From an archaeon (GTDB lineage Archaea; Nanobdellota; Nanobdellia; CSSed11-243R1), in assembly GCA_024277205.1 (NCBI GenBank), contig JAJRVP010000021.1, forward strand, positions 25,130-89,129: a stretch of DNA of 64,000 bases, written 5' to 3'. The notes under the pieces are model-generated. The model was given only the letters and a program-made list of their open reading frames with translations, was not told the DNA's origin and searched no databases. Positions 1 through 64,000 of the stretch are shown piece by piece. Position numbers and translations under genes: made by a program. The stretch's first letter is position 1; each line of letters begins with the position of its first letter.

Positions 1-189
1 AGTTTGTATAGAGTTAATGGAAAGCGTCAAACTCGTGAGTATGTAAAGAGTATCTTAAGTCCTGCTAACATAGACCCAGATGGATATAACATTGTTATGC
101 AGGGAGAGATAGGAAAATTTATTGATTTATCAACAGAAGAGCGAAGAAAAATAATTGAGGACCTATCTGGCATATCCATTTATGAATAA
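1..189 (+). CDS. smc: SMC chromosome-segregation ATPase, N-terminal fragment (5' end lies outside the window), ended by an in-frame TAA at 187-189
   Basis: The frame is open from base 1. The sequence NIVMQGEIGKFIDLSTEERRKIIEDLSGISIYE matches the conserved SMC head-to-coiled-coil junction (QG.i..i....p.eRR.iiEe.aGi..Y). It is in the same frame as ORF 277..2967. Confidence 0.75.
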   Translation, partial: SLYRVNGKRQTREYVKSILSPANIDPDGYNIVMQGEIGKFIDLSTEERRKIIEDLSGISIYE

Positions 190-276
190 AAAAAGCATAA
201 ATGTCTTTTAGAAATTGGTAAGGTTGAACAAAAATTAAAAGAAGCCAACATAATTCTAAACGAAAAAATTAGACAT

Positions 277-2967
277 ATGGAGGAATTAAAAAAGGAAAAG
301 GAACAAGCAGAAAAATTTTCTGATTTGCAAAAAGAATTGCGTTACAAAAAAGCATCAAAAATTAAAAAAGAGATGGATGAATTAAACTTTGAAAAGTCAA
401 AAATTTTAAAGAGTATTGAAGAGAGAAATAATGAAATTGAAAAATTAACTGAAACAAAAAATAATCTTTCTAAAAAAATAGATTTAAATTCTGAAGAGCT
501 TGAAAAGATAAATAACTTAACTGAAGAATTGGGTGGAACTGAACAAGTAGAATTAAACAACCAAATTGAAGAAATAAGAATTAGAATAAATGAATTAAAA
601 ACAGAAATACGTGGTGGAGAAAAAGAACTAAAACGAATTGAAGAAAGAAAGCAGCAATTGTTAAAAGATATCAAGCTAAATATAGAAAATTCTGAAAAAT
701 TGAAAAAAGACATCCTACACCTAAATGAAACCATAAATTCCTTAAAGCAAAAGCTGGATAAAGAGAAAGAAAAATTTGACAGATTAAACAACTTAGACAA
801 AGAAAGAGTTTCAATATTTTCAGAAATCAATGCAATTGAAAAAGAAATTATTGCATTGGGTGGCGAATTATCAGATTACAAGAAAAAACAAGAAGAATTT
901 GAAAAAAAGAAAAAATTAAAACAAGATTTAAAGATAAAGGAAGAAAAATTGAAGAGCCTCCTTGAAAAGGATTCTACCTTTGCAATTAAAATCTCAAATC
1001 TTAAAGATGAACATAACAAATTAACAAAGGAATTGCATAACTTAGAGGGTAAAAAAGAAGTACTCTTTGGGCTTCTCAAAAAAGGGACGCGGGCTATTTT
1101 AGCAAAAAAGGATTCTGGAGAAATAAAAGGGATCCATGGATTATTATATGATTTGGCAAAAGTTGATGAGAAATATGCAATACCATTAAAAGTTGCTGCT
1201 GGTTCACGAAGTGATGCTATTGTTGTTGACAATGTTTCTGTGGCAAAAGAATGCATAGATTACTTACGCCAAAATAAATTAGGAATTGCAACATTTCTTC
1301 CATTAGACAAATTAAAAGTGGAAAAAACTAAAAAAGAGATTAAAAAAATTGATGGTGTAATTGGTTTTGCCATAGATTTAATAAGATACAATCAAAAATA
1401 TGAAAATGTATTCAGATACATTCTCTCAGATACATTAGTTGTAAAAGATATAGAAACCGCAAAAAAAGTTGGGATAAATAAATACAGAATGGTAACTTTA
1501 GATGGGGATTTAATTGAAAGAAGTGGGGCAATGACTGGTGGACATCGCCAAAAAGAAGTTGTTGGTTTTAAAAGCGAACCAATTAATGAAAAAATAAAAA
1601 AGTTGCAAAATGAAATCTCCAAAATCAATGGGGAAACGAATAGCATCGAAGGAAAAAGAGAAGAATTAAATGAAAAAATTGAAAACTTGAGAAGAGAGAT
1701 TTACCACATTAATTCTTTTATTGATTCATTAGGCGAATTTGATGAGGAAAAATTCAAAAAACTAAAAGATGAATTGGATAAGAAAAAACTTGTAAAGGAA
1801 GAATTAGAGGAAAAATTAAAATCATTGCCTGAAAAAGTTGATAAGGGGCACTTGGAAAATGTTTCTAAGAAAATTGAAGAACTCCAAACAAAACTAAACG
1901 AGATTGAAGCGAAAAAAAGAGGATTTGGATTTGAATTGGAAATCATAAAAAGAGATATGGAACGCTCACAAAAATTAATAAAAGATTTGGAAAAAGAAAA
2001 AATAAATTTTGAAAAAAACATTAACAGTTGGAAAAAAGAACTTGAACAATCAGAAAAAAGATTAAATGCTAAACTTGAAGAAGAAAAGAAATTCCATTCC
2101 AAACTTAAATCGTTATATGAAAAAAGGACAAAAATAAATGAACTAATTAAACATTTAGAAATAAAACGTGCGAGAATTGATGAACAAATTGAAAAAATAC
2201 GTGACCACCTAAACAACTTCAAGCTAAAACTTGCTGAGATAAATGCCAAATTAGAAGGAAAGAAAACAGCCATGGAAGAATTCTCTGATATTACTATAAA
2301 TGAAGTTAAAGAAGATATACAAGAGCTTGAAAAACAAATTCATCAACTCGAAATTAAAATCTCTTCTTTTGGAGCAGTAAACATGCGTGCTCTTGATGTA
2401 TACAAAGAAGTGGAAAAAGAATATAATGAACTAAAAGAAAAAGTTGACAAACTTCAACAAGAAAAAGATGAAATAATCAAGGTTATGAATGAAGTTGAGG
2501 AAAAGAAAAAAGAAGCATTTTTTGAAACATTTAGAAATGTGGCTAAAAATTTTGAACGTGTATTCTCAGTCCTATCCCCAAATGGAGAGGGAAGATTAAT
2601 TCTTGAAAATGAAGAAGAACCATTTGAAGGTGGGTTGGATATTGTTGCACGTCCTGGTGGAAAAAAATTTATCTCTCTCAAAGCAATGAGTGGTGGAGAA
2701 AAGACATTAACAACATTAGCATTCATATTTGCTGTCCAAGAATACATGCCATCTCCATTTTATATAATGGATGAAGTAGATGCTGCACTTGATAGGGAAA
2801 ATTCAGAACGCCTTGGTTATCTTTTATCAGAATATTCAAAAACATCTCAATTTATTGTAGTAACACACAATGATTCTATACTTGCAAAAGCAGATAGTGT
2901 GTATGGAGTGCATATGAATGCACTTGGGGAATCCCAAATTGTTTCTGTAAAACTCCCAAAAAGATAA
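277..2967 (+). CDS. smc: SMC chromosome-segregation ATPase, main body (coiled coil, hinge, coiled coil, C-terminal head). The frame is already open from 190.
   Basis: 896 aa with long K/E-rich coiled coils. Hinge-like GIHGLLYDLAKVDEKYAIPLKVAAGSRSDAIVVDN. C-terminal ABC signature and Walker B: LSGGEKTLTTLAFIFAVQEYMPSPFYIMDEVDAALD. Confidence 0.9.
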   Translation: MEELKKEKEQAEKFSDLQKELRYKKASKIKKEMDELNFEKSKILKSIEERNNEIEKLTETKNNLSKKIDLNSEELEKINNLTEELGGTEQVELNNQIEEIRIRINELKTEIRGGEKELKRIEERKQQLLKDIKLNIENSEKLKKDILHLNETINSLKQKLDKEKEKFDRLNNLDKERVSIFSEINAIEKEIIALGGELSDYKKKQEEFEKKKKLKQDLKIKEEKLKSLLEKDSTFAIKISNLKDEHNKLTKELHNLEGKKEVLFGLLKKGTRAILAKKDSGEIKGIHGLLYDLAKVDEKYAIPLKVAAGSRSDAIVVDNVSVAKECIDYLRQNKLGIATFLPLDKLKVEKTKKEIKKIDGVIGFAIDLIRYNQKYENVFRYILSDTLVVKDIETAKKVGINKYRMVTLDGDLIERSGAMTGGHRQKEVVGFKSEPINEKIKKLQNEISKINGETNSIEGKREELNEKIENLRREIYHINSFIDSLGEFDEEKFKKLKDELDKKKLVKEELEEKLKSLPEKVDKGHLENVSKKIEELQTKLNEIEAKKRGFGFELEIIKRDMERSQKLIKDLEKEKINFEKNINSWKKELEQSEKRLNAKLEEEKKFHSKLKSLYEKRTKINELIKHLEIKRARIDEQIEKIRDHLNNFKLKLAEINAKLEGKKTAMEEFSDITINEVKEDIQELEKQIHQLEIKISSFGAVNMRALDVYKEVEKEYNELKEKVDKLQQEKDEIIKVMNEVEEKKKEAFFETFRNVAKNFERVFSVLSPNGEGRLILENEEEPFEGGLDIVARPGGKKFISLKAMSGGEKTLTTLAFIFAVQEYMPSPFYIMDEVDAALDRENSERLGYLLSEYSKTSQFIVVTHNDSILAKADSVYGVHMNALGESQIVSVKLPKR

Positions 2968-3231
2968 TTATTCAAATTGACATTTAAAATTGTTACAACC
3001 ACATTCTTTTTTAGGTTTTGTTTTGTTTAAAATCTCACAAACTTCTTCTGGACATTTCCACCAACTTAAATCTTTAGAATCACATCTCCATGTACAGCAA
3101 ACTTTTTGCATCTTGCAATTAGAATTCAACAAACAAGGTGTTTGGGGAATAAACTCTGGTGCAAATATGTAAATCCCCGCAGCAAGTAATAGGATACCTA
3201 CAATGATTCCTGCAAAAAATGAAGTGAACAT
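2968..3231 (-). CDS. Small membrane-anchored cysteine-rich protein (hypothetical)
   Basis: 87 aa with an N-terminal hydrophobic helix (FFAGIIVGILLLAAGIYIF) followed by a 60-aa tail with 10 Cys. GGTGAT Shine-Dalgarno about 8 nt upstream of the ATG. The start lies 15 nt after the tRNA-Val 3' end. Confidence 0.55.
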   Translation of the reverse strand: MFTSFFAGIIVGILLLAAGIYIFAPEFIPQTPCLLNSNCKMQKVCCTWRCDSKDLSWWKCPEEVCEILNKTKPKKECGCNNFKCQFE

Positions 3232-3244
3232 TTTTAAATCACCA

Positions 3245-3426
<182 letters not shown>

Positions 3427-3443
3427 GTAATATGTTCTCTAAA

Positions 3444-3458
3444 CTATTTATTTAAAAA
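3444..3458 (-). promoter_or_regulatory. TATA box/BRE-like promoter for tRNA-Val
   Basis: Minus strand TTTTTAAATAAATAG lies 18-32 nt upstream of tRNA position 1. The same motif precedes tRNA-Ile, and a near-identical one precedes SRP RNA. Confidence 0.5.
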
Positions 3459-3948
3459 TTTGTCTATTGTCGCTCAATAATTTTTCTAATTCTTGTTTGA
3501 TTTCATCCATTGTTGTTACAAAATCGTTTAGTGTATCTGCAAACCCTGTCATTATAACTGTTAGGTGTGTCAGTCCCATAGGATTGCTCAATAATTTTTC
3601 GCTTGTTAAATAAAATCCTTTTTCACCATACATAATCTTTTGTGGAGATTTATCCAAATTATTAATTCCATATTGCAATACTTCAATTGGTTTTTGAAAT
3701 TCCCAATCAACACCAACATATTGTCGTGGTGATTCCACAGTATTTAGTCTCCACATCCAAGCTCTTTCTTTTACCTTTTCAAAATCTTCTGTTGGAAAAA
3801 TTAATCCGCAAAGTTCTGGTGCATCAATCTCTCTAAGTGGCGCATAAAAAACAAATGTTTGGACCCCATGTGGAACATCTATATTGCTGTTATTATACTT
3901 GCTTTGGATTTCTTCAACTCTTTTTTTAATTTCTTCAATCATATTCAT
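3448..3948 (-). CDS. Hypothetical protein
   Basis: Long ORF. The listed N-terminal extension (3949-4020) overlaps tRNA-Ser, so the start is taken at ATG 3948 or ATG 3942, preceded by GGTGAT. No recognisable motif. Confidence 0.55.
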   Translation of the reverse strand: MNMIEEIKKRVEEIQSKYNNSNIDVPHGVQTFVFYAPLREIDAPELCGLIFPTEDFEKVKERAWMWRLNTVESPRQYVGVDWEFQKPIEVLQYGINNLDKSPQKIMYGEKGFYLTSEKLLSNPMGLTHLTVIMTGFADTLNDFVTTMDEIKQELEKLLSDNRQIFK

Positions 3949-3957
3949 CACCAAAAG

Positions 3958-4213
3958 CGCCGGGGGTGGGAATTTCCTTCGGCAAAACACGGCTTTTGCC
4001 GAATTTCGAATTCGTGGCACCCCCAGAGTTCTCTTTTCCGGGCGCGCTTTTCTCTTTCAAGAGAAAATGGTGCTCCCACGCATCCCGAAGGAAACTGGCT
4101 ATCAACGCACCTTTTTGGTCGAGCTTTTTTTCAAAAAGGTCGTAGCAGGCCAGCGCCATAACCAGATTTCCCACACTTTTCTTTGGAAGAAAAGTTTTCT
4201 AGGCGACCCCGGC
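3958..4213 (-). tRNA. tRNA-Ser(GCU) with multiple insertions: D-loop about 4169-4198, canonical 37/38 at 4101-4142, and about 97 nt inside the T-arm (3971-4074)
   Basis: Minus-strand read: GCCGGGG TC GCCT AG[~30]AATCTGGTTAT GGCG CTGGC CTGCTA[42]A GCCAG, then a long variable arm TTTCCTTCGGGATGC, GTGGG[104 incl. T-loop]CCCAC CCCCGGC G. Acceptor, anticodon and T stems pair. Length after removing the insertions is about 87 nt, which fits a class II tRNA. The T-loop splice boundaries could not be resolved by eye. Confidence 0.65.
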
Positions 4214-4260
4214 AAAACTTTTTATTTTCTTTAACAAAACTTTCTTTTTAAGAAAGTTTT
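4214..4260 (-). repeat. Intron-like hairpin module filling the spacer between the SRP RNA 3' end and the tRNA-Ser 5' end
   Basis: Minus strand: AAAACTTTCTT AAA AAGAAAGTTTT GTT AAAGAAAATAAAAAG. This is the same pyrimidine arm / loop / purine arm / spacer / second purine arm layout as the tRNA introns. Confidence 0.6.
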
Positions 4261-4530
4261 GGGCGGGTGCGCCAACCCTTGAGAAGCCATACCAATGGCA
4301 GTCCCCAGGTTTTTTCTCCACCCCGGATCCTAAGAGCATACGCTATCCTGCTTAGGGCTGCTCGGTTCCCCGCCTGACCCGATTCACAGAATAACGCATC
4401 CCTTAGGGCGAGGCTTCTTAGATACAACCTAGGCTTACCAGAGATATGGCAACCCTCAGGTTGGCTTCAGCCCCCCATAAGGACGGTTTGGGGTTAACAG
4501 GCCACGCCCAACGGCCCACCTAACCCGCCC
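4261..4530 (-). ncRNA. ffs: Signal recognition particle RNA (7S/SRP RNA)
   Basis: A 270-nt GC-rich island. The 5' GGGCGGGT pairs with the 3' ACCCGCCC. Minus-strand GTCAGGCGGGGAACCGAGCAGCC...AAGCAGG (plus 4356-4378) matches the universally conserved helix-8 motif (E. coli 4.5S GGUCAGGUCCGGAAGGAAGCAGCC), including a GGAA tetraloop. Confidence 0.85.
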
Positions 4531-4548
4531 AAAAAAATAAGAAAAAGG

Positions 4549-4561
4549 GGATTTTAAAAAG
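4549..4561 (-). promoter_or_regulatory. TATA-like promoter for SRP RNA
   Basis: Minus strand CTTTTTAAAATCC lies 19-31 nt upstream of the GGGCGGG 5' end. Confidence 0.45.
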
Positions 4562-4575
4562 TTTCCTTTATTTGG

Positions 4576-5769
4576 TTATTCCAAATCTTTTGCTGTAACT
4601 ATTTTTACTCTTCTACTTGTGCCTGCTGAACTAACTCCTACAATTGTTGAAACTTGCGAACGTTCTGCATATCTAATAATATCTGGGGTTATTTGTCCAT
4701 CCATTACAATTGTATCAACATCTGGCAAACTCCTTATTGTATTTTTTAGTTCTTTTGTAGGCACTTTTCCTAAAATGTTCATGTTTGAATCAAGTAAGTA
4801 TGCACCTCTTGTCCCAATAAGTTCATCCAACATCTTCTTGAATTCTTTAACATACTCTGGGTGAATCCCAATTGATTTTTGTTTTGGCCTTTGTTGTCTT
4901 TTCTGTTCTCTTGCTTGCGGCTTTGTTTCTGGTTTTAATTCGCCCATTTCTTCTTTGAATTGATCAAGTGGCACTTGTGCTCTTAAGCATTTGTGGATTT
5001 CTTTTTTTGTTAATTCTTCAACTTCTTTTCCTTGTGGTGCCATTGCAACAAAGTCAATGTCTCCTACTGCCATTAATTCTCTTACAATTAATTTTCCACC
5101 TCTATCTCCATCAACAAAAACAGTTGTGGTTTTTGTTTTTGTCAAATCTGCAATTGTTTTTGGTACAGAAGTTCCATTTAATCCAATAACATTCCTAAAC
5201 CCATTTTTAAGCAAGTTAATGACATCAGCTCTTCCTTCAACAACAATTATCTCATCACTTTCTTTAATTCCTGGCCCTGCTGGCAATCTATCCTTGCCAT
5301 ATTCTACGAGTTCTAAGCTTCTTACTGCTTGTTTTATCTCTTCCATTAATTCTGCAGACTCTGGTCCTTTTTCTATCATAGTTCTAAGCAATTCTTTTGC
5401 TCTTTCAACAACATATCCCCTCTTGGTTATTCTAACATCTTCAATATTTTCAACTGTGATTTTTGCATTGCAAGGGCCTATTCTTTGAATTGTTTCTAAA
5501 GCAGAAGCCACAATAGCTGTTTCAGCCATATCCATTGAAGAAGGAATTGTAATTGTTCCTTCTGTTTTTCCATTTTTGGTTTCAAGTTTAACCTCAATCC
5601 TTCCAATTCTACCAGATTTTTGCAATTCTCTTAATTCTAATTCTGAACCTAAAAGTCCTTCTGTTTGTCCAAAAACAGCACCAATCACATCTGGCTTTTC
5701 AACAGTTCCATCTACATGGATCCTAGTATGCACTATATATTTCGCAGATATCGGTGATATCTTTCCCAT
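4576..5769 (-). CDS. dnaG: Archaeal DnaG-type primase/Toprim protein
   Basis: 397 aa. The N-terminus AKYIVHTRIHVDGTVEKPDVIGAVFGQTEGLLG is typical of archaeal DnaG. Toprim region IIVVEGRADVINLLKNG ... VFVDGDRGG. AAGGAGG Shine-Dalgarno upstream. Confidence 0.9.
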   Translation of the reverse strand: MGKISPISAKYIVHTRIHVDGTVEKPDVIGAVFGQTEGLLGSELELRELQKSGRIGRIEVKLETKNGKTEGTITIPSSMDMAETAIVASALETIQRIGPCNAKITVENIEDVRITKRGYVVERAKELLRTMIEKGPESAELMEEIKQAVRSLELVEYGKDRLPAGPGIKESDEIIVVEGRADVINLLKNGFRNVIGLNGTSVPKTIADLTKTKTTTVFVDGDRGGKLIVRELMAVGDIDFVAMAPQGKEVEELTKKEIHKCLRAQVPLDQFKEEMGELKPETKPQAREQKRQQRPKQKSIGIHPEYVKEFKKMLDELIGTRGAYLLDSNMNILGKVPTKELKNTIRSLPDVDTIVMDGQITPDIIRYAERSQVSTIVGVSSAGTSRRVKIVTAKDLE

Positions 5770-5792
5770 TCAAATCGCCTCCTTAAGCCAAT

Positions 5793-6055
5793 AGGCGAGA
5801 AATAGTTTAGTATGAAACAAACATACTATTCTTGATTTTATCTGAAATTCAAAGTGATAATAATGATCATCCTCGCCAATTGGCAATTAATTATTAATTT
5901 GGTAAGGTGTGAACATGATGGCCCGTAACTAACCGACTATCACAAATCAAGTCAGCACCTTCACGGGCCAAATATATCAAGCAGGAGTATTCTGTGCTCA
6001 CAGATGAAACTCAAATAGTTTCTCGCACAGAGAACCGGCCCACTTGATTACGCCT
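5793..6055 (+). ncRNA. rnpB: Structured ncRNA, candidate (reduced) RNase P RNA
   Basis: No credible ORF in a 500-nt gap, with locally raised GC. Three motifs resemble RNase P conserved regions and occur in the correct order and spacing. GGGCCAAATA (5965-5974) compares with E. coli AGGCCAAAUAGGGG. AGATGAA (6002-6008) compares with AGAUGAAUG. ACAGAGAACCGGCCCA (6027-6042) compares with ACAGAACCCGGCUUA. Terminal pairing AGGCG (5793-5797)/CGCCT (6051-6055). Hairpins TAGTATG/CATACTA (5808-5828) and GGCCCGT/ACGGGCC (5920-5969). I could not find a clean CR-I/P4 5' strand. Confidence 0.4.
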
Positions 6056-6203
6056 TGCCAAATATATTTTATAGTGTATGCTTTATAAACTTTTTCATAA
6101 CTACTCAAAAGGGATTACAGTAATATCTATAAATTCTGCTGTTCTGGATATAATCCATGATAAATGTTTTTATTATCCATGGCGCAGTTAAACTACAAAA
6201 TTT

Positions 6204-6276
6204 CCTCTTTTGCTTGAAAAGATAAAAGATTTTCTCTCTTAGTACAGGTTCTCTCTTTTCTAAAGAGAAAAAGTGC
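6204..6276 (-). repeat. Hairpin module (B-type) abutting the stop codon of CDS 6277-6774, plus a second small hairpin
   Basis: Minus strand after the stop: TAA GCAC TTTTTCTCTTT AGA AAAGAGAGAA CCTGTACT AAGAGAGAAAATC TTTTATC, then CTTTTCAAGCAAAAG. About 85% identical to the copy at 62631-62673. Confidence 0.6.
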
Positions 6277-6774
6277 TTACATGAAGCGCTGCATATGGAA
6301 GAATGCTTTCATCTCATTTTCAACAGTATGCATGTCAGTAGCTACTTTCTCTTTCCATGTATTAAATGTTGAACGATAGAAATAAACATCATATACTCCT
6401 TTTAGAAATTTGAGCAACGGATTTGTTTCCCATCTATTTTCATAGTCTGTCTGAATGTAACATTTCATCTCTAATTCTACTTCACCACTATTTTTTGTGG
6501 TTTGAACTCCTTCAACAACAACCTGCACTTTTTGAAGTCCTACTATCAATGTTTTTGCAAAAATTCTAAACAAGGAGTAATCATCAACTTTTTTATAACA
6601 ATTCCATTCAATTTCCACTTCGTCGCCTTCTGGTTTTGTTTTATGTTTATATTTTTGCTCTTCTACATCGTACCCAAGGCTTCTAAATATATCATAAAGG
6701 AGCCTATAGTAATCTCCAAAATCAAAAATCCCTTTATACTTCATACGTGATTTTGTTATGGTTATTTCTTCCAT
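6277..6774 (-). CDS. Hypothetical protein
   Basis: Long ORF. ATG at 6774 is preceded by GGGTGA and overlaps the stop of the upstream CBS gene (GGGTGAAAATG). No recognisable motif. Confidence 0.55.
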   Translation of the reverse strand: MEEITITKSRMKYKGIFDFGDYYRLLYDIFRSLGYDVEEQKYKHKTKPEGDEVEIEWNCYKKVDDYSLFRIFAKTLIVGLQKVQVVVEGVQTTKNSGEVELEMKCYIQTDYENRWETNPLLKFLKGVYDVYFYRSTFNTWKEKVATDMHTVENEMKAFFHMQRFM

Positions 6775-6776
6775 TT

Positions 6777-7232
6777 TCACCCTCTCGGATAATATGTTAA
6801 TTTTAAAGATGGTTCTCGAATTTTAAGTTTTTCAATTAACACATCAATAATACCAGGTTCGACCTTTAATAAATCTTTTTCGCTTAAATAGCCAACAACC
6901 TTTCCATTATCTACAACTGGAAATTTTCTAATTCCTTTTTTATTCATTATCTGTGCAACCTTTGACAAATCATCATTAGGATTAACAGTAATTGGTTTTC
7001 TTGTCATTATCTCTTTTACTTTTGTCTTAGTTGGACTTTTGTTTTTGATAAATGCTCTTTTTAATATATCTCCCTCTGTTACTATGCCCACTAAAACTCC
7101 TTTGTCAAGCACCAAAATAGAGCCTATTTTACGCTTAGCCATCAATCTTGCTGCTTTACCAATGCTTGTATCTGGACTAACAAAAATGGGTTTTCTTGTC
7201 ATTATCTCTCTAACTCTAATTCTGTATTTCAT
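6777..7232 (-). CDS. CBS domain pair protein
   Basis: 151 aa with two CBS repeats: IMTRKPIFVSPDTSIGKAARLMAKRKIGSILVLD..VGIVTEGDIL and IMTRKPITVNPNDDLSKVAQIMNKKGIRKFPVVDNGKVVGYLSEKDLL. Confidence 0.85.
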   Translation of the reverse strand: MKYRIRVREIMTRKPIFVSPDTSIGKAARLMAKRKIGSILVLDKGVLVGIVTEGDILKRAFIKNKSPTKTKVKEIMTRKPITVNPNDDLSKVAQIMNKKGIRKFPVVDNGKVVGYLSEKDLLKVEPGIIDVLIEKLKIREPSLKLTYYPRG

Positions 7233-7402
7233 AAAATAATATAATCGTGTTTAATTAAAATAGTTGTCGTATTATGACAAATCTTAAAAAAGAAAATTTT
7301 TTATTCAGCATATGGGGAAACGATTGTTTTGATTGATGTTTTCATCATTTAAAAGGGGCAAAAGTTTTAAAAACATATTGATTATTTAATTTATTGGTGC
7401 TT

Positions 7403-8155
7403 ATGTCGGATACTAAAGATCTAACCAGGGAATTAGTGACTCTTCTATTAAAATCAAATAGCATTATCTTTAATAACAATCATGAAAAAACAGATGAAAT
7501 CTTACCACCTGAAGCAAAGTTTAGACTTAATTTTGATAATTTATTCCAAAATTATAGGGGGGAATTAACAGATATCTTTGTTGAAGCTGTTGCAACAACA
7601 ATATACAAAAAATATGGTGTTGATGTAATCTTTGGAATAGGAAATTCTGGAACAATGATTTCTGTGGGTTCTGATGTATTGGTTGAGAGATTAAAAGAAG
7701 ACGACAGAATCAAAATTAAAAATTATAGGTGGGGTTATGTTGATAAAAGTGGGAACCCAATTGGTGTAAACCTTGAGGATGGGGACCGTATTGCGATATT
7801 AGATGAAGCTGGAATATTCTATAATTCATTATTGAAGGGAATTGGAGACATATACAAACAAAATGTTGAAGGATTAGAATTCGTGGTGGTATTAAATGGA
7901 TTAGATTTAGGTGTGGTGGATGAAAAAACAGGAATCCCAAGAAAGGACCTTGCAGCCAGAATAATTGCATCAAAGTATAACAGAAATGATGATGAAGTAA
8001 AAATATTAAGTGTTGCTACAATTGAAGATGTTTTGTACATCGGTTCTAATATCGAATCTAAAGGACAAAAAAATGGATGGACAAAAATAGGTGAATACGA
8101 AAAAGAAATTTTAGAGGAATATATCCATTCTCAAAAAGAAAAATTAAAATATTAA
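7403..8155 (+). CDS. Phosphoribosyltransferase-like protein with a degenerate PRPP-binding motif
   Basis: The layout ...VIFGIGNSGTMIS...NLEDGDRIAILDEAGIFYNSL...EFVVVLNGLD parallels type I PRTases (G.l..GdrVlivDDviTTG). However, the acidic-TTG loop is replaced by DEAGIFYNS. First ATG at 7403. Confidence 0.35.
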   Translation: MSDTKDLTRELVTLLLKSNSIIFNNNHEKTDEILPPEAKFRLNFDNLFQNYRGELTDIFVEAVATTIYKKYGVDVIFGIGNSGTMISVGSDVLVERLKEDDRIKIKNYRWGYVDKSGNPIGVNLEDGDRIAILDEAGIFYNSLLKGIGDIYKQNVEGLEFVVVLNGLDLGVVDEKTGIPRKDLAARIIASKYNRNDDEVKILSVATIEDVLYIGSNIESKGQKNGWTKIGEYEKEILEEYIHSQKEKLKY

Positions 8156-10056
8156 CGAATTCTAATTACATCTAAATTTCTTGGAGCTGTTGTTTCAACT
8201 CTTAATGTTTTATGAATTGTTGATGCTAATTCTAAACATTTAGAATTTTCACCATGCACAATAATAACCTTTCTTGGTTTTGGCTCAAGATGTTTCACAT
8301 AATTAAGAAGTTGGTTTCTATCAGAATGCCCAGAAAGTCCTTCAACAGAATGTATTTCAAGTTTTACTTCAATCATCTCAACTTTTCCACCAAAAGTTTC
8401 AACAGGAACTTGTTTTTCACCCCTTTGCACCCTACGACCCAAAGTTCCTTCGGCTTGATAAGAAACAAAAACAATTGAGTTCTTTTTATTAGAAGCGAGA
8501 TTTTGGAAGTAATAAACACTTGAACCTCCGGTAAGCATACCAGAAGTTGCAATTATTATACAAGGTTTTCTACTATGGATTAATTTATCCCTCTCTTCTT
8601 GAGAGCCAACTTTTACAAAACATTTTGCAACAAAAGGATTTACATCTTCTCCAAATATTTGTTTTTTAACATCCCTATTCATAAATTCTGGATAAGTTGT
8701 GTGAATTGCAGTCACATCCCAAACCATGCCATCAACATAAACAGGTACTTCTGGAATTTTCTTTTCACGCATTGCTTGTTCAACAATTAACATAACTTCT
8801 TGTGCTCTTCCAACACCTAAAACAGGAATTAAAACCTTACCTTTTCTTTCAACTGTGTTTTGAATAATTTCTATTAATTGTTTTTCACATTCTTCTCTAC
8901 TTGGTTGGCTATCTTCTTTAGCACCATATGTTGACTCCATCATTAAGGTTTCAACTCTTTGGAATTTTGTTAATGCAGGTTCTAAAAGTTTAGTTCTTGC
9001 ATATTTAAAATCACCAGTATACAAGAAATTGTGAAATCCTTCTCCAATGTTTAGGTGGACAAGTGAACTTCCAAGCACATGCCCAGCATTATGCAATGTT
9101 AATCTAACATCTGCTGTTATGTCTGTAACTTCGTCAAAATCAAGTGTGATTGAATTTTTAATCATCTCTTTTATTTCACGACTTGTGTATTCTGGTTTTT
9201 TCCCTGTTCTTTGGATAACATCAATATAATCCAACTGAAGAAGTGTCATTATATCTCTTGTTGGTTCTGTTGAATAAATAGGCCCTTTATATCCGTATTT
9301 ATAAAGTAAAGGTGCTGCCCCACTATGGTCCAAGTGTGCATGAGATATAACAACAGCGTCTATTTTGTTTATGTCAAATTCAGGAGCATCAAAATGTGGA
9401 AATGCATATTCTGTTGAAGCAACATTTATTCCACAATCCAAGATGATATTTGATAATGGTGTTTGCAAAAGAAAACAACTTCTTCCAACTTCTCTTCCAG
9501 CGCCAAGTGTGGATATTCTAATCCAGTATGAAGAATCGCGTTTCCACTTTGTATTGTAAATCTTTTTTCCAATTTTATTCATAAATTCTCTTCTATACTC
9601 TGAATTTTGGAATAAAGTATGACGGATTGTTTTTATTAAATCTGATTGAATAACTGGTGCCCTTCTTATCTTTGGCACCCAAAGAGTTTGTTTTCTTATC
9701 TCATTCATTACTTGTCCTTCTTTTCCAATCACAAGTCCTGGTTTTTCAGCTTCAATAAAAGTAATTGAACGTTTATAATCAAACCATGCTTCCCCAAGCC
9801 CTGCTTCTTTGGGAACAATTTTATTTATAATTTCCTGTGTTTCTTCAGGAGGAACAAGCATGGAGGGGTCCATTCTTAACTCTACTCTTTTCTTTACTTT
9901 ATTTACAATATTTCTGATTACATCCTTTGAATCAAGGAAGAAATCTCTATTTTTTGTATACAAAACAATGTTAGCACCCTCGTAAAGCACGTCACTAATG
10001 TTCGCTTCTGGAGGTAACTCTTCCTTGATTTGTTTTAAAATATCTCCATTCTTCAT
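8152..10056 (-). CDS. aCPSF1/FttA-type beta-CASP ribonuclease (two N-terminal KH domains plus metallo-beta-lactamase/beta-CASP)
   Basis: 634 aa. KH-like N-terminus (GLVIGKEGQVMNEIRKQT), MBL motif VISHAHLDHSGA, and a beta-CASP C-terminus (ESTYG, GHSD). Length and order are typical of archaeal CPSF1. Confidence 0.9.
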   Translation of the reverse strand: MKNGDILKQIKEELPPEANISDVLYEGANIVLYTKNRDFFLDSKDVIRNIVNKVKKRVELRMDPSMLVPPEETQEIINKIVPKEAGLGEAWFDYKRSITFIEAEKPGLVIGKEGQVMNEIRKQTLWVPKIRRAPVIQSDLIKTIRHTLFQNSEYRREFMNKIGKKIYNTKWKRDSSYWIRISTLGAGREVGRSCFLLQTPLSNIILDCGINVASTEYAFPHFDAPEFDINKIDAVVISHAHLDHSGAAPLLYKYGYKGPIYSTEPTRDIMTLLQLDYIDVIQRTGKKPEYTSREIKEMIKNSITLDFDEVTDITADVRLTLHNAGHVLGSSLVHLNIGEGFHNFLYTGDFKYARTKLLEPALTKFQRVETLMMESTYGAKEDSQPSREECEKQLIEIIQNTVERKGKVLIPVLGVGRAQEVMLIVEQAMREKKIPEVPVYVDGMVWDVTAIHTTYPEFMNRDVKKQIFGEDVNPFVAKCFVKVGSQEERDKLIHSRKPCIIIATSGMLTGGSSVYYFQNLASNKKNSIVFVSYQAEGTLGRRVQRGEKQVPVETFGGKVEMIEVKLEIHSVEGLSGHSDRNQLLNYVKHLEPKPRKVIIVHGENSKCLELASTIHKTLRVETTAPRNLDVIRIR

Positions 10057-10075
10057 TTATATCACAAGAAACAAA

Positions 10076-10708
10076 TTATTTCACTATCTTCTCTATTTCT
10101 TCTTTTGGGACTTTTGAAATTCCTTTCTCAGTAATTGTGTAAACATCAACTCCGCCACCAGATGCAATATCTCTTGCCATGGCAGCTTTTATTGCTCTTG
10201 CAGCAATCCTTATTCCTTCTTTTAGATTAAGTCCATCTTTGTATTGATCTTCAAGTACGCCGTATGCAAATACACTTCCACTTCCCGTTGAGATATATTT
10301 GTCTTCTAAATTGCTCCCATCTGGTCCAACAGAATATAAATGATAACCAGAATCATCCACACCTGCTAAAAGCAATTGAACATAAAATGGAACAGTAAAT
10401 CTATTACCATACAATATATTAGCTAATAATGTTGATGCTGCTTTTACAGTTACTTTTTTCCCTTTTCTTATTTCATAAAGTTCTAATTCTGCCTTTAAAT
10501 ATTTAGCAAGCATTTGCGCATCTCCAACCATGCCTGCTGTTGTCATTGCAATTTTATCTGTAATTGGAATTACCTTTGTTACAGCTTTGTGTGCTATTAA
10601 ATAGCCCATTGTGGCTCTTTTTTCAGCAGCAACAACAACACCTTCTTTTGTAACAATGCCTATCGTTGTTGTGCCATGTTTCATTTCGTCTTTTGATATG
10701 CCCTCCAT
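10076..10708 (-). CDS. psmB: Proteasome beta subunit
   Basis: 210 aa with a propeptide followed by the active-site GTTTIGIV, then typical Ntn-hydrolase beta-subunit sequence. Confidence 0.9.
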   Translation of the reverse strand: MEGISKDEMKHGTTTIGIVTKEGVVVAAEKRATMGYLIAHKAVTKVIPITDKIAMTTAGMVGDAQMLAKYLKAELELYEIRKGKKVTVKAASTLLANILYGNRFTVPFYVQLLLAGVDDSGYHLYSVGPDGSNLEDKYISTGSGSVFAYGVLEDQYKDGLNLKEGIRIAARAIKAAMARDIASGGGVDVYTITEKGISKVPKEEIEKIVK

Positions 10709-10775
10709 AGTATCAACCAGAATCGATACAAAATAAATTCAAATGTATGTTTATAAAGGTTACTAAAACAATGGA

Positions 10776-11447
10776 TTAAGGAGACCAAGGTGCTTTTCCA
10801 TCGCGCCACTGCAATGGATGCCCTATTTCTATTGACTCAACTAAGAAATCATTATCAACAATAAATCTTACAACTTTTGCAACATCTTCTGGATTTAAGA
10901 GTGTTTTAATTTCTGAACCAAAGGTATTCACGCCCCACGAATAAATTACTAAAATTTTTACTTTTTCTTGTAACTCTTTTCTTAATATCTCTGCAAACTT
11001 GGAAATGCCTACTTTTGTAGCTGCATAAACAGACTCTCCAATTATTCCTGTTTTTGCAGCCATGGAAGACATAAAAATAATATGTGGTTTTTTGCTTTTC
11101 ATCAGAAGTGGAAGCAGCTCTTTTGTTAACAAAATATGTGATTTTAGATTTATATCTATTTGAGAATTAATTTCTTCGATAGACATATCACTAAATTTTT
11201 TAAGAACAATTATCCCAACATTATTTATTAATAAATCAATTTTATCTGTTTTTGATTTTATATCCTCAGCGAGTTTGATAACATTTTCTGAATCTCTAAA
11301 ATCATATCCAAAGAGGTGATATTTCTGAAAAAATTCATCTTTAAATGAATCCAGAGATGAAGCAACCAAAAATAATTCTCCATCTTTAAACTCTTTTGCC
11401 TCAGCAAATCCAATGCCTCTACTTGCACCTGTTATCACAATCTTCAT
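10776..11447 (-). CDS. Short-chain dehydrogenase/reductase (SDR) family oxidoreductase
   Basis: N-terminal Rossmann motif MKIVITGASRGIG and catalytic YAATKVGISKF (YxxxK). Confidence 0.8.
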   Translation of the reverse strand: MKIVITGASRGIGFAEAKEFKDGELFLVASSLDSFKDEFFQKYHLFGYDFRDSENVIKLAEDIKSKTDKIDLLINNVGIIVLKKFSDMSIEEINSQIDINLKSHILLTKELLPLLMKSKKPHIIFMSSMAAKTGIIGESVYAATKVGISKFAEILRKELQEKVKILVIYSWGVNTFGSEIKTLLNPEDVAKVVRFIVDNDFLVESIEIGHPLQWRDGKAPWSP

Positions 11448-11497
11448 TTTCCCACCATTTCTCTTTGGTAAAGCTTTCTCTTTCTAAGAGAAAGGTT
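11448..11497 (-). repeat. tRNA-intron-like hairpin module (A-type) filling the proS stop to SDR start spacer
   Basis: Minus strand: TAA AACC TTTCTCTT AGA AAGAGAAAG CTTTACC AAAGAGAAATGGTGG GAAA ATG. Its architecture is nearly the same as the tRNA-Val D-loop intron (AAACC TTTTCTT CCC AAGAAAAG CTTTACC AAAAGAAGGG). Confidence 0.6.
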
Positions 11498-12994
11498 TTA
11501 GTATTGTCTTGCAACCCAAACAATAACTTTTGCTTGTTTTCCACAAACAGCACATTTTTTACCTTTTGCTTTTTTCTCTGAATTTTTCACACATTCTTCT
11601 ACACTTTTCTCATTATTTGCAAAAAGTTGAATACCCCGAACTTTGATTGTCTGCTCTTTTAATTTGTCAACGCATTCTTGTGAATTACAAAATGGGATTT
11701 CAACAAGATGTATGCCCGCATTTATTTTCTTTAAAATCTCATCAAAGTTTTTGGCTTTAGCTCTTTTGAAACTTTCTTCTGCTTTTACAAACATTAGTTC
11801 TGTAATCTCTTCAAACTTCTTTTCAATTAATTTAGAATTTAATTTATCAAGTGGAATAAATTCCTTGTTCCTATCAAGACGCCTTACAAGAACCACTTGA
11901 TTTTTCTCTATGTCTTTTGGCCCAATTTCAATTCTAAGTGGCACCCCTTTTAAATCCCATTCATTAAATTTCCAACCAGGTGTATAATCTTCACGAGAAT
12001 CCATTTCTATTCTAAATTGTTTTAATTTTGCTTTAACTTTTTTTGCAACTTTTAGAACTTTTTCTTTATCTTTTTCTTTGTAATAAATTGGAATTATGAT
12101 TATTTGTAATGGTGCAACTTTTGGGGGCAAAATAATCCCATTATCATCCCCATGGATTGCTGCAAGCATACCTAAAATTTTACTAATACCCATACCAAAA
12201 GAAGTCTGATAACAATATCGCTTTTTATTATTTTTATCAGTATAAGCTACATCAAATGGTTTTGAAAAATGCAATCCCAAGTTATGGGTTGTTCCTATCT
12301 GAGAAACTTTTCCATCTGGCAAAGGAGAATCATATGCGCAAGTATAATCTGCTCCTGCAAATTTGTCCCATTCTGGCCTTTTAAAAAGCATAAATGGTAT
12401 TGCTAATTTTTCTTTAATCACTTTTGTGAATATCTCCATATCTTCTCTTACTTGCAAATCAGCATGTTTATTATCGATTTGTGCTGTATGTGCTTCAATC
12501 CAATAGAATTCGCAAGTCCTTAATAATGGAAAAATAGCATTAGTTCTTTCAGCGCGAAAGCTTGGGCGTGTCTCAAAAATTTTAAATGGCAAATCTTTGT
12601 AAGTTTGTATCCAGTAACTAAAGTAAGGATACATAACAGCTTCTCCTGTTGGCCGCAAAACTTTTGGTACTTCTAAATCTTTACCGCCATGTCCCTTTGT
12701 TATTACAAAAACTTCTGGTGCAAATCCTGTTGCGTGTTCTTTTTCTTTTTCTAATAATGTAATTGGAAATGCTGTTGGTGTTCTTATTGAATTATGATTT
12801 TTATCAAGAAGTTCTTTTTCAAAAAGAAATTCTATTTGTCTTAAAATTGTTGCACCCCAAGGCGGATATCCATAAAATCCTCTTGAGTGTTCAAGCCTTT
12901 TATCAACTAACCCACATTTAAGAACAATTTGCTCGTACCACTCACTAAAATCCTTTTTCTTTACAGTTATGCCCTGTGTTTTCTCTTCAACCAT
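11498..12994 (-). CDS. proS: Prolyl-tRNA synthetase (archaeal/eukaryotic type)
   Basis: Class II aaRS. The N-terminus FSEWYEQIVLKCGLVD... and the C-terminal terminal Tyr (ARQY) are typical of archaeal ProRS. Start is taken at the internal MVEEK (12994), because the longer ORF would overlap the metG start. Confidence 0.85.
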   Translation of the reverse strand: MVEEKTQGITVKKKDFSEWYEQIVLKCGLVDKRLEHSRGFYGYPPWGATILRQIEFLFEKELLDKNHNSIRTPTAFPITLLEKEKEHATGFAPEVFVITKGHGGKDLEVPKVLRPTGEAVMYPYFSYWIQTYKDLPFKIFETRPSFRAERTNAIFPLLRTCEFYWIEAHTAQIDNKHADLQVREDMEIFTKVIKEKLAIPFMLFKRPEWDKFAGADYTCAYDSPLPDGKVSQIGTTHNLGLHFSKPFDVAYTDKNNKKRYCYQTSFGMGISKILGMLAAIHGDDNGIILPPKVAPLQIIIIPIYYKEKDKEKVLKVAKKVKAKLKQFRIEMDSREDYTPGWKFNEWDLKGVPLRIEIGPKDIEKNQVVLVRRLDRNKEFIPLDKLNSKLIEKKFEEITELMFVKAEESFKRAKAKNFDEILKKINAGIHLVEIPFCNSQECVDKLKEQTIKVRGIQLFANNEKSVEECVKNSEKKAKGKKCAVCGKQAKVIVWVARQY

Positions 12995-13032
12995 TAAAAA
13001 GAAAAAGTTATTTAATCTTATAACATTTTCCA

Positions 13033-14670
13033 ATGATTATGAAGGTACTTATTTGTAGTGCTTGGCCATATAGTAGTGGTGTTCCTCATCTTGGTAATTT
13101 AATAGGTAGTCTACTCTCTGGAGATGTTTTTGCAAGGTATTATAGATTAAAAGGTTTTGATGCTCTTTATGTTTCTGGAACAGACATGCATGGAACAAGA
13201 ACAGAATTTGAAGCACTAAAACAAGGAATTTCAGCAAAAAAATTAGCAGAAAAAAATCATAAATTAATAAAAAAATTAATTGAAGATTTTGAAATAAAAT
13301 TTGACAATTATACTTCTACAGAATCTGAAACTCATAAAAAATTTGTAAAAGAAATATATGAAAAAATGGAAAAAAATGGTTTCATATTTACTCAACTTGA
13401 AAAGAGGGCCTTTTGTGAAAACTGTAAAAAATTTCTTGCTGATGCTTTTATAGAAGGGGTTTGTCCAAAATGTGGATATGAATATGCAAAAGGGAATCAG
13501 TGTGATAAATGTGGGGCTTTACTTGAAGCTGAAGAATTAAAAAACCCAAAATGTAAAATATGTGGACAATCAAACATAATCTTCAAAGAAACGAAACATT
13601 GGTTTCTTGATTTAAAAAAATTGCAACCAGAAATTGAAAAATATGTAAAGTCCCATACTAAATGGCAAGGTAATGTTAAACATTTCACAGAAAATCTGTT
13701 AAAACAGGGACTAAAACCAAGAGCAGTAACACGAGATATTGAATGGGGCATCCCCGCACCATTTAAAGATGCTGAAGGAAAAGTAATTTATGTTTGGGCA
13801 GAAGCAGCACTTGGTTATGTTTCTGCAACAATTGAACATACTGAAAATTGGAAAGATTTCTGGTTTGGGAATGTAAAACATATTTACACTCTTGCAAAAG
13901 ACAACATTCCATTTCATACAATTTTATTTCCAGCACAACTAATTGCATCAAAAGATGGTTATCATTTACCAGACCAAATTTCTGCAACAGAATACTTGAA
14001 TTGGGAAGGTGGGCAAAAGTTTTCCAAAAGCAGAAATATTGGAATCTTTATGGATGATGCATTAAAACTTTTACCAGCAACTTATTGGAGATTTTATTTA
14101 TTATACGACAGGCCTGAATCAAAAGATGCAAACTTTTCATGGAAAGAATTAGAAAAATCAATTAATCAAATTCTTATTGGCGACTTTGGAAATTTTGTGA
14201 ATAGAACTTTAAAATTTGTTGAAAAATATTATGCTTTGCAAATTCCAAAAGCAGAATTAGATAATGAAGATAAAACAATATTGGATAAAATTCATGTAAC
14301 TGAAGAAGTTATTTCTGAAATTTTAGAATCTGGAAAAATAAAAGATGCTATTGATGCAATTGTAAATTTATGCAGAACAGCAAATACATATTTCCAACAA
14401 AGAGAACCTTGGAAAAATCAAGATAAAAAAGATGCAACAATTTATACTTGCACACAACTTGTTAAAGCATTATCAATTTTTATGTATCCATTTACACCTT
14501 CATTATCTGAAAAAGTTTGGGAAATTTTAAACATAAAAGAAAAATTGAGTTGGAAAGAACTTGAAAAAAACATTGAACCTGGGCACTTGATCAAAAAACC
14601 AGAAATAATAATTGAAAAAATTGACATAAAAGAACTAAAAGAAAACTATAATTCTCTCAAAAATGCATAA
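13033..14670 (+). CDS. metG: Methionyl-tRNA synthetase
   Basis: HIGH-type motif PHLGNLIG, zinc knuckles CPKCG/CDKCG/CKICG, and KMSKS-type KFSKS. Confidence 0.9.
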   Translation: MIMKVLICSAWPYSSGVPHLGNLIGSLLSGDVFARYYRLKGFDALYVSGTDMHGTRTEFEALKQGISAKKLAEKNHKLIKKLIEDFEIKFDNYTSTESETHKKFVKEIYEKMEKNGFIFTQLEKRAFCENCKKFLADAFIEGVCPKCGYEYAKGNQCDKCGALLEAEELKNPKCKICGQSNIIFKETKHWFLDLKKLQPEIEKYVKSHTKWQGNVKHFTENLLKQGLKPRAVTRDIEWGIPAPFKDAEGKVIYVWAEAALGYVSATIEHTENWKDFWFGNVKHIYTLAKDNIPFHTILFPAQLIASKDGYHLPDQISATEYLNWEGGQKFSKSRNIGIFMDDALKLLPATYWRFYLLYDRPESKDANFSWKELEKSINQILIGDFGNFVNRTLKFVEKYYALQIPKAELDNEDKTILDKIHVTEEVISEILESGKIKDAIDAIVNLCRTANTYFQQREPWKNQDKKDATIYTCTQLVKALSIFMYPFTPSLSEKVWEILNIKEKLSWKELEKNIEPGHLIKKPEIIIEKIDIKELKENYNSLKNA

Positions 14671-15000
14671 TACTATATCTTGTGTTTTGTAAGTAGAATA
14701 TGTTGTATATTTTGGTGTTTTTCTCACTTCAAAGTTGTGCTCCTTTATAAATTTGTATTCTGCAAAATATTGTTTAGCAAAGTTATTCCACAGTAACAGA
14801 TTATATATAAACGATTGGTGTTTCAAACAATTCGCTCGCTGAGGTGGTGATGAAAATGGAACCGGAAAAAACAGAAGATTATGAAGTAACATTCACAAGA
14901 CAATTTAAACTTGGAGAATTTCCAGAAGGCGAGAATTAGTTCTTGCATTTTTTCTGGGAGCTCTTATGAGCCCCATTAAAGTTTATTCTTAGAAAGATAA

Positions 15001-15015
15001 CTTTTTAAATAAATA
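15001..15015 (+). promoter_or_regulatory. TATA box/BRE-like promoter for tRNA-Ile (and probably metK)
   Basis: CTTTTTAAATAAATA lies 20-34 nt upstream of tRNA position 1. It is identical in core to the tRNA-Val promoter. Confidence 0.5.
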
Positions 15016-15034
15016 TTCCCCTTTCAATCATTAA

Positions 15035-15151
15035 GGCCCGGTAGCTTAGCCTGGTTGGAGCGCAATCTTTTTGCAAGCAAAAAGCTTGACCAAAAAGATG
15101 TTCAGACGGCTGATAACCGTGAGGTCGAGAGTTCAAATCTCTCCCGGGCCA
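15035..15151 (+). tRNA. tRNA-Ile(GAU) with a 42-nt non-canonical intron in the anticodon stem (about 27/28; 15064-15105)
   Basis: GGCCCGG TA GCTT AGCCTGGTTG GAGC G C[AATCTTTTTGCAAGCAAAAAGCTTGACCAAAAAGATGTTCAG]ACGG CTGATAA CCGTG AGGTC GAGAG TTCAAAT CTCTC CCGGGCC A. All four stems pair after excision, and the spliced length is 75 nt. Confidence 0.85.
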
Positions 15152-15158
15152 TTTGAAA

Positions 15159-16289
15159 ATGAAAACTTTATTTACATCAGAATCTGTAACGGAAGGTCAT
15201 CCAGATAAATTGTGCGACCAAATTTCAGATGCAATTCTAGATGAATTGCTAAAAAAAGATAAAAATTCTAAAGTTGCTGTTGAAACTTTAGCAACACGTG
15301 GTTTAATAATTGTTGCTGGAGAGGTTACTACAAAAGGATATGTAGATGTTCAAAGTACAGCAAGAAAAGTTGTTCAAGAAGTTGGTTATGACAAACCAGA
15401 ATATGGTTTTGATTTTGACTCTTGTGCTGTTTTAGTTGCATTACATGAACAGTCTCCTGACATTGCAAGGGGTGTTATTAAAAAAGAGTTAGCTGCTGGT
15501 GATCAGGGATTAATGTTTGGCTATGCAACTGATGAAACAAAAGAATTAATGCCTTTGCCAATAACTCTTGCTCATAAGCTTACAAAAAGATTAGCAGATG
15601 TAAGAAAGAAAAAAATTCTGGATTGGGTTCGGCCAGATGGAAAATCTCAAGTGACTATTGAGTATGAAAATGGCAAACCAAAAAGAGTTGATACAATAGT
15701 TATATCAACACAACATTCTCCAAAAGTTTCAAATAAAAAAATAAAAAACGATGTGATTGAACACGTCATCAAACCTATTTGTAAAAATTGGATTGATAAA
15801 AAAACAAAATTTTTCATAAATCCAACAGGGAGATTTGTTATTGGTGGCCCACCAGCAGATACAGGATTAACTGGTAGAAAAATAATTGTTGACACATATG
15901 GTGGTTTTGGAGCTCATGGAGGGGGTTGTTTTTCTGGAAAAGACCCTTCAAAAGTAGATAGAAGTGGAAGTTACATGGCTAGATATATTGCAAAAAATAT
16001 TGTTGCTGCAAAATTAGCAAAAAAATGTGAAATCCAAATTGCGTATGCAATTGGTGTTGCTAAACCTGTTTCTGTTATGGTGAATACATTTGGAACTGGA
16101 AAAATATCTGACGATAAACTTGTTAAAATTATAAAAAAGGTTTTTGATATGAGCCCAGGTGGTATAATAAAACAATTAAATCTCTTGCGCCCAATTTATA
16201 AGAAAACTGCTGCTTATGGCCATTTTGGAAGAAAAGAGTTACCTTGGGAAAAAACAGATAAGGTAAAAGAATTAAGAAGTTACTTTTGA
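15159..16289 (+). CDS. metK: S-adenosylmethionine synthetase, bacterial/eukaryotic MetK type
   Basis: [34 protein letters not shown] and [17 protein letters not shown] are hallmark MetK motifs. First ATG at 15159, 7 nt after the tRNA-Ile discriminator base. Confidence 0.92.
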
Positions 16290-16651
16290 TTTTTCTCTTG
16301 ATTTTTAATTTCAAACCATCTCTTAACTGCTTCTTCTGAATTTTTTACGTTTTCATTACCAAAAACCCATGGCTTTCTTCTTTTAATCTTTTCAATCACT
16401 TTTTCAATTGCCTTTTTTTGAGTTGTAATACCGTCCCTTTCAGCGATTGACAAAATCAAAAGAGAATCATAGATTAAATCTCCAATTTCTTCTTCAAAAT
16501 TTTGAAAATCTTTTTTCTCAATTGCCTCTTTAAGTTCGCGAGCTTCATTTAAAGGTTCATCTTTTAAAGAGTTTATTGTTTGTTCCTTTACCCAAGGACA
16601 TTTTTCTAATGTTTTCTTTATAATATCCACCAACTCTTCAATTTCTTTCAT
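16280..16651 (-). CDS. MazG-like nucleotide pyrophosphohydrolase
   Basis: An all-alpha protein of about 123 aa with an [13 protein letters not shown] motif (MazG EExGD). Start is taken at MKEIEEL (16651), where the ATG overlaps the upstream small-ORF stop (ATGA). Confidence 0.65.
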
Positions 16652-16785
16652 AATATCCCTTGTCTTACTTTGAAATATTTCCCACAAAAAAAGCATTGCA
16701 ATCTTTTATTTCTTAAATCTTTTGTATTTCTTGGAATAAATTTCCTTTTTCCTTTGCAATATGGGCATTTAAGTGTAAGTTCCAA
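16648..16785 (-). CDS. Small basic zinc-ribbon protein (45 aa), not in the ORF track
   Basis: (TTG)[44 protein letters not shown] has CxxC-x20-CxxC. GGTGGAG lies 6 nt upstream of the TTG. Its stop overlaps the mazG-like ATG (TTATGA), and its start overlaps the end of the upstream membrane-protein gene. Confidence 0.45.
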   Translation of the reverse strand: MELTLKCPYCKGKRKFIPRNTKDLRNKRLQCFFCGKYFKVRQGIL

Positions 16786-17320
16786 TTTTTACTCCACCTG
16801 TCAAAGGAATTTCTGTTGGTCCGCCACCCAATCCAAAACAAGCCGGAATAACTTTAACAGCATCAACATATGCGCCCCACACAAGCCACAACATAATTAA
16901 TGGAATCGCAATATTCGCTATCATAATTATAATGTTAATAACTGGAATTAATGAAAAAATACTGAGTATGTGCAATACAGTCAATACAATGGATAACACC
17001 AAAAGCCACCATATCACTCCAGAGATAGGATCAATTGCAGCACTTATACTTACTCCAATCCAAGGAATGTGAGGTCCTAAAAATGCACCTATTGCACCAA
17101 ATAATTCTCCCATGATTATTGCAACAAGAACAAGATATAACCCAAGCGCTGGGCAAAAAGAAGAAACTGCTGCTGCAGCAATTGTTGCACCAAGCCCAAC
17201 TCCAATTTTTATAAACATGCCTATTTTGCCTTCTAAAACATGTCCTAAAATTACTTTTAAAACAATAATGGGCATAAGTGAAATAAGTGCAAATATCCAA
17301 GCAGCTGCCATACTTTTCAT
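16769..17320 (-). CDS. Polytopic membrane protein (hypothetical)
   Basis: About 5 hydrophobic helices rich in G/A/I/L. The ORF opens with TTG at 17350, and the first ATG is at 17320. Confidence 0.55.
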   Translation of the reverse strand: MKSMAAAWIFALISLMPIIVLKVILGHVLEGKIGMFIKIGVGLGATIAAAAVSSFCPALGLYLVLVAIIMGELFGAIGAFLGPHIPWIGVSISAAIDPISGVIWWLLVLSIVLTVLHILSIFSLIPVINIIIMIANIAIPLIMLWLVWGAYVDAVKVIPACFGLGGGPTEIPLTGGVKIGTYT

Positions 17321-17388
17321 AATTATTATCTTAATTAAATAAGTTTCCAAAGAAAAACTATTTAAGCCATCTTACTTTTTTTCTCTTT

Positions 17389-19707
17389 ATGCTTAAAGAA
17401 AAAAGGTGGAAAAAGGAATTTGAAAAAGAACTAAGTGAATTTTGGAATAAAAAGGGTATTTATGAATTTAAATTATCCAAAGATGTTTTTTCAATAGATA
17501 CACCGCCGCCATACCCTTCTGGAAAGCCGTGGCACATTGGGGCTGTTGCACATTATTCTCAGATAGATATGATTGCAAGAACTGCTCGAATGTTTGGTAA
17601 AAATGTTCTGTTTCCAATTGGTATTGACAGAAATGGTTTGCCAGTTGAACTTTATACTGAAAAAAAATACAAAATACAAATGCATAAAATTCCACGTGAA
17701 AAATTTATTGAGTATTGTAGAAAATCGCTTGATGATTTAGAAGAATATATTGTTAACATAATGCATATCATAGGGTTTAGTGCTGATTTTAAAAATCATA
17801 GATACAGAACAGATTCTGAAGAATACAGAAAATTAACACAAGCAACTTTTATTGAATTGTGGAATAAGGGACTAATTTATGAAGCCACTCGCCCGAATAA
17901 TTATTGTATTAAAACAAAAACCACAATTGCAGATGCAGAGATTGAATACAAAGAGATAGAGACTAATCTTATCTACATAAAGTTCAAAACTGAAGATGAA
18001 AAAGAAATAGTAGTCGCAACAACAAGGCCAGAACTTCTTGGCGCTTGTGCAGCAATTCTTTACAATCCTAATGATGAAAGGTATAAAGGTTTGAAAGGGA
18101 ATGCTATAGTTCCAATTTATAATCACAAAGTTCCCATTATTGCACATCCTTATGCAAAGCCAGAATTTGGAACAGGAATGGTTATGATTTGTTCTTATGG
18201 AGATTATGCTGATGTAAGAATATTTAGAGAACTAAAACTTCCAGAGAAAATTTTAATTGATGAAAATGGTAGGATGAATGAAAACGCTGGAAAATATGAG
18301 GGATTAACTGTAAAAGAAGCAAGAGAAAAAATAACTGAAGATTTACAAGAACTTGGTGTTGTAAAAAAGATTGAAAAAATAATGCATAGAACACCGTTCT
18401 CAGAAAGAGGAAAACACCCAATTGAGATAATTCCCATGAAAGAATACTACTTAAAACAAATTCCTTTTTTAGATGAAGTAAGAAAATGTGCTGAAAAAAT
18501 TAAATTTCATCCTGAATATTACAAACAATTATTGTTTGATTGGATAAACTCAGTCACAATGGATTGGCCAATAACAAGAAGGAGATTTTATGGAACTGAA
18601 GTTCCAATATGGTATTGTAAGAAATGTAATGAACCTCACGTTCCAGAGCCAGAAAAATACTATCAACCTTGGAAAGATAAAGCTCCTTTTAAAAAATGTA
18701 AAAAATGTGGCTCAAAAGAGTTTTATGGTGATGAAAGAACTTTTGATACTTGGATGGACTCAAGTATCTCTGCACTTTTTATTTCAGGATATAAGAGAAA
18801 TGAGGAACTCTTCAAACAAGCATTTCCAGTATCCTTGCGTCCTCAAGCAAAAGACATAATCCGGACTTGGTTGTATTACACAATTCTTAGAACATATCAG
18901 CTAACAAATAAGTGTGTGTTTGAACATGTTTGGATTAGTGGATATGGTGTTGATGAACATGGCAAAAAAATGAGTAAATCTCTTGGTAATGTTGTTGACC
19001 CAGTTCCTGTTATTGAAAAATATGGCGCAGATAATTTTAGATTTTGGAATGCTGCAGAAACAAATGTTGGCTCAGATTTTAGATATTCAGAATCAAGACT
19101 TGAAGCTGCAAAAAGATTCTTAACAAAACTCTGGAATGTTTCAAGATTTATTTCATCATTTGAGCTAAGTGATGGTGAGGTTGAATTAATGCCAACTGAT
19201 AAATGGATTTTAGCTGAACTAAACAAAACAATTGAAAAAAGCAAAAGGGGTTATGATGACTTTAATTTCTTTGTCCCAGCAAATGAAATAAAACATTTTG
19301 CTTGGAGCATATTTGCTGACCATTACATTGAAATGGTTAAGGCGAGAGCATACAATAAAGAGGGGCTCTTCACAGAAGCACAACAAAGAGGTGCAATTAA
19401 AACACTTTATAATGTTTTAGAAAATGTATTAAAACTCCTTGCACCAATTTGCCCATTTATTACTGAAAAAATTTGGCTTGAAATCTTCTCAAAAGAATCA
19501 ATACACAAACAAAGATTCCCAGAACAAATTGAAACAGAAGATACTTTAACAGAATTCACAGAAAAAATAATTGAATTCAATTCTGAGATTTGGAAAACGA
19601 AAAAAGATATGGGATTGTCCTTAAATGCTGAAATTGAAGGGGTAGAGATTCCAAAAGAGCTCACCATATTCTCAGAAGATTTGGTTAGGATGCATAAAAT
19701 TATTTGA
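17389..19707 (+). CDS. valS: Valyl-tRNA synthetase
   Basis: 772-aa class Ia aaRS. IDTPPPYPSGKPWHIG (archaeal ValRS-type HIGH region), GIDRNGLPVE, a CKKC...CKKCG zinc motif, and KMSKSLGN. Confidence 0.85.
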   Translation: MLKEKRWKKEFEKELSEFWNKKGIYEFKLSKDVFSIDTPPPYPSGKPWHIGAVAHYSQIDMIARTARMFGKNVLFPIGIDRNGLPVELYTEKKYKIQMHKIPREKFIEYCRKSLDDLEEYIVNIMHIIGFSADFKNHRYRTDSEEYRKLTQATFIELWNKGLIYEATRPNNYCIKTKTTIADAEIEYKEIETNLIYIKFKTEDEKEIVVATTRPELLGACAAILYNPNDERYKGLKGNAIVPIYNHKVPIIAHPYAKPEFGTGMVMICSYGDYADVRIFRELKLPEKILIDENGRMNENAGKYEGLTVKEAREKITEDLQELGVVKKIEKIMHRTPFSERGKHPIEIIPMKEYYLKQIPFLDEVRKCAEKIKFHPEYYKQLLFDWINSVTMDWPITRRRFYGTEVPIWYCKKCNEPHVPEPEKYYQPWKDKAPFKKCKKCGSKEFYGDERTFDTWMDSSISALFISGYKRNEELFKQAFPVSLRPQAKDIIRTWLYYTILRTYQLTNKCVFEHVWISGYGVDEHGKKMSKSLGNVVDPVPVIEKYGADNFRFWNAAETNVGSDFRYSESRLEAAKRFLTKLWNVSRFISSFELSDGEVELMPTDKWILAELNKTIEKSKRGYDDFNFFVPANEIKHFAWSIFADHYIEMVKARAYNKEGLFTEAQQRGAIKTLYNVLENVLKLLAPICPFITEKIWLEIFSKESIHKQRFPEQIETEDTLTEFTEKIIEFNSEIWKTKKDMGLSLNAEIEGVEIPKELTIFSEDLVRMHKII

Positions 19708-20077
19708 TTGTTTTAAATGGAGAATATTCAATTATTTGAGGATTCTTTCCGAACCTAGCGCCATAATATAAAAGGGGTTCGTCTATTTTATCTTTCAATG
19801 TATTTAAGGCACTAAGAACATTGGGCATGTCCTCAACAACATCATCCAAAGTGCGATCAGTGCCCTTTAGATAAGAATACAAATATTGTTTTGGAAAATT
19901 TTTCTTCCACAATACCACTAATGCAAAAAGGATTTCTTCGAAATCATTTGAATATTTTTCCTTTAATTTATCTAAAAGCCAAAGTTTGTACTCATCGTCT
20001 CTTATTGGAGCAATATCCTCTTTACTAATGCGAGTTTTAGGAGGATTGATAAAGTAAGGGGCTATTGTATCTTTCAT
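19700..20077 (-). CDS. Hypothetical protein
   Basis: 125-aa ORF converging on and overlapping the valS stop by 8 nt. No recognisable motif. Confidence 0.45.
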   Translation of the reverse strand: MKDTIAPYFINPPKTRISKEDIAPIRDDEYKLWLLDKLKEKYSNDFEEILFALVVLWKKNFPKQYLYSYLKGTDRTLDDVVEDMPNVLSALNTLKDKIDEPLLYYGARFGKNPQIIEYSPFKTIK

Positions 20078-20170
20078 ATATAATAATTATTAAAAATGAT
20101 TTATTATCCTATCGAAAATATTTTAGTAATTATAAAAGTTTAAAAACCCCTCTAAAATTGATTTATTAAA

Positions 20171-21262
20171 ATGGACGAAGAACATTACAAACTCAAAAAA
20201 CTTGTAAACAAATTAGAAAAAATTAGAGGTAGGCATACTGAATTAGTTAGTGTTTATATTCCTGCTGGGCACAATCTTGATGCTGTTAAAGCGCAGCTTT
20301 ATTCTGAAGCAGATACTGCATCAAATATTAAATCAAAAACAGTTAGAACAAATGTTATAACAGCAATTGAAAAGATGATTACAGAATTAAAAAAATATAA
20401 AAAAACACCAGAAAATGGAATGGTTTTATTCTCTGGAAATGTTTCTGATGTCGAAGGAAAACCAGATTTTAAAATTTGGGTTATCCATCCACCAGAACCA
20501 ATTAATGTAAAGCTTTACAGGTGTGATTCTTTTTTTGTTCTTGAACCCTTAAAAGAAATGCTTGAAGCTAAGCACACATATGGATTAATTGTACTTGACC
20601 ACAAAGATGCAAACATCGCACTTCTAAAAGGAAAAAGCATAATTGAACTGAATAACATGCATTCTTTTGTTCCTGGAAAAATGAAAGCTGGGGGACAGTC
20701 AGCACCAAGATTTCAAAGGGAAAGACAAGAAGAAATAAAACAATTTTTTAAAAAAATTGCGGATAGAGCAGCAGGTTCTTTTTCAGATGTTAAAAACTTA
20801 ACAGGTATTTTAATTGGTGGCCCTGGTCCTGCTAAAGAAGATTTTTACCATGGGGCATTCTTACCAGAAAACCTAAAGAAAAAGGTTATTGCTGTTAAAG
20901 ATATAAGCGATACTGGAAGTCAGGGATTAAGACAACTTGTTTTAAAAAGTGGAGAAGTTCTTGCCCAAGAGGAGATAATTGCAGAGAAAAAAATTCTGGA
21001 TGAATTTTTCAGACATCTTGCAAAAGATGATGGTTTTGCATCCTATGGAGAATATGAAGTAAAGAAAAATCTTGAAAATGGAAGTGTTGAAAAATTGTTG
21101 CTCTCTGAGGCTTTGCCTGAAGAAAAAATTGAAAAATTCTCTGAAATTGCAAAACAGTTTGGAACAGAGGTTATTTTGATTTCTGAAGAAACCCAAGAAG
21201 GTGTTCAATTAAGAGAACTTGGGGGTTTTGGAGCAATTCTTAGATACAAAGTAAACCACTAA
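20171..21262 (+). CDS. prf1: Peptide chain release factor aRF1
   Basis: Stop-codon recognition motif TASNIKS and peptidyl-hydrolysis motif GGQSAPRF. Confidence 0.92.
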   Translation: MDEEHYKLKKLVNKLEKIRGRHTELVSVYIPAGHNLDAVKAQLYSEADTASNIKSKTVRTNVITAIEKMITELKKYKKTPENGMVLFSGNVSDVEGKPDFKIWVIHPPEPINVKLYRCDSFFVLEPLKEMLEAKHTYGLIVLDHKDANIALLKGKSIIELNNMHSFVPGKMKAGGQSAPRFQRERQEEIKQFFKKIADRAAGSFSDVKNLTGILIGGPGPAKEDFYHGAFLPENLKKKVIAVKDISDTGSQGLRQLVLKSGEVLAQEEIIAEKKILDEFFRHLAKDDGFASYGEYEVKKNLENGSVEKLLLSEALPEEKIEKFSEIAKQFGTEVILISEETQEGVQLRELGGFGAILRYKVNH

Positions 21263-21324
21263 TTAGCAATATTTATTAATAAAGGAATTGTTAAAACAAT
21301 TAATCATAATTTGGAGGTGTTTTC

Positions 21325-21528
21325 ATGGCTATTTTGGCATTAGCAGCGATGGATAAGTTGATTAGAAAGGCTGGAGCAAAAAGAGTAAGTGAAAGTGCAA
21401 AAAAAGCATTAAGAGAGGTGTTAGAAGAATTTGCAGATAAAATCGCAGTAAAAGCAGTAAAACTAGCTCAGCATGGTGGAAGAACAACTGTAAAAGCAGT
21501 AGATATAAAACTTGCAACAAAAACTTAA
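21325..21528 (+). CDS. Archaeal histone (HMf family)
   Basis: 67-aa histone fold: IRKAGAKRVSESAKKALREVLEEFADKIAVKAVKLAQHGGRTTVKAVDIKLA. GGAGGTG Shine-Dalgarno upstream. Confidence 0.9.
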   Translation: MAILALAAMDKLIRKAGAKRVSESAKKALREVLEEFADKIAVKAVKLAQHGGRTTVKAVDIKLATKT

Positions 21529-21554
21529 TAAATAAACAAAAGTGTGAATGAATC

Positions 21555-21941
21555 ATGGAAAAGAAATTCGCAACATTAAATGAATTAAAAGTTGGAAGTT
21601 TTGTATTAATTGATGATGTTCCTTGTAAAGTTGTTTCAACTGTTCATTCAAAACCAGGAAAACATGGGGCTCCAAAAATAAGACTTGAAGCAGTTGGAAT
21701 TGTTGATGGAAGAAGACGTTCAATTGTTTCTTCTGCAGATTCTCGTGTTGAAGTTCCAATTATTGAAAAAAGAAATGCGCAAGTTATCTCAGTTTCTGGT
21801 GATAAAGCAAATGTGATGGATTTAGAATCATTTGAAACATTTGATATTGACATACCAGAAGAATACAAAGATAAAATACAAGAAGGTTCAACAATTCTTT
21901 ATTGGGATGTTGGTGTTAAGTTAATGAAGGGTGTTAAATGA
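21555..21941 (+). CDS. eif5a: Translation initiation factor 5A
   Basis: Hypusination loop SKPGKHGAPKIRLEAVGI, with N-terminal SH3-like and C-terminal OB parts, 128 aa. Confidence 0.9.
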   Translation: MEKKFATLNELKVGSFVLIDDVPCKVVSTVHSKPGKHGAPKIRLEAVGIVDGRRRSIVSSADSRVEVPIIEKRNAQVISVSGDKANVMDLESFETFDIDIPEEYKDKIQEGSTILYWDVGVKLMKGVK

Positions 21942-22307
21942 TTATTCAAAAATAGATTCCACTTTTTTTCTCAGAATTGTATGAGTATATACAATATTCA
22001 AAATGGAATGTGCAAAGAATATGGCACTTAAGACGAATGCTGCATTTCTGCTCAACTCGTTTTCTGTATAAATAGAAATCCCCCCAACAAAAACACCTGC
22101 GCCAGCAGACATAAGGGAATTATAATATGCTCCTAATTCTAAAGCAGAAATAGTATAATTCTTTCCTCTTTTTATAGCACCTCTTGTGAATTCTGATGTT
22201 TCTTTGACGCAATCTTCCAATTTTCTTCCATTCTCAGCATTTTTTATTACCTTCTTCATTTCCCACGTAATTGTTCTGTAATATAACATGCTACGCATTT
22301 TATCCAC
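21942..22307 (-). CDS. Hypothetical membrane protein
   Basis: 121 aa with two hydrophobic segments. Co-directional with and overlapping the upstream gene. Confidence 0.45.
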   Translation of the reverse strand: MDKMRSMLYYRTITWEMKKVIKNAENGRKLEDCVKETSEFTRGAIKRGKNYTISALELGAYYNSLMSAGAGVFVGGISIYTENELSRNAAFVLSAIFFAHSILNIVYTHTILRKKVESIFE

Positions 22308-22656
22308 CTAAATAATTAGCCACTTTTTCAACATCATCAAACTCAATTGTGATGTTCCCTAAGGGGTATTCTTCTTCAACAAAATGAATTTTACCAATTA
22401 CCAAAGTTTGTTTATTTAATTCAAGTTTTGAAGAATTGTTTGTTTTGTTCTTTTCAATTAAATAAAAAATTGTGTTTTTAATTCTTGCATCTTGAATTTT
22501 TTGTTTAACATCGGATAAAATTTCAATGTTTTTTGATTCCCCATAAATTTCTTTCTTTTTCTTTTTGAATTTAATTGGAAAAATTTTTTCTAAAGAACTA
22601 ATTATTTTTTCTTCATTTTCTGTTGGATAAATTGGTGTTGAAATTTTTATTTTCAT
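22300..22656 (-). CDS. UPF0201/COG1931-like putative RNA-binding protein
   Basis: The N-terminus IKISTPIYPTENEEKIISSLEKIFP matches the family signature (V.a.V.PTED.eKV..Al.nlFp). About 118 aa, as in the family. Confidence 0.5.
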   Translation of the reverse strand: MKIKISTPIYPTENEEKIISSLEKIFPIKFKKKKKEIYGESKNIEILSDVKQKIQDARIKNTIFYLIEKNKTNNSSKLELNKQTLVIGKIHFVEEEYPLGNITIEFDDVEKVANYLGG

Positions 22657-23675
22657 GATTCCAACTCTTTGATAATATTTTTTGCCTCAATTACCGGATT
22701 CGGCAAAACAACCCTCCTTGCAATCATCTCAAGCTCACCAGAAAAATCATTTTTTGAAACCCTTCCTTCAATAATTAATTCTCTTCCAAGAATTTGTGGT
22801 TTTTTGTTTTGTACTGGATAAAAGAAATTGTTGTGCTCTTGTGAGAGTTTGTATGCCTCTTCTGCAGACATCCCTAAAATTTGTTCTGCTTGTTTTCCAA
22901 AAAATACAACTCTCATATTATCGCTCCCATCATCAACTATTGTTGATAAGAACATTGATTTCTTTGGTTTGACTTCTCCATGTTCTTCACAAATATTGTT
23001 ATTAACTCTTTTTCTACACTCGGGGCAGATTTCATAAAAAGGATTGTTTTCTAAGATGTTGACAATTGCACCCCTTATTTCATAAACACCTTTCTCAGTG
23101 ATATTTTTGATTTGTACTCTTTGACTTAGTTGCCACAAATCTTCTAAAGGGGGAATTTCTTTAGCTTCCTTAATGTTTGGATTAACATCTATTTTGCTTG
23201 AAGAACGCGCATGAACTTCAATCCCATTCAATCCTTCTTTAACATAGCAATTTGTAATTTTTATTATGTCCCCTTCACTAATCTTATTTTCTTCAATTAA
23301 TTTTATTTGATTTGTATCCCAAAATACAACTCTCATTCTTCCAGTATCATCCCCAACTAAAAAAGAACAGACTTTTCCTTCGTTTCCTTTTTTAGTTTTA
23401 AATTCTTTGGGGGGATAAATTCTTAAAATTCTTGCAACAAAAGAAGTAATTTTTAATCCAGGAACTATGTTTTTTATTTTTTGTAATCCGGATTCTGTTG
23501 TTTTAAAAAGTTGAATTCCAAACTCATTTGCAACTATATGTGCTGCACCTTCTTTTGAAACTAAACCAGAAAGTTCTTCAACTTTTTCATCAATTTTCTT
23601 TTCAATTACTTTTTCATCTAAACCTGTTTTTTCTTTTATCTTTTTTATAATTTCATCTATTGGAATTTTTAACAT
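22653..23675 (-). CDS. rpa: Replication protein A (OB-fold ssDNA-binding protein with zinc ribbon)
   Basis: The N-terminal helical region ends in EGAAHIVANEFG. Two OB-fold-like blocks follow, plus a CPECRKRV...CEEHG zinc motif. First ATG at 23675. Confidence 0.7.
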   Translation of the reverse strand: MLKIPIDEIIKKIKEKTGLDEKVIEKKIDEKVEELSGLVSKEGAAHIVANEFGIQLFKTTESGLQKIKNIVPGLKITSFVARILRIYPPKEFKTKKGNEGKVCSFLVGDDTGRMRVVFWDTNQIKLIEENKISEGDIIKITNCYVKEGLNGIEVHARSSSKIDVNPNIKEAKEIPPLEDLWQLSQRVQIKNITEKGVYEIRGAIVNILENNPFYEICPECRKRVNNNICEEHGEVKPKKSMFLSTIVDDGSDNMRVVFFGKQAEQILGMSAEEAYKLSQEHNNFFYPVQNKKPQILGRELIIEGRVSKNDFSGELEMIARRVVLPNPVIEAKNIIKELES

Positions 23676-23763
23676 AGTAGCACCCAAAGTATTGTTTGAG
23701 TTTGAATTATAAAAAGGTTTGTTTCACAACTATTAAGTAGAAAAATATTTAAAAGATGTTTAG

Positions 23764-24201
23764 ATGCATAAAGGTATGGAAGACTACAAAAAAATAAAGG
23801 GTTTTTTAGAAAAAAATAATGTGCCTGATGAAACACCGGGTGCAATAAAAGTTATTTTGGGAAATTATTGTAATGTGTATGGAAGAGAATTAGGAAAGAG
23901 AATTATTGTTGAAATGGAAGATAGAAAAGCAACAGCATATAGTGATAATGTTGGTATTTTCATGCCTTCTGGTATTGTTGGTAGTGCATTTATCAGCAAA
24001 GAAAACATAGAAGGAGTTTATAATATACCAAGAGATGCAGTAGAAAAGAATAAGCTATTGTGTGAAATATTAAGAGTTGCGCAAGACCCATTTGGATTGG
24101 AAAATAAAGTTGATGACAAAGGTGTAAAAATTACACAACCAGCATATAAAAAACATGGAATTGATAACTCAGAATTTTGGCATCCTGGTGGATTATTCTA
24201 A
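23764..24201 (+). CDS. Hypothetical protein
   Basis: 145-aa ORF followed by T-runs. No recognisable motif. Confidence 0.45.
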   Translation: MHKGMEDYKKIKGFLEKNNVPDETPGAIKVILGNYCNVYGRELGKRIIVEMEDRKATAYSDNVGIFMPSGIVGSAFISKENIEGVYNIPRDAVEKNKLLCEILRVAQDPFGLENKVDDKGVKITQPAYKKHGIDNSEFWHPGGLF

Positions 24202-24214
24202 TTTTTTATTTTTT
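24202..24214 (+). terminator. Oligo-T termination signal
   Basis: TTTTTTATTTTTT immediately after the stop codon. Archaeal RNA polymerase terminates at oligo-T tracts. Confidence 0.4.
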
Positions 24215-24271
24215 GGATTATTTATTTTCCATATAGAAAAAAATTAAAAGGATTTGTTCTTAAAAATTGAT

Positions 24272-24838
24272 ATGCCAAAAGGTAGGCCTGTAAAAACTGA
24301 AATAAGACAAAAAATTGCTACAATTATCAAACAAACAAATATTGCATATGGTTATCAAATCTATAAGATTTACAAAGATGTTTTTGGCCATATTTCTTTG
24401 AGAAATTTATATTACAATCTTAAAAAAGGTGTTGAACTTGGAGAATTTATAATAATGGATATTAAAAGGGAAAAAGGTATGTTCACCTGGGGTGAAGAAG
24501 CAGAACACAAATATTACAGCTTGGGTCCTTATGCTCTTTTTTGGAAATTAACAGATTCCCAGAAGAATAAACTAGATAATTTGAAAACAGTGGAAGTTAA
24601 TATTGATTGGCCAACACAAATTAAAAACCATATATCTAAATTAAAAAAAGATATTGAAAAATTTAATTCTATAAAAGTTCGTTTAAAATATGAAGATAAA
24701 AGAAAAATGAAAAATCAATTAAAAACCAGAATAGAACAATTAAAAGATTGGTTAAAACAAAAGATTGGAAAAAATCCAATACTCAAAACAGAAATTGAAA
24801 ATTTATACAAACTCTTTGATAACTCTCACACACCATGA
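24272..24838 (+). CDS. Putative winged-helix (PadR-like) DNA-binding protein with a coiled-coil tail
   Basis: AYGYQIYKIYKDVFGHISLRNLYYNLKKGVELGEFI resembles the PadR/wHTH recognition region. First ATG at 24272. The gene borders the origin. Confidence 0.4.
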   Translation: MPKGRPVKTEIRQKIATIIKQTNIAYGYQIYKIYKDVFGHISLRNLYYNLKKGVELGEFIIMDIKREKGMFTWGEEAEHKYYSLGPYALFWKLTDSQKNKLDNLKTVEVNIDWPTQIKNHISKLKKDIEKFNSIKVRLKYEDKRKMKNQLKTRIEQLKDWLKQKIGKNPILKTEIENLYKLFDNSHTP

Positions 24839-24904
24839 TTTCACATAGAACATATTCAAAATAAAATCCTCAAAAACAATTTTTTACAAAAAAGAGAAAT
24901 CAAA

Positions 24905-25331
24905 ACACCCCTTTGCTTCTTTTGGAATAAAAAATACACCCCTTTTGTTCTTTTGGAAGAATTTTTAGACCTCCCCCTTATTTCCATTGGAAATTCTGCA
25001 TTTTTAATAATATTTACTCTATTATATATATTATATATATATTTACAATATAGATAATAAATAAAAGAACAATAAATCAAAGAGATTATCGCAAATAAAA
25101 TAATAAATTAAGAATAAATAAGAATATCTAACCAAATACATTGATAACACCCCATTTTCAAATAGAACACTGAAAAAACACCAAATGCAAATGAAATAGG
25201 GGTTATAATCAAATAATAATGTCTAAAAAATGATAATTAGCACTGAAAAATAAAACTATTTCCACAGGAAATAAAGGTATCTGTGTGCCCCACTTGTGTA
25301 TGTTTTTTACACAATTTGTTTCATGTGGAAC
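24905..25331. other. Chromosomal replication origin (oriC) with ORB/mini-ORB dyads flanking an AT-rich unwinding region
   Basis: Left-side elements: ACACCCCTTTGCTTCTTTTGGAA (24905-24927), ACACCCCTTTTGTTCTTTTGGAA (24936-24958) and CCTCCCCCTTATTTCCATTGGAAAT (24970-24994; its reverse complement is TTTCCAATGGAAATAAGGGGGAGG). A nearly pure A/T stretch lies at about 24995-25140 (TATATATATTATATATATATTT). Right-side elements in opposite orientation: AATGAAATAGGGGT (~25190), TTTCCACAGGAAAT (25259-25272) and GTTTCATGTGGAAC (25318-25331). The region sits directly upstream of orc1/cdc6. Confidence 0.8.
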
Positions 25332-25350
25332 GTATATTGTAGTATACAAA

Positions 25351-25364
25351 AGTTTTTATATATT
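25351..25364 (+). promoter_or_regulatory. TATA box for orc1/cdc6 (probably a leaderless mRNA)
   Basis: AGTTTTTATATATT is centred about 26 nt upstream of ATG 25384, and there is no Shine-Dalgarno sequence. Confidence 0.5.
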
Positions 25365-25383
25365 ATATTTTTAAGAGAACAAG

Positions 25384-26589
25384 ATGGGGGTAGCTGTAGA
25401 TAAAATTTTTGAAGAATTCTTAAACAAGAAATCGATTTTTTCTAATAAGGATGCTCTTACAATAAAATATACACCAGACAACATACCTCATAGAGAAGAG
25501 CAAATATCTTCTTTAGCAAAGATTTTAGCACCAGCACTTAGATTAGAAAAACCATCAAATGTATTCATTTATGGAAAAACAGGCTCTGGAAAATCCCTTT
25601 GCACAACATATGTGTGTCAACAATTATTAAAACTTGCTCAAACAAAAAACATTCCCTTAAAAATCATATATATAAATTGTAAAATGAGAAAAGTTGCAGA
25701 TACAGAATATAGATTAATTGCACAATTAGCAAGAGAATTTGGCCAAGAAATTCCAGCCACAGGATTACCAACAGACGAGGTTTATAAAATATTTTTTGAA
25801 GCAATTGATAAAGAAGAAAAATTAATTATTCTTGTTTTAGATGAAGTTGATCAACTTGTAAAGAAATGTGGGGATGAAGTTTTGTATAATTTAACAAGAA
25901 TAAATCAAGAACTTAAAAATGCAAAGATAAATATTGTTGGCATATCAAATGATGTGCTTTTTATGAATAATCTTGACCCAAGAGTTAAATCTTCTTTAAA
26001 TGAAGAGGAGATGGTATTCCCACCATATGACGCCCTTCAACTTAAGGATATTTTAACAGAACGTTCTAAAATTGCATTTAACAATGGTGTAATACCTGAG
26101 TCCGTTATTGCTAAATGTGCTGCTTATGCTGCAAGAGAACATGGGGATGCAAGAAGAGCACTTGATTTGTTAAGAGTTGCAGGAGAACTTGCTGAGAGAG
26201 CAGGAAAAGACAGGATCGAAGAAAAAGATGTGGATAGTGCTGAAGAAAAGATTGAAAAAGAAACAATTGAAGAAATGGTTAAAAAACTACCAAAACAATC
26301 CCAATCTGTTCTTTATGCCGCATTGTTAATATTAAAAAGCAGAGAACCACCAGTGTATACAGGAGAGATATATGATGTTTACAAAAGTATTTGTATAAGA
26401 ACTGCTTCAAAACCATTAACTCAAAGAAGAGTTTCTGATTTGGTATCAGAACTTGATATGCTTGGAATAATAAATGCCAAGGTTATTTCAAAAGGAAGAT
26501 ACGGACGAACTAGAGAAATAAGTTTAAGTGTATCTGATGAAATTGTTAATAAAATTGAAGAGATATTAAAATCAGACCTTGGCTTGTAA
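25384..26589 (+). CDS. cdc6: Orc1/Cdc6 replication initiator
   Basis: AAA+ Walker A GKTGSGKS, Walker B LVLDEVD, and a C-terminal winged helix (GRYGRTREISL). Confidence 0.92.
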   Translation: MGVAVDKIFEEFLNKKSIFSNKDALTIKYTPDNIPHREEQISSLAKILAPALRLEKPSNVFIYGKTGSGKSLCTTYVCQQLLKLAQTKNIPLKIIYINCKMRKVADTEYRLIAQLAREFGQEIPATGLPTDEVYKIFFEAIDKEEKLIILVLDEVDQLVKKCGDEVLYNLTRINQELKNAKINIVGISNDVLFMNNLDPRVKSSLNEEEMVFPPYDALQLKDILTERSKIAFNNGVIPESVIAKCAAYAAREHGDARRALDLLRVAGELAERAGKDRIEEKDVDSAEEKIEKETIEEMVKKLPKQSQSVLYAALLILKSREPPVYTGEIYDVYKSICIRTASKPLTQRRVSDLVSELDMLGIINAKVISKGRYGRTREISLSVSDEIVNKIEEILKSDLGL

Positions 26590-26618
26590 ACTATTAAAAT
26601 CCCTTGAGGGGTATGTGT

Positions 26619-28082
26619 ATGGAAAATGTTTTATCAAAAATAGCAAATGAAGGATTTCTTGTTTCACCAGATTTAAAAATAGAACCACAACATATAGAAG
26701 AGTTTTTAGATTTTATTAAAAAATTACAACCAAAACCATTTTTAATCTCAAACCAGATTTATCAAGATTTTTTAAAAGATAAACAACAAGAAATAAAATA
26801 TGTCATTTTAAAACACACAGAAAAAAGACCAGAGATAAAAACAAGAGTAAAAATAAAAAAGAATTATACCAAAACAAGTAAAAAGACAAGCATCTCAGAT
26901 TGGGTTACTTATTACTTTGATAGATATAATCGGCTTAGAAATCTTTTGCAAAATAGAGAAGAATTGCGTGGAGTAGTGTCAATTGGAAGAGCTAAAAAAA
27001 TGGATGGGAGACAAAATGTTTTATTAATTGGAATGATAAAAGATGTAAGAAATACTTTTTCTGGAACAAAAATCATCACACTTGAGGACCCAACAGGATA
27101 TATTGATGTTTCTTTAAAAAAAGATGAAGTTTCAAAACTTGGTGATGAAATAGTTGCTGACGAAGTTATTGGGGTTGTTGGGGTGAAGTCAAAAGATTTT
27201 GTTTATGCTGAAAAAATAATATTCCCAGAAATTCCAGCACGCCCAATTAAAAAAGCAGAAGAAGAAGTTTATGCCGCATTTATTTCAGATATTCATGTTG
27301 GAAGTTGCGTTTTTCTTGCAAATGAATTCAAACAATTCTTAGATTGGATTAATGGAAAAATTGGTAGCAAGGAACAAAAAGATGTTGCAAGTAAAGTAAG
27401 ATATCTCTTTATTGGTGGGGATTTAGTTGATGGGGTTGGTGTCTATCCTGGACAAGAAAAAGAACTTCTAATAAAAGACATCTATGAACAATATAAAGAA
27501 ATTGGAAAATATTTATCTCAAATTCCAAAAGACATACAAATTATTGTAATACCTGGGAATCACGATGCATTAAAATTAGCAGAACCCCAACACCCTCTAT
27601 TCAAAGACATTGCAGCCCCATTATATGATTTGGATAATGTTACAATGCTTTCAAACCCAGCATATGTTAACATTCACAATATTGGCAAATTTCCAGGATT
27701 TAATGTTTTAATGTACCATGGTGTTTCTTTTGATCACATCGTATCTGAGGTTCCAAAATTAAGAAAATTTGGGTATACAAGAGCAGATAAAATAATGGAA
27801 TTTCTTCTTAAAAAAAGACATCTTGCACCAACACACGGTGCAACAAGAGTTGACCCAACACCACAAGATTTTCTTGTAATTGACGAAATCCCAGACATAT
27901 TCACAAGCGGACACATACATTATACAAGTGTTGGCAGATACAAGAGTATTCTAACATTGAATAGTGGTTGTTTCCAAGACAAAACAGAATTTCAATTAAA
28001 ACTTGGACATAACCCAACACCAGGAAGAATCCCAATTTTTAACCTCCAAAAAAATCAAGCAAAGATAATGAGGTTTAGATAA
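26619..28082 (+). CDS. DNA polymerase D small subunit (DP1)
   Basis: Calcineurin-like phosphoesterase motifs (FISDIHVGS, GGDLVDG, IPGNHDA, GHIH) plus an OB-fold region. Immediately followed by DP2 with an overlapping stop/start. The start among 26604/26613/26619 is uncertain. Confidence 0.88.
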   Translation: MENVLSKIANEGFLVSPDLKIEPQHIEEFLDFIKKLQPKPFLISNQIYQDFLKDKQQEIKYVILKHTEKRPEIKTRVKIKKNYTKTSKKTSISDWVTYYFDRYNRLRNLLQNREELRGVVSIGRAKKMDGRQNVLLIGMIKDVRNTFSGTKIITLEDPTGYIDVSLKKDEVSKLGDEIVADEVIGVVGVKSKDFVYAEKIIFPEIPARPIKKAEEEVYAAFISDIHVGSCVFLANEFKQFLDWINGKIGSKEQKDVASKVRYLFIGGDLVDGVGVYPGQEKELLIKDIYEQYKEIGKYLSQIPKDIQIIVIPGNHDALKLAEPQHPLFKDIAAPLYDLDNVTMLSNPAYVNIHNIGKFPGFNVLMYHGVSFDHIVSEVPKLRKFGYTRADKIMEFLLKKRHLAPTHGATRVDPTPQDFLVIDEIPDIFTSGHIHYTSVGRYKSILTLNSGCFQDKTEFQLKLGHNPTPGRIPIFNLQKNQAKIMRFR

Positions 28083-31000
28083 TGGACATAAAAGAATACT
28101 TTGAGAAAATTGAGAAAGAAGTAAAAGAAGCATATGAAATTGCAAATCAAGCACGTAAAAACGGATTTGACCCAGAAGATAGGGTGGACATTCCTCTTGC
28201 TAAAAATATTTTTGAACGTGTTGAAGGGCTTATAGGTGCTATAAAACCAGAGATTGTTGGTTCTGGTGTTGCCAAAAGATTAGAAGAATTGGATAAGCAA
28301 TATGGAAGTGGAGATTGGAGAGTGGCTTTGAAAATAGCAGAAGAAGTTGCTAAAAGAAAATTCTGTAATTTCAAAGATGATGTAGAAGCCATTGAGATTG
28401 GAATAAGAGTTGGATTAGCTTACATAACTATGGGAGTAGTTTCAGCACCACTTGAAGGATTTATTGAATTTAAAATTAAAGATAGAATGGATGGCAAAAA
28501 ATATGGCGCATGTTATTTTGCAGGTCCAATAAGAGCAGCAGGAGGAACAGCAGCAGCAGTTACTCTTTTACTTGCAGATTATCTAAGAAGAAAATTTAAC
28601 TTAGAACCTTTTGATGTAACACAAGAAGAAATAGAAAGAACCAAAATTGAAGTTGAATCTTATCATCATTCTGTTGCACGGTTACAATATTTTCCAGAAG
28701 GAGAAGAAATAGAATATTTGTTGAAAAATATTCCTGTTGAAATAAATGGAGACCCTACTTCTGAAAGAGAAGTTTTAATTCACAAAGATTTGCCAAGAGT
28801 AGGAACCCCAAAGATTAGGGGTGGAATGTGCCTTGTTCTTTGTGAAGGGCTTGCACAAAAAGCACCAAAGATTCTTAAAAAAGTAGAGAAATGGGGAAAA
28901 GAGTTTGAACTTGAAGATTGGAAATTCCTCAAACAATATCTTGAAATAAAAACAAGATTGCACGGAGCATCTAAAAAAGAAAAAACAGAGGGAATCCAAC
29001 CAAATAACATTTACATTCAAGAAACTGTTGCAGGACGCCCAATTTTTGCATACCCAATGGCTAAAGGAGGATTTAGATTAAGGTATGGACGTTCAAGATT
29101 GACAGGATTGGCAGCAGCTGGCATTCATCCAGCAACAACTCACATTCTTGGAGATTTTATTGCAACAGGAGCCCAACTAAGATTGGAACGCCCTGGAAAA
29201 GCATGCGCTGTTACACCATGCACAAGTATAGACGGGCCTGTTGTTAAATTGTGGGATGAAAGTGTTGTTAAAATTAATACAGAACAAGATGCTTACAAAT
29301 ATAGAAATAAGATAAAAGAGATTTTGTTTATAGGAGATTTACTTTTTGCATATGGAGAATTTGCAAGAAACAATCACATTCTTGTCCCAAGTCCTTATGT
29401 AGAGGAATGGTGGATTCAAGAATTAATTCAAAAAGCTGGAAAAGATTTTTCATTTCCAAAAGGTATTAATCCCACACAACTTGCAGAGTTATCTTTGAGA
29501 TATAATATCCCCTTGCATCCCAATTTACTTTTCTTTTATTCAGATGTGGATTCCCAAGCAATTTATAATTTGTTTGAAGCACTTAAAAAAGCAAAAATAG
29601 AAGATGATAAAATAATTTTAGAACACAATAAAACAATTAAAAAAACATTAGAAGATATTTGTGCGCCCCACACACTTTCTGATGAAGGCATCGTTATTGA
29701 AGGTGAAACAGCAATAGGGATTTTGTTCGCATTTGGCTTTCTGCCAAACAAAAAATGGCCAGAAGTAAAAATAGATTTATCAAAAAAACCACTTGAGATT
29801 TTGAATTCTCTTTCAAAAATTAAGATAAAAGACAAATCGGGAATTTATGTTGGTGCAAGACTTGGACGTCCTGAAAAAGCAAAGCAAAGAAAAATGAAAG
29901 GTCGCCCACACATGCTATTCCCAGTTTCTTCTCAAGGTGGGAGAATGCGGAGTTTAAATGAAGCAATTGAACGTGGTTTTATTGAATCAGATTTCCCATC
30001 ATTTTTTTGTAAAAAATGTAATATGACTAATGTATACCCGAGATGTGAAAATTGTGGTGAAAGAATAGAACCTCTTAAATTTTGCATAAGGTGTAAAAGA
30101 GAAACAGATAAGGAAACCCACTGCGGTACAAAAACAGTTTGCTACACAAAACAAAGAATTGATATTAGGGAAAAATTAAATAAAACTCTTAACAAGCTAG
30201 GTGTTTCATTACCAAGTTTAGTAAAAGGTGTCCGTGGAACATCTAACAGGATGAGAATACCAGAACCTTTAGAAAAAGGAATTCTAAGAGCAATTCATGG
30301 CGTTTATGTAAATAAAGATGGAACAATAAGATATGACGCAATTGAAGCACCAATTACACATTTTAAACCAAAAGAGGTTGGCACTCCAATTGAAAAACTA
30401 AAAGAGCTCGGATACACCCACGATATTTATAACAAACCCCTTGAACATGAAGAACAAATTCTTGAGCTTTTTCCACAAGATGTTATACTCCCAGATTGCA
30501 AAGAATGGGCAGATGCCTCAGCACTTGACATGATTTACAAAACAGCTGCATTTGTAGATGATTTATTAGAAAAGTATTATGGGATGAAGAGGTATTACAA
30601 CATCCGTTCGCCAAAAGACATGATTGGTAAACTTGTGATTGGGTTAGCGCCCCACACTTCTGCTGGAATGGTGGGTAGAATCGTCGGTTTTTCAAAAACC
30701 CAATGCTTTTTCGCACATCCCTATTTCCACTCTGCTATGAGAAGGAATTGTGATGGGGATGAGGCAGCAATTATGTTGCTCATGGACGCGCTTTTGAATT
30801 TTTCAAGACAATATCTTCCAGATGCACGTGGAAGCAGACACATGGACGCCCCACTAGTTTTAACAACAAGATTAATCCCAAAAGAAGTAGATGATGAAGT
30901 ATATAACATGGATATTTGTGATATTTATCCATTAGAGTTTTATGAAGCAACACAGGAATGGAAATCTCCATATGAAGTTAATATAAAACAAATTAATGAT

Positions 31001-31504
31001 GCTCTTGGAAAACCAGAGCAATATAAAGGAATTTTTTTCACACACCCTGTGGAAAACATGAATGCTGGGAATCGAGTTTCTTCATATAAAACATTAACAA
31101 CTGTTGCAGACAAAGTTAAAAAACAAATGGAATTAGCAGAAAAAATAAGAGCAGTTGATAAATCAGATGTTGCGAAAATTATAATTGAAAAACATTTCTT
31201 AAAAGACATCAAAGGAAATCTTAGACGATTTTCAACACAAGAATTTAGATGCATTTCTTGCAATGAGAAATATAGAAGAATACCTTTGATAGGAAGATGT
31301 TACAAATGTGGTGGGAAACTTGTTTTAACCGTTGCAGAAGGAACAGTTTCTAAATACCTGGAGCCATCTTTGAATCTTGCAGAGAAGTATTCACTTCCAG
31401 AATATTTAAAACAAACTTTAGAAATTTTAAAAAGAAGAGTGGAATCTATATTTGGTAAGGAGCCAACAAAACAAGTTGGCTTAAAGAAATTTTTAGGTGG
31501 TTAA
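28082..31504 (+). CDS. DNA polymerase D large subunit (DP2)
   Basis: 1140 aa. Conserved DP2 blocks (GPIRAAGGTAAA, RGGMCLVLCEG, NCDGDEAA) and zinc clusters (CKKCN...CENCG, CISCN...CYKCG). No intein-sized insertion. Confidence 0.92.
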   Translation: MDIKEYFEKIEKEVKEAYEIANQARKNGFDPEDRVDIPLAKNIFERVEGLIGAIKPEIVGSGVAKRLEELDKQYGSGDWRVALKIAEEVAKRKFCNFKDDVEAIEIGIRVGLAYITMGVVSAPLEGFIEFKIKDRMDGKKYGACYFAGPIRAAGGTAAAVTLLLADYLRRKFNLEPFDVTQEEIERTKIEVESYHHSVARLQYFPEGEEIEYLLKNIPVEINGDPTSEREVLIHKDLPRVGTPKIRGGMCLVLCEGLAQKAPKILKKVEKWGKEFELEDWKFLKQYLEIKTRLHGASKKEKTEGIQPNNIYIQETVAGRPIFAYPMAKGGFRLRYGRSRLTGLAAAGIHPATTHILGDFIATGAQLRLERPGKACAVTPCTSIDGPVVKLWDESVVKINTEQDAYKYRNKIKEILFIGDLLFAYGEFARNNHILVPSPYVEEWWIQELIQKAGKDFSFPKGINPTQLAELSLRYNIPLHPNLLFFYSDVDSQAIYNLFEALKKAKIEDDKIILEHNKTIKKTLEDICAPHTLSDEGIVIEGETAIGILFAFGFLPNKKWPEVKIDLSKKPLEILNSLSKIKIKDKSGIYVGARLGRPEKAKQRKMKGRPHMLFPVSSQGGRMRSLNEAIERGFIESDFPSFFCKKCNMTNVYPRCENCGERIEPLKFCIRCKRETDKETHCGTKTVCYTKQRIDIREKLNKTLNKLGVSLPSLVKGVRGTSNRMRIPEPLEKGILRAIHGVYVNKDGTIRYDAIEAPITHFKPKEVGTPIEKLKELGYTHDIYNKPLEHEEQILELFPQDVILPDCKEWADASALDMIYKTAAFVDDLLEKYYGMKRYYNIRSPKDMIGKLVIGLAPHTSAGMVGRIVGFSKTQCFFAHPYFHSAMRRNCDGDEAAIMLLMDALLNFSRQYLPDARGSRHMDAPLVLTTRLIPKEVDDEVYNMDICDIYPLEFYEATQEWKSPYEVNIKQINDALGKPEQYKGIFFTHPVENMNAGNRVSSYKTLTTVADKVKKQMELAEKIRAVDKSDVAKIIIEKHFLKDIKGNLRRFSTQEFRCISCNEKYRRIPLIGRCYKCGGKLVLTVAEGTVSKYLEPSLNLAEKYSLPEYLKQTLEILKRRVESIFGKEPTKQVGLKKFLGG

Positions 31505-31506
31505 TC

Positions 31507-32280
31507 ATGGAACTATTCATAAAACAAGTCGCAAAAGGAGCTGGCAGGATTTTAATGAAGCACATTGGTAAACTAAAACATATAGAACAAAAAGGAAGAA
31601 TTGATGTGGTAACAGAAGCAGATAAACTTTCAGAGAAATTTATTATTTCTCAAATTAAAAAGAAATTTCCAGAGCACGCAGTTCTTGGAGAAGAAACAGG
31701 CATGCATGGAAAATCAAAAAACCTTTGGGTTATTGACCCACTGGATGGAACAAAAAATTATGCAATAAGAAATCCATTTTTTAATGTTTCAATTGCTTTT
31801 ATGCAAAATAGAGAAGTCACCCATGCTGGAGTTTACGCCCCATTTCTTGATGAATTTTACTATGCTGAAAAAGGAAAGGGCGCGAAATTAAATGGAAAAA
31901 AGATTCATGTTTCAAATGTTTCTGATTTAAAGAAATCATTTGTGCAATTTTGCAATGGCTTGTCAAATAAAGCAATAAAAAATATTTCAAAGATTTTTAC
32001 ACATCTTCGCCCAAAAGTTTTAGCATTAAGACAACAAGGCGCTGCTGAGCTTGAACTTTGTTTTGTGGCAGCAGGAAGGGCCCCAGTTTACATAATGAAT
32101 GATTTTGACACACCATGGGATGTGGCAGCAGGAAGTTTAATTGTAAGAGAAGCTGGAGGAAAAGTAACAAACTTTAAAGGCGAAGAGTTCAAACTTTTCA
32201 AACACAGAAACATAATTGCAAGTAATGGTAAAATTCACAATAAAATAATGAAAGAGATTAGGAAAGCTTTACAATCTTGA
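31507..32280 (+). CDS. suhB: Inositol monophosphatase/fructose-1,6-bisphosphatase family protein
   Basis: Metal-binding motifs GEE...WVIDPLDGTKNY and WDVAAG. Confidence 0.85.
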   Translation: MELFIKQVAKGAGRILMKHIGKLKHIEQKGRIDVVTEADKLSEKFIISQIKKKFPEHAVLGEETGMHGKSKNLWVIDPLDGTKNYAIRNPFFNVSIAFMQNREVTHAGVYAPFLDEFYYAEKGKGAKLNGKKIHVSNVSDLKKSFVQFCNGLSNKAIKNISKIFTHLRPKVLALRQQGAAELELCFVAAGRAPVYIMNDFDTPWDVAAGSLIVREAGGKVTNFKGEEFKLFKHRNIIASNGKIHNKIMKEIRKALQS

Positions 32281-32608
32281 TTGGTGTTACAACAATTGCA
32301 CCCTTTGCCGGCATCTCTTTATTTTCTTTTAAGTTTTTTACGAAATCTAACCAATCTCCACTATTACGATACTCAGCAGTTCCTTCTATACGATATCCTT
32401 CAAATTCATCATTCCAAACAGCAAGTAAGACCTTTGGGTTTCTCTTTATGTTCTCATTTGTTGTTTTCATAAAATTATCTGTAATTATAATTTTGTCATC
32501 AACTACCTTCGCATATGCCACAGCGATTAAATGTGGTACGCCATCTTCATTTATACTTACTAATGCAATACCTTTATTTTCTGACATATTTTTTAGCTTA
32601 GGTTCCAT
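32258..32608 (-). CDS. Pyridoxamine 5'-phosphate oxidase-like FMN-binding split-barrel protein
   Basis: 116 aa. The pattern GIALVSINEDGVPHLIAVAYAKVVDDKIIITDNFMKTTNENIKRNPKV is typical of the small PNPOx-like family. Confidence 0.55.
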   Translation of the reverse strand: MEPKLKNMSENKGIALVSINEDGVPHLIAVAYAKVVDDKIIITDNFMKTTNENIKRNPKVLLAVWNDEFEGYRIEGTAEYRNSGDWLDFVKNLKENKEMPAKGAIVVTPIKIVKLS

Positions 32609-32685
32609 GATTTAATTAGCACACAATTTTATAAAAGATTTTTGAAATACAAAAAATAATTTAAGTTTTAGATGTTTGTTTAATT

Positions 32686-33248
32686 ATGGTAAAAATTTAT
32701 GTGATTGATAACGGTGGACAATTGACACATAGATAATACCGAGTTCTTAGGGAGTTGGGTGTGGATTCAAGAATAATATCACATGATGTACAAATTAGAA
32801 AAATTGATGCAGACGCATTTGTTTTGTCTGGTGGCGCGCAATCAATATCTTGCAAAAAAGACGACAACCCTATTTTAGAATCTGTTATAAATTTAGAAAT
32901 ACCAATTTTAGGGATATGCTTTGGTATGCAATTTATTGCATCTTACTTTGATGGGGTTGTCGGACGTGCAGAAGTGCCAGAATATGGTGCAACACAAATC
33001 CATATTCTGAAAGACGACCCATTATTTGATGGGATGCCACGCAAATTTATTGCATGGGAAAATCACAATGATGAAGTAAAAGAAACGAGTTTGGAAGTGA
33101 TTGCTTCTTCACAAACTTGTAAAATACAAGCAATTAAACACCCAGATTTTCCAATCTATGGAGTTCAATTCCATCCAGAAGTTGAACACACTAACTATGG
33201 TAAAAAATATTTGAAAACTTTATTAATATCGCAAAATATTTTAAATGA
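32686..33248 (+). pseudogene. guaA: GMP synthase glutamine-amidotransferase subunit (GuaA-A type) carrying an in-frame TAA (32734-32736) and a 1-nt deficit in an A6 run (33202-33207)
   Basis: ATG 32686 gives MVKIYVIDNGGQLTHR*YRVLRELGVDSRII..., matching class I GATase GuaA-A (MIVILDNGGQY.HRI.R.L..lGV). Catalytic motifs ILGICFGMQ and QFHPEVEHT are present. After GGT AAA AAA, the -1 frame reads IFENFINIAKYFK-TGA, a typical family C-terminus whose TGA forms ATGA with the next gene. Confidence 0.8.
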
Positions 33249-33847
33249 TTATGAACAAAATCAAACTTGCAAAAAATCTTTATTTATTTACACAAACACA
33301 AGAAAGACATTTACATTCAAATACCTATTTGCTAAAAGGCAAACCAAACATTTTGATTGATGCCGGTTTTCTTATAGATGAAGATGTGGATTTAGTGATT
33401 TTAACACATTGTCACTTTGACCACCACAAATTTGCTAAAGAATATCAAAAAAGAGGTGCAAAAATATTAGCAAGCAGAGAGGCTGCAGAAGAATTAAAAA
33501 AAGCAAGTGAAATTGTAGCACCAAAAAGATTTAGGGAATTGTTCAAAACAATACCAAATCCAATCGATGTTGATATTATATTGGAGCAAGTGGATAATAT
33601 TGAAAATGAAAACTTTAAACTAAAAGTTTTGAAAGTGCCAGGACACACACCATGCTCAATTGCTCTTTTTGATGAAGCAAAAAAGATTCTTTTTTCAGGA
33701 GATACATGGTATGGTGATGATGTAATTGGAACGTGGAATCATGCAGGAGGGAACCTTAATGAACTTCAAAAGTCTGTGAATTTATTGAAATCTCTCAATC
33801 CAAAATTGCTTTGCCCAGGCCATGGTGATGTTGTTGGAGAAAGTTAA
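33245..33847 (+). CDS. Metallo-beta-lactamase fold hydrolase
   Basis: HxHxDH motif LILTHCHFDHH, and later VPGHTPCS and CPGHGD. Confidence 0.8.
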   Translation: MIMNKIKLAKNLYLFTQTQERHLHSNTYLLKGKPNILIDAGFLIDEDVDLVILTHCHFDHHKFAKEYQKRGAKILASREAAEELKKASEIVAPKRFRELFKTIPNPIDVDIILEQVDNIENENFKLKVLKVPGHTPCSIALFDEAKKILFSGDTWYGDDVIGTWNHAGGNLNELQKSVNLLKSLNPKLLCPGHGDVVGES

Positions 33848-34591
33848 GTTCCAAAATAAAAAAGGACAAAAACTTGTTGGTGCACTTCATGAGCCCAAAC
33901 AAAAAACAGACAAGATTGTTATTATTCTTAATACTTTTAAAGGAGACAAGGATTATCAACCAATTATTAAAAAATGTGCTGATTTTCTTGCTATGAACAA
34001 AATTGCAGTTTTAAGATTCGACTTTGCAGGAACAGGAGAAAGCGAAGGAGATTACAAAAATACAACAATCTCAAGTGAAGTTCATGACTTAAATGCTGCA
34101 ATTGATTTTGTTAAAAAACTCGGCTATAAAAAATTGCACTCATTGGTTTTTCTATGGGCGCCACAGTTGCAATAGTTGGATATAATTCAAAAATAAAAAC
34201 ACTTGTTCTATGGAGCCCACTTCTTAATACGAAGATTCAATATGAAAGATACAAAGAATTTGAAGAAGAATTCAAAAGAAAAGAATTTGTGATTAGAAAA
34301 CGCAAAATAGATGATAAGAAGGTTAGGGTTGGTTATGGATTATACAAAGAATGGAAAAATCTCAACATAGTCCCCTTCCGTGAAACAATTAATTGTCCTG
34401 TTTTAGCAATAATTGCAGAAAAGGATGAACTTTGTAATCAAAAGAGAAATTTAGAAATGTTTAAATTGATTCCAAATCATAAGAATAAGTTAGTAATTGT
34501 TGCAAATGCAGACCACGATTTTCTTAACGCAGAAATAGCATCAAAAGTTATTGAACTAACAAGAAAGTGGCTTAGGAAGTGGTTGGAATGA
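33822..34591 (+). pseudogene. Alpha/beta hydrolase split by a 1-nt deficit in an A6 run (34128-34133). This may be a pseudogene, a homopolymer error or a slippage site.
   Basis: ORFs 33822..34175 and 34154..34591 are adjacent in different frames. Re-reading one A after TAT AAA AAA gives GYKKIALIGFSMGATVAIVGY, which restores the GxSxG nucleophile elbow. The downstream ANADHDF supplies the catalytic His region. Confidence 0.7.
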
Positions 34592-35220
34592 AAAAAGAAA
34601 TACCATTTTATTCTAACACAAAAGACAATACTCATTGTTATCAGGCTTGCCTAAAAATGATATTAAAACACATTTTTCCAAAAAAGAATTTCACATTTAA
34701 AAAATTAGATAAACTCACAAATAAACCAAAAGGTAAGTGGAGTTGGTATCCCGCAGGTTTGGTTTCTCTTCATAAAATGAAACTTATTGTAAAACTTTAT
34801 TCTATGTTTGATTATAAGAAATTTTCACAAAAAGGCGAGGATTACATCTATTCTTTATTTTCCAAAGAAAATGCAGAGATAGTAATTAAAAAAAGCGATA
34901 TCCCATCTGCAGTAAAAGATACTAAAAAAATGCTGAAAAGAAGGATATTCCAAAGAAAAAGGATACATTTTAGAAAAGTAGAAGAATTTTTCAAAAAAGG
35001 TTACGATATTATGTTGTGGGTGAATTCAAGATTGCTTAATCGAGCAAATGGGTTTACAGGACATTTTGTTGTTTTAACAGGCTTTGACAAAAATAATATC
35101 TATGTTCATGACCCCGGATTACCACCAAGGCCAAATAGGAAAGTTTCAAAAAAACATTTTCTTAAAGCATGGGAATACAAAAGATATGGTGATGTTGTGC
35201 TAATAAAAGAACCAGATTAA
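34588..35220 (+). CDS. Peptidase C39-like (papain-fold cysteine peptidase) domain protein
   Basis: The N-terminal DNTHCYQACLKMIL is a candidate Cys nucleophile region. GHFVVLTGFDKNNIYVHDPG is a His...Asp motif typical of C39-like domains. ATG 34588 overlaps the upstream stop (ATGA). Confidence 0.55.
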   Translation: MKKEIPFYSNTKDNTHCYQACLKMILKHIFPKKNFTFKKLDKLTNKPKGKWSWYPAGLVSLHKMKLIVKLYSMFDYKKFSQKGEDYIYSLFSKENAEIVIKKSDIPSAVKDTKKMLKRRIFQRKRIHFRKVEEFFKKGYDIMLWVNSRLLNRANGFTGHFVVLTGFDKNNIYVHDPGLPPRPNRKVSKKHFLKAWEYKRYGDVVLIKEPD

Positions 35221-36318
35221 TGTTGGTATAACTAATGAGCCCATACAATTTGACATCCTCGTTTTCATTTTATTTGCTAAAAATCCAATACCAATTGCTG
35301 CAGAAAGAAACAATATTCCTACAAACCCGTCAAAATAAAGTGTTACAGAGATTATACTAATTGCAACCAAAATTGCAATGTATCTGTAGTTAAATTTTTC
35401 AGAGAATTTAGAAAAAGCTAAACCGATTTTTAATGTAATTAAATATGAGATAATCGCCATTGCAAGCAAAAGAATCAATACAAATATCAACGTATTTAAA
35501 TCAAATGTAAACTTGCTTCCAAGCATTTCAAGAACACCAATTCTTGCTTTTCCAATTGAAAACAAAAGGATTGAAGAGAATACAATATCAAATCCAGAAA
35601 TTGCACCAATTGAAATTAAAAAATCATCCTTCTTTTTCAACAAACTTCTTGAAAATAAAGAAGCCTGAGAGGGCCCAACTGCAGGCAGAAATGTAAGCAA
35701 AAATGATGACAAGAGTGCTGCAAAAGAACCTCTGAATATCGAACTTTTTTTTATTTTGTATTTGTAAGATTTTATTTGCTTTGGAATTTTTGTTTTGATT
35801 TGCAAAATGATTGGAAAACCAAAAAATCCTGTTAAAAGAATTAACAAAGGTTGATTTAATAATTTTAATCCAAAGTATCCTAAAACACCAGAGGATATGA
35901 ATACCAACAAAGCTGCCAAGGGTTTTACATCTTTAACAATTAAAAACATAGAAATTCCCAAAAGAGCAAATGGGATGTAGGGTTTGAGTAAGGAATAAGT
36001 AATTGGAACAATTTTTATTAGTATGGGAGATAAAATAATCCCAATTAAAATTGAAGCAAGCAAACCAATAATGGATAATTTTATTGCAGCAAGGGATTTT
36101 CCCTCTTCTACAAATTTAAAGATTGGGTGCATCGCAAGCACATTTCCTTCTTCTGGAACAAAAAGAAAAGTAGAACGAATAAATTCAAAAAATTGGGCAG
36201 AAACCAACATAGTCACAAAAGTGGGAAGTATCCACCATTCACTAAATTGTGAAAAAAGGATTGCACCAAGAAAATTTGGATGCAGTCCAGGAACTAATCC
36301 AGATGCCAATCCAAGCAA
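35200..36318 (-). CDS. Polytopic membrane protein, TctA/DUF112-like
   Basis: About 10 predicted helices. The N-terminus LGLASGLVPGLHPNFLGAIL resembles the DUF112 signature (G.iPGlhpN). The ORF opens with TTG. Confidence 0.5.
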   Translation of the reverse strand: MLGLASGLVPGLHPNFLGAILFSQFSEWWILPTFVTMLVSAQFFEFIRSTFLFVPEEGNVLAMHPIFKFVEEGKSLAAIKLSIIGLLASILIGIILSPILIKIVPITYSLLKPYIPFALLGISMFLIVKDVKPLAALLVFISSGVLGYFGLKLLNQPLLILLTGFFGFPIILQIKTKIPKQIKSYKYKIKKSSIFRGSFAALLSSFLLTFLPAVGPSQASLFSRSLLKKKDDFLISIGAISGFDIVFSSILLFSIGKARIGVLEMLGSKFTFDLNTLIFVLILLLAMAIISYLITLKIGLAFSKFSEKFNYRYIAILVAISIISVTLYFDGFVGILFLSAAIGIGFLANKMKTRMSNCMGSLVIPTLIWFFY

Positions 36319-36347
36319 AATTCAAACAACTATTGAAATTATTACAT

Positions 36348-37382
36348 TCACTTTGGAATAAAAGAACTCAAAATTTTATATCCTTTTTTCTTTACAAGAA
36401 CAACATCTTCTATGCGAACCCCAAATCTATTTTTTAAATAAATCCCCGGCTCAATTGTTATTACATTCCCCTTTTTTAGAACTTCTCTACTGTCTTGAGA
36501 TAAACTTGGTGTCTCATGCATGTCTAATCCAATACCATGCCCAGATGAATGCACAAAATATTTCTTCAAGTTGTATTTAGCAAAAAAATTTCTTGTTGCA
36601 GAATCAACTTTTTTTGCAGGCACACCTTCTTTAATTTTAGAGATAGCTTCTTTTTGTGCTTCTAAAACAATTTCATAAATTTCTTTTTGTAATTTTTTAT
36701 TTTTGAGCAAAATTGTTCTTGTTATATCTGTGCCATAATTATTCACTTTTGGCCCGATATCTAATAAAAGCAAATTTTTCAATCTTTTATTTGAAACTTG
36801 TTTATGTATCCCAGCAGAATTTTCATCAACTTGTACAATGCAAAAATTATCTTCACAACCATTTTCAATGAAACTCTTTTTAATAATTTTCCAAATTTCT
36901 AATTCTTTCATCCCACGTTTAATTTTTTCTTTAACTTTTTCAATAGTTTTATTGGCAACTTTTGTTGCCTTAACTATCTTTTTAATTTCATTTTCATCTT
37001 TTATAGAACGTAATTGAGTTATATCTTCATAGACATCAACAAACTTTTTCTTTACTATTTTTTTCAAAGCTTTAAAAGTATTAACAGGAATTGAACTTTC
37101 ATAACCAACAACCTGGAAGTCTTTTGTAAGCTCTCTAAGATAATTTTTAAATTCTTTTTTATCTTTGTAAGTGAGGATCTCAAAACTCTTTTTTATATTT
37201 TCTTCTTCAAGAAGACTTGTTACTATTTTTGGTTTTCCTTTTTGAGGCACAAACAAAAATCCGCTCCCAGACAAGATGTTTGATTTTGTAAAGTAAAAAA
37301 TATTTTTCTTATCTTTAACAATTGCACAATCAACTTCTTTTTTTCTCAACATTTTTTGAAAATTTAAAAGTCTTTTATCCAT
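36348..37382 (-). CDS. M24-family Xaa-Pro aminopeptidase/dipeptidase
   Basis: Pita-bread fold metal ligands: LLLDIGPKVNNYGTDITRT, HSSGHGIGLDMHETP, VITIEPGIY and VRIEDVVLV. Confidence 0.85.
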   Translation of the reverse strand: MDKRLLNFQKMLRKKEVDCAIVKDKKNIFYFTKSNILSGSGFLFVPQKGKPKIVTSLLEEENIKKSFEILTYKDKKEFKNYLRELTKDFQVVGYESSIPVNTFKALKKIVKKKFVDVYEDITQLRSIKDENEIKKIVKATKVANKTIEKVKEKIKRGMKELEIWKIIKKSFIENGCEDNFCIVQVDENSAGIHKQVSNKRLKNLLLLDIGPKVNNYGTDITRTILLKNKKLQKEIYEIVLEAQKEAISKIKEGVPAKKVDSATRNFFAKYNLKKYFVHSSGHGIGLDMHETPSLSQDSREVLKKGNVITIEPGIYLKNRFGVRIEDVVLVKKKGYKILSSFIPK

Positions 37383-37897
37383 TTTATTTCACCAAAACTC
37401 ATTTTCTTTTTCTTGCTAACAATGTCTAGTATTTCATCAACAACTTCTTTAGGTTTTTTGTTCGAAGTATCTATTTCATGCAAATGTTTTTTATGCCCCA
37501 TTTCAATAGATTCAATTAAGCAGGCGTCCAAAAATTCACACATAACATTTTCAGCGACTTTTTGTTTTGAGTAACCACGCTTTTCAAGTCTTCTTTCTAG
37601 GACTATTGGGTCGCATCTTAAAACAAAACAAAAATCCACAATTCTAGGAGAAATAAAGTGGGATAGATGAGAAGGGATTATGTAATCTTGATTTTTTTCA
37701 ATTTCAGCTTTAATAGCCTTGCTTATTTTAGATTCATCAATCACCATAGACATTGTTTTTTCATCATACTCAAGTATTATCTTATGCTTTCCCGCAACTT
37801 CTTTTAAATCTATTATTTTGGCATTTAACTTTTCAGCAAGAATTTTACTTATTGTGCTTTTTCCAACCCCAGGAGTCCCGGTTAGTATAATAATCAT
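37364..37897 (-). CDS. Adenylate kinase-like NTPase (AK6/Fap7 type)
   Basis: P-loop MIIILTGTPGVGKSTISKILAEKL. About 177 aa, the size typical of archaeal Fap7-like kinases. Confidence 0.7.
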   Translation of the reverse strand: MIIILTGTPGVGKSTISKILAEKLNAKIIDLKEVAGKHKIILEYDEKTMSMVIDESKISKAIKAEIEKNQDYIIPSHLSHFISPRIVDFCFVLRCDPIVLERRLEKRGYSKQKVAENVMCEFLDACLIESIEMGHKKHLHEIDTSNKKPKEVVDEILDIVSKKKKMSFGEIKWIKDF

Positions 37898-37938
37898 AGA
37901 AAAATAAAGAAATAAGGCAAATATAAAGTTGAAGTAAC

Positions 37939-38556
37939 CTATGCTCTAGATCTCACCAAACCCGCTGCTTCTGCTTCTTCTTTACCCATCAATGCCACAG
38001 TTTTCCGTAATTCGACTTGTTCTGCCCTTTCTAAGTTTAATATTTGAAGAAGCTCTTTGTTTAATTGGTTTGCAGATTCCACAATATTTTTAACATGTTG
38101 ATTTACTCCTTTTAATCCTTCAATCAATTCAGATATTATTTTGTAATCCTGCGCATTTTCCTTCATTTCTTGCTGGATCTGCCTTTTTACTTCTTCTGCA
38201 CTTGCATGCACTCGCCTCCACCAATTTCTAGCGGCTTCTGTATTTTTAATTTCTTCTGGAAGTGCCTTACCAGCGATATGCCCTATAACACCCTTTAATT
38301 TGTTTAGAACTAATGTTTTTTGTATTTTCCTTTTTTCAACTTTATTAAGTTTTTTTATTAATTCAAATAAAAAATTAGCTTCTGCATTCAAATGCTTTAT
38401 TTGGTTAATCATCTCATACGCTTCTCTTGTTGCAGAACCACTTAGATATTGTTCTTTTTTTTCTTCGCGCAATAATTTTTCCCATTCCTTCCAATATTTT
38501 TTAGTACTATTCATCATTTCTCTCATTTTTTTATTTGTTCTTGCTAACCAAGCCAT
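37939..38556 (-). CDS. Hypothetical coiled-coil protein
   Basis: 205 aa, strongly helical and charged, with heptad-like repeats. No enzymatic motif. Confidence 0.5.
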   Translation of the reverse strand: MAWLARTNKKMREMMNSTKKYWKEWEKLLREEKKEQYLSGSATREAYEMINQIKHLNAEANFLFELIKKLNKVEKRKIQKTLVLNKLKGVIGHIAGKALPEEIKNTEAARNWWRRVHASAEEVKRQIQQEMKENAQDYKIISELIEGLKGVNQHVKNIVESANQLNKELLQILNLERAEQVELRKTVALMGKEEAEAAGLVRSRA

Positions 38557-39080
38557 TTTATTTCACCTTCCCCTTCAATAGATCTTTTGTATTCACCTCA
38601 CTCAAAATCTTATTCAATTTTTCAAAACTTTTTTATAAAGTATGTGAGAAATCACGCGATAAAACAACGTATCGCACTATAGCAAAACTTTTTCCAAAAA
38701 ATCCACCAACTACTCTTTCTGAAGAATATATTCCATTTAATTATAATGATATTCCTCTTAGAGGGGCAGTACTAGATGTATTAAAAGATTACATGGGTAC
38801 TGATTTCGAACAATTCAAAAAGGCATTATATGATACAGTTCAAAAACACACAAATTCTATTCTTGATTCAAGAAAAACAAAAAAATCTGAATTTGTTCAC
38901 AATATCAAAGTTGCCTTTAATCTTGAAGATCCCAAAGCAGCAGCTTATTTTTTGGAAAGAGCAATCTCATTAATCCCAAAAGAAGATAAAGCGAAAATAG
39001 ATTATGATTGGATACAAACTATTTTGAGAAACATAGAATTAAATGGTTTGTTTTCAGTAATGGCTGAATTGTCAACTTAA
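38535..39080 (+). CDS. Hypothetical protein (start uncertain)
   Basis: The ORF opens with TTG. The first in-frame ATG is late (MGTDFEQFKK..., about 38794). A TATA-like CTTTTTTATAAAG lies at ~38630. The C-terminal 95 aa look protein-like, while the N-terminal part is F/L-rich and may be untranslated. Confidence 0.35.
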   Translation: MFLLTKPFYFTFPFNRSFVFTSLKILFNFSKLFYKVCEKSRDKTTYRTIAKLFPKNPPTTLSEEYIPFNYNDIPLRGAVLDVLKDYMGTDFEQFKKALYDTVQKHTNSILDSRKTKKSEFVHNIKVAFNLEDPKAAAYFLERAISLIPKEDKAKIDYDWIQTILRNIELNGLFSVMAELST

Positions 39081-40621
39081 TATGTAACAACTTCGATTGG
39101 CAAACCAATCCGTCTTTCAAGATTTCTTATTCTTTTTCCACTGCGTCCAATGATTTTCTTAATCTGTTTTTTATTTGCATAAATATAAACAATACCATCT
39201 TTAACTTTTATATCCACATTCATTCTTAACTCTTTCTTGATTTTATCTTCAATGCCCTTTCTGGGAGTTAAGGGAACCACAACAGTTTCCTCACCAAATG
39301 TATACATTTCATATTCAATTTCTCCACTAAAGAAATCCCTTATTTCAACTAGAGGTCTTGCTAAGTCGCTTTCAGTCATTCCAGTAGGAACTTTTACACA
39401 CATATTTAAAGAATACACTTTTGCAACTTCCCCATTCTCAATAAAAATGACAGTATCTACAATTGAAGGAATCATACCTAACTCCACTCTTCTAACAAAT
39501 CTTTGGATTGCATCTATGGGAGAAGTTGCATGAACAACACCAACCATTCCAACACCAGCCAAACGCAAATCAGAATACAATAAGAAATCCTGGTTGCTTC
39601 TCATCTCATCAAAAATAGTATAATCTGGCCTACTTAGTAAAAGAACATCTCTTATTTCATCCAAACTTCCAAGCGCCTTGCTATATTGTGTTATTTCTGC
39701 TGAAAGTCTTAGGTCCCTTGGTGCCTCCACAGTTTTTACAATTTTTTCTTTTTTCATGTAAAACTCTGCAAGGGCTTCTGCAAAAGTTGTTTTTCCATGC
39801 CCAGGCGCTCCTGAGATAAGAATACCACTTGCTTTTGTTTCAAACCTTTCCATGATTTTCTTAGGAAGCTTATAATGTTCAAGCTCAAACTTTTTAATTG
39901 GCCTCACAATTGTGATTTCCCAACCATCTGCAAAAGGAGGTTTTGTAATAACAATTCTATAATTTTTTATTTGGGCAATAGTGCTACCCTTTCTTTCTGT
40001 TTCAATAAAAGAGCCAGCTAGATTCATTCTGCCTTTTTCAATTATTTCTTTTGCAATTTCAACCAATTCCTCTTTTTCAAGATGTTTTCTTCCAACCTTA
40101 ACAAATTGCCAATTTCCAGGTGTTCCTTTTTTAGCAAAAGGAACCAACCCTTCTCTTAAATGTACAGACATTGTTTTAGAATCAAAATATTTTTCAAATG
40201 AAAGTGGTTTCTCAACTTCTTTTTCAACCTCAATAAATATAACTTCTATTCCTTGTGCCTTTGCAGCTTCAGCATCAACCTTGTCAAGAGTTACAAAAAT
40301 AGCATCTTCTTTTAATGCCAACTCGCGAATCATTGCATCGATTTCACCAGCTTTTGCATATTTAATTTCAAATTCTTTTGGACGTTGCCCAACATATTTT
40401 AGTTTAATTTTTTTATTTTTCTTAGAAATTTCTTTTAATTTTTGCAATTCTTCTAATCCAAGAAAGCCAACTTCTCTTCCATAATTTGCCTGCGCTTCAA
40501 GTTCTGCAAGCACAGCATTATGTACCAAAATCTCTGCTTCTTTAATTTTCTTTTTTTCAATCATCTTTGATAAGACACCATCTATAATTGCAGATGTGTC
40601 TGGACAAAATCTTTTACCCAT
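39077..40621 (-). CDS. PIN domain - PilT-like ATPase - KH domain protein (COG1855-type)
   Basis: N-terminal PIN (FCPDTSAIIDGV), Walker A ISGAPGHGKTTFAEAL, and a C-terminal KH with GRSGKRIRNLERRIG. First ATG at 40621. Confidence 0.8.
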   Translation of the reverse strand: MGKRFCPDTSAIIDGVLSKMIEKKKIKEAEILVHNAVLAELEAQANYGREVGFLGLEELQKLKEISKKNKKIKLKYVGQRPKEFEIKYAKAGEIDAMIRELALKEDAIFVTLDKVDAEAAKAQGIEVIFIEVEKEVEKPLSFEKYFDSKTMSVHLREGLVPFAKKGTPGNWQFVKVGRKHLEKEELVEIAKEIIEKGRMNLAGSFIETERKGSTIAQIKNYRIVITKPPFADGWEITIVRPIKKFELEHYKLPKKIMERFETKASGILISGAPGHGKTTFAEALAEFYMKKEKIVKTVEAPRDLRLSAEITQYSKALGSLDEIRDVLLLSRPDYTIFDEMRSNQDFLLYSDLRLAGVGMVGVVHATSPIDAIQRFVRRVELGMIPSIVDTVIFIENGEVAKVYSLNMCVKVPTGMTESDLARPLVEIRDFFSGEIEYEMYTFGEETVVVPLTPRKGIEDKIKKELRMNVDIKVKDGIVYIYANKKQIKKIIGRSGKRIRNLERRIGLPIEVVTY

Positions 40622-40667
40622 TTTTATCAAAGTTTTAGATTCAGCAACACTTTATTAGCATTACGAA

Positions 40668-40814
40668 TTAATCAAATAAGAACAAATTCGAAAGCATTTC
40701 TAAAAGCCCCTTTCCTTTTGCACTCCACAATAACCAAAGCACAACAAAACCAGCTAAAGCAGCAATTAAGAAAATTATAACCATAACTTCAGAGGATATT
40801 CCTTTTCTACTCAT
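40668..40814 (-). CDS. Small single-pass membrane protein (48 aa), not in the ORF track
   Basis: MSRKGISSEVMVIIFLIAALAGFVVLWLLWSAKGKGLLEMLSNLFLFD. Its ATG overlaps the serS stop (AATGAGTAG). It fills an otherwise empty 180-nt gap between co-directional genes. Confidence 0.4.
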   Translation of the reverse strand: MSRKGISSEVMVIIFLIAALAGFVVLWLLWSAKGKGLLEMLSNLFLFD

Positions 40815-42084
40815 TTTTAATCTCCATTTTTTTGAATCCTGTATACCTCCATAGGGCTTTCGGAATTTTTACACTTCCATCTTTTTGCTGATGATTTTCA
40901 ATAAGAGCACAAATTGTCCTTTCAGTTGCAATTGCAGTATTGTTTAGTGTATGCACAAATTCTTTTTCTCCCCCAACCTTGCCGAATTTTATATTTAATT
41001 TTCTTGCTTGGTAATCTGTTGTATTTGTTGCAGAACCTAATTCACGATATTTATTTTGACTTGGGAACCAACCTTCCAAATCATATTTCTTTGCACCATT
41101 ATCATTCATTTCCCCACTTGCAATATTTACAATTCTATATGGTATCTCAAGCCCTTGGAAAATTTTTTCTGTTATTTTAATCATTTTTTCATGCCAATTC
41201 CAAGATTCTTCTGGTTTGCATATAACATATTGCTCAACCTTATCAAATTGGTGAACTCTAAAAATTCCTTTTGTATCCTTTCCATGACTTCCTGCCTCTT
41301 TTCTAAAATTAGTAGAAAACCCAACATACTTTATTGGCAATTCCTTTTCATTTAAGATTTCATTAGCATGATAAGAAGCAAGAGGTTGTTCTGTTGTTGC
41401 AATTAGATACCAATCTTCATTTTTTATTTCATAAAGCTGTTCTTCAAAATCAGCAAGCTCTGCAGATTTTTTCATAAAATCCTTTCTTAATACAAAAGGT
41501 GTCCACATTGGAGTAAAACCTTCTTCAATTAAAACATCAAAAGCATATCTGATAAGTGCAAGATTAAGTAAAACACCCTTACCTTTTAAATAATAAAATC
41601 TTGAACCTGCAATTTTTGCTGCTTTTTCAACATCAGCAATTCCTAAATCGATAATTAAATCTGCATGGGGCTTTGCTTTAAAATTAAACTTTGGAATTTT
41701 TCCCCAAGTTTTTACTGTTACATTCCCTTCTTCTGTTTTAGCAATAGGAACAGATTCATGTAAAATATTCCCAATTTTATATCTTGCTTCATCTCTTTTC
41801 TTCAGGATATCCCTTGCTTTATCTTCAAGTTTAGAAATTTTATCAGAAAGAGTTTTCATCTCTTTTATTTTGTCTTCTGCGCTTTGCCCTTGTTTTTTTA
41901 GTTTATTTATCTCAACAGAAACATTATTGAGTTCGTGTTTTAATTTTTGAAATTTGGCAGTAGTTTTTCGCCATTCATCATCCAATTTAATAACTAAATC
42001 AACATTTTTTGTATCTTTAAACCTCTTTTTTTCAGATTCTCTGATTATATCCGGATTTTCCCTGAAAAGTTTGATATCTAACAT
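40807..42084 (-). CDS. serS: Seryl-tRNA synthetase
   Basis: MLDIKLFRENPD start, an N-terminal coiled-coil arm, and class II motifs (FRKEAGSHGKDTKGIFRVHQF, GSATNTTDYQARK, HTLNNTAIATERT). First ATG at 42084. Confidence 0.9.
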   Translation of the reverse strand: MLDIKLFRENPDIIRESEKKRFKDTKNVDLVIKLDDEWRKTTAKFQKLKHELNNVSVEINKLKKQGQSAEDKIKEMKTLSDKISKLEDKARDILKKRDEARYKIGNILHESVPIAKTEEGNVTVKTWGKIPKFNFKAKPHADLIIDLGIADVEKAAKIAGSRFYYLKGKGVLLNLALIRYAFDVLIEEGFTPMWTPFVLRKDFMKKSAELADFEEQLYEIKNEDWYLIATTEQPLASYHANEILNEKELPIKYVGFSTNFRKEAGSHGKDTKGIFRVHQFDKVEQYVICKPEESWNWHEKMIKITEKIFQGLEIPYRIVNIASGEMNDNGAKKYDLEGWFPSQNKYRELGSATNTTDYQARKLNIKFGKVGGEKEFVHTLNNTAIATERTICALIENHQQKDGSVKIPKALWRYTGFKKMEIKNE

Positions 42085-42212
42085 ATTATATTTCAAGAAT
42101 TGTAGTAATAAAAGTTTTCTGTAATCATAAAAGTAGGATATTTCGTTTAAAATTATGTCCGATATCTTTTTAAAAGATACGCAGGATTATATATAATTGG
42201 GGGTAGGTAGCT

Positions 42213-45200
42213 ATGAAATCTAGTTTAAAGAATTCTGTGGGGAAAACTAAAATTTCTTCAAGAGCAAATGCTCAATCAAAAGTGTTCCTCGCAATAATTG
42301 TTACTTTCATAGCGTCAGCTCTGCTTATTGGTGGAGTTTTAGCATTGACTGGAACAATTCAACTAAACTCTCCAATAGATAATCTGAATACTACCTCTGA
42401 TAATAATACTTTGGCTTTTAACTTTACACTTTTATCAAATGATAATGCAACTGCAGATTGTACTTTATACATCGATTCTAATGCAGTTAAAACTGCAAAT
42501 GTTGCAAATAACACCCCAACTGTTTTTTATTCAAACACTTCTTGGACAGAAGCTGCACATACATGGTTTATAAATTGTACTAATGGAACAACTATTTCTT
42601 CAGCAACGAGAACATTCACATATGATTTAACTCCCCCAACAACTACTGATGATGCCCCAACAGGATGGCAGAACTCAGCATTCACAGTTACACTTACACC
42701 AACAGACACACTCACTGGTGTTGTATCCACCCAATACAAAATTGATGTAGGAACTTGGCAGACAGGTACTTCTATTTCAATAAATACAGATGGTAACCAC
42801 ACAATCCAATACAATTCTACAGATTATGCTGGAAATATAGAAGCAACAAAAACAACCTATGCCGCTTTGGATACTACAGCACCAACAGTAACTTTAGCAG
42901 CCCCAGCAAATGCTATTGTGACTAATTCCACCACCATACAATTCAATTATTCTTATACAGACGCATATTCTGCAACTGCTAATTGTAATTTGACAGTATA
43001 TAACAGCACGAGTAGTGCTATTGTTGTATTGTCGGATGTTGCAAATAATAATTCAGATGTTATAAATTCCACAACGATAACTAATGATGATACTTACTCG
43101 TGGAATGTAACTTGTGTAGACCATGTTGGCAATACTGGAAACTCAGCAACAAGAACATTTACAATTGATACAACACTACCTTCAATTATTTTAAATTTCC
43201 CAACAAACAATACTTTTATTGCACCAGGAACAATAATTAATTTTACGATTACTGATACAAATTTAGATACAGTAACATATCAAATCAATGGTGGCACAAC
43301 ACAAACATTTGCTTCACCATATAATATAGACACAACAGGTTGGGCAGATGGGACATACACAATTGTAGTAAATGCAAATGATACTGCAGGAAACGCAAAT
43401 AGTGACACATTTAAATTTACAATAGATGGTACTCCACCAACAACAACTGCAAATGCAGGAACATATACATTCGGAAATTGGACAAATCAAGCAGTTACTG
43501 TCACACTATCTGCAACAGATACAGGTTCTGGTGTAGACACAATCTTATACTGTACTGACACAACAAACACTTGTACTCCAAATCAAGCCTACTCAACTTC
43601 AATCACCATTTCAACTGAAGGTACATCATACATCAGATTCTTAGCAAACGATTCTGTTGGCAACACAGAAACAGTAAATAGTGAAACAATAATGATAGAT
43701 ACAACAGCACCCAATGCAACATTAGCATCTCCAATCAATGCTAATTTAAGCTCAAAAACAGTCAACTTCCAATATACAATTCCTAACGATGGTAAATCAA
43801 ATAGTAATTGTAATTTAACAGTTTATTATTCAAATGGTACTCAATTATCTGGAGTATATCAGTATGATTCGTCCCTTCCACCAGGTTCTACTGTTACACC
43901 CACACTTACAATGCCAAATGATGGTGTATTTCTTTGGAATGTAACTTGTACAGATGATGCAGGTAATCTCGGAACATCCACCACTGAAAGTTTTACAGTT
44001 GATACTATAAACCCAGATGTACAATTTATCACACCAATAGATGGAGCAAGAATAATTGGAAGTGTTCAATTTATTGTTTCTGCATCTGATACTCTTACTG
44101 GGATTGACCCATCCACCATTGTGATTAACGCAAGTGGAACAATATATTCAATGACTTTGTCTCAAGGTGGTGATAAAAATAATGGGAATTACACAGTTAC
44201 AATAGATACAACTATGCTTACAGATGGGTGGAATACATTTGAAGTATACGTTGATGATTATGCAGGTAATTCCAACAATACAGTAAATATTACATTGTAT
44301 GTAGATAATACGCCACCAACAATCACACTAATCAATCCACAAGACAATTCATATAACAATACTGGGACTCTTAATATAACATTTAGCGCTGATGATACTG
44401 GTGCTTCAACAGTAGGAGAAAATATGCACTGTGAGATTATAGTTTATTTCAATTCAACAAATCAAACACAAATTCAAAATCCTTACACACCAGGTGCGCA
44501 GGTAACAAAAACATTTAGTTTGCCACAAGATGTTTACACTTGGGAAGTGTATTGTAATGATAGGCAAGACGATTCAGGGAATAATCTAACAACAGCACTA
44601 AGGACGTATACAATAGATTTACAACCCGTAAATATTTCTGATGTGGATACCACACCAGACATGTTTGCTTGTGTTATCCCAGGGCACAATGTCAATAGTC
44701 AAATAACTTTTGTTGTATCTGCAATAGATATCGGACCTGCAGGAGTTGATTGGGTAAAAGCAAATATTTCAGAGATAAACAATTCAGCACCATTATTGGA
44801 TATGGCATTTAATGGTGTGGATTGGGTAGCAACAATTACAATCAATGATACGAGTAACTATGACTTTAGGGATTTAAATATAACTTTTACTGCAAGAGAT
44901 AAGGCTGGAAATGACTATTACTTATGGAATGGAATAGATCCGTTTACAACAGTTATCCTTTATAATATGACAACCCCACCACTTGAAAACGAAACTTGTG
45001 AGAGAACAACTTCCAATACAACAAATTTCTGTGATGAGCTTGATTTTAATAACATAAATTTCATTATGGAAGTTGAGAGAAATGGTTCTGCAGAATGTAA
45101 TCCAGAAACACAAGGAAGAGGATTGCCATGGGGAGATACTTTTGCAAAGGTTATTACCTTAAACTTCACATCTGTTAACTTTTCAGATCCAAACATTGGG

Positions 45201-47063
45201 CAAAAAATGGAAAGATTAGGTGGTGCGATTAGACCACATATAACTCCACCAGGTGAATTCGGAGATAGCTGGATATATGTCAATACAACTGCATTTAATG
45301 AATTAAACACTGTAACAACAATTACAATGTATGGACTTCCTTTTGCAAACAAACCAAATATAACAGGCCCTGGAGCAGTTACTTTCATTTCTTGGATAGA
45401 AAACACACCATATAACATTAGTGGAATGATTGTACCAAACGGAGATTTAACTTTTTCAGTTGGGGGATTTTCACAGTATAATATAACAGATGTTCTAGCA
45501 CCAACAATAACAATTAATACACCCACTGGAACAATAACAGACACAACACCACTTGTTAATGTTTCTGTTAATGGAACAGGAACAATGTTGAGTTATTTAG
45601 AGGTATCTATTGATGGAACTATACTTCTTTCATATAACTCAACAGAAATACAACAAAACTGTGTAGATACTTCAACAAATGGAGATTGGGAATCTGTAAT
45701 TTGCACTACAACATCATCGCAATTAGAGGGTGGGGAACATGATTTAGTTGTTTATGCAGCAGACTTTGGTGGTGAAGAGCCAGGAAACAATGCTACAGAA
45801 GCATCTGTATTTGTAGTTGATACAACCCCACCAATTGTTTCAGGTATAGAAGTAAACAACATTACTAATGCTTCAGCTATAATTATTTTCTCCACTGATG
45901 AAAATGCAGTTTGCTTTGTGGAGTATGGATTGAATAATAGTTTGGGAACCAAAACAGCATTAGATAGTTTATCAACTGCACATTCATTCACATTAAATGG
46001 TTTAAGCGAAGGAACTAGATATTATTACAATATAAATTGTACAGATAATGTTAACAATACAAATACTGCACAGATAGATAGCTTTGTAACAGCTGTAACA
46101 GAAACAAATTCATTAGATAATACAACTACAACAACAGTTGAGTTTAACATAACTGAAAATGGTACTGAAAAAACACTTCTTGAACTTGAAATAAACACAG
46201 CAACAGACATAAATGCAACAATAGAAGTGTTAAAATATGATGAAAATCCAGAAGCTGCAGATTTAAGTGTTCTTGATATAGGGTTATACATTGAGATAGA
46301 ATCTAATGAATTGAATTCATCTACTCTTGATTGGATTGTTATAAAAGCATATTACAATGAAAGTGAACTTCCATCTGGAATTGATGAAACCTCTTTAAGA
46401 TTGTATTGGTACAATAATGCAACGGGGATTTGGGAAGAGGTGACACCAGGTGGGGTAAACACAATAGAGAATTATGTATGGGGCAACACCACTCATCTTT
46501 CTACATATTCTGTTGGAGGAGAATTAACTACAACAGAATCTGGAACAAGTGGTGGCGGAGGTGGTGGAGGAGTTGCACCATCAGGGGAAAACATGACTTG
46601 GGAAGAACAGATATTTACAACACCCCTAACAGTTGGAGATGTTGTGAAATTCACATTTAACAATGAAGAACATACAATAGAGTTGACTTCCTTAGGAGTA
46701 GATTATGCTATATTGAAGATAGCATCAGAACCAATAACCCTTACAATTAATGTTGGGGAAACAAAATGGATTGATATTGATGGGGATGGAACAGACGATA
46801 TAAAAATATATTTTGAAAAAGTAGAGCTTGGAAAAGCATATTTCACACTAGAAAAATTATTCCAACCAACCTCTCCAGAAACAGGTGAAGAAACAGTACC
46901 TCAAGAACCACAACTACCAGAAGAGCGGCCAAAAGAAGAGATTCCAATTACAGAACAACCACAACCAACAGAAGGATTAAACGTGAATACAATAATTATT
47001 ATTGTATTGCTCGCAATAGCTATGGCAGTAGTTTATTACTTTATAACACAGAAAAAGAAGTAA
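42213..47063 (+). CDS. Giant (1616 aa) N-glycosylation-rich cell-surface protein. It has a signal anchor, many Ig-like/beta-sandwich repeats, an Fn3-like domain, a PGF-pre-PGF-like domain and a C-terminal TM anchor.
   Basis: N-terminal hydrophobic segment VFLAIIVTFIASALLIGGVLAL. Repeated blocks of the type TPPTTT....GW.N....VTL...D..SGV....Y......W.......I...G.H.I.Y.S.D.AGN.E. Fn3-like TRYYYNINCTD. The pre-PGF-like block is LYIEIES...SLRLYWYNNATGIWEEV...THLSTYSVGG. The C-terminus is IIIIVLLAIAMAVVYYFITQKKK. There are very many N-x-S/T sequons. Confidence 0.8.
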   Translation: MKSSLKNSVGKTKISSRANAQSKVFLAIIVTFIASALLIGGVLALTGTIQLNSPIDNLNTTSDNNTLAFNFTLLSNDNATADCTLYIDSNAVKTANVANNTPTVFYSNTSWTEAAHTWFINCTNGTTISSATRTFTYDLTPPTTTDDAPTGWQNSAFTVTLTPTDTLTGVVSTQYKIDVGTWQTGTSISINTDGNHTIQYNSTDYAGNIEATKTTYAALDTTAPTVTLAAPANAIVTNSTTIQFNYSYTDAYSATANCNLTVYNSTSSAIVVLSDVANNNSDVINSTTITNDDTYSWNVTCVDHVGNTGNSATRTFTIDTTLPSIILNFPTNNTFIAPGTIINFTITDTNLDTVTYQINGGTTQTFASPYNIDTTGWADGTYTIVVNANDTAGNANSDTFKFTIDGTPPTTTANAGTYTFGNWTNQAVTVTLSATDTGSGVDTILYCTDTTNTCTPNQAYSTSITISTEGTSYIRFLANDSVGNTETVNSETIMIDTTAPNATLASPINANLSSKTVNFQYTIPNDGKSNSNCNLTVYYSNGTQLSGVYQYDSSLPPGSTVTPTLTMPNDGVFLWNVTCTDDAGNLGTSTTESFTVDTINPDVQFITPIDGARIIGSVQFIVSASDTLTGIDPSTIVINASGTIYSMTLSQGGDKNNGNYTVTIDTTMLTDGWNTFEVYVDDYAGNSNNTVNITLYVDNTPPTITLINPQDNSYNNTGTLNITFSADDTGASTVGENMHCEIIVYFNSTNQTQIQNPYTPGAQVTKTFSLPQDVYTWEVYCNDRQDDSGNNLTTALRTYTIDLQPVNISDVDTTPDMFACVIPGHNVNSQITFVVSAIDIGPAGVDWVKANISEINNSAPLLDMAFNGVDWVATITINDTSNYDFRDLNITFTARDKAGNDYYLWNGIDPFTTVILYNMTTPPLENETCERTTSNTTNFCDELDFNNINFIMEVERNGSAECNPETQGRGLPWGDTFAKVITLNFTSVNFSDPNIGQKMERLGGAIRPHITPPGEFGDSWIYVNTTAFNELNTVTTITMYGLPFANKPNITGPGAVTFISWIENTPYNISGMIVPNGDLTFSVGGFSQYNITDVLAPTITINTPTGTITDTTPLVNVSVNGTGTMLSYLEVSIDGTILLSYNSTEIQQNCVDTSTNGDWESVICTTTSSQLEGGEHDLVVYAADFGGEEPGNNATEASVFVVDTTPPIVSGIEVNNITNASAIIIFSTDENAVCFVEYGLNNSLGTKTALDSLSTAHSFTLNGLSEGTRYYYNINCTDNVNNTNTAQIDSFVTAVTETNSLDNTTTTTVEFNITENGTEKTLLELEINTATDINATIEVLKYDENPEAADLSVLDIGLYIEIESNELNSSTLDWIVIKAYYNESELPSGIDETSLRLYWYNNATGIWEEVTPGGVNTIENYVWGNTTHLSTYSVGGELTTTESGTSGGGGGGGVAPSGENMTWEEQIFTTPLTVGDVVKFTFNNEEHTIELTSLGVDYAILKIASEPITLTINVGETKWIDIDGDGTDDIKIYFEKVELGKAYFTLEKLFQPTSPETGEETVPQEPQLPEERPKEEIPITEQPQPTEGLNVNTIIIIVLLAIAMAVVYYFITQKKK

Positions 47064-47082
47064 TTCTTCTTTTTTTTCTTTT
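47064..47082 (+). terminator. Oligo-T termination signal after the first surface-protein gene
   Basis: TTCTTCTTTTTTTTCTTTT (a T8 run at 47070-47077) lies directly after the stop codon. Confidence 0.4.
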
Positions 47083-47126
47083 GAAACCACAATAAATATA
47101 TATACAATTATTTAGTTAGAATTACC

Positions 47127-50100
47127 ATGGGTGGAAAAATACATTTAAATAAAACCATTGTTTTTTTTGCGATTTTAATTTTAGCAACAATTGTTATAGT
47201 AAGTAATGTAAGTGCTGTGCAGGAAGGAGAACAAATTCAACCTAAAAAATTAATAAAAAGGCAAACAAGTCCTGCTCAAAGCGATTATGTCAATATTATT
47301 ATTACATTTAACAAAGAAGTTTCTGTTAATGAAAAAGGAATAAATGCTCTCTCTCCACGCGCTGAAAATATTAAAAAAATGCCTTTAAAAGTTGAACATA
47401 AGCTCCCAATTATTAATGGTATAACTGCAAAAGTTCACAAAGACGAAATAGAAACTATCAGGAATCTTCCTTATGTAAAAGATGTTGAAATTGATTCTTT
47501 AAAATTTCACATTCTCCTTGATGATACAGTTCCATTAATTAAAGCTAATTATTCCCAAAGTTATGGATATAATGGCTCTGGTGTTAAAGTTTGTATAATT
47601 GATACTGGTATTGATTTTTTCCACTCAAATTTACCAACACCTGTTGCAAGCAAAGATTTTACGGATTGGGATTGGTATATAGATGGGCAGGCATCCACAG
47701 CAGGAGCATCAAAGAGTTATAAATATTATCTAAATATCTCGAATTCTTCTTTGGATTGGCTTGAGATTGGGGCTAGTTGGGTTTGTAATAGTACTTCCGA
47801 TTTGTATTATGATGTTGCAACAGAAACATGGAAAAATTGTACTGGTGGGGATAGATATGATATCTATATTTATTACCCCAATGGCACATTAGCTGATGAT
47901 TCCTTAACAGTACCCACAACAAAAGATTCTGAAAGTGGTTTTTATTGGGTTAGACTTAACTTGACTAATGTAAATGGAAATAATGGTAGTTGGGTGATTA
48001 TGATAAATGAGACTGATATAAATCAAACAGGAGATTATCCTACAATTGTCTGGGGTTCAAATGTATCACACAATCTTTATGTTGGTTGGACATTAGGGAA
48101 TAACCCTGTTCAATCAGACAGTAGAGCTTTTTACAACATTCACCCACAAGATGACAATGGGCACGGAACTCATGTTGCTGGAATAATCGCAAGCAACAAC
48201 ACTACATATAAAGGAGTTGCACCAGGAGTTGATTTATACATAGCAAAAGTTTTAGACACAGATGGTTCTGGAACTTCAACATCAATTGTAAATGGTATTG
48301 AATGGTGTGTAAGCCAAGGAGTTGACATAATAAGTATGAGTTTGGGTGGAACAACACCACACACATATGGTTGTAACGACAGCGATGCAATCGCTGTTGA
48401 TAATGCATCTGCACAAGGAGTTCTTTGTGTAATTGCTGCAGGAAATAATGGTACATATGGTTCTGGTACAATCGCATCGCCAGGTTGTGCAAGAACAGCA
48501 TTAACAGTTGGTGCAACTGATAAAGTTGATGCAACAACTGTTCCTCCTTATTCTGGAAAGGGTCCTACAAATGATCCTTATCCAAGATTAAAACCTGAAA
48601 TTGTGGCTCCCGGGGGAGAAGGGATAGGAACACCATCTTTACGCCAGATTATGTCGACGTATATAACAAATAGATTTGAACATTTATATGGGACATCAAT
48701 GGCAACACCGCATGTTGCTGGTGCAGCAGCACTTTTGCTACAAAAATATTCAACATTAACCCCTGGAAAAATAAAAGTTATATTGATGAACTCTGCTAAT
48801 CAAGCAGGCACAACTTTTGGAGATTTAAACAATACGTGGGGAGCCGGACTTTTAGATGTTCTTGAAGCTGCAAACAACACATACGTTTTAAATGACACAA
48901 TAACAAATAATACAATAAAATCTTATACAATTGAAGTGTCCTCAGATGTAAAAGCAACAATTTATTGGGAAGAAACAGCAAACAATTTTCATAACTCAAT
49001 AAATTTATCCTTAGCAAATCCATCTGGAACAGTTGTTGATACATCAACAAATACAAGTTGGGTTACTCAACAAGTTGGTTATGAAAATCCAACTTCTGGA
49101 AAATGGAAAGTTTATGTCGGTGGTGTAAATGTTAACTCTTCAAAAGAATTTTATCTTGCAACAAACCAATTTGCATACCCATCGACAATTTTGAAATTAT
49201 TATCTCCTTCAAATGGAAGCGCATTTAATACATCAGATGTTACATTGTCATATTTTGTAACTGCTGAAAATTTAGATTCTTGTATGATTTGGATTGGAAA
49301 TGGGACAAACTGGCAAGTTAATCTAACTAATTCAACACCAACAAATAATGCAACAAATAATTTCACCCAAACATTTTCAGAAGGCACATATACATGGAAC
49401 ATCGAATGTAATGGTACTTTTCAAGGAACTTCTTTTTCTGATTTTAACGAAACTAATTATACGTTTTCAATTGATACACAACCACCAATCGTGACAATTA
49501 ATACCCCTATTGCTAATGCTAATTTAAGTGGGACAGTAACACTTAATTGGACAATTGATGATTTGACTTTTGAACAAGTTTGGTATTCTTTAGATGGTGG
49601 AGCAAATATAACTTTAACTGGCAAATCAAACTCGACAAATATTTCAATCTCAACAGAAGGAAGTCACACAATGATATTATATGCAAATGATAGTTTTGGA
49701 AGAATAAGTAGTCAAACAGTATCTTTTACAATTGATAAAACACCCCCAGTTCTCAATGTAATCTTACCATTAAATACCACGATTGCAAATAAAAATAATA
49801 CATTTTTGAATTATACAATTTCAGATAATGTTACTTCTGTTGAATCTGTTTTATACTCTTTGGATGGACAAGCAAACATATCTTTGCCCAAAGTTGATAC
49901 AAACACCACAATAAGTTTTGAATATCCTGGAAAGCACATTTTGATAATTTACGCAAACGATTCTGCTGGGAATTCAATAAGTAAAAATGTTACATTTGTT
50001 TCAAACTTTGATATGAATATGTCTGATTGGGTTGATTATGCAAATACAACTTTGACAGAAGTAAATAGTATCTCTGTAAGCAATGGAACGGATGTAACAA

Positions 50101-51989
50101 ACGAAGCATCTCTTGATGTAAATACAACTTTGAATCTAACTGTTCATACCACAAACTTTAACATAACACTTGAAAATTTCAATGGCTTAAATGTTGTGTG
50201 GAAACAATTGTTTAGTATAACAGAAAACAATACAACAGTAGAGAATACAATTGAACTTGGATCTGGGACAAATATAACAAAGATGATTTATCTTGGAAAT
50301 GTTCAAAACTTTTTGGAAAATAATAGATATAATGCAACAGTAGAATTTTCACCAAACTCCACAAATTACACAGAGCTATATTATTGTGGAAAAGATAACC
50401 CTTCAAGTGTTAGTGAATGTAACTTATTAATTGCCTGTACTGGAAACTTTAATGGCACACCTTGTTATAAAGATACTCCCACTACTACAATTGTTTATGT
50501 TCCACACATGTCAAGTGTTGCTGCAGGACAAAACACAATTCCACCAACAATAGATATTGTATCTCCAACAAATAGCACATACACAGATGGGGATGTGATT
50601 TATACATTAAAAGCAGATATTACAACACCTTTAGATACCACATATTGCAATTATTCTTTAAAAGGAGTTGATACAAGCAGCGGTTCAAAAACAGTTATAT
50701 CAGGAAGTACAAATTATACATGGACAATAGGCCCTCTGCATAATGGAAATTATAATCTAACTTTTTGGTGCGAGGACAAACATGGTTACAACAATTCAAC
50801 AATAATCTATTTCACTATTGATGATACAACAGGACCAACCATTTATAATTATGGTGAAACAAACAAAACACTAGATTCTGCAGTTATTACATGGAGTACA
50901 ACTGAACCTGCTAATGAAAGAGTGGACTATGGTTTAAGCTGTACAAACCTAAACGATTATGAAAGAAATACTCTATATTCCAAAGAACACGCAGTAGAAT
51001 TAACAGGACTTTCATCAGGAACTACATACTATTATAAAATAACTTCTTGTGATTATCAAAATAATTGTAATGTAAAATCATGTAGTACAAGTACAAGCTT
51101 TCTAACTGCTTGGGAAGAAGGAGACACATCATCAAACGAAGGTGCTGAAGGCGGAGGTGGTGGAGGAAATACGACACAAGTCCTAAAACAAATTCACTTT
51201 TGGACATTGATTGAGCCAAATAAAGAGACAATATTTGACATTACAAGTTCTGCTATAGTAGTTGATGAATTAATATTTATATTATCAGAAGGAGTAGTTG
51301 ATGCTCAGATGAGTGTGGAATCATATGGTTCCACAACTCCTGCCGGACTACCAACAGCACCAAACTTTGTATACCAATATTTTGATATATCTTCAACCTT
51401 TACCGATAAAATAAAATTGTTAAAAATACAATTTAAAATTCCATCTTCGTGGTTTACGAACAACCACTACGACCCAAATGAAGTGAAACTTTATCATTAT
51501 AAAAATAATGAATGGCAAATGGTATTTACTTCATATGAGGGCATGTCTGGTGATTATTATGTTTATGAGTCTGAAGTAACAAGCTTATCAAAATTTGCAG
51601 TTTCAACTGTTGAAGCACCACCTTATGAAGAGACATGTGGTAATGGGATATGTAATCAAACAGTAGGAGAAACATGTTCAAATTGTCAAGAAGATTGCGG
51701 TCCATGCCCAGTACAAAACGAAACTTATGAAAATGCAACGAATGAGTATTACAACAACACAAACAAAACCACAACAAACCTTGATTTCAGTAAATTAAAG
51801 CAAAAGATAATCGAAAACAAATATGTTATTGTTGGGGCTATCTCCCTGGCAGGTATAATCCTATGTTTATATTTATCAGAAATAAAACCACCAAAGGTAA
51901 TAGAGAAACTGAGAAGCATAAAAAATAAATTCAAATTTAAAAAAAGAGATAATTTTGAGCTTGAGCCTGGCATATTCAAATTAAAGTAA
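47127..51989 (+). CDS. Giant (1620 aa) surface-anchored subtilisin-like (S8) serine protease with a long beta-sandwich/Fn3/PGF-pre-PGF-like stalk and a C-terminal TM anchor
   Basis: Signal anchor FFAILILATIVIV and an I9-like propeptide. Catalytic Asp CIIDTGID, His GHGTHVAGIIAS, Asn AAGNNG and Ser GTSMATPHVAGAAALL. Ig-like repeats follow. The pre-PGF-like block is KIQFKIPSSWF...VKLYHYKNNEWQMV...LSKFAVS. There is a Cys motif CGNGICNQTVGETCSNCQEDCGPCP and a TM segment VIVGAISLAGIILCLYL. Confidence 0.88.
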   Translation: MGGKIHLNKTIVFFAILILATIVIVSNVSAVQEGEQIQPKKLIKRQTSPAQSDYVNIIITFNKEVSVNEKGINALSPRAENIKKMPLKVEHKLPIINGITAKVHKDEIETIRNLPYVKDVEIDSLKFHILLDDTVPLIKANYSQSYGYNGSGVKVCIIDTGIDFFHSNLPTPVASKDFTDWDWYIDGQASTAGASKSYKYYLNISNSSLDWLEIGASWVCNSTSDLYYDVATETWKNCTGGDRYDIYIYYPNGTLADDSLTVPTTKDSESGFYWVRLNLTNVNGNNGSWVIMINETDINQTGDYPTIVWGSNVSHNLYVGWTLGNNPVQSDSRAFYNIHPQDDNGHGTHVAGIIASNNTTYKGVAPGVDLYIAKVLDTDGSGTSTSIVNGIEWCVSQGVDIISMSLGGTTPHTYGCNDSDAIAVDNASAQGVLCVIAAGNNGTYGSGTIASPGCARTALTVGATDKVDATTVPPYSGKGPTNDPYPRLKPEIVAPGGEGIGTPSLRQIMSTYITNRFEHLYGTSMATPHVAGAAALLLQKYSTLTPGKIKVILMNSANQAGTTFGDLNNTWGAGLLDVLEAANNTYVLNDTITNNTIKSYTIEVSSDVKATIYWEETANNFHNSINLSLANPSGTVVDTSTNTSWVTQQVGYENPTSGKWKVYVGGVNVNSSKEFYLATNQFAYPSTILKLLSPSNGSAFNTSDVTLSYFVTAENLDSCMIWIGNGTNWQVNLTNSTPTNNATNNFTQTFSEGTYTWNIECNGTFQGTSFSDFNETNYTFSIDTQPPIVTINTPIANANLSGTVTLNWTIDDLTFEQVWYSLDGGANITLTGKSNSTNISISTEGSHTMILYANDSFGRISSQTVSFTIDKTPPVLNVILPLNTTIANKNNTFLNYTISDNVTSVESVLYSLDGQANISLPKVDTNTTISFEYPGKHILIIYANDSAGNSISKNVTFVSNFDMNMSDWVDYANTTLTEVNSISVSNGTDVTNEASLDVNTTLNLTVHTTNFNITLENFNGLNVVWKQLFSITENNTTVENTIELGSGTNITKMIYLGNVQNFLENNRYNATVEFSPNSTNYTELYYCGKDNPSSVSECNLLIACTGNFNGTPCYKDTPTTTIVYVPHMSSVAAGQNTIPPTIDIVSPTNSTYTDGDVIYTLKADITTPLDTTYCNYSLKGVDTSSGSKTVISGSTNYTWTIGPLHNGNYNLTFWCEDKHGYNNSTIIYFTIDDTTGPTIYNYGETNKTLDSAVITWSTTEPANERVDYGLSCTNLNDYERNTLYSKEHAVELTGLSSGTTYYYKITSCDYQNNCNVKSCSTSTSFLTAWEEGDTSSNEGAEGGGGGGNTTQVLKQIHFWTLIEPNKETIFDITSSAIVVDELIFILSEGVVDAQMSVESYGSTTPAGLPTAPNFVYQYFDISSTFTDKIKLLKIQFKIPSSWFTNNHYDPNEVKLYHYKNNEWQMVFTSYEGMSGDYYVYESEVTSLSKFAVSTVEAPPYEETCGNGICNQTVGETCSNCQEDCGPCPVQNETYENATNEYYNNTNKTTTNLDFSKLKQKIIENKYVIVGAISLAGIILCLYLSEIKPPKVIEKLRSIKNKFKFKKRDNFELEPGIFKLK

Positions 51990-51999
51990 GGGTGTTTTT

Positions 52000-52569
52000 T
52001 TGGGAACCATAAGATTATTTTTAGCGATTAGATTATTAAATGCATTAGAAGAACAAATTGCAGAACTACAAAAAGAGGTTAAAAAAACAGATGTAGATGC
52101 AAAATTCGTAGAGAAAGAAAATTTGCATATTAACCTCAAGTTTTTGGGTTCAAAAACAAAAAAGGAAGCCGAAGAAATTAAAAATTGTGTAAAAGAAGCT
52201 ATTTCTAATTTTAAAAAATTTGAGATTGAAATAAAAGGAATGGGTGCATTCCCAAGCAAAAGTTACATTCGCGTGCTTTGGCTTGGAATAGGTTCTGGAA
52301 AAAATAGATTAGAACAACTTTATGATGAATTAGAAAACAATTTTGAAAAGATTGGCATTCCTAAAGAGAGCAGAGAATTTTCACCACACATAACATTGTG
52401 TAGATTGCGCTCCCAAAAAAACAAAAATCTACTAAAAGAGATAATCTCTAAATATGAACACAAATCTTTTGGGAAATTAAAAGTAGATGCCTTGTTTCTT
52501 ATACAAAGCAAATTATCTCCCAAAGGACCAAAATATATTAATATAGAAAAATTTGATTTAATAGATTAA
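52000..52569 (+). CDS. RNA 2',3'-cyclic phosphodiesterase / 2'-5' RNA ligase (2H family, LigT/ThpR)
   Basis: Two HxT/S-type motifs, HINLKFLG and HITLCR, in a protein of about 189 aa. There is no ATG, so the ORF opens with TTG (RLFLAI follows). Confidence 0.75.
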   Translation: MGTIRLFLAIRLLNALEEQIAELQKEVKKTDVDAKFVEKENLHINLKFLGSKTKKEAEEIKNCVKEAISNFKKFEIEIKGMGAFPSKSYIRVLWLGIGSGKNRLEQLYDELENNFEKIGIPKESREFSPHITLCRLRSQKNKNLLKEIISKYEHKSFGKLKVDALFLIQSKLSPKGPKYINIEKFDLID

Positions 52570-54690
52570 ATGGCAACTATATTAATATGTGAAAAACCAA
52601 CAGCAGCTAAAAAAATAGCAGCAGCTTTGTCTAATGGGAAGTATAAGACTAAAAAATCCAAAACAGACGTTAGTTATTTTGAATTCAAGATTAAAAATAA
52701 AAAATATATTGCTGTACCTGCAGTAGGACATTTATTTGGGCTAAAAGATGTTTCTAAAAAGGGATGGAATTACCCTATTTATGATATGGAATGGCGCCCA
52801 ACCTTTGAAATAAATCAGCGAGCAGAATTTGCAAGGAAATATTATGAAACAATCCTTGAAGTTGCAAAAGAGGCAAATGATTTTATTGTGGCTACAGATT
52901 TGGATGAAGAAGGAAGCGTGATAGGGTATAACATCTTAAGATTCATTTTTAAGAAGGATAATGCAAAAAGAATGATGTTCTCAACATTAACAAAAGACGA
53001 TTTAGTTGAAGCATATAACAAAGTTAGTAAACATCTTGATTTTGAAAGAATTGAGGCAGGTTTAACAAGACATTATCTTGATTTTCTTTGGGGTATAAAT
53101 GTTTCAAGAGCATTGACTCTCTCAATCAAACATTTCGGAAAAAAATTAAATCACTATCTTCTTTCTGCAGGGAGAGTTCAAACTCCAATGCTTTATTTTT
53201 TAATCAAAAGAGAAAAAGAGATAGCATCATTTAAACCAAAACCATTTTGGGAATTGTATGCTACAATTAAAACAAAACCAGAAATAAAATGTTTACACAA
53301 AACATCTAAATTTTGGAAAAAAGCAGAAGTAGATAAGTCATATTCTAATGCAAAAGGAAAAAAAGCAGTTGTTGAAAAAGTAACAAAGAAAAAAGTTAAA
53401 AAAGAGCCACCAAATCCATTTGATTTAACTTCTTTGCAAACAGAAGCTTATCGATTTTTTGGATTTTCTCCAAAAAGAACATCTGACATCGCACAATCTC
53501 TTTATACAGCGGGTTATATTTCTTATCCGAGAACCTCATCTCAGAAATTACCACCACAAATAAAATATAAAGATATTTTAAAAAGGATTGCCAAACTAAA
53601 AACATATTCAAAAAATGCAGAACTTCTGCTTTCAAAAGAAAAGTTGATCCCTAAAGAAGGAAAGAAGAGCGACCCTGCACACCCAGCAATTTATCCAACA
53701 AAAGAAATTCCTGAATTATCAAAATTAAATGCTCAAGAGAAAAAACTTTATGATTTGATTGTAAGAAGATTCTTAGCTGTTTTTGGAGAGCCAGCAATTA
53801 GAGAATCAACAAGAGTAATTTTTGATATTGGTGGTGAAAAATTCAATGCCACAGGTTCAAAAACAATAGAAAAAAATTGGATGGAATTATATGGGAAATA
53901 TGCCAAATTAGAAGAAATAGAGTTTCCAGAATTGAATGAAGGTGATAAATTCTCAGTCAAGAAAATAGAGTTAATTTCAAAAGAAACTCAGCCACCCAAT
54001 AGATATTCTCAAGGTTCAATTGTTAAAGAGTTAGAAAAAAGAAATCTTGGAACAAAAGCAACAAGAGCATCCATACTACAGACTTTATATGATAGGGGGT
54101 ATGTTGTTGGAAAAAGCATTACAGTAACTAGGCTTGGTATGGCAGTTGGAGAAACTTTGGCTAAAAATATCCCAGAACTTACTTCAGAAGAACTTACAAG
54201 AAAGTTTGAAAAAGAAATGGAAAAAATTGAACAAGGAAAAATAAAACGAGACAAAGTGATAAAAGATGCAATAAAAGTAATTAAAAAAATCTCAGAAGAA
54301 TTCAAGAAAAAAGAAAAAAACATAGGCATTAAACTTGAACGTGCCATTTTAGAAACTCAAGAAAACCAAAGCATTTTGAGTGAATGTCTAAAATGTCATA
54401 AAAAACTTGGTGGTATGCTTAAGATACTTTATTCTCCAAGAACAAAAAAGAAGTTTGTTGGGTGTACAAGTTACCCAAAATGTAAAAACATATATCCTTT
54501 GCCAGGTGGTGCAAAAATAGAAAAACAAAATAGGATTTGCGAACATTGTAAAACTCCTATTGTTAAAATAATAAGAAAAGGAAAGCGCCCATTTACAATG
54601 TGTTTAGACCCAAACTGCAAAACAAAAGAAAGCTGGAACAGTAATTCTAACAAAAATCAAAAACAAAAAAATAAAAAAACAAAAGAATAG
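52570..54690 (+). CDS. topA: Type IA DNA topoisomerase
   Basis: Toprim ILICEKP...ATDLDEEG, active-site Tyr region GYISYPRTSSQ, and C-terminal zinc ribbons (CLKCH...C..YPKC, CEHC...C..PNC). Confidence 0.9.
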   Translation: MATILICEKPTAAKKIAAALSNGKYKTKKSKTDVSYFEFKIKNKKYIAVPAVGHLFGLKDVSKKGWNYPIYDMEWRPTFEINQRAEFARKYYETILEVAKEANDFIVATDLDEEGSVIGYNILRFIFKKDNAKRMMFSTLTKDDLVEAYNKVSKHLDFERIEAGLTRHYLDFLWGINVSRALTLSIKHFGKKLNHYLLSAGRVQTPMLYFLIKREKEIASFKPKPFWELYATIKTKPEIKCLHKTSKFWKKAEVDKSYSNAKGKKAVVEKVTKKKVKKEPPNPFDLTSLQTEAYRFFGFSPKRTSDIAQSLYTAGYISYPRTSSQKLPPQIKYKDILKRIAKLKTYSKNAELLLSKEKLIPKEGKKSDPAHPAIYPTKEIPELSKLNAQEKKLYDLIVRRFLAVFGEPAIRESTRVIFDIGGEKFNATGSKTIEKNWMELYGKYAKLEEIEFPELNEGDKFSVKKIELISKETQPPNRYSQGSIVKELEKRNLGTKATRASILQTLYDRGYVVGKSITVTRLGMAVGETLAKNIPELTSEELTRKFEKEMEKIEQGKIKRDKVIKDAIKVIKKISEEFKKKEKNIGIKLERAILETQENQSILSECLKCHKKLGGMLKILYSPRTKKKFVGCTSYPKCKNIYPLPGGAKIEKQNRICEHCKTPIVKIIRKGKRPFTMCLDPNCKTKESWNSNSNKNQKQKNKKTKE

Positions 54691-55106
54691 GATTATTTTT
54701 TATTCAACCATTTTTTCATTCTTGGGCAAAAACGGCTTAGCACAAAAAAAATTATTAAAAGTATGCCCAATATGATGATTGTGTTATAAAAAAATTGTTC
54801 TGATACCATATTTTCATTAAAACATAAAAAAGAAATAAAAACTAAAGGAAAATTGCATTTTAAAATTGTCCAATATCCCTTATCTTTTTATCCTGTGTAT
54901 AGTATTATATGATAAATTGTTCAGATAGTAAATCCTGTATATTCATGAGGCTTTTTAGCTCATTTGCAGCAGTATTCTTGTTAGTAATTGTTCTTTTTGT
55001 TGGACAACCAACTGCTAACGTAGTATACAAATCAGAACATTCATCTGTTATTCCAATATTATTTTTAATAATGATAGTTGTAGCTATCGCTTCTGTACTA
55101 TTTTTT

Positions 55107-56003
55107 TCAAAGTTTAGTTGTAACAATAGGTGTGTCCAAGAGTAATATTGTGTGCTCTGCTTGAGAAACAATTCCATCACTTTCCTCTTTTAGGACAGAA
55201 TAGTTATGTAAAGCACCAATCCTGTTGAGTTCACGTAATCCCATTTCTATACCAAAACCACCAATTTTTTTAGCAAGCCATCTTCTACAAAATGGAAGTT
55301 CTTGATGTTCTTCTAAGACATAGTTTAAAATTTTTCTTGCACTTTGCAAACGAACAGGTTTTGGAACTTCAATTTTGAAAATTTCAGATTCTTTTGCATC
55401 AATTACTTTCCCAATACCATTTGTTGCAAAAGGTTCAATAGCAATTGCCATCCCTTCTTCTAATTTTTGATTGCTTTTATTATTAAAATTAGGAATTGTT
55501 GGAGGGACATGTGTTTTATAATTTTCCAAACCATGTCCTGATAAGTTTGCAATTGGTACAAAACCATATCGCCTTATCGTTTCTTCTACAATAGAGCCAA
55601 TTTCAGAAATTGTTACACCAGGTTTTGCAATATCAATTGCAGCATTTACTGCTTCTTCACTTGCTTTAATTAAATCTTTCCAATTATTTGTTCCAATCTC
55701 AAATGTTTTAGCAGTGTCAGCAATCCACCCATCAACATGTACCCCAACATCAACTTTTACAACGTCACCCTTTTTGAAAATGGTTTCATCATTTATCTTT
55801 GGAGTCCAATGAGCAGCAATTGAATTTATTGAAAGATTCATTGGCCATGCAGGTTTTCCACCAAGTTTTATAATTTCATTTTCAAGTTTTTCAGCAACAT
55901 CTAATGTTTTTGCACCATCTTTTATTATTTCTTTAGCCAAAGAAATAATTTTTTTAGCAATTTCACCAGCTTTTTTGTACTTTTCAATTACGTCTTCTTC
56001 CAT
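55107..56003 (-). CDS. map: Methionine aminopeptidase, type 2 (archaeal)
   Basis: Pita-bread fold ligands (VKVDVGVHVDGWIADTA, SGHGLE, AIEPFAT, AEHT). AGGTGAT Shine-Dalgarno 4 nt before ATG 56003, overlapping the polB stop. Confidence 0.88.
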   Translation of the reverse strand: MEEDVIEKYKKAGEIAKKIISLAKEIIKDGAKTLDVAEKLENEIIKLGGKPAWPMNLSINSIAAHWTPKINDETIFKKGDVVKVDVGVHVDGWIADTAKTFEIGTNNWKDLIKASEEAVNAAIDIAKPGVTISEIGSIVEETIRRYGFVPIANLSGHGLENYKTHVPPTIPNFNNKSNQKLEEGMAIAIEPFATNGIGKVIDAKESEIFKIEVPKPVRLQSARKILNYVLEEHQELPFCRRWLAKKIGGFGIEMGLRELNRIGALHNYSVLKEESDGIVSQAEHTILLLDTPIVTTKL

Positions 56004-56007
56004 TTTA

Positions 56008-58476
56008 TCACCTAAAAAATCCCTCAAGTTTTGTTTGGATTTTACCTCTTAACTCATCCTTTGTTACTCCGAGCACTTCAAAAATTCTCTCAACAGCAGG
56101 TAATACTTGGTTGTTTATATAATATTCTGGGTCATATTCTAATTTATTATCTTTTACTTCTTCGAGTATATATGATTTATCTGAGATACTTCCTTCACCT
56201 TTTACAACAACATACTTTATCATTTGTCCAGGCTCAAAAGTATATCCTTTTTCACGAGCTTTAATTGCAGCAGAAACATGAGGCCCAATAGATTCATAAT
56301 TTTCTATCTTACGTGTAAGTTGCGTAAATATTGTAACCTCTTCAAGTGAAATATTCCCATCCTTAAGTCGTTTGATTGTATCTTTTATGATATCGACTGC
56401 TTTTTCAGTTGAGCCGTCAATTAGAATTGCTTTTAGAACTGCCATTTGTGTATCTTTTGCTATTTTTGACCAATCTCTTCTAACCCATTCTAAACCTTTT
56501 ATGATTAGGTTTCCATTCATATCTGCGAGTGCATATCTTTTTTTAGCAGCGACAAATATTCCACGTGTATAAAATCCTTGAAACTCTAATTCCATTACTC
56601 CAGGCAAATTTTTATTTATGTTTTCAATAAATTTTTCTGCTTCTTCCAATTTTTTATTGTCTAGAGATATAAATAAAGAATCAGTATCCGCATATAATAC
56701 ATTGAAGCCATATTTTTTTGCTTGTTCAATCACATTTTTGATATAGTATCTGCCCCATGCAGTAATGCTTGCAGCACATTCCAAACAATACCAACGACTT
56801 CTTGCAAAACCAAAATAACCATATATTGCATTTGCAATTGTTTTGATTGCATAACTTCTTGCAGACAAAATAGTGTAGTCCACATCATCTTTATGGATTT
56901 TTTTTAGGATTTCCTTTATCCTCATTCTTCTATTTATCAAATCATCCAAAAGAGAAGGAACAAAACCTTTATGCTTTTTACAAAAAGAAAATGATTTTCC
57001 ACCAATTGGTGGTGTTTTATATCCATCTTTACAACAGTCGCAAAAAATTGTTGTTGGACAGATGTTATGGGAAACAATTATGCTCGGATAAAGAGAACGG
57101 AAATCATAAACAACAATATTTTCAAAAATTCCAGGTTTTGGTTCATGTACATATGCACCCTCATATGTTTTGTTAATTCTTGTTGATACATAGCTCCCAA
57201 TAGGTTTTGGGGGGATTAACTCATTAAAACTTGCAGCATTTTTAGCTAAGAACCACTCAACACATTGTCCATATGTCATCCTGCTAACATCAAATATAGA
57301 CTGTCCAACAATCCTTGTTAATTCGGAAATTAATGGGAAAAGTTTATTCATTAGTTTAATTGTTAAGATAGAATCTTTCATAGAGTAATCAACTACTTTT
57401 GATAAATTTTCTCCACCAACATCCCAAAACTTTGCAATGTTTGTCCAGTCAACACCATCTAATTTTTCTTCTCCAAGCAATTCACTTGCAACAGAATTCA
57501 AGTCATAAACTTCTGTTTTAAGAGTCGGACTCAGAATGTTTTTTATAAAGGTGTATATATCAATGTGGGGGACACCCTTTATTTTCGCAACTTTATTTAT
57601 GCCCCTTCTACTTAATCTTAATTTAGATCTATCAATGCCCCAGTTAAAAGATAATTTATACTTTTTAGCCCGTTCATGTAGATATGGAAAATCAAAATTG
57701 TCACTATTATAACCAACAATTATTTGAGGATTTTCCTTTTCGATAATCTCAGAAAATCGTTTAAGAAGGTCGAGTTCTGATTCAACAAATTCCACATATT
57801 TTTTTGAATTCTCAAAACGTTTCCATGTTATCACTTTTTCAAATCCATAATTTGTTGCAATTGAAATCATAAGGACTGGGTCTTTAGATGGACGAGGATT
57901 CCCAATAGGATTATATGTTTCTATATCAAAAGCGAGAATTCTTGGATTTTCATAAACCTCTCCTTCTGCTTCTTCAATTGAATCCGCAAGAACAACATAA
58001 TCCGCTTTGTATTTTTTATCTTCAATGATTTCACCATTACAACGCAATCTAGTTAGCATTTGAAATTTTTTGTCAATCAAATACCTTTTATAGAAGGAGA
58101 CATCAATCTCAACTCTATCAAGATAACCTGGTGTTTCTTTTATGTACTCTTTAAGTATAGATATATCTGTTGGAAGTTGCACATCAACCCTTAAAGCAGT
58201 TACAGGATTTCCAATTAATTTTTTTTCAAACACATGAATTCCAAGGGGTTTAATTGTTCTTTCTTCTGTTTTGACTTCAATATTTTTTATGAATTCCACA
58301 GCTTTTTCCTTTTTTTTAGGGTTGATGATTACATAAAAATAAGGAATAAAAGAATCATCTAGCACAACAACACTTTTTCCTTCTTTTGTATATCCAAAGA
58401 GACGTATTGTTGCTGTTTTATCAGCTATGTAATCAATGTCAAATGGATAAAATTCGAGGATTGTTTTGCCACCCAT
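56008..58476 (-). CDS. polB: Family B DNA polymerase
   Basis: ExoI FDIET, and polymerase motifs DFRSLYPSII, KTIANAIYGYFG and LYADTDSLF. 822 aa with no intein. Confidence 0.92.
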   Translation of the reverse strand: MGGKTILEFYPFDIDYIADKTATIRLFGYTKEGKSVVVLDDSFIPYFYVIINPKKKEKAVEFIKNIEVKTEERTIKPLGIHVFEKKLIGNPVTALRVDVQLPTDISILKEYIKETPGYLDRVEIDVSFYKRYLIDKKFQMLTRLRCNGEIIEDKKYKADYVVLADSIEEAEGEVYENPRILAFDIETYNPIGNPRPSKDPVLMISIATNYGFEKVITWKRFENSKKYVEFVESELDLLKRFSEIIEKENPQIIVGYNSDNFDFPYLHERAKKYKLSFNWGIDRSKLRLSRRGINKVAKIKGVPHIDIYTFIKNILSPTLKTEVYDLNSVASELLGEEKLDGVDWTNIAKFWDVGGENLSKVVDYSMKDSILTIKLMNKLFPLISELTRIVGQSIFDVSRMTYGQCVEWFLAKNAASFNELIPPKPIGSYVSTRINKTYEGAYVHEPKPGIFENIVVYDFRSLYPSIIVSHNICPTTIFCDCCKDGYKTPPIGGKSFSFCKKHKGFVPSLLDDLINRRMRIKEILKKIHKDDVDYTILSARSYAIKTIANAIYGYFGFARSRWYCLECAASITAWGRYYIKNVIEQAKKYGFNVLYADTDSLFISLDNKKLEEAEKFIENINKNLPGVMELEFQGFYTRGIFVAAKKRYALADMNGNLIIKGLEWVRRDWSKIAKDTQMAVLKAILIDGSTEKAVDIIKDTIKRLKDGNISLEEVTIFTQLTRKIENYESIGPHVSAAIKAREKGYTFEPGQMIKYVVVKGEGSISDKSYILEEVKDNKLEYDPEYYINNQVLPAVERIFEVLGVTKDELRGKIQTKLEGFFR

Positions 58477-58515
58477 ACAAAAGATATTAAATCTTGTGGA
58501 TATTTAAACTATTTT

Positions 58516-60507
58516 ATGAAGGAAGGATTAAGTTACATTGAACTTATTGCATTGGTTAGGGAATTAAAGGAGCTTATAGGTTCAAGGGTTGAGAATGTAT
58601 ATCACCCCCAAAGAGATGAACTGATTTTGCATTTATATAAAGGAAAAAAGAAAATTCTTAAAATAAACATACCACGATTTTTATGCATAACTGAATACAA
58701 AATTGAAAACCCAAAAATACCTTCACATTTTTGCATGTTCTTAAGAAAATATCTCAATAACGCGAGATTAATTGACATAACCCAACCCAACTTTGAAAGA
58801 ATTGTTGAGTTCGAATTTAAAAAAGGAGAAGATACCTTTTTTCTAATATGCGAATTATTTAGTAAGGGAAATTTAATAATTTGTGATAAAGAAAAGAGGA
58901 TATTAGTTCCTTTAAAGTCTCAATCCTGGAAAGATAGAATTATTAGACCAAAGGAGGAGTATAAACTTCCACCAAGAAGATTTGATTTGGGTGATTTAGA
59001 TTTCACATTGTTTAAAAAGTTGATTATGGAATCTGGAAAAGACCAAATTGTAAAAAGTTTAGCAACTTCACTTGGGATAGGAGGTATCTATGCAGAAGAA
59101 TTATGTTTTCTCTCCAATATTGAAAAATCCAAAAATCCAAAAGAACTCGAAGAAGGAGAATTGAGGATTTTATTTAACAATTTTTATTCTTTAATTGAAA
59201 AGGCAAAAGAGGGAGAGATAAGAGCCAATGTTATAATTGTTGATGAAACCCAAATAGATGTTCAACCTTTTTTATTAGAGATTTATGCTGTTCATAAAAA
59301 GAAGATGTTTGAAAGTTATAACAAAGCACTCGATTATTTTTTTATAGGACATGAAACTCAAAAGTTAACAAATCAAGCAGAAACTAAAATTGAAAAAGAG
59401 ATAATTAAACAAGAAGCAATCCTTCAACAACACAAAAATTATCTCGATGAATTAAAAGAGAAATCTCAGATATACAAAAAACAAGCAGATTACATTTATC
59501 AACATCTTGGTGAGATACAAGATATTTTTCAAGCTTTGCATTATGCAAGAGAAAAAAATAAAGGATGGGATGAAATAATCTCGGTTCTCGAATCCAAAAA
59601 AGCACAAGGAAATATCGAAGCAAAAATGATTAGGGAGATAATACCCGAGGAGGGAGTCATTGTTCTTGATTTTGATTCTGGGATTAAATTAAACTTTAGA
59701 ATAGATGTTACTGAAAATGCAAATCAGTTATACGAAAAAGCTAAAAAGATGGAATCTAAGATAGATGGTGTTGTTAGAATTATAAAAGAAGTAGAAGAAA
59801 AGATAAATAATCTAAAAAAAGCAAAAGCAGAAACAGAAAAACTTGAATTACATATGCCAAAAAAGATTGAGAAAAGAGAGAAAGAGTGGTATGAAAAGTT
59901 CCATTGGTTTTTCACATCAGAAGGTAAACTCGTAATTGGGGGGAGGAATGCAACTCAAAATGAAATTTTGATTAAAAAATATATTGAACAAGATGATATT
60001 GTATTTCACGCAGATGTTCACGGTTCTCCATTTGCCATAATGAAGAAAGGAAAAGAAAGCACAGATGAAGAAAAAAGAGAAGCCGCAATTTTTACTTTAT
60101 GTTATTCAAAAGCATGGCAAAACAAAAGGATTGAAAGTGTTTATTGGATCCATCCTCACCAATTGTCCAAAAAAGCACCAAGTGGAGAATATATTGCAAG
60201 GGGCGCATTTATGATTTATGGAAGGAAAAAATATGTTAAAGAGGTTGAATTAAAATATGCAATCGGGATTCAATTGGAGCCATTTAGGATTATATCAGGT
60301 CCTGTTGAAAATGTAAGAAGAAAGGCAAAATATTATGCAGTTATTCTTCCAGATGGATTAAACAAAGACGAATTATCTAAAGAGATAAAACATTACTTTC
60401 TTTCTGTTTGCAGAGAGATGGATAAAGAATTGATTGAAAAGATCAAGATTGAGGAAATAAAAGAACACACCATTCAAAACTCAAAAATTTTTGGAGTAAT
60501 AAAATGA
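58516..60507 (+). CDS. NFACT-family protein (FbpA/RqcH/NEMF homolog, ribosome quality control)
   Basis: NFACT-N N-terminus, a long central coiled coil, and an NFACT-R/DUF814 block (GRNATQNEILIKKY...DIVFHADVHGSPF). Confidence 0.8.
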   Translation: MKEGLSYIELIALVRELKELIGSRVENVYHPQRDELILHLYKGKKKILKINIPRFLCITEYKIENPKIPSHFCMFLRKYLNNARLIDITQPNFERIVEFEFKKGEDTFFLICELFSKGNLIICDKEKRILVPLKSQSWKDRIIRPKEEYKLPPRRFDLGDLDFTLFKKLIMESGKDQIVKSLATSLGIGGIYAEELCFLSNIEKSKNPKELEEGELRILFNNFYSLIEKAKEGEIRANVIIVDETQIDVQPFLLEIYAVHKKKMFESYNKALDYFFIGHETQKLTNQAETKIEKEIIKQEAILQQHKNYLDELKEKSQIYKKQADYIYQHLGEIQDIFQALHYAREKNKGWDEIISVLESKKAQGNIEAKMIREIIPEEGVIVLDFDSGIKLNFRIDVTENANQLYEKAKKMESKIDGVVRIIKEVEEKINNLKKAKAETEKLELHMPKKIEKREKEWYEKFHWFFTSEGKLVIGGRNATQNEILIKKYIEQDDIVFHADVHGSPFAIMKKGKESTDEEKREAAIFTLCYSKAWQNKRIESVYWIHPHQLSKKAPSGEYIARGAFMIYGRKKYVKEVELKYAIGIQLEPFRIISGPVENVRRKAKYYAVILPDGLNKDELSKEIKHYFLSVCREMDKELIEKIKIEEIKEHTIQNSKIFGVIK

Positions 60508-60902
60508 AAGAATTTGTTTTGAAAACAACAAAAAAGTATGAGCTAGTTGACATTACAGAAAAAGTATCTAGTTTAATAGATAAAGTGGGAGATGGTATGT
60601 GCATTGTTTATACACCACATGCAACAGCGGGTATAATAATTAATGAGAATTGGGATGAGAGTGTTCAAAAGGATTTCATTAATTTACTTAACAAATTAAT
60701 TCCAGAAGGAAAATGGGAACATGATAGAATAGATAACAATGGTGCAGCACATTTAAAATCAGCAATAATTGGTCCAAGTAAAACAATTCCAATAAAAAAT
60801 GGAAAACTCCAACTCGGGAAATGGCAAAGCATCATGTTTTGTGAATTTGATGGTCCTCGTTCTGAAAGGAAAGTAATTGTTCAGGTGATAAAATGCATGT
60901 AG
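60504..60902 (+). CDS. YjbQ/UPF0047 family protein (secondary thiamine-phosphate synthase-like)
   Basis: Family motifs CIVYTPHATAGIIINENWDESVQKD and GAAHLKSAIIGPS, 132 aa. Confidence 0.8.
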   Translation: MKEFVLKTTKKYELVDITEKVSSLIDKVGDGMCIVYTPHATAGIIINENWDESVQKDFINLLNKLIPEGKWEHDRIDNNGAAHLKSAIIGPSKTIPIKNGKLQLGKWQSIMFCEFDGPRSERKVIVQVIKCM

Positions 60903-61573
60903 CGATTATAATGGATGGTAATAGAAAATATGCTGAAAAGAAAGGATTGTTCCCAAAGATTAAAGGACATATTGAAGGGAAAAAATCCCTCGAAAGACTT
61001 TTGAAACATTGGGTGAAAATGGAGGAGCCCAAATATCTCACACTCTATACCTTTTCACTTTACAATCTTAAAAATAGAAGTTCAATTGAAAAAAAACTCA
61101 TATTCAAACTTTTGGAGATGGGATTTAAACAGCTTTTAAAACGCAAAGACATTTACCAAAACAAAATTCGTATTTATTTTATTGGTAAAAAAGAAAAATG
61201 CCCAAAATCATTGCAGAATCTTATGAGCAAAATTGAAGAAAAAACAAAATACCACAAAAACAAATTTCTTACTTTTGCAATTTGTTATGATGGGCAAGAA
61301 GAGATTTTGAAAGCATTTAACAAGATGATTAAAGAAAAAGTTAAGAAAGTAGATGAGAAGATTATTAAAAAATATCTTTACACAAAAGAATTACCACCTG
61401 TTGATTTAATGATAAGAACTGGAGATGAAAAAAGGTTTTCGGGATTTTTGCTTTGGGATATCTCATATGCAGAGTTAATTTTTAGAAAACAAACATGGCC
61501 AGAATACACACCAAAAATGTTTGAAAATGATTTAAAAGAATTCAAAAGAAGAAAAAGGAGATTTGGAAAATAA
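60893..61573 (+). CDS. uppS: Cis-prenyltransferase (undecaprenyl diphosphate synthase family)
   Basis: HVAIIMDGNRKYA N-terminal catalytic motif, and a C-terminal RTGDEKRFSGFLLWDISYAEL. Confidence 0.88.
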   Translation: MHVAIIMDGNRKYAEKKGLFPKIKGHIEGKKSLERLLKHWVKMEEPKYLTLYTFSLYNLKNRSSIEKKLIFKLLEMGFKQLLKRKDIYQNKIRIYFIGKKEKCPKSLQNLMSKIEEKTKYHKNKFLTFAICYDGQEEILKAFNKMIKEKVKKVDEKIIKKYLYTKELPPVDLMIRTGDEKRFSGFLLWDISYAELIFRKQTWPEYTPKMFENDLKEFKRRKRRFGK

Positions 61574-61601
61574 TAAAAACAAATAAAGTTTTGTGATTGT
61601 T

Positions 61602-62615
61602 ATGAATGTAATTGACAGATTTAATCTTGTAAAACAAAACACAATTGAGATTTTAACAGAAGATGAACTAAAGGAATTGTTTAAATCAAAGAAAAACCCA
61701 ACAGCATATTGGGGGATTGCACCCACAGGCCCAGTTCACATGGGTTACTTAGCAACACTTGGGAAAATTTTTGATTTTAGCAAGGCAGGAATTAAAACAA
61801 AAATTATGATTGCAGATATCCACGCAGCACTTGATGATTTAAAAACACCATGGGAATCCATCAAAAAAAGAAGAGAATACGTAAAAAAATGTATCGAATT
61901 AGCAATTCCATGGAAAGAAAAACAAGAATTTGTTTTTGGTTCTGACTTCGAACTGAATAGGGAGTATCAAGCCGATACATTAAAACTTGCTTCAGTTACA
62001 ACTGTTAAGAGAGCTACAAGAGCAGCATCAGAAGTTACAAGAATGAAAAATCCAAAAGTTTCTGAATTAATTTATCCAATTATGCAGTCATTAGATGAGG
62101 AATATCTCGGAGTAGACATACAACTTGGTGGAATTGACCAAAGACACATATTTGTTTATGCAAGAGAATATCTACCTAAAATAGGTTATAAATCAAGAAT
62201 TAAGGTTATGACTCCTCTCATTGTAAGCTTAAAAGGCCCTGGTGTTAAAATGAGTGCTTCAATCCCAGAAACATGTATCAAAGTTCACGATTCAGAAGAG
62301 GCAATTCGAGAGAAAATAAAAAAAGCATATTGTCCAGCAGGTGAGGTGAAGGACAACCCAATTTTGCAACTTTACAAATATGTAGTTTTTCCAATAAAAG
62401 GAAAAGCAGAAGTAAAAAGACCCAAAAAATTTGGAGGGGATTTGAATTTTGAATTCTACGAAGACTTAGAAAAGGTTTTCAAAGAAAAAGAATTGCACCC
62501 ACTCGATTTAAAAGCAGCCCTTACAAATGAACTTATCACCATTTTTTCAAAAGTTAGAAAATACTTTGAAAAACACCAGAATGAATTAAAAGAATTGGGC
62601 GAGCAATTTATTTAA
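61602..62615 (+). CDS. tyrS: Tyrosyl-tRNA synthetase (archaeal type)
   Basis: Collinear similarity to M. jannaschii TyrRS as I recall it: NPKVSELIYPIMQSLDEEYLGVDIQLGG, KMSAS, KIKKAYCPAGEVKDNPIL, RPKKFGGDL and KELHPLDLK. First ATG at 61602. Confidence 0.93.
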   Translation: MNVIDRFNLVKQNTIEILTEDELKELFKSKKNPTAYWGIAPTGPVHMGYLATLGKIFDFSKAGIKTKIMIADIHAALDDLKTPWESIKKRREYVKKCIELAIPWKEKQEFVFGSDFELNREYQADTLKLASVTTVKRATRAASEVTRMKNPKVSELIYPIMQSLDEEYLGVDIQLGGIDQRHIFVYAREYLPKIGYKSRIKVMTPLIVSLKGPGVKMSASIPETCIKVHDSEEAIREKIKKAYCPAGEVKDNPILQLYKYVVFPIKGKAEVKRPKKFGGDLNFEFYEDLEKVFKEKELHPLDLKAALTNELITIFSKVRKYFEKHQNELKELGEQFI

Positions 62616-62630
62616 TCATTCTTTGATAAA

Positions 62631-62673
62631 ACTTTTTCTCTTAGTGCAGGTTCTCTTTTTTAAAGAGAAAGTG
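62631..62673 (-). repeat. Hairpin module (B-type) abutting the stop codon of the Lhr-like gene and lying between convergent genes
   Basis: Minus strand: TAG CAC TTTCTCTTT AAA AAAGAGAA CCTGCACT AAGAGAAAAAG TTTTATC. Near-identical to the copy at 6229-6276. Confidence 0.6.
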
Positions 62674-64000
62674 CTACCAGAACATCCTAGTTTCAATAAA
62701 ACTTCTTTCAGCATTTACAATGTCTTTTATTAAATCTTCTTCAGTTCGATGGAATCTCCCCAAAATTCTTTTTCCAATTGTGGGTCCAATCCCATAACCT
62801 GCTAAAACAAAAACAGCTTTTTTGCCGTAGTTTATGAATATTTCAGCAGTTTCGCTGAACTTTTTAAACAAAACCATCTCTTCTTGAGTTAAATTTGATT
62901 TATTAAAATACTTCTTTAAAACTTTTTTAGCTAACTCTAAATCCCGCGCAGGAATAAAACCAATTAATTTTGCTTCGCAATTAGGACATTTTAAATTTTC
63001 AGGCAAACTTTGAACCGTGTAACTACCAATCTCATGCCCGCAATTTAAACAAGCAAACCAAAATCTTCTTTTTAAAAGTCGTTGTTTAACTAAATCATAA
63101 ATCTCTTTTATTTTCTCCTTTGGTTTTATTAAGGATACACTACTATAATCCAGCCCTTCTGCTCCGAGTGGAGAAACTTCATAACCAGAAGAGGTTATCA
63201 AATCTATTTTTCCACTTTTTATTTTACTCAAAATTTTTTTTGCATTTTTTACATCAAGTTTCTCCCTAAATAATTCTTTAATTGTTTCTTGATAAATAAG
63301 AGTATTTTGATAAACATCAATAAGTTTCGAAATCATTGCTTGTGAAAATTCTGCATCTTTGTCAATGATACCAAATCTTCGTGCGATTTGATAAAATCTA
63401 TATGCAAATATTGATGAATTTTTAATGGATTTCATCAAGATAGATTCTATCCATTCTGGCTCTATCTCATTAATACATTCAATGACAGTTTCTTGTCCAA
63501 ATAATTCTGGCATCTTAAATAAAATTCTATATGCGTCGCTTCTTACCCCAATAGAAGAACCAATTTTTGAGGATATCATAGCACCAATCACTTTAGAAAG
63601 AGTTTGATTTACTTTACTCCCAAAACAAGAATGGAGAATAACATAATTTTCAAAAGATTCTAAATACATTTTTTCGCTTGTCGGAACAACAAATTTTTCC
63701 TTTTGTTTTTTTAAATCTCCAAATTCAATCTCTTCTCTTAAATCCCCAGAAAGCTTTGCGATTTCCATTGGCACTGGGATTAACTCACCTTCCCAGCTTG
63801 GTATTGCACCCTCTTTGTTATTACTTGAGATTACCCTTATTTTATCATCTTCTTTTTCAACAACTTTCCATGGCTCTCCTCGCATTATAAATTCTGCATT
63901 TTTCTTGATATATTGCGCTACAAAACCCTGATGGAGCACACCAATCCTTTTGTTTAAATCTGCTGCAATAACTTTGTAATTTTTTTCATGAGGAATTGTT
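62674..64000 (-). CDS. Lhr-like large helicase, C-terminal part (the gene continues beyond the window end)
   Basis: The frame stays open upstream of the listed GTG (63939) to base 64000. It contains a zinc ribbon CLNCGHE...CPNCEAK and a terminal helix-hairpin-helix-like GYGIGPTIGKRILGRF, as in archaeal Lhr/Hel308-associated C-terminal domains. Confidence 0.55.
   Translation of the reverse strand, partial: TIPHEKNYKVIAADLNKRIGVLHQGFVAQYIKKNAEFIMRGEPWKVVEKEDDKIRVISSNNKEGAIPSWEGELIPVPMEIAKLSGDLREEIEFGDLKKQKEKFVVPTSEKMYLESFENYVILHSCFGSKVNQTLSKVIGAMISSKIGSSIGVRSDAYRILFKMPELFGQETVIECINEIEPEWIESILMKSIKNSSIFAYRFYQIARRFGIIDKDAEFSQAMISKLIDVYQNTLIYQETIKELFREKLDVKNAKKILSKIKSGKIDLITSSGYEVSPLGAEGLDYSSVSLIKPKEKIKEIYDLVKQRLLKRRFWFACLNCGHEIGSYTVQSLPENLKCPNCEAKLIGFIPARDLELAKKVLKKYFNKSNLTQEEMVLFKKFSETAEIFINYGKKAVFVLAGYGIGPTIGKRILGRFHRTEEDLIKDIVNAERSFIETRMFW

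What the first reader, a model, noticed from the sequence alone, without database searches (positions are those of the whole stretch)
3958..4213. tRNA-Ser(GCU) spread over 256 nt, with an unresolved ~97-nt insertion in the T-arm
Three separate insertions are needed to assemble the cloverleaf, in the D-loop, at 37/38 and in the T-arm.

The T-arm stems GTGGG (4079-4075) and CCCAC (3970-3966) are 104 nt apart. The intervening sequence holds a module hairpin, a 7-bp pairing of GGGGGTG with the 3' exon CACCCCC, and a perfect 10-bp hairpin TTCGGCAAAA/TTTTGCCGAA. It also contains an isolated TTCGAAA, a T-loop-consensus heptamer, flanked by CGAA/TTCG.

A canonical T-loop cannot be made from the nucleotides directly next to the stems. 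So either the T-loop is atypical, or a TTCGAA micro-exon is used, which would mean a fourth intron.
Basis: partly seen in the sequence, partly recalled or inferred. Interest (0 to 1): 0.65.

Follow-up and report, generated by a model that had tools for sequence, protein, structure and literature searches.

The report
Four-intron tRNA-Ser with 6-nt exon
A serine tRNA gene of a tiny DPANN archaeon appears to be cut into five pieces by four protein-spliced introns, one more than the published maximum of three, and one piece is only six bases long (the core of the T-loop); this shows how standard gene finders can miss essential tRNAs in these genomes.

Summary

Window 4213-3958 (minus strand) lies just downstream of the SRP RNA in a Nanoarchaeota/Woesearchaeota-type genome. 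It encodes tRNA-Ser(GCU) as five exons (16, 25, 26, 6 and 14 nt) separated by introns in the D-loop (30 nt), at 37/38 (42 nt), at 53/54 (64 nt) and at 59/60 (33 nt).

Six related lineages have GTGGG-TTCRAA-[one intron]-T-CCCAC. Splicing the window through the micro-exon gives the same T-arm.

Intron 3 has a textbook bulge-helix-bulge (BHB) motif exactly at the boundaries homology requires (about 1 in 10,000 shuffles). A second lineage (L044/L035, DnaG 82-86% identical depending on the method) has the same four-intron layout. Its exons are 86/87 identical to the window's, its introns only 58-79%, and the intron-4 hairpin carries a compensatory change.

ARAGORN calls the spliced product tRNA-Ser(GCU) for three of four D-loop splice registers, and finds no tRNA when TTCGAA is left out.

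The flanking helix of the intron-4 BHB (the T-stem) forms only after intron 3 is removed, so splicing is probably ordered.

Not shown: no RNA data exist, and the D-loop intron boundaries are uncertain by about 3 nt. Published maxima are three introns per tRNA.

The parts
3958..4213 (-). Whole tRNA-Ser(GCU) gene: 256 nt, five exons and four introns. The predicted mature RNA is 87 nt before CCA addition.
   Evidence: Sequence read. Exon/intron parse against 7 orthologous lineages. ARAGORN calls the in-silico spliced product tRNA-Ser(gct) for 3 of 4 D-loop registers.
4198..4213 (-). Exon 1 (16 nt, GCCGGGGTCGCCTAGA): acceptor 5' strand, positions 8-9, D-stem 5' strand and the start of the D-loop. 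The 3' boundary is uncertain by 1 nt.
   Evidence: 15 of 16 nt are invariant across all 8 lineages; the last nt is A in six and C in L033 and L049. H strand CCTA of the intron-1 BHB.
4168..4197 (-). Intron 1 (D-loop, 30 nt in the strict BHB register). It is a short hairpin, ACTTTTCTT/AAGAAAAGT, and a deletion derivative of the 43-81 nt D-loop intron of the relatives.
   Evidence: H helix CCTA/TGGG is 4/4 in 6 of the 7 lineages scored. The 3' boundary is uncertain by about 3 nt: an intron-free relative has D-loop TAGTGGTTAT, and ARAGORN prefers the shorter registers.
4143..4167 (-). Exon 2 (25 nt, ATCTGGTTATGGCGCTGGCCTGCTA): rest of the D-loop, D-stem 3' strand, anticodon stem 5' strand, and the anticodon loop through position 37 (anticodon GCT).
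   Evidence: 24/25 identical to L044. The anticodon stem covaries in L040 (CAAGC/GCTTG) and L049 (CCAGC/GCTGG).
4101..4142 (-). Intron 2 (canonical 37/38 position, 42 nt). It shares the module AAAAAGCTYGACCAAAAAGRTG with the 27/28 intron of tRNA-Ile at 15035-15151.
   Evidence: BHB: outer helix is the anticodon stem (6 bp), H is CTGC/GTTG at 3/4 with a U33-U mismatch, bulges TA|C and AT|A. The intron is absent in L002 and L049, where E2 and E3 are contiguous. Module seen.
4075..4100 (-). Exon 3 (26 nt, AGCCAGTTTCCTTCGGGATGCGTGGG): position 38, anticodon stem 3' strand, long variable arm (class II tRNA), and T-stem 5' strand GTGGG.
   Evidence: 26/26 identical to L044. The variable-arm stem covaries (TCC/GGA versus CCC/GGG) and the T-stem covaries (GTGAG/CTCAC, ATGGG/CCCAT) across lineages.
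4011..4074 (-). Intron 3 (53/54, between T-stem and T-loop, 64 nt). BHB elements: H CGTG (4080-4077) pairs with CACG (4016-4013); 5' bulge GG|A; 3' bulge AA|T; inner helix GCACC (4073-4069) pairs with GGTGC (4021-4017). It contains a dispensable Y/R module hairpin.
   Evidence: H 4/4 and inner helix 5 bp at the homology-defined sites; 21 of 200,000 shuffles reach this. The ends AGCACC...GGGGTGCCACGAA are identical in L044 while the middle differs by indels. 72% identical to the 59/60 intron of L001. The H helix appears in the local MFE folds of both lineages.
4005..4010 (-). Exon 4, the micro-exon TTCGAA, which is T-loop positions 54-59.
   Evidence: Identical in the window, L044/L035, L001, L033, L045 and L049 (TTCAAA in L002 and L040), but only in the window and L044/L035 is it separated from the T-stem. 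Leaving it out abolishes tRNA detection.
3972..4004 (-). Intron 4 (59/60, 33 nt). The inner helix is the perfect 10-bp hairpin TTCGGCAAAA (4003-3994) with TTTTGCCGAA (3987-3978). H is TTCG (exon 4) with GGAA (3977-3974), 3 bp plus a G-G mismatch. Bulges are AA|A and AT|T.
   Evidence: the outer helix is 0 bp in the primary transcript and 5 bp (the T-stem) after intron 3 is removed. A compensatory G:C to A:T change occurs in the hairpin of L044. Only 38% identical to the 59/60 intron of L001, so it is not the ancestral intron.
3958..3971 (-). Exon 5 (14 nt, TCCCACCCCCGGCG): T60, T-stem 3' strand, acceptor 3' strand and discriminator G73. No CCA is encoded. It is followed by a T-tract (CTTTTGG, 3957-3951).
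   Evidence: 14/14 identical to L044. Sequence.

Best explanation
This is a functional tRNA-Ser(GCU) gene of a DPANN (Nanoarchaeota/Woesearchaeota-type) archaeon, interrupted by four protein-spliced (BHB-type) introns: in the D-loop, at 37/38, at 53/54 and at 59/60. The last two lie only six bases apart, so T-loop nucleotides 54-59 (TTCGAA) form a 6-nt internal exon.

Inferred mechanism:
1. The 256-nt locus is transcribed as one precursor.
2. The archaeal splicing endonuclease EndA cuts in the two 3-nt bulges of each BHB, and the RtcB-type ligase joins the exons.
3. Intron 3 is probably removed before intron 4. Its BHB is complete in the primary transcript, apart from a weak outer helix. The intron-4 BHB gains its outer helix (T-stem GTGGG/CCCAC stacked on H) only once GTGGG has been joined to TTCGAA.
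4. This order also prevents release of a free hexamer, because at every step the exon pieces stay held together by the acceptor and T stems.

Evolution (inferred): intron 3 is the old 59/60 'module' intron of the clade. In the common ancestor of the window and the L044 lineage, a local rearrangement placed the TTCGAA on its 3' side together with a new hairpin intron.

Shown here: sequence anatomy, homology, BHB geometry, and conservation and covariation. Inferred: transcription, the enzymes involved, the order of splicing and the exact D-loop junction.
For: - Synteny and orthology: the order DnaG, SRP RNA, tRNA-Ser is kept in relatives.
- Six other lineages (L001, L002, L033, L045, L040/41, L049) read T-stem-TTCRAA-[intron]-T-T-stem, which fixes the expected T-loop as TTCRAAT.
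- The window spliced through the micro-exon gives an 87-nt product that differs from L001's only in the variable arm.
- Intron-3 BHB: H 4/4 and inner helix 5 bp at exactly the required sites; 21 of 200,000 shuffles reach this.
- The same layout occurs in L044/L035. Exons are 86/87 identical, introns 58-79% with large indels, the BHB-forming intron ends are invariant, and one pair in the intron-4 hairpin is compensatory.
- The window and L044 fall in one DnaG subclade, apart from the 3-intron lineages.
- Covariation in the anticodon, T and variable stems across lineages.
- ARAGORN calls the spliced product tRNA-Ser(gct) for 3 of 4 D-loop registers in the window and all 4 in L044, and finds nothing without the micro-exon or with a single large intron.
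- The intron-4 outer helix goes from 0 to 5 bp after intron-3 removal. Local folds agree.
- Neighbouring tRNA-Val (two introns) and tRNA-Ile (one non-canonical intron) show that this genome routinely uses such introns and shares intron modules between genes.
- Literature: DPANN EndA variants with the L3 loop are associated with increased tRNA gene disruption and with unidentified disrupted tRNAs (PMC5829648). Close introns that require sequential removal are known (PMC8450103).
Against: - No RNA evidence of any kind. No RNA run holds either lineage, and the metatranscriptomes examined cover only the SRP RNA core of other organisms.
- The intron-4 BHB is relaxed (H 3/4 with a conserved G-G mismatch), and the intron-3 BHB lacks a real outer helix.
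- The full-length MFE fold of the window does not show the intron-3 BHB; local folds and L044 do.
- The strict BHB register for intron 1 gives an unusually long D-loop, which ARAGORN misparses in the window. An intron-free relative has a D-loop 4 nt shorter.
- EndA and RtcB were not located for this genome.
- Only 64 kb is visible, so a second, simpler tRNA-Ser(GCU) copy elsewhere cannot be excluded.
- Run X2 contains an allele with an intron-free T-arm at the L035 locus.
Confidence: 0.8

Rival explanations
1. The locus is a decaying or non-functional copy (pseudogene). The T-arm was wrecked by insertions, and the cell uses another tRNA-Ser(GCU) gene elsewhere.
For: No RNA evidence exists. Only 64 kb of the genome is visible. 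A decayed intron plus 3'-exon relic does exist next to the L044 gene, so partial copies occur in this clade. An allele with an intron-free T-arm exists in run X2.
Against: All five exons, including the 6-nt one, are 86/87 identical between two lineages whose DnaG proteins differ by 14-18% depending on the method, while the introns have diverged to 58-79% with indels. The BHB-forming intron ends are invariant, and a hairpin pair is compensated. The true relic in L044 shows what decay looks like: its 3' exon has become TCCCAGCCGAGCG. The locus sits at the conserved syntenic position.
Confidence: 0.08
2. The T-arm insert is removed as one large intron of about 103 nt (or through other junctions). 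This would leave an atypical T-loop made from the nucleotides next to the stems, with the TTCGAA as an incidental part of the intron.
For: TTCRAA arises somewhere in a shuffled insert 4.9% of the time. The full-length MFE fold pairs GGGGGTG with the 3' exon rather than forming the intron-3 BHB.
Against: The resulting loop (GGAAATT) lacks T54, Psi55 and C56, and ARAGORN finds no tRNA. No BHB links GTGGG| to |T-CCCAC directly. All relatives have TTCRAAT. TTCGAA and its BHB flanks are conserved in L044 while the rest of the insert diverges.
Confidence: 0.03
3. The gene is expressed in pieces, as a split or trans-spliced tRNA. The 3' part (TTCGAA-intron 4-exon 5, or exon 5 alone) would be transcribed from its own promoter and joined in trans, as in Nanoarchaeum equitans.
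For: The organism belongs to the broader Nanoarchaeota/DPANN group, where split tRNAs are known (PMC5829648, PMC3218864). The intron 'modules' resemble sequences found in intergenic spacers upstream of genes.
Against: All pieces are colinear and contiguous within 256 nt. Introns 3 and 4 contain no A/T box like the TTTAAATAAATA or TTTATAAA elements upstream of tRNA-Val, tRNA-Ile and the unknown RNA. The BHBs form in cis.
Confidence: 0.05

Closest known systems
Multiple-intron tRNA genes of Thermoproteales (Pyrobaculum, Thermofilum, Caldivirga), with BHB introns at canonical and non-canonical positions
   Same: Short protein-spliced introns with strict or relaxed BHB motifs in the D-loop, at 37/38 and in the T-loop. 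Related intron sequences are shared between different tRNA genes, implying intron transposition. Some closely spaced introns must be removed sequentially (PMC4033280, PMC8450103).
   Different: The published maximum is three introns per gene (PMC4033280, PMC8450103); this gene has four. The two T-arm introns leave a 6-nt exon, and I found no report of so short an internal tRNA exon. The host is a DPANN archaeon, not a crenarchaeon. The introns belong to a different sequence family (polypyrimidine/polypurine 'module' hairpins).
Highly disrupted nuclear tRNA genes of the red alga Cyanidioschyzon merolae
   Same: Up to three BHB introns per gene, in the D-arm, at 37/38 and in the T-loop. An experimentally shown order of intron removal is governed by BHB stability (PMC3728597).
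   Different: That system is eukaryotic and reaches at most three introns, with no micro-exon reported. The present case has no experimental support.
Non-canonical tRNA introns and broad-specificity EndA in DPANN archaea (ARMAN-2 epsilon2 type; L3-loop alpha4 types)
   Same: Same superphylum. Relaxed BHB motifs at unusual positions are expected substrates. The literature explicitly predicts unidentified disrupted tRNA genes in DPANN genomes (PMC3239211, PMC5829648).
   Different: Those studies did not describe genes with more than three introns or a T-loop micro-exon. The EndA type of this lineage was not determined here.
Split and tri-split tRNAs (Nanoarchaeum equitans, Caldivirga maquilingensis)
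   Same: The tRNA body is assembled from several short pieces through BHB-like junctions, and the breakpoints coincide with known intron positions (PMC3218864, PMC2237900).
   Different: In those cases the pieces are separate genes joined in trans. Here all five pieces are colinear in one 256-nt locus and are presumably one transcript.

Membership tests
Archaeal protein-spliced (BHB/EndA) tRNA introns | A bulge-helix-bulge motif (4-bp helix flanked by two 3-nt bulges on opposite strands, or a relaxed HBh'/hBH form) at each exon-intron junction pair | tested here: met
   I3 has H 4/4, both 3-nt bulges and a 5-bp inner helix (outer helix weak). I1 has H 4/4. I2 has H 3/4 and a 6-bp outer helix. 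I4 has H 3/4, a 10-bp inner helix and a 5-bp outer helix after I3 removal. The I3 motif arises in 21 of 200,000 shuffles.
Archaeal protein-spliced (BHB/EndA) tRNA introns | Removing the introns yields a canonical cloverleaf with the conserved tRNA nucleotides | tested here: met
   ARAGORN calls the spliced product tRNA-Ser(gct) in 3 of 4 D-loop registers for the window and all 4 for L044, and calls nothing without the micro-exon. The T-arm GTGGG-TTCGAAT-CCCAC is identical to that of L001. Stems covary across lineages.
Archaeal protein-spliced (BHB/EndA) tRNA introns | The introns are actually excised in vivo by EndA and the exons are joined by RtcB | not testable with these tools
   No RNA run holds the window or the L035 locus. 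EndA and RtcB were not located; only 64 kb is visible.
Multiple-intron tRNA genes as described so far (three introns or fewer) | At most three introns per gene | tested here: not met
   Four introns are required. The literature states a maximum of three (PMC4033280, PMC8450103). No report of four was found.
Split (trans-spliced) tRNA genes | The halves are encoded at separate loci, each with its own promoter, and are joined through complementary leader/trailer sequences | tested here: not met
   All exons are colinear within 256 nt. No A/T promoter box like those upstream of tRNA-Val, tRNA-Ile or the unknown RNA is present in I3 or I4.
Circularly permuted tRNA genes | The 3' half is encoded upstream of the 5' half | tested here: not met
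   The exon order along the strand is 5' acceptor, D, anticodon, variable arm, T, 3' acceptor.
Class II tRNA-Ser | Long variable arm, a GCU/GCT anticodon read in a 7-nt loop with U33, and discriminator G73 | tested here: met
   The variable region is TTTCCTTCGGGATGC (15 nt, a stem with a TTCG loop), the anticodon loop is CTGCTAA, and G73 is present. ARAGORN assigns Ser(gct).

The most novel reading that the evidence does not exclude
The splicing machinery of this lineage can handle a 6-nt exon, and the precursor encodes its own splicing order. The T-stem that completes the intron-4 BHB exists only after intron 3 is removed. In addition, the conserved 10-nt complementarity between the 3' end of intron 4 (CCGAAGGAAA) and the variable arm (TTTCCTTCGG) may act as a built-in clamp or timer that holds the fragments in place. 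If so, tRNA micro-exons and more than three introns would be a general, so far invisible feature of Woesearchaeota-type genomes. That would account for part of their 'missing' tRNAs. It would also show a concrete route (local duplication or rearrangement, with a relic intron and 3' exon still visible in L044) by which an exon segment can move across an intron.
Probability: 0.2. Interest if true: 0.8.

Novelty: new variant of a known kind. Interest (0 to 1): 0.62.

Why it matters
**It exceeds the published limit.** Reviews and the tRNAscan-SE 2.0 paper give three as the maximum number of introns in one tRNA gene (PMC4033280, PMC8450103). This locus needs four and contains a 6-nt exon. The layout is conserved under purifying selection in two lineages.

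**It explains missing tRNAs.** ARAGORN and Rfam miss this gene, and they also miss the two-intron tRNA-Val next to it. This is a concrete example of why DPANN/Nanobdellota genomes appear to lack tRNAs (PMC5829648; bioRxiv 10.64898/2026.05.13.725050). Iterative BHB-aware annotation is needed before inferring tRNA loss or host dependence.

**It offers a test substrate.** A 6-nt exon between two BHBs is a natural substrate for asking how EndA and RtcB handle minimal exons, and whether RNA structure enforces the order of splicing.

**It bears on intron evolution.** The clade gives a graded series of 2, 3 and 4 introns, with homologous introns shared between Ser, Val and Ile genes, a relic intron plus exon, and an intron-free allele in one population. 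This is useful material for studying how tRNA introns are gained, moved and lost.

Tried and rejected
- ARAGORN and Rfam (at gathering and E-value thresholds) on the window find nothing at the locus. The weak Rfam hits (wcaG, miRNA families) are chance matches to the Y/R hairpins.
- An exhaustive BHB scan of the locus with loose criteria was uninformative, giving hundreds of hits. With strict criteria, 4 of 20,812 site pairs pass, about what chance predicts. The evidence therefore rests on the coincidence with the homology-defined sites, not on the mere presence of a BHB.
- The metagenome scan with the central exon gave only one true ortholog (L035). The other four hits were chance matches in bacterial ORFs.
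- The small downstream ORF is too poorly conserved to retrieve many loci, giving only 2 hits.
- RNA evidence: four run searches and two read-laying runs showed no coverage of the tRNA in any RNA run. L044 could not be sent to the run index.
- The full-length MFE fold of the window does not display the BHBs. MFE prediction on a 256-nt multi-domain precursor was judged unreliable, so local folds were used instead.
- A single large T-arm intron and the 'no micro-exon' model were rejected.
- My crude acceptor/T-stem scan for further disrupted tRNAs was very noisy. Only tRNA-Val at 3426-3247 was convincing.
- I did not look for EndA in the window.

Full report
**Context.** The window is AT-rich (about 32% G+C) and archaeal. 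Rfam finds an archaeal SRP RNA at 4530-4261 (minus strand) and one tRNA at 15035-15151. The flanking genes are SMC, a small ORF, archaeal DnaG and aCPSF1. A DnaG-based scan of one genome per species puts the organism among DPANN archaea labelled Nanoarchaeota, Woesearchaeota or Nanobdellati. The closest MAGs are AUK188 (L001) and AUK136 (L002) at 83% and 79% by the tblastn best segment. The finding lies 48 nt downstream of the SRP RNA on the same strand.

**Checking the observation.**
- acceptor GCCGGGG/CCCCGGC, with G73 at 3958;
- GTGGG (4079-4075) and CCCAC (3970-3966), separated by 104 nt;
- a polypyrimidine/polypurine hairpin;
- GGGGGTG, complementary to CACCCCC;
- the perfect 10-bp hairpin TTCGGCAAAA/TTTTGCCGAA;
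- TTCGAA at 4010-4005.

ARAGORN finds no tRNA in the whole window. Rfam finds nothing at this locus even at E <= 10.

**Orthologous loci.** I collected orthologous tRNA-Ser(GCU) loci by three routes: the DnaG scan (L001, L002, L033), a metagenome scan with the central exon (L035), and contigs encoding close DnaG homologs or the downstream ORF (L040/41, L044, L045, L049). That makes eight lineages counting the window.
- Six lineages have the T-arm as T-stem-TTCRAA-[one intron]-T-T-stem. This is a T-loop TTCRAAT with a single intron at 59/60, for example L001 GTGGG TTCGAA [66 nt] T CCCAC.
- All eight have a D-loop intron at the same place.
- The 37/38 intron is present in six and absent in L002 and L049.
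- The mature sequences covary. The anticodon stem is CTGGC/GCCAG, CAAGC/GCTTG or CCAGC/GCTGG. The T-stem is GTGGG/CCCAC, GTGAG/CTCAC or ATGGG/CCCAT. The variable-arm stem is TCC/GGA or CCC/GGG.

This is therefore a real, selected class II tRNA-Ser gene family.

**The T-arm of the window.** The window reads GTGGG [64 nt] TTCGAA [33 nt] T CCCAC. Splicing through the TTCGAA gives an 87-nt product whose T-arm (GTGGG-TTCGAAT-CCCAC) is identical to that of L001. The whole product differs from L001 only in the covarying variable arm.

I scored BHB geometry using the canonical rule: on each strand the 4-nt H segment is followed by a 3-nt bulge, which is cut after its second nucleotide. I checked the rule on the Rfam-detected tRNA-Ile of the same window (worked by hand from that sequence).

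At the two sites homology demands, intron 3 has:
- H = CGTG/CACG (4/4);
- bulges GG|A and AA|T;
- an inner helix GCACC/GGTGC.

Only 21 of 200,000 shuffles of the intron reach this at those sites. Over the whole locus, 4 of 20,812 site pairs do, which is about the chance rate. The weight of the evidence therefore lies in the coincidence with the homology-defined junctions.

Intron 4 has:
- H = TTCG/GGAA (3 bp plus a G-G mismatch);
- bulges AA|A and AT|T;
- the 10-bp hairpin as its inner helix.

Its outer helix is absent in the primary transcript and becomes the 5-bp T-stem once intron 3 is gone. In local MFE folds, the CGTG/CACG helix appears for both the window and L044. L044 shows the full H, bulge and inner helix. 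The intron-3-spliced T-arm folds as T-stem plus hairpin. The full-length MFE fold of the window does not show the intron-3 BHB; I give that little weight.

**Independent conservation.** L035 (a JGI metagenome) and L044 (an ENA assembly from another sample) carry an identical locus with the same four-intron layout: GTGGG [40 nt] TTCGAA [34 nt] T CCCAC. The L044 DnaG is 82% identical to the window's by BLASTP and 86% in the MAFFT alignment.
- Between the window and L044 the exons are 16/16, 24/25, 26/26, 6/6 and 14/14 identical.
- Introns 1-4 are 60%, 65%, 58% and 79% identical, with large indels.
- The intron-3 ends AGCACC...GGGGTGCCACGAA, which form the BHB, are invariant. The Y/R module hairpin in the middle is simply absent in L044.
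- The intron-4 hairpin carries a compensatory G:C to A:T change.

In a DnaG neighbour-joining tree, the two four-intron lineages fall in one subclade, apart from the three-intron lineages L001, L033 and L045. This fits a single origin followed by purifying selection on all five exons and on the splice motifs. It argues strongly against a pseudogene.

**In-silico splicing controls.**
- With the micro-exon included, ARAGORN calls tRNA-Ser(gct) for three of four D-loop registers in the window and for all four in L044.
- With the micro-exon omitted, it finds no tRNA.
- With the whole insert removed so that the last nucleotides of intron 4 serve as the T-loop, it also finds no tRNA.

**Origin of the layout (inference).** Intron 3 is 72% identical to the 59/60 intron of L001 and 68% to that of L040. 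Intron 4 is only 38-43% identical to any of them. The old 59/60 'module' intron therefore now sits 5' of the TTCGAA, and a new hairpin intron occupies 59/60.

Two observations point to a local rearrangement or duplication rather than a clean transposition:
- The E4/I4 junction is a 7-nt tandem repeat (AATTCGA|AATTCGG).
- In L044, 19 nt downstream of the gene, there is a decayed copy of a long 59/60 intron plus 3' exon. It is 73% identical to I4+E5 of L045, and its exon has degraded to TCCCAGCCGAGCG.

I could not reconstruct the steps.

**Mechanism (inferred from established knowledge of archaeal tRNA splicing).** The locus is probably one transcript. EndA cuts each BHB, and RtcB ligates the resulting 2',3'-cyclic phosphate and 5'-OH ends. 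Removing intron 3 first is favoured for two reasons. It creates the complete hBHBh' motif for intron 4. It also avoids releasing a free hexamer, because at each step the fragments remain held together by the acceptor and T stems.

Sequential removal of closely spaced introns is documented for archaeal tRNAs (PMC8450103) and has been shown experimentally in C. merolae (PMC3728597). Relaxed motifs such as those of introns 1, 2 and 4 need a broad-specificity EndA. DPANN lineages carry EndA variants with the L3 loop that are associated with increased tRNA disruption (PMC5829648). I did not locate EndA for this genome.

**What is not established.**
1. There is no RNA evidence. No RNA run holds either lineage. 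The metatranscriptomes laid on the window cover only the conserved SRP RNA core, from other organisms.
2. The intron-1 junction is uncertain.
   - The invariant H helix CCTA/TGGG predicts TAGA|ATCTGG, a long D-loop.
   - A more distant relative, seen only as a contig in DNA run X1, lacks the D-loop and 37/38 introns and reads GCCTAGTGGTTATGGC, which is 4 nt shorter.
   - The first two 3' bulge positions vary between lineages, while the [A/G]TCTGG that follows is conserved. This favours the BHB register.
   - ARAGORN prefers the shorter registers.
3. A second tRNA-Ser(GCU) gene elsewhere in the genome cannot be excluded.
4. In run X2, a contig at higher depth joins an intron-free T-arm (...CTGGGTTCAAA) to the same 3' exon and flank as L035. 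Alleles with and without T-arm introns may therefore coexist.

**Comparison with what is known.** The introns work like the BHB introns of Thermoproteales and other archaea, and they meet the testable defining features (see the membership table). The differences are:
- four introns, against a stated maximum of three (PMC4033280, PMC8450103);
- a 6-nt exon;
- a DPANN host;
- a distinct family of intron sequences that is shared between Ser, Val and Ile genes.

Literature searches found no report of a four-intron tRNA or a T-loop micro-exon. A 2026 preprint on complete Nanobdellota genomes reports order-level 'missing' tRNAs under tRNAscan-SE. The library searched is incomplete, so the priority claim is provisional.

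**Verdict.** It is a new variant of a known kind, and its interest is moderate to high for tRNA biology and DPANN genome annotation.

Noticed in passing
window 3247-3426 (-): A second hidden tRNA: tRNA-Val(GAC) with two introns (D-loop, about 56 nt; 37/38, about 51 nt) and a canonical T-arm CCCGG-TTCGAAT-CCGGG. ARAGORN and Rfam both miss it. Its D-loop intron is nearly identical to the D-loop intron of tRNA-Ser in L001 and L002, so the same intron sits in different tRNA genes. In L002 the Val gene is intron-free.
   Followed up: partly
window ~5875-6062 (-), promoter box ~6078-6090: A conserved structured RNA of about 190 nt, of unknown family, lies between the 167-aa ORF (6277-6780) and DnaG. 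It has its own AAAG-TTTATAAA box and is 67-82% identical at the DNA level in ten or more relatives. RNAalifold gives 51 pairs, 11 of them with compensatory changes. There is no Rfam match even at E <= 0.05.
   Followed up: partly
window 15035-15151 (+): tRNA-Ile(GAU) has one non-canonical intron at 27/28, with a BHB of H GAGC/GTTC. The intron shares the module AAAAAGCTYGACCAAAAAGRTG with the 37/38 intron of tRNA-Ser, which suggests intron mobility between genes and positions.
   Followed up: partly
window 4214-4260 and 6215-6290 (-); also L001, L042, L043 downstream of the SRP RNA: The polypyrimidine/polypurine 'module' hairpins (CTTTCTT..AAGAAAG, often followed by CNTGNAC and a second purine tract) occur in intergenic spacers as well as in tRNA introns. 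They may be a small mobile or regulatory element.
   Followed up: no
L044 2260-2377 (= L035 ~296-410): A relic of a long 59/60 intron plus a decayed tRNA 3' exon (TCCCAGCCGAGCG) lies 19 nt downstream of the four-intron tRNA-Ser. It is 73% identical to I4+E5 of L045 and is evidence of a local duplication or rearrangement.
   Followed up: partly
window 3973-3982 versus 4085-4094 (-): The 3' end of intron 4 (CCGAAGGAAA) is a perfect 10-nt complement of the variable arm (TTTCCTTCGG). The pairing is kept in L044 with one G:U and dominates the full-length MFE folds. Its function is unknown; it could be a chance by-product.
   Followed up: no
L035 263-350, run X2; L035 100-182, run X1: Population variants were seen only as short contigs. 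In X2, a contig at higher depth joins an intron-free T-arm to the same 3' exon and flank. In X1, a relative has no D-loop or 37/38 intron, has D-loop TAGTGGTTAT, and keeps a 59/60 intron. X1 also holds two short contigs covering window 3967-4022 (E5-I4-E4-end of I3) with 5-6 differences.
   Followed up: partly
L002 1589-1674: ARAGORN 'finds' an intron-free tRNA-Ser(gct) here by borrowing intron sequence as a false acceptor stem. The true gene spans 1534-1725 with two introns. This shows how such loci get mis-annotated.
   Followed up: yes

What the first reader, a model, noticed from the sequence alone, without database searches (positions are those of the whole stretch)
11448..11497. tRNA-intron-type module sits exactly between the proS stop and the SDR start
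The whole 50-nt spacer between two co-directional protein genes is one A-type module. It begins 1 nt after the TAA of proS. It ends in GGTGG, which serves as the Shine-Dalgarno for the SDR ATG 4 nt later. Its sequence is closest to the D-loop intron of tRNA-Val, sharing AAACC...AAGA.AAAG CTTTACC AAA.GA.

The module's alternative pairings could occlude or expose the SDR ribosome-binding site. Alternatively it could mark an endonucleolytic cut separating the two cistrons.
Basis: partly seen in the sequence, partly recalled or inferred. Interest (0 to 1): 0.7.

Follow-up and report, generated by a model that had tools for sequence, protein, structure and literature searches.

The report
Intron-like hairpin module after proS
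The 50-base gap between two genes of an uncultivated DPANN archaeon is one copy of a small folded RNA module that this genome also uses as the core of its tRNA introns and right after other genes' stop codons; relatives conserve it, but nothing marks it as a splice or cleavage site.

Summary
Window 11448-11497 (minus strand) lies between the proS stop and the SDR start. It is one module: pyrimidine arm X, 3-nt loop, purine arm X'1, linker CTTTACC, second purine arm X'2, then GGTGG-GAAA-ATG.

A covariance model trained only on four tRNA-intron copies finds the spacer at 35.6 bits (E about 1e-6). The best background hit scores about 16 bits.

The same element follows the proS stop in five related lineages, whatever gene lies downstream. 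It is 79-95% identical in three lineages whose synonymous sites are saturated. In one lineage all three arms changed in a compensating way. In a nested relative, proS and SDR are only 7 nt apart and the element is absent.

In real introns X:X'2 is the helix next to the bulge-helix-bulge splice motif. No such motif flanks the spacer copies. Sister copies sit 3-4 nt after other stop codons, after tRNA 3' ends and after SRP RNA.

The most likely reading is a conserved hairpin cassette at the end of the gene, acting on the proS message. Here it is read through and only incidentally pairs with the SDR ribosome-binding site. The function is inferred, not shown.

The parts
11498..12994 (-). proS (prolyl-tRNA synthetase, 498 aa from the ATG used by homologues); stop TAA at 11498-11500
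   Evidence: ORF list; Pfam tRNA-synt_2b, HGTP_anticodon, ProRS-C_1; 498-aa homologues
11448..11497 (-). the whole 50-nt proS-SDR spacer: one A-type module (11458-11497) plus the tail TGGTGGGAAA
   Evidence: sequence; covariance-model hit 11458-11497, 35.6 bits, E=1.1e-6
11486..11496 (-). arm X, ACCTTTCTCTT (all pyrimidine after the A). CTTTCTCTT pairs with X'1. ACC plus TTTCTCTT pairs with X'2 plus GGT.
   Evidence: fold; conformer energies; pair counts
11483..11485 (-). hairpin loop AGA
   Evidence: MFE structure
11474..11482 (-). purine arm X'1, AAGAGAAAG (9 bp with X)
11467..11473 (-). linker CTTTACC (family consensus GCTYNACC). In the MFE fold of this copy, TTTACCA (11466-11472: the linker minus its first C, plus the first A of X'2) pairs with TGGTGGG.
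   Evidence: alignments; fold
11454..11466 (-). purine arm X'2, AAAGAGAAA, plus TGGT (GGT pairs with ACC of X in the second conformer)
   Evidence: constrained fold -12.8 kcal/mol
11452..11456 (-). GGTGG, Shine-Dalgarno-like, 4 nt before the SDR ATG
   Evidence: sequence; GGTG-type motif enrichment; accessibility
10776..11447 (-). SDR gene (223 aa, adh_short)
3373..3410 (-). A-type module in the D-loop insert of tRNA-Val(GAC) (tRNA 3247-3426)
3283..3333 (-). anticodon-loop intron of tRNA-Val(GAC), holding an A-type module (3293-3332). Canonical BHB whose inner helix is X:X'2 (12 bp).
4108..4141 (-). A-type module in the anticodon-loop insert of tRNA-Ser(GCU)
15064..15105 (+). 42-nt intron of tRNA-Ile(GAU) at position 27/28, holding an A-type module (15064-15100). 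Perfect hBHBh' whose inner helix is X:X'2 (9 bp).
4031..4072 (-). module with linker GCGCGCCCGG in the T-arm region insert of tRNA-Ser
6232..6275 (-). module with linker CCTGTACT, starting 4 nt after the stop of a 165-aa ORF (6277-6780). Orthologous copies occur in L031, L033 and L002.
62634..62673 (-). module with linker CCTGCACT, starting 3 nt after the stop of ORF 62674-63939 (DEAD_assoc)
4224..4259 (-). module-like hairpin plus a half repeat, directly after the SRP RNA (4261-4530) and before tRNA-Ser

Best explanation
The spacer is one copy of a lineage-specific structured RNA module of about 40 nt. Its parts are a pyrimidine arm X, a 2-3-nt loop, a purine arm X'1, a conserved 7-9-nt linker and a second purine arm X'2. 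X can pair with either purine arm.

This DPANN clade uses the module in two settings. Inside tRNA genes it is the core of introns. There X:X'2 is the helix that abuts the bulge-helix-bulge splice motif, and a short intron tail complementary to the exon supplies the rest of the motif. Outside tRNA genes it sits 1-4 nt after the end of a gene (protein genes, tRNA, SRP RNA), in sense orientation and without a splice motif.

The proS copy is of the second kind. It is transcribed with proS and inherited vertically. It is kept under purifying selection in part of the clade, whatever gene lies downstream.

Inferred mechanism: a stop-codon-proximal hairpin cassette acting on the upstream message. It would be a barrier to 3'-to-5' decay. 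Where an oligo-U run follows X'2, it would be part of 3'-end formation. It might also slow ribosomes arriving at the stop codon.

In this window the oligo-U run is replaced by the SDR ribosome-binding site and ATG. The element is therefore read through as an intercistronic hairpin. It partly pairs with the SD, which would make SDR translation depend on unwinding by ribosomes finishing proS.

What is shown and what is inferred:
- Shown: family membership, both pairings, conservation, absence of a BHB, and positional pattern.
- Inferred: co-transcription and the stabilising or termination role.
For: - Family membership: the covariance model trained on tRNA-intron copies alone scores the spacer at 35.6 bits, E=1.1e-6. 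It also finds the orthologous and sister copies in relatives.
- Pairing: X:X'1 is 97.7% paired, with 5 of 8 pairs changed on both sides. The covariation score is 0.518 against 0.248 in shuffles (0/500), and all slid controls are lower.
- Module-specific arms: own-versus-other complementarity holds for X:X'1 (0/5000 permutations) and X:X'2 (2/5000). The conformers are -13.5 and -12.8 kcal/mol.
- Conservation: the module directly follows the proS stop in the window, L004/L005, L002/L003, L001 and (degenerate) L006, with different downstream genes.
- Selection: proS 4-fold sites are saturated (0.51 and 0.34 identity, 0.39 expected by chance). The module is 41/43 and 34/43 identical. L002 changed all three arms in a compensating way.
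- Position: sister copies lie 3-4 nt after three independent stop codons and after tRNA and SRP RNA 3' ends. Within the window all copies are in sense orientation.
- Oligo-T: X'2 is followed by T4-T6 where no gene follows directly, and not where one does.
- Real introns use X:X'2 as the BHB inner helix, while the spacers have no BHB.
Against: - There are no expression data, so co-transcription, 3' ends and stability effects are all inferred.
- The element is absent in the nested L031/L032 lineage and degenerate in L006, so it is dispensable.
- A hairpin cassette that helps termination should be harmful inside tRNA genes, yet some intron copies carry T5 runs.
- Hairpin-dependent termination is not established for archaeal RNA polymerase (own knowledge).
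- The reason for a second purine arm and a conserved linker is not explained by a simple protective hairpin.
- The model-fitted alignment leans towards the modelled helix (caveat).
Confidence: 0.45

Rival explanations
1. The module is a selfish or duplicative repeat. A small intron-derived (or intron-seeding) module spreads by insertion or local duplication into transcribed non-coding niches. The proS copy would be a tolerated insertion between the stop codon and a pre-existing SD, with no function of its own.
For: - Presence/absence at the orthologous junction: L031 has TGA-GGTAGAA-ATG, and the window looks like that junction plus about 41 nt.
- There is a tandem duplication in L004.
- Near-identical copies lie in the D-loop insert and the 3' trailer of one L001 tRNA.
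- The two tRNA-Val inserts resemble each other most.
- The tRNA-Ile genes at the MetK locus have different intron positions or no intron.
- Similar introns at different tRNA positions are known as 'intron transposition' (PMC4090602).
Against: - The sequence is conserved far above saturated synonymous sites in three lineages.
- All three arms changed in a compensating way in L002.
- The module after the 165-aa ORF is retained out to a 69%-identity outgroup.
- No target-site duplication is visible.
- No copies were found in coding sequence or in antisense orientation within the window.
- The 17-mer core on viral contigs occurs only in unrelated coding sequence.
Confidence: 0.2
2. The module is a cis-regulatory switch for SDR. 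The two pairings of X toggle access to the SDR ribosome-binding site.
For: - Two near-isoenergetic conformers exist.
- The SD GGUGG pairs with the linker UUUACC in the MFE fold, or with ACC of X in the alternative fold.
- GGTG-type SDs are used in this genome.
Against: - Both conformers pair the SD, so there is no exposed state.
- The occlusion is unexceptional, 4th lowest of 16.
- The linker:SD pairing is not conserved in L004 or L002.
- The element persists without SDR (L001, L006) and is absent where SDR abuts proS (L031).
- The same module sits in tRNA introns and after genes with no downstream cistron.
Confidence: 0.1
3. The module is an RNA processing site, cut either by the splicing endonuclease through a relaxed motif or by another nuclease that recognises the module itself. 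The cut would separate the proS and SDR messages or release a small, possibly circular, RNA.
For: - It belongs to the same family as excised intron cores.
- BHB motifs occur in some archaeal pre-mRNAs and relaxed forms exist (PMC5829648).
- The non-canonical D-loop inserts show only weak, relaxed motifs, so the local enzyme must be permissive.
- The L004 tandem copies can form a canonical BHB between their two loops.
Against: - No BHB uses the module helices in the window, L001, L002 or L006.
- The best strict score, 11, equals the mode of the shuffled null. The same scanner scores 14-16 on the canonical introns.
- The intron copies need an extra exon-complementary tail that the spacer lacks.
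Confidence: 0.1
4. The spacer is an incidental hairpin, a chance resemblance or an assembly artefact.
For: The genome is AT-rich and low in complexity. The generic X-X'-X' architecture alone is not above chance.
Against: - The model hit has E about 1e-6 with a 20-bit gap to background.
- The same element occurs at the same site in independent assemblies from JGI, ENA and NCBI.
- It is constrained relative to synonymous sites.
Confidence: 0.02

Closest known systems
Archaeal bulge-helix-bulge tRNA introns with shared sequences at different positions ('intron transposition', Thermoproteales; Fujishima et al. 2010, as cited in PMC4090602)
   Same: [quoted passage not shown] Intron positions turn over quickly between relatives.
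   Different: The spacer copy lies outside any tRNA and has no BHB, no exon-complementary tail and nothing to restore by excision. The lineage is DPANN, not Thermoproteales. The literature searched here does not describe intron-core copies at mRNA 3' ends.
Bacterial REP/BIME extragenic palindromes, including those closer than 16 nt to a stop codon (PMC12306157 and the study it cites)
   Same: It is a short repeated hairpin element in transcribed extragenic DNA, often immediately after a stop codon or between cistrons. REPs are credited with stabilising upstream mRNA and with lowering translation when close to the stop codon.
   Different: This is an archaeal lineage. The arms are strictly pyrimidine/purine, with a duplicated purine arm and a conserved linker. 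The arms vary and covary rather than being conserved copies. No RAYT-type transposase link was tested. The same family is also used inside tRNA introns.
Intrinsic terminator hairpins and archaeal oligo-T terminators
   Same: In terminal contexts (L001, L006, two window genes, a tRNA trailer, SRP RNA), X'2 is followed within 0-3 nt by T4-T6. The X:X'2 helix plus U-run then has terminator geometry.
   Different: The window copy has no U-run and must be read through to express SDR. Copies also sit inside tRNA genes. Archaeal termination is not known to need a hairpin (own knowledge).
RBS-sequestering hairpins and translational coupling between adjacent cistrons
   Same: The SD of SDR is predicted to be paired, and the proS stop codon is 1 nt from arm X. 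A terminating ribosome would therefore melt the structure.
   Different: The pairing is not conserved with SDR, and the occlusion is ordinary for this genome. The element is not tied to a downstream gene.

Membership tests
Module family of this genome's tRNA introns (A-type) | Significant score against a sequence-and-structure model built only from the tRNA-intron copies | tested here: met
   35.6 bits, E=1.1e-6; background at most 16 bits
Module family of this genome's tRNA introns (A-type) | Architecture: pyrimidine arm, 2-3-nt loop, purine arm, linker GCTYNACC, second purine arm, in sense orientation | tested here: met
Archaeal BHB intron / splicing-endonuclease substrate | Two 3-nt bulges on opposite strands separated by a 4-bp helix | tested here: not met
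   My own scanner scores 14-16 on tRNA-Ile and tRNA-Val introns. The best score in the spacer context is 11, the mode of the shuffled null, and no hit uses the module helices.
Archaeal BHB intron / splicing-endonuclease substrate | An outer helix formed by the flanking 'exon' sequences | tested here: not met
   No complementarity exists between the proS 3' end and the SDR 5' end in the window, L001, L002 or L004.
Archaeal BHB intron / splicing-endonuclease substrate | Excision and ligation in vivo (linear or circular intron product) | not testable with these tools
   Needs RNA data or an enzyme assay.
Intrinsic (hairpin plus U-run) terminator | A stable hairpin followed at once by a U-run on the sense strand | tested here: not met
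   The hairpin is present (-13.5 kcal/mol). No T-run follows in the window copy. One does follow in L001 (T6) and L006 (T5). The scan tool reports only an antisense site.
REP-like extragenic palindrome | A repeated hairpin element confined to transcribed extragenic sequence, often within 16 nt of a stop codon | tested here: met
   About 9 copies in 64 kb, none in coding sequence. Three independent sites lie 3-4 nt after stops.
REP-like extragenic palindrome | Association with a RAYT/IS200-type transposase and conserved copy sequence | not tested
   No search for such a gene was made. The arms differ between copies and covary.
RBS-sequestering riboregulator of the downstream gene | The SD is sequestered in one state and free in another, and the element is conserved together with the regulated gene | tested here: not met
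   Both conformers pair the SD. Accessibility is ordinary. The element is present without SDR and absent with it.
Any curated RNA family (Rfam 15), including C/D and H/ACA guide RNAs | A match to a curated covariance model | tested here: not met
   There are no hits at the spacer, even at E up to 5. No C/D or ACA boxes are seen by eye.

The most novel reading that the evidence does not exclude
The gene-end hairpin cassette and the tRNA-intron core are one evolving element family. New tRNA introns in this DPANN clade would arise when such a cassette is copied into a tRNA gene and gains a short exon-complementary tail that completes a bulge-helix-bulge motif. That would identify a concrete source for archaeal tRNA intron gain. 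A second unexcluded reading is that the always single-stranded, palindrome-rich linker is the docking site of a dedicated factor acting on a bistable switch.
Probability: 0.2. Interest if true: 0.8.

Novelty: new variant of a known kind. Interest (0 to 1): 0.55.

Why it matters
How archaeal tRNA genes gain introns at many positions is an open question. 'Intron transposition' has been inferred from sequence similarity, but neither a source nor a mechanism is known (PMC4090602).

Here the same structured module is found as intron core and as a conserved cassette right after stop codons and RNA gene ends, in one compact DPANN genome and its relatives. This gives a concrete, testable link between intron cores and extragenic hairpin elements.

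It also points to an undescribed 3'-end or intercistronic element class in DPANN archaea.

On the practical side, these inserts hide tRNA genes from standard finders. ARAGORN found none of the three tRNAs in the window, and Rfam found one.

Tried and rejected
- BHB around the spacer: strict and relaxed scans in the window and four orthologs found nothing above the shuffled null.
- Generic X-loop-X'-linker-X' search: not above a Markov null, so not usable on its own.
- Rfam at permissive thresholds: nothing at the spacer.
- Exact look-up of the SDR protein: not on record.
- Genome and metagenome scans with ProRS: only one new close relative, L006.
- Viral contigs with the 17-mer GAAAGCTTTACCAAAGA: 41 hits, all unrelated coding sequence without the hairpin.
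- Promoter idea: CTTTACCAAA resembles the local TATA consensus and lies 25 nt before the SDR ATG. I rejected it because other family linkers (CTCAACC, CTTGACC, CTCGACC) are not TATA-like and the same motif sits inside tRNA genes.
- Purine-motif triplex or H-DNA idea: X'1 and X'2 are at least as good as mirror repeats as they are as direct repeats in 11 of 14 modules (strictly better in 8). I did not adopt this. The informative copies (tRNA-Ile, tRNA-Ser anticodon insert, the L001 tRNA D-loop module) fit the direct-repeat reading better, and in L002 X'2 pairs with X while the mirror match is poor. The sequences are also of low complexity.
- Decayed tRNA gene in the spacer: rejected, because 50 nt holds no tRNA-like exons.
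- Literature searches for a described equivalent in DPANN or other archaea found none.

Full report
**Setting.** The window is an AT-rich (about 32% GC) archaeal sequence. It carries an archaeal SRP RNA, a proteasome beta subunit, a KH/beta-CASP nuclease and several aminoacyl-tRNA synthetases. The closest ProRS homologues come from MAGs labelled Nanoarchaeota or Woesearchaeota, so this is the DPANN group.

The finding lies on the minus strand. ProS ends with TAA at 11498-11500, and the SDR gene (adh_short) starts with ATG at 11445-11447. The 50 nt between them read, in sense, AACCTTTCTCTTAGAAAGAGAAAGCTTTACCAAAGAGAAATGGTGGGAAA.

The spacer consists of these parts:
- a pyrimidine arm X (CTTTCTCTT, preceded by ACC)
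- a 3-nt loop
- a purine arm X'1 (AAGAGAAAG)
- the linker CTTTACC
- a second purine arm X'2 (AAAGAGAAA, followed by TGGT)
- GGTGG, 4 nt before the ATG

The window holds three tRNA genes that default tools mostly miss. ARAGORN finds none and Rfam finds one.
- tRNA-Val(GAC), 3247-3426(-), has a D-loop insert and an anticodon-loop intron.
- tRNA-Ser(GCU), about 3953-4213(-), has at least three inserts.
- tRNA-Ile(GAU), 15035-15151(+), has an intron at 27/28.

After in-silico removal of the inserts, ARAGORN calls tRNA-Ile(GAT) and tRNA-Val(GAC). Four of the inserts carry the same module with the invariant core AAAGCTYNACCAAA.

A covariance model built from these four intron copies alone scores the proS spacer at 35.6 bits (E=1.1e-6, filters off). 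No hit outside the family's own loci exceeds about 14 bits; only a partial hairpin hit inside tRNA-Ser (15.9) and a related B-type module (15.4) come closer.

The bare architecture (arm, loop, complementary arm, linker, repeated arm) is not above a Markov null (38 hits against 28-41). The signal lies in the all-pyrimidine arm, the short loop, the linker and the position.

**Both pairings are real.** Across eleven family members the X:X'1 helix is 97.7% paired, and 5 of 8 pairs changed on both sides. The covariation score is 0.518 against 0.248 in shuffles (0/500), and every slid control is lower. The caveat is that this alignment was fitted to the model.

Across fourteen modules, each X pairs better with its own X'1 and its own X'2 than with those of other modules (0/5000 and 2/5000 permutations). 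For the spacer the two conformers are nearly isoenergetic:
- X:X'1, plus a helix between the linker UUUACCA and UGGUGGG, at -13.5 kcal/mol
- X:X'2, including ACC:GGU, at -12.8 kcal/mol

**What the module does in introns.** Its outer helix is TGGTTG/CGGCTG, its central helix is GAGC/GTTC, and its bulges are GC^A and AG^A. It also recovers a canonical motif for the tRNA-Val anticodon intron.

In both cases the helix next to the bulges is X:X'2 (9 and 12 bp). X'1 and the linker lie in the enclosed loop. A short intron tail complementary to the exon forms the central helix. The D-loop and T-arm inserts show only relaxed motifs. That fits the permissive endonucleases described for DPANN (PMC5829648).

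**The spacer is not in a splice context.** The same scan finds no motif using the module helices around the proS-downstream modules of the window, L001, L002 and L006. The best strict score in the window context is 11, which is the mode of the shuffled null. Only the tandem pair in L004 gives a motif, formed between the two hairpin loops as a by-product of the duplication.

**Relatives.** Contigs encoding ProRS at 63-86% identity were fetched.
- The module directly follows the proS stop in the window, L004/L005 (two tandem copies), L002/L003, L001 and, in degenerate form, L006.
- The downstream gene there is SDR, an SDR remnant, or unrelated genes.
- It is absent in L031, where proS and SDR are separated only by GGTAGAA. 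It is also absent in L032 and in four outgroups, whose spacers hold a TATA-type promoter.
- On a ProRS tree the lineages without the module are nested among, or sister to, those with it.

The element therefore goes with the 3' end of proS, not with SDR, and it is dispensable. The window looks like an L031-type junction with about 41 nt inserted between the stop and the SD.

**Constraint.** ProS 4-fold degenerate sites are saturated between these genomes. Identity is 0.51 for window against L004 and 0.34 for window against L001, with 0.39 expected from composition. The module, by contrast, is 41/43 and 34/43 identical.
- In L001 two A-to-G changes in X'1 keep pairing with U. ACC and its partner GGU are lost together.
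- In L002 all three arms are different and still mutually complementary.

This argues for selection on the structure in part of the clade.

**The wider family.** Modules of the same design with related linkers (CCTGYACT, CTGCACC, CGTTTACGG, CGTGCACGG, GCGCGCCCGG) occur in several places:
- 3-4 nt after the stop of a 165-aa ORF. This is conserved in the window, L031, L033 and L002, which reaches a 69%-identity outgroup.
- 3 nt after the stop of ORF 62674-63939.
- Directly after the SRP RNA.
- In the 3' trailers of tRNAs in L001 and L036.

Within the window all copies are sense-oriented, and none lies in coding sequence. Where no gene follows at once, X'2 is followed within 0-3 nt by T4-T6. Where a gene follows directly there is no T-run.

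**The SD.** GGTG(A/G) 4-8 nt before the ATG is common for operon-internal genes here (17 of 60 ORF starts against 8.5% background). Reading GGTGG as the SDR ribosome-binding site is therefore reasonable.

Its predicted accessibility (mean unpaired probability 0.16) ranks only 4th lowest of 16 SD-led genes. Both conformers pair it, so nothing points to an on/off switch.

**Interpretation.** The best-supported reading is that the spacer is a gene-end copy of a lineage-specific hairpin cassette that also serves as the structural core of tRNA introns.

At proS the cassette most likely acts on the upstream message. It could be a barrier to 3'-to-5' decay. With an oligo-U run it could be part of 3'-end formation. 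It could also slow terminating ribosomes, as reported for REP elements within 16 nt of stop codons (PMC12306157).

In this window it is read through to SDR and incidentally pairs with the SD. All functional steps are inferred.

**Rivals and literature.** The rivals are a neutral selfish insertion, an SDR riboswitch-like regulator, a processing site, and chance. They are weighed in their own sections.

No paper found in the searches here describes intron-core modules at mRNA 3' ends in archaea. The nearest concepts are tRNA 'intron transposition' (PMC4090602) and bacterial REP elements.

Noticed in passing
window 3247-3426(-), about 3953-4213(-), 15035-15151(+): Three tRNA genes (Val-GAC with two inserts, Ser-GCU with at least three, Ile-GAU with an intron at 27/28) are largely invisible to default ARAGORN and Rfam. 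The 3' part of tRNA-Ser (3960-4085) holds further hairpins and was not resolved.
   Followed up: partly
window 4213-4530(-): The SRP RNA is followed at once by a module-like hairpin (4224-4259) and then by tRNA-Ser. This suggests an SRP RNA-tRNA co-transcript.
   Followed up: no
linkers of all modules, e.g. window 11467-11474, 6244-6251, 4044-4053; L001 6170-6180: The linkers are rich in short palindromes (AAGCTT, AGCT, GTAC, TGCA, TCGA, CGTGCACG, GCGCGC, CCGG). The A-type linker AGCTYNACC resembles tRNA positions 9-17 (AGCTYAGCC). Significance was not tested.
   Followed up: no
14 modules listed: The two purine arms are at least as good as mirror repeats as they are as direct repeats in 11 of 14 modules (strictly better in 8). 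All 5' arms are pure pyrimidine. Base pairing alone does not require this strand asymmetry, and it remains unexplained.
   Followed up: partly
L004 3425-3515: Two tandem module copies follow proS. Their hairpin loops can pair into a canonical bulge-helix-bulge that would excise exactly one repeat unit. The SDR gene behind them is a truncated remnant.
   Followed up: partly
L002 3211-3374 (same in L003): The 164-nt proS-SDR spacer holds a compensated module and a perfect 10-bp palindrome (ATGAGAACCA GC TGGTTCTCAT). It also holds a second module with linker CGCACCCTG.
   Followed up: no
L001 6138-6340; L033 1872-1945; L036 2551-2678; L032 1-57: The tRNA-Ile genes beside MetK differ in their inserts:
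- L001 has a D-loop module, a canonical intron and a near-identical module in the 3' trailer.
- L033 has no intron.
- L036 has a canonical intron and a trailer module.
- L032 has a T-arm insert whose module reads antisense to the tRNA, cut off by the contig end.
   Followed up: partly
L001 9395-9906; L031 302-813; L035 6809-7317: ParE-like toxin gene pairs sit next to proS in several relatives but not in the window.
   Followed up: no
window 11463-11473(-): CTTTACCAAAG resembles the local TATA/BRE consensus (CCTTTATAAA), and its TTTA starts 25 nt upstream of the SDR ATG. Other family linkers are not TATA-like, so I set this aside.
   Followed up: partly
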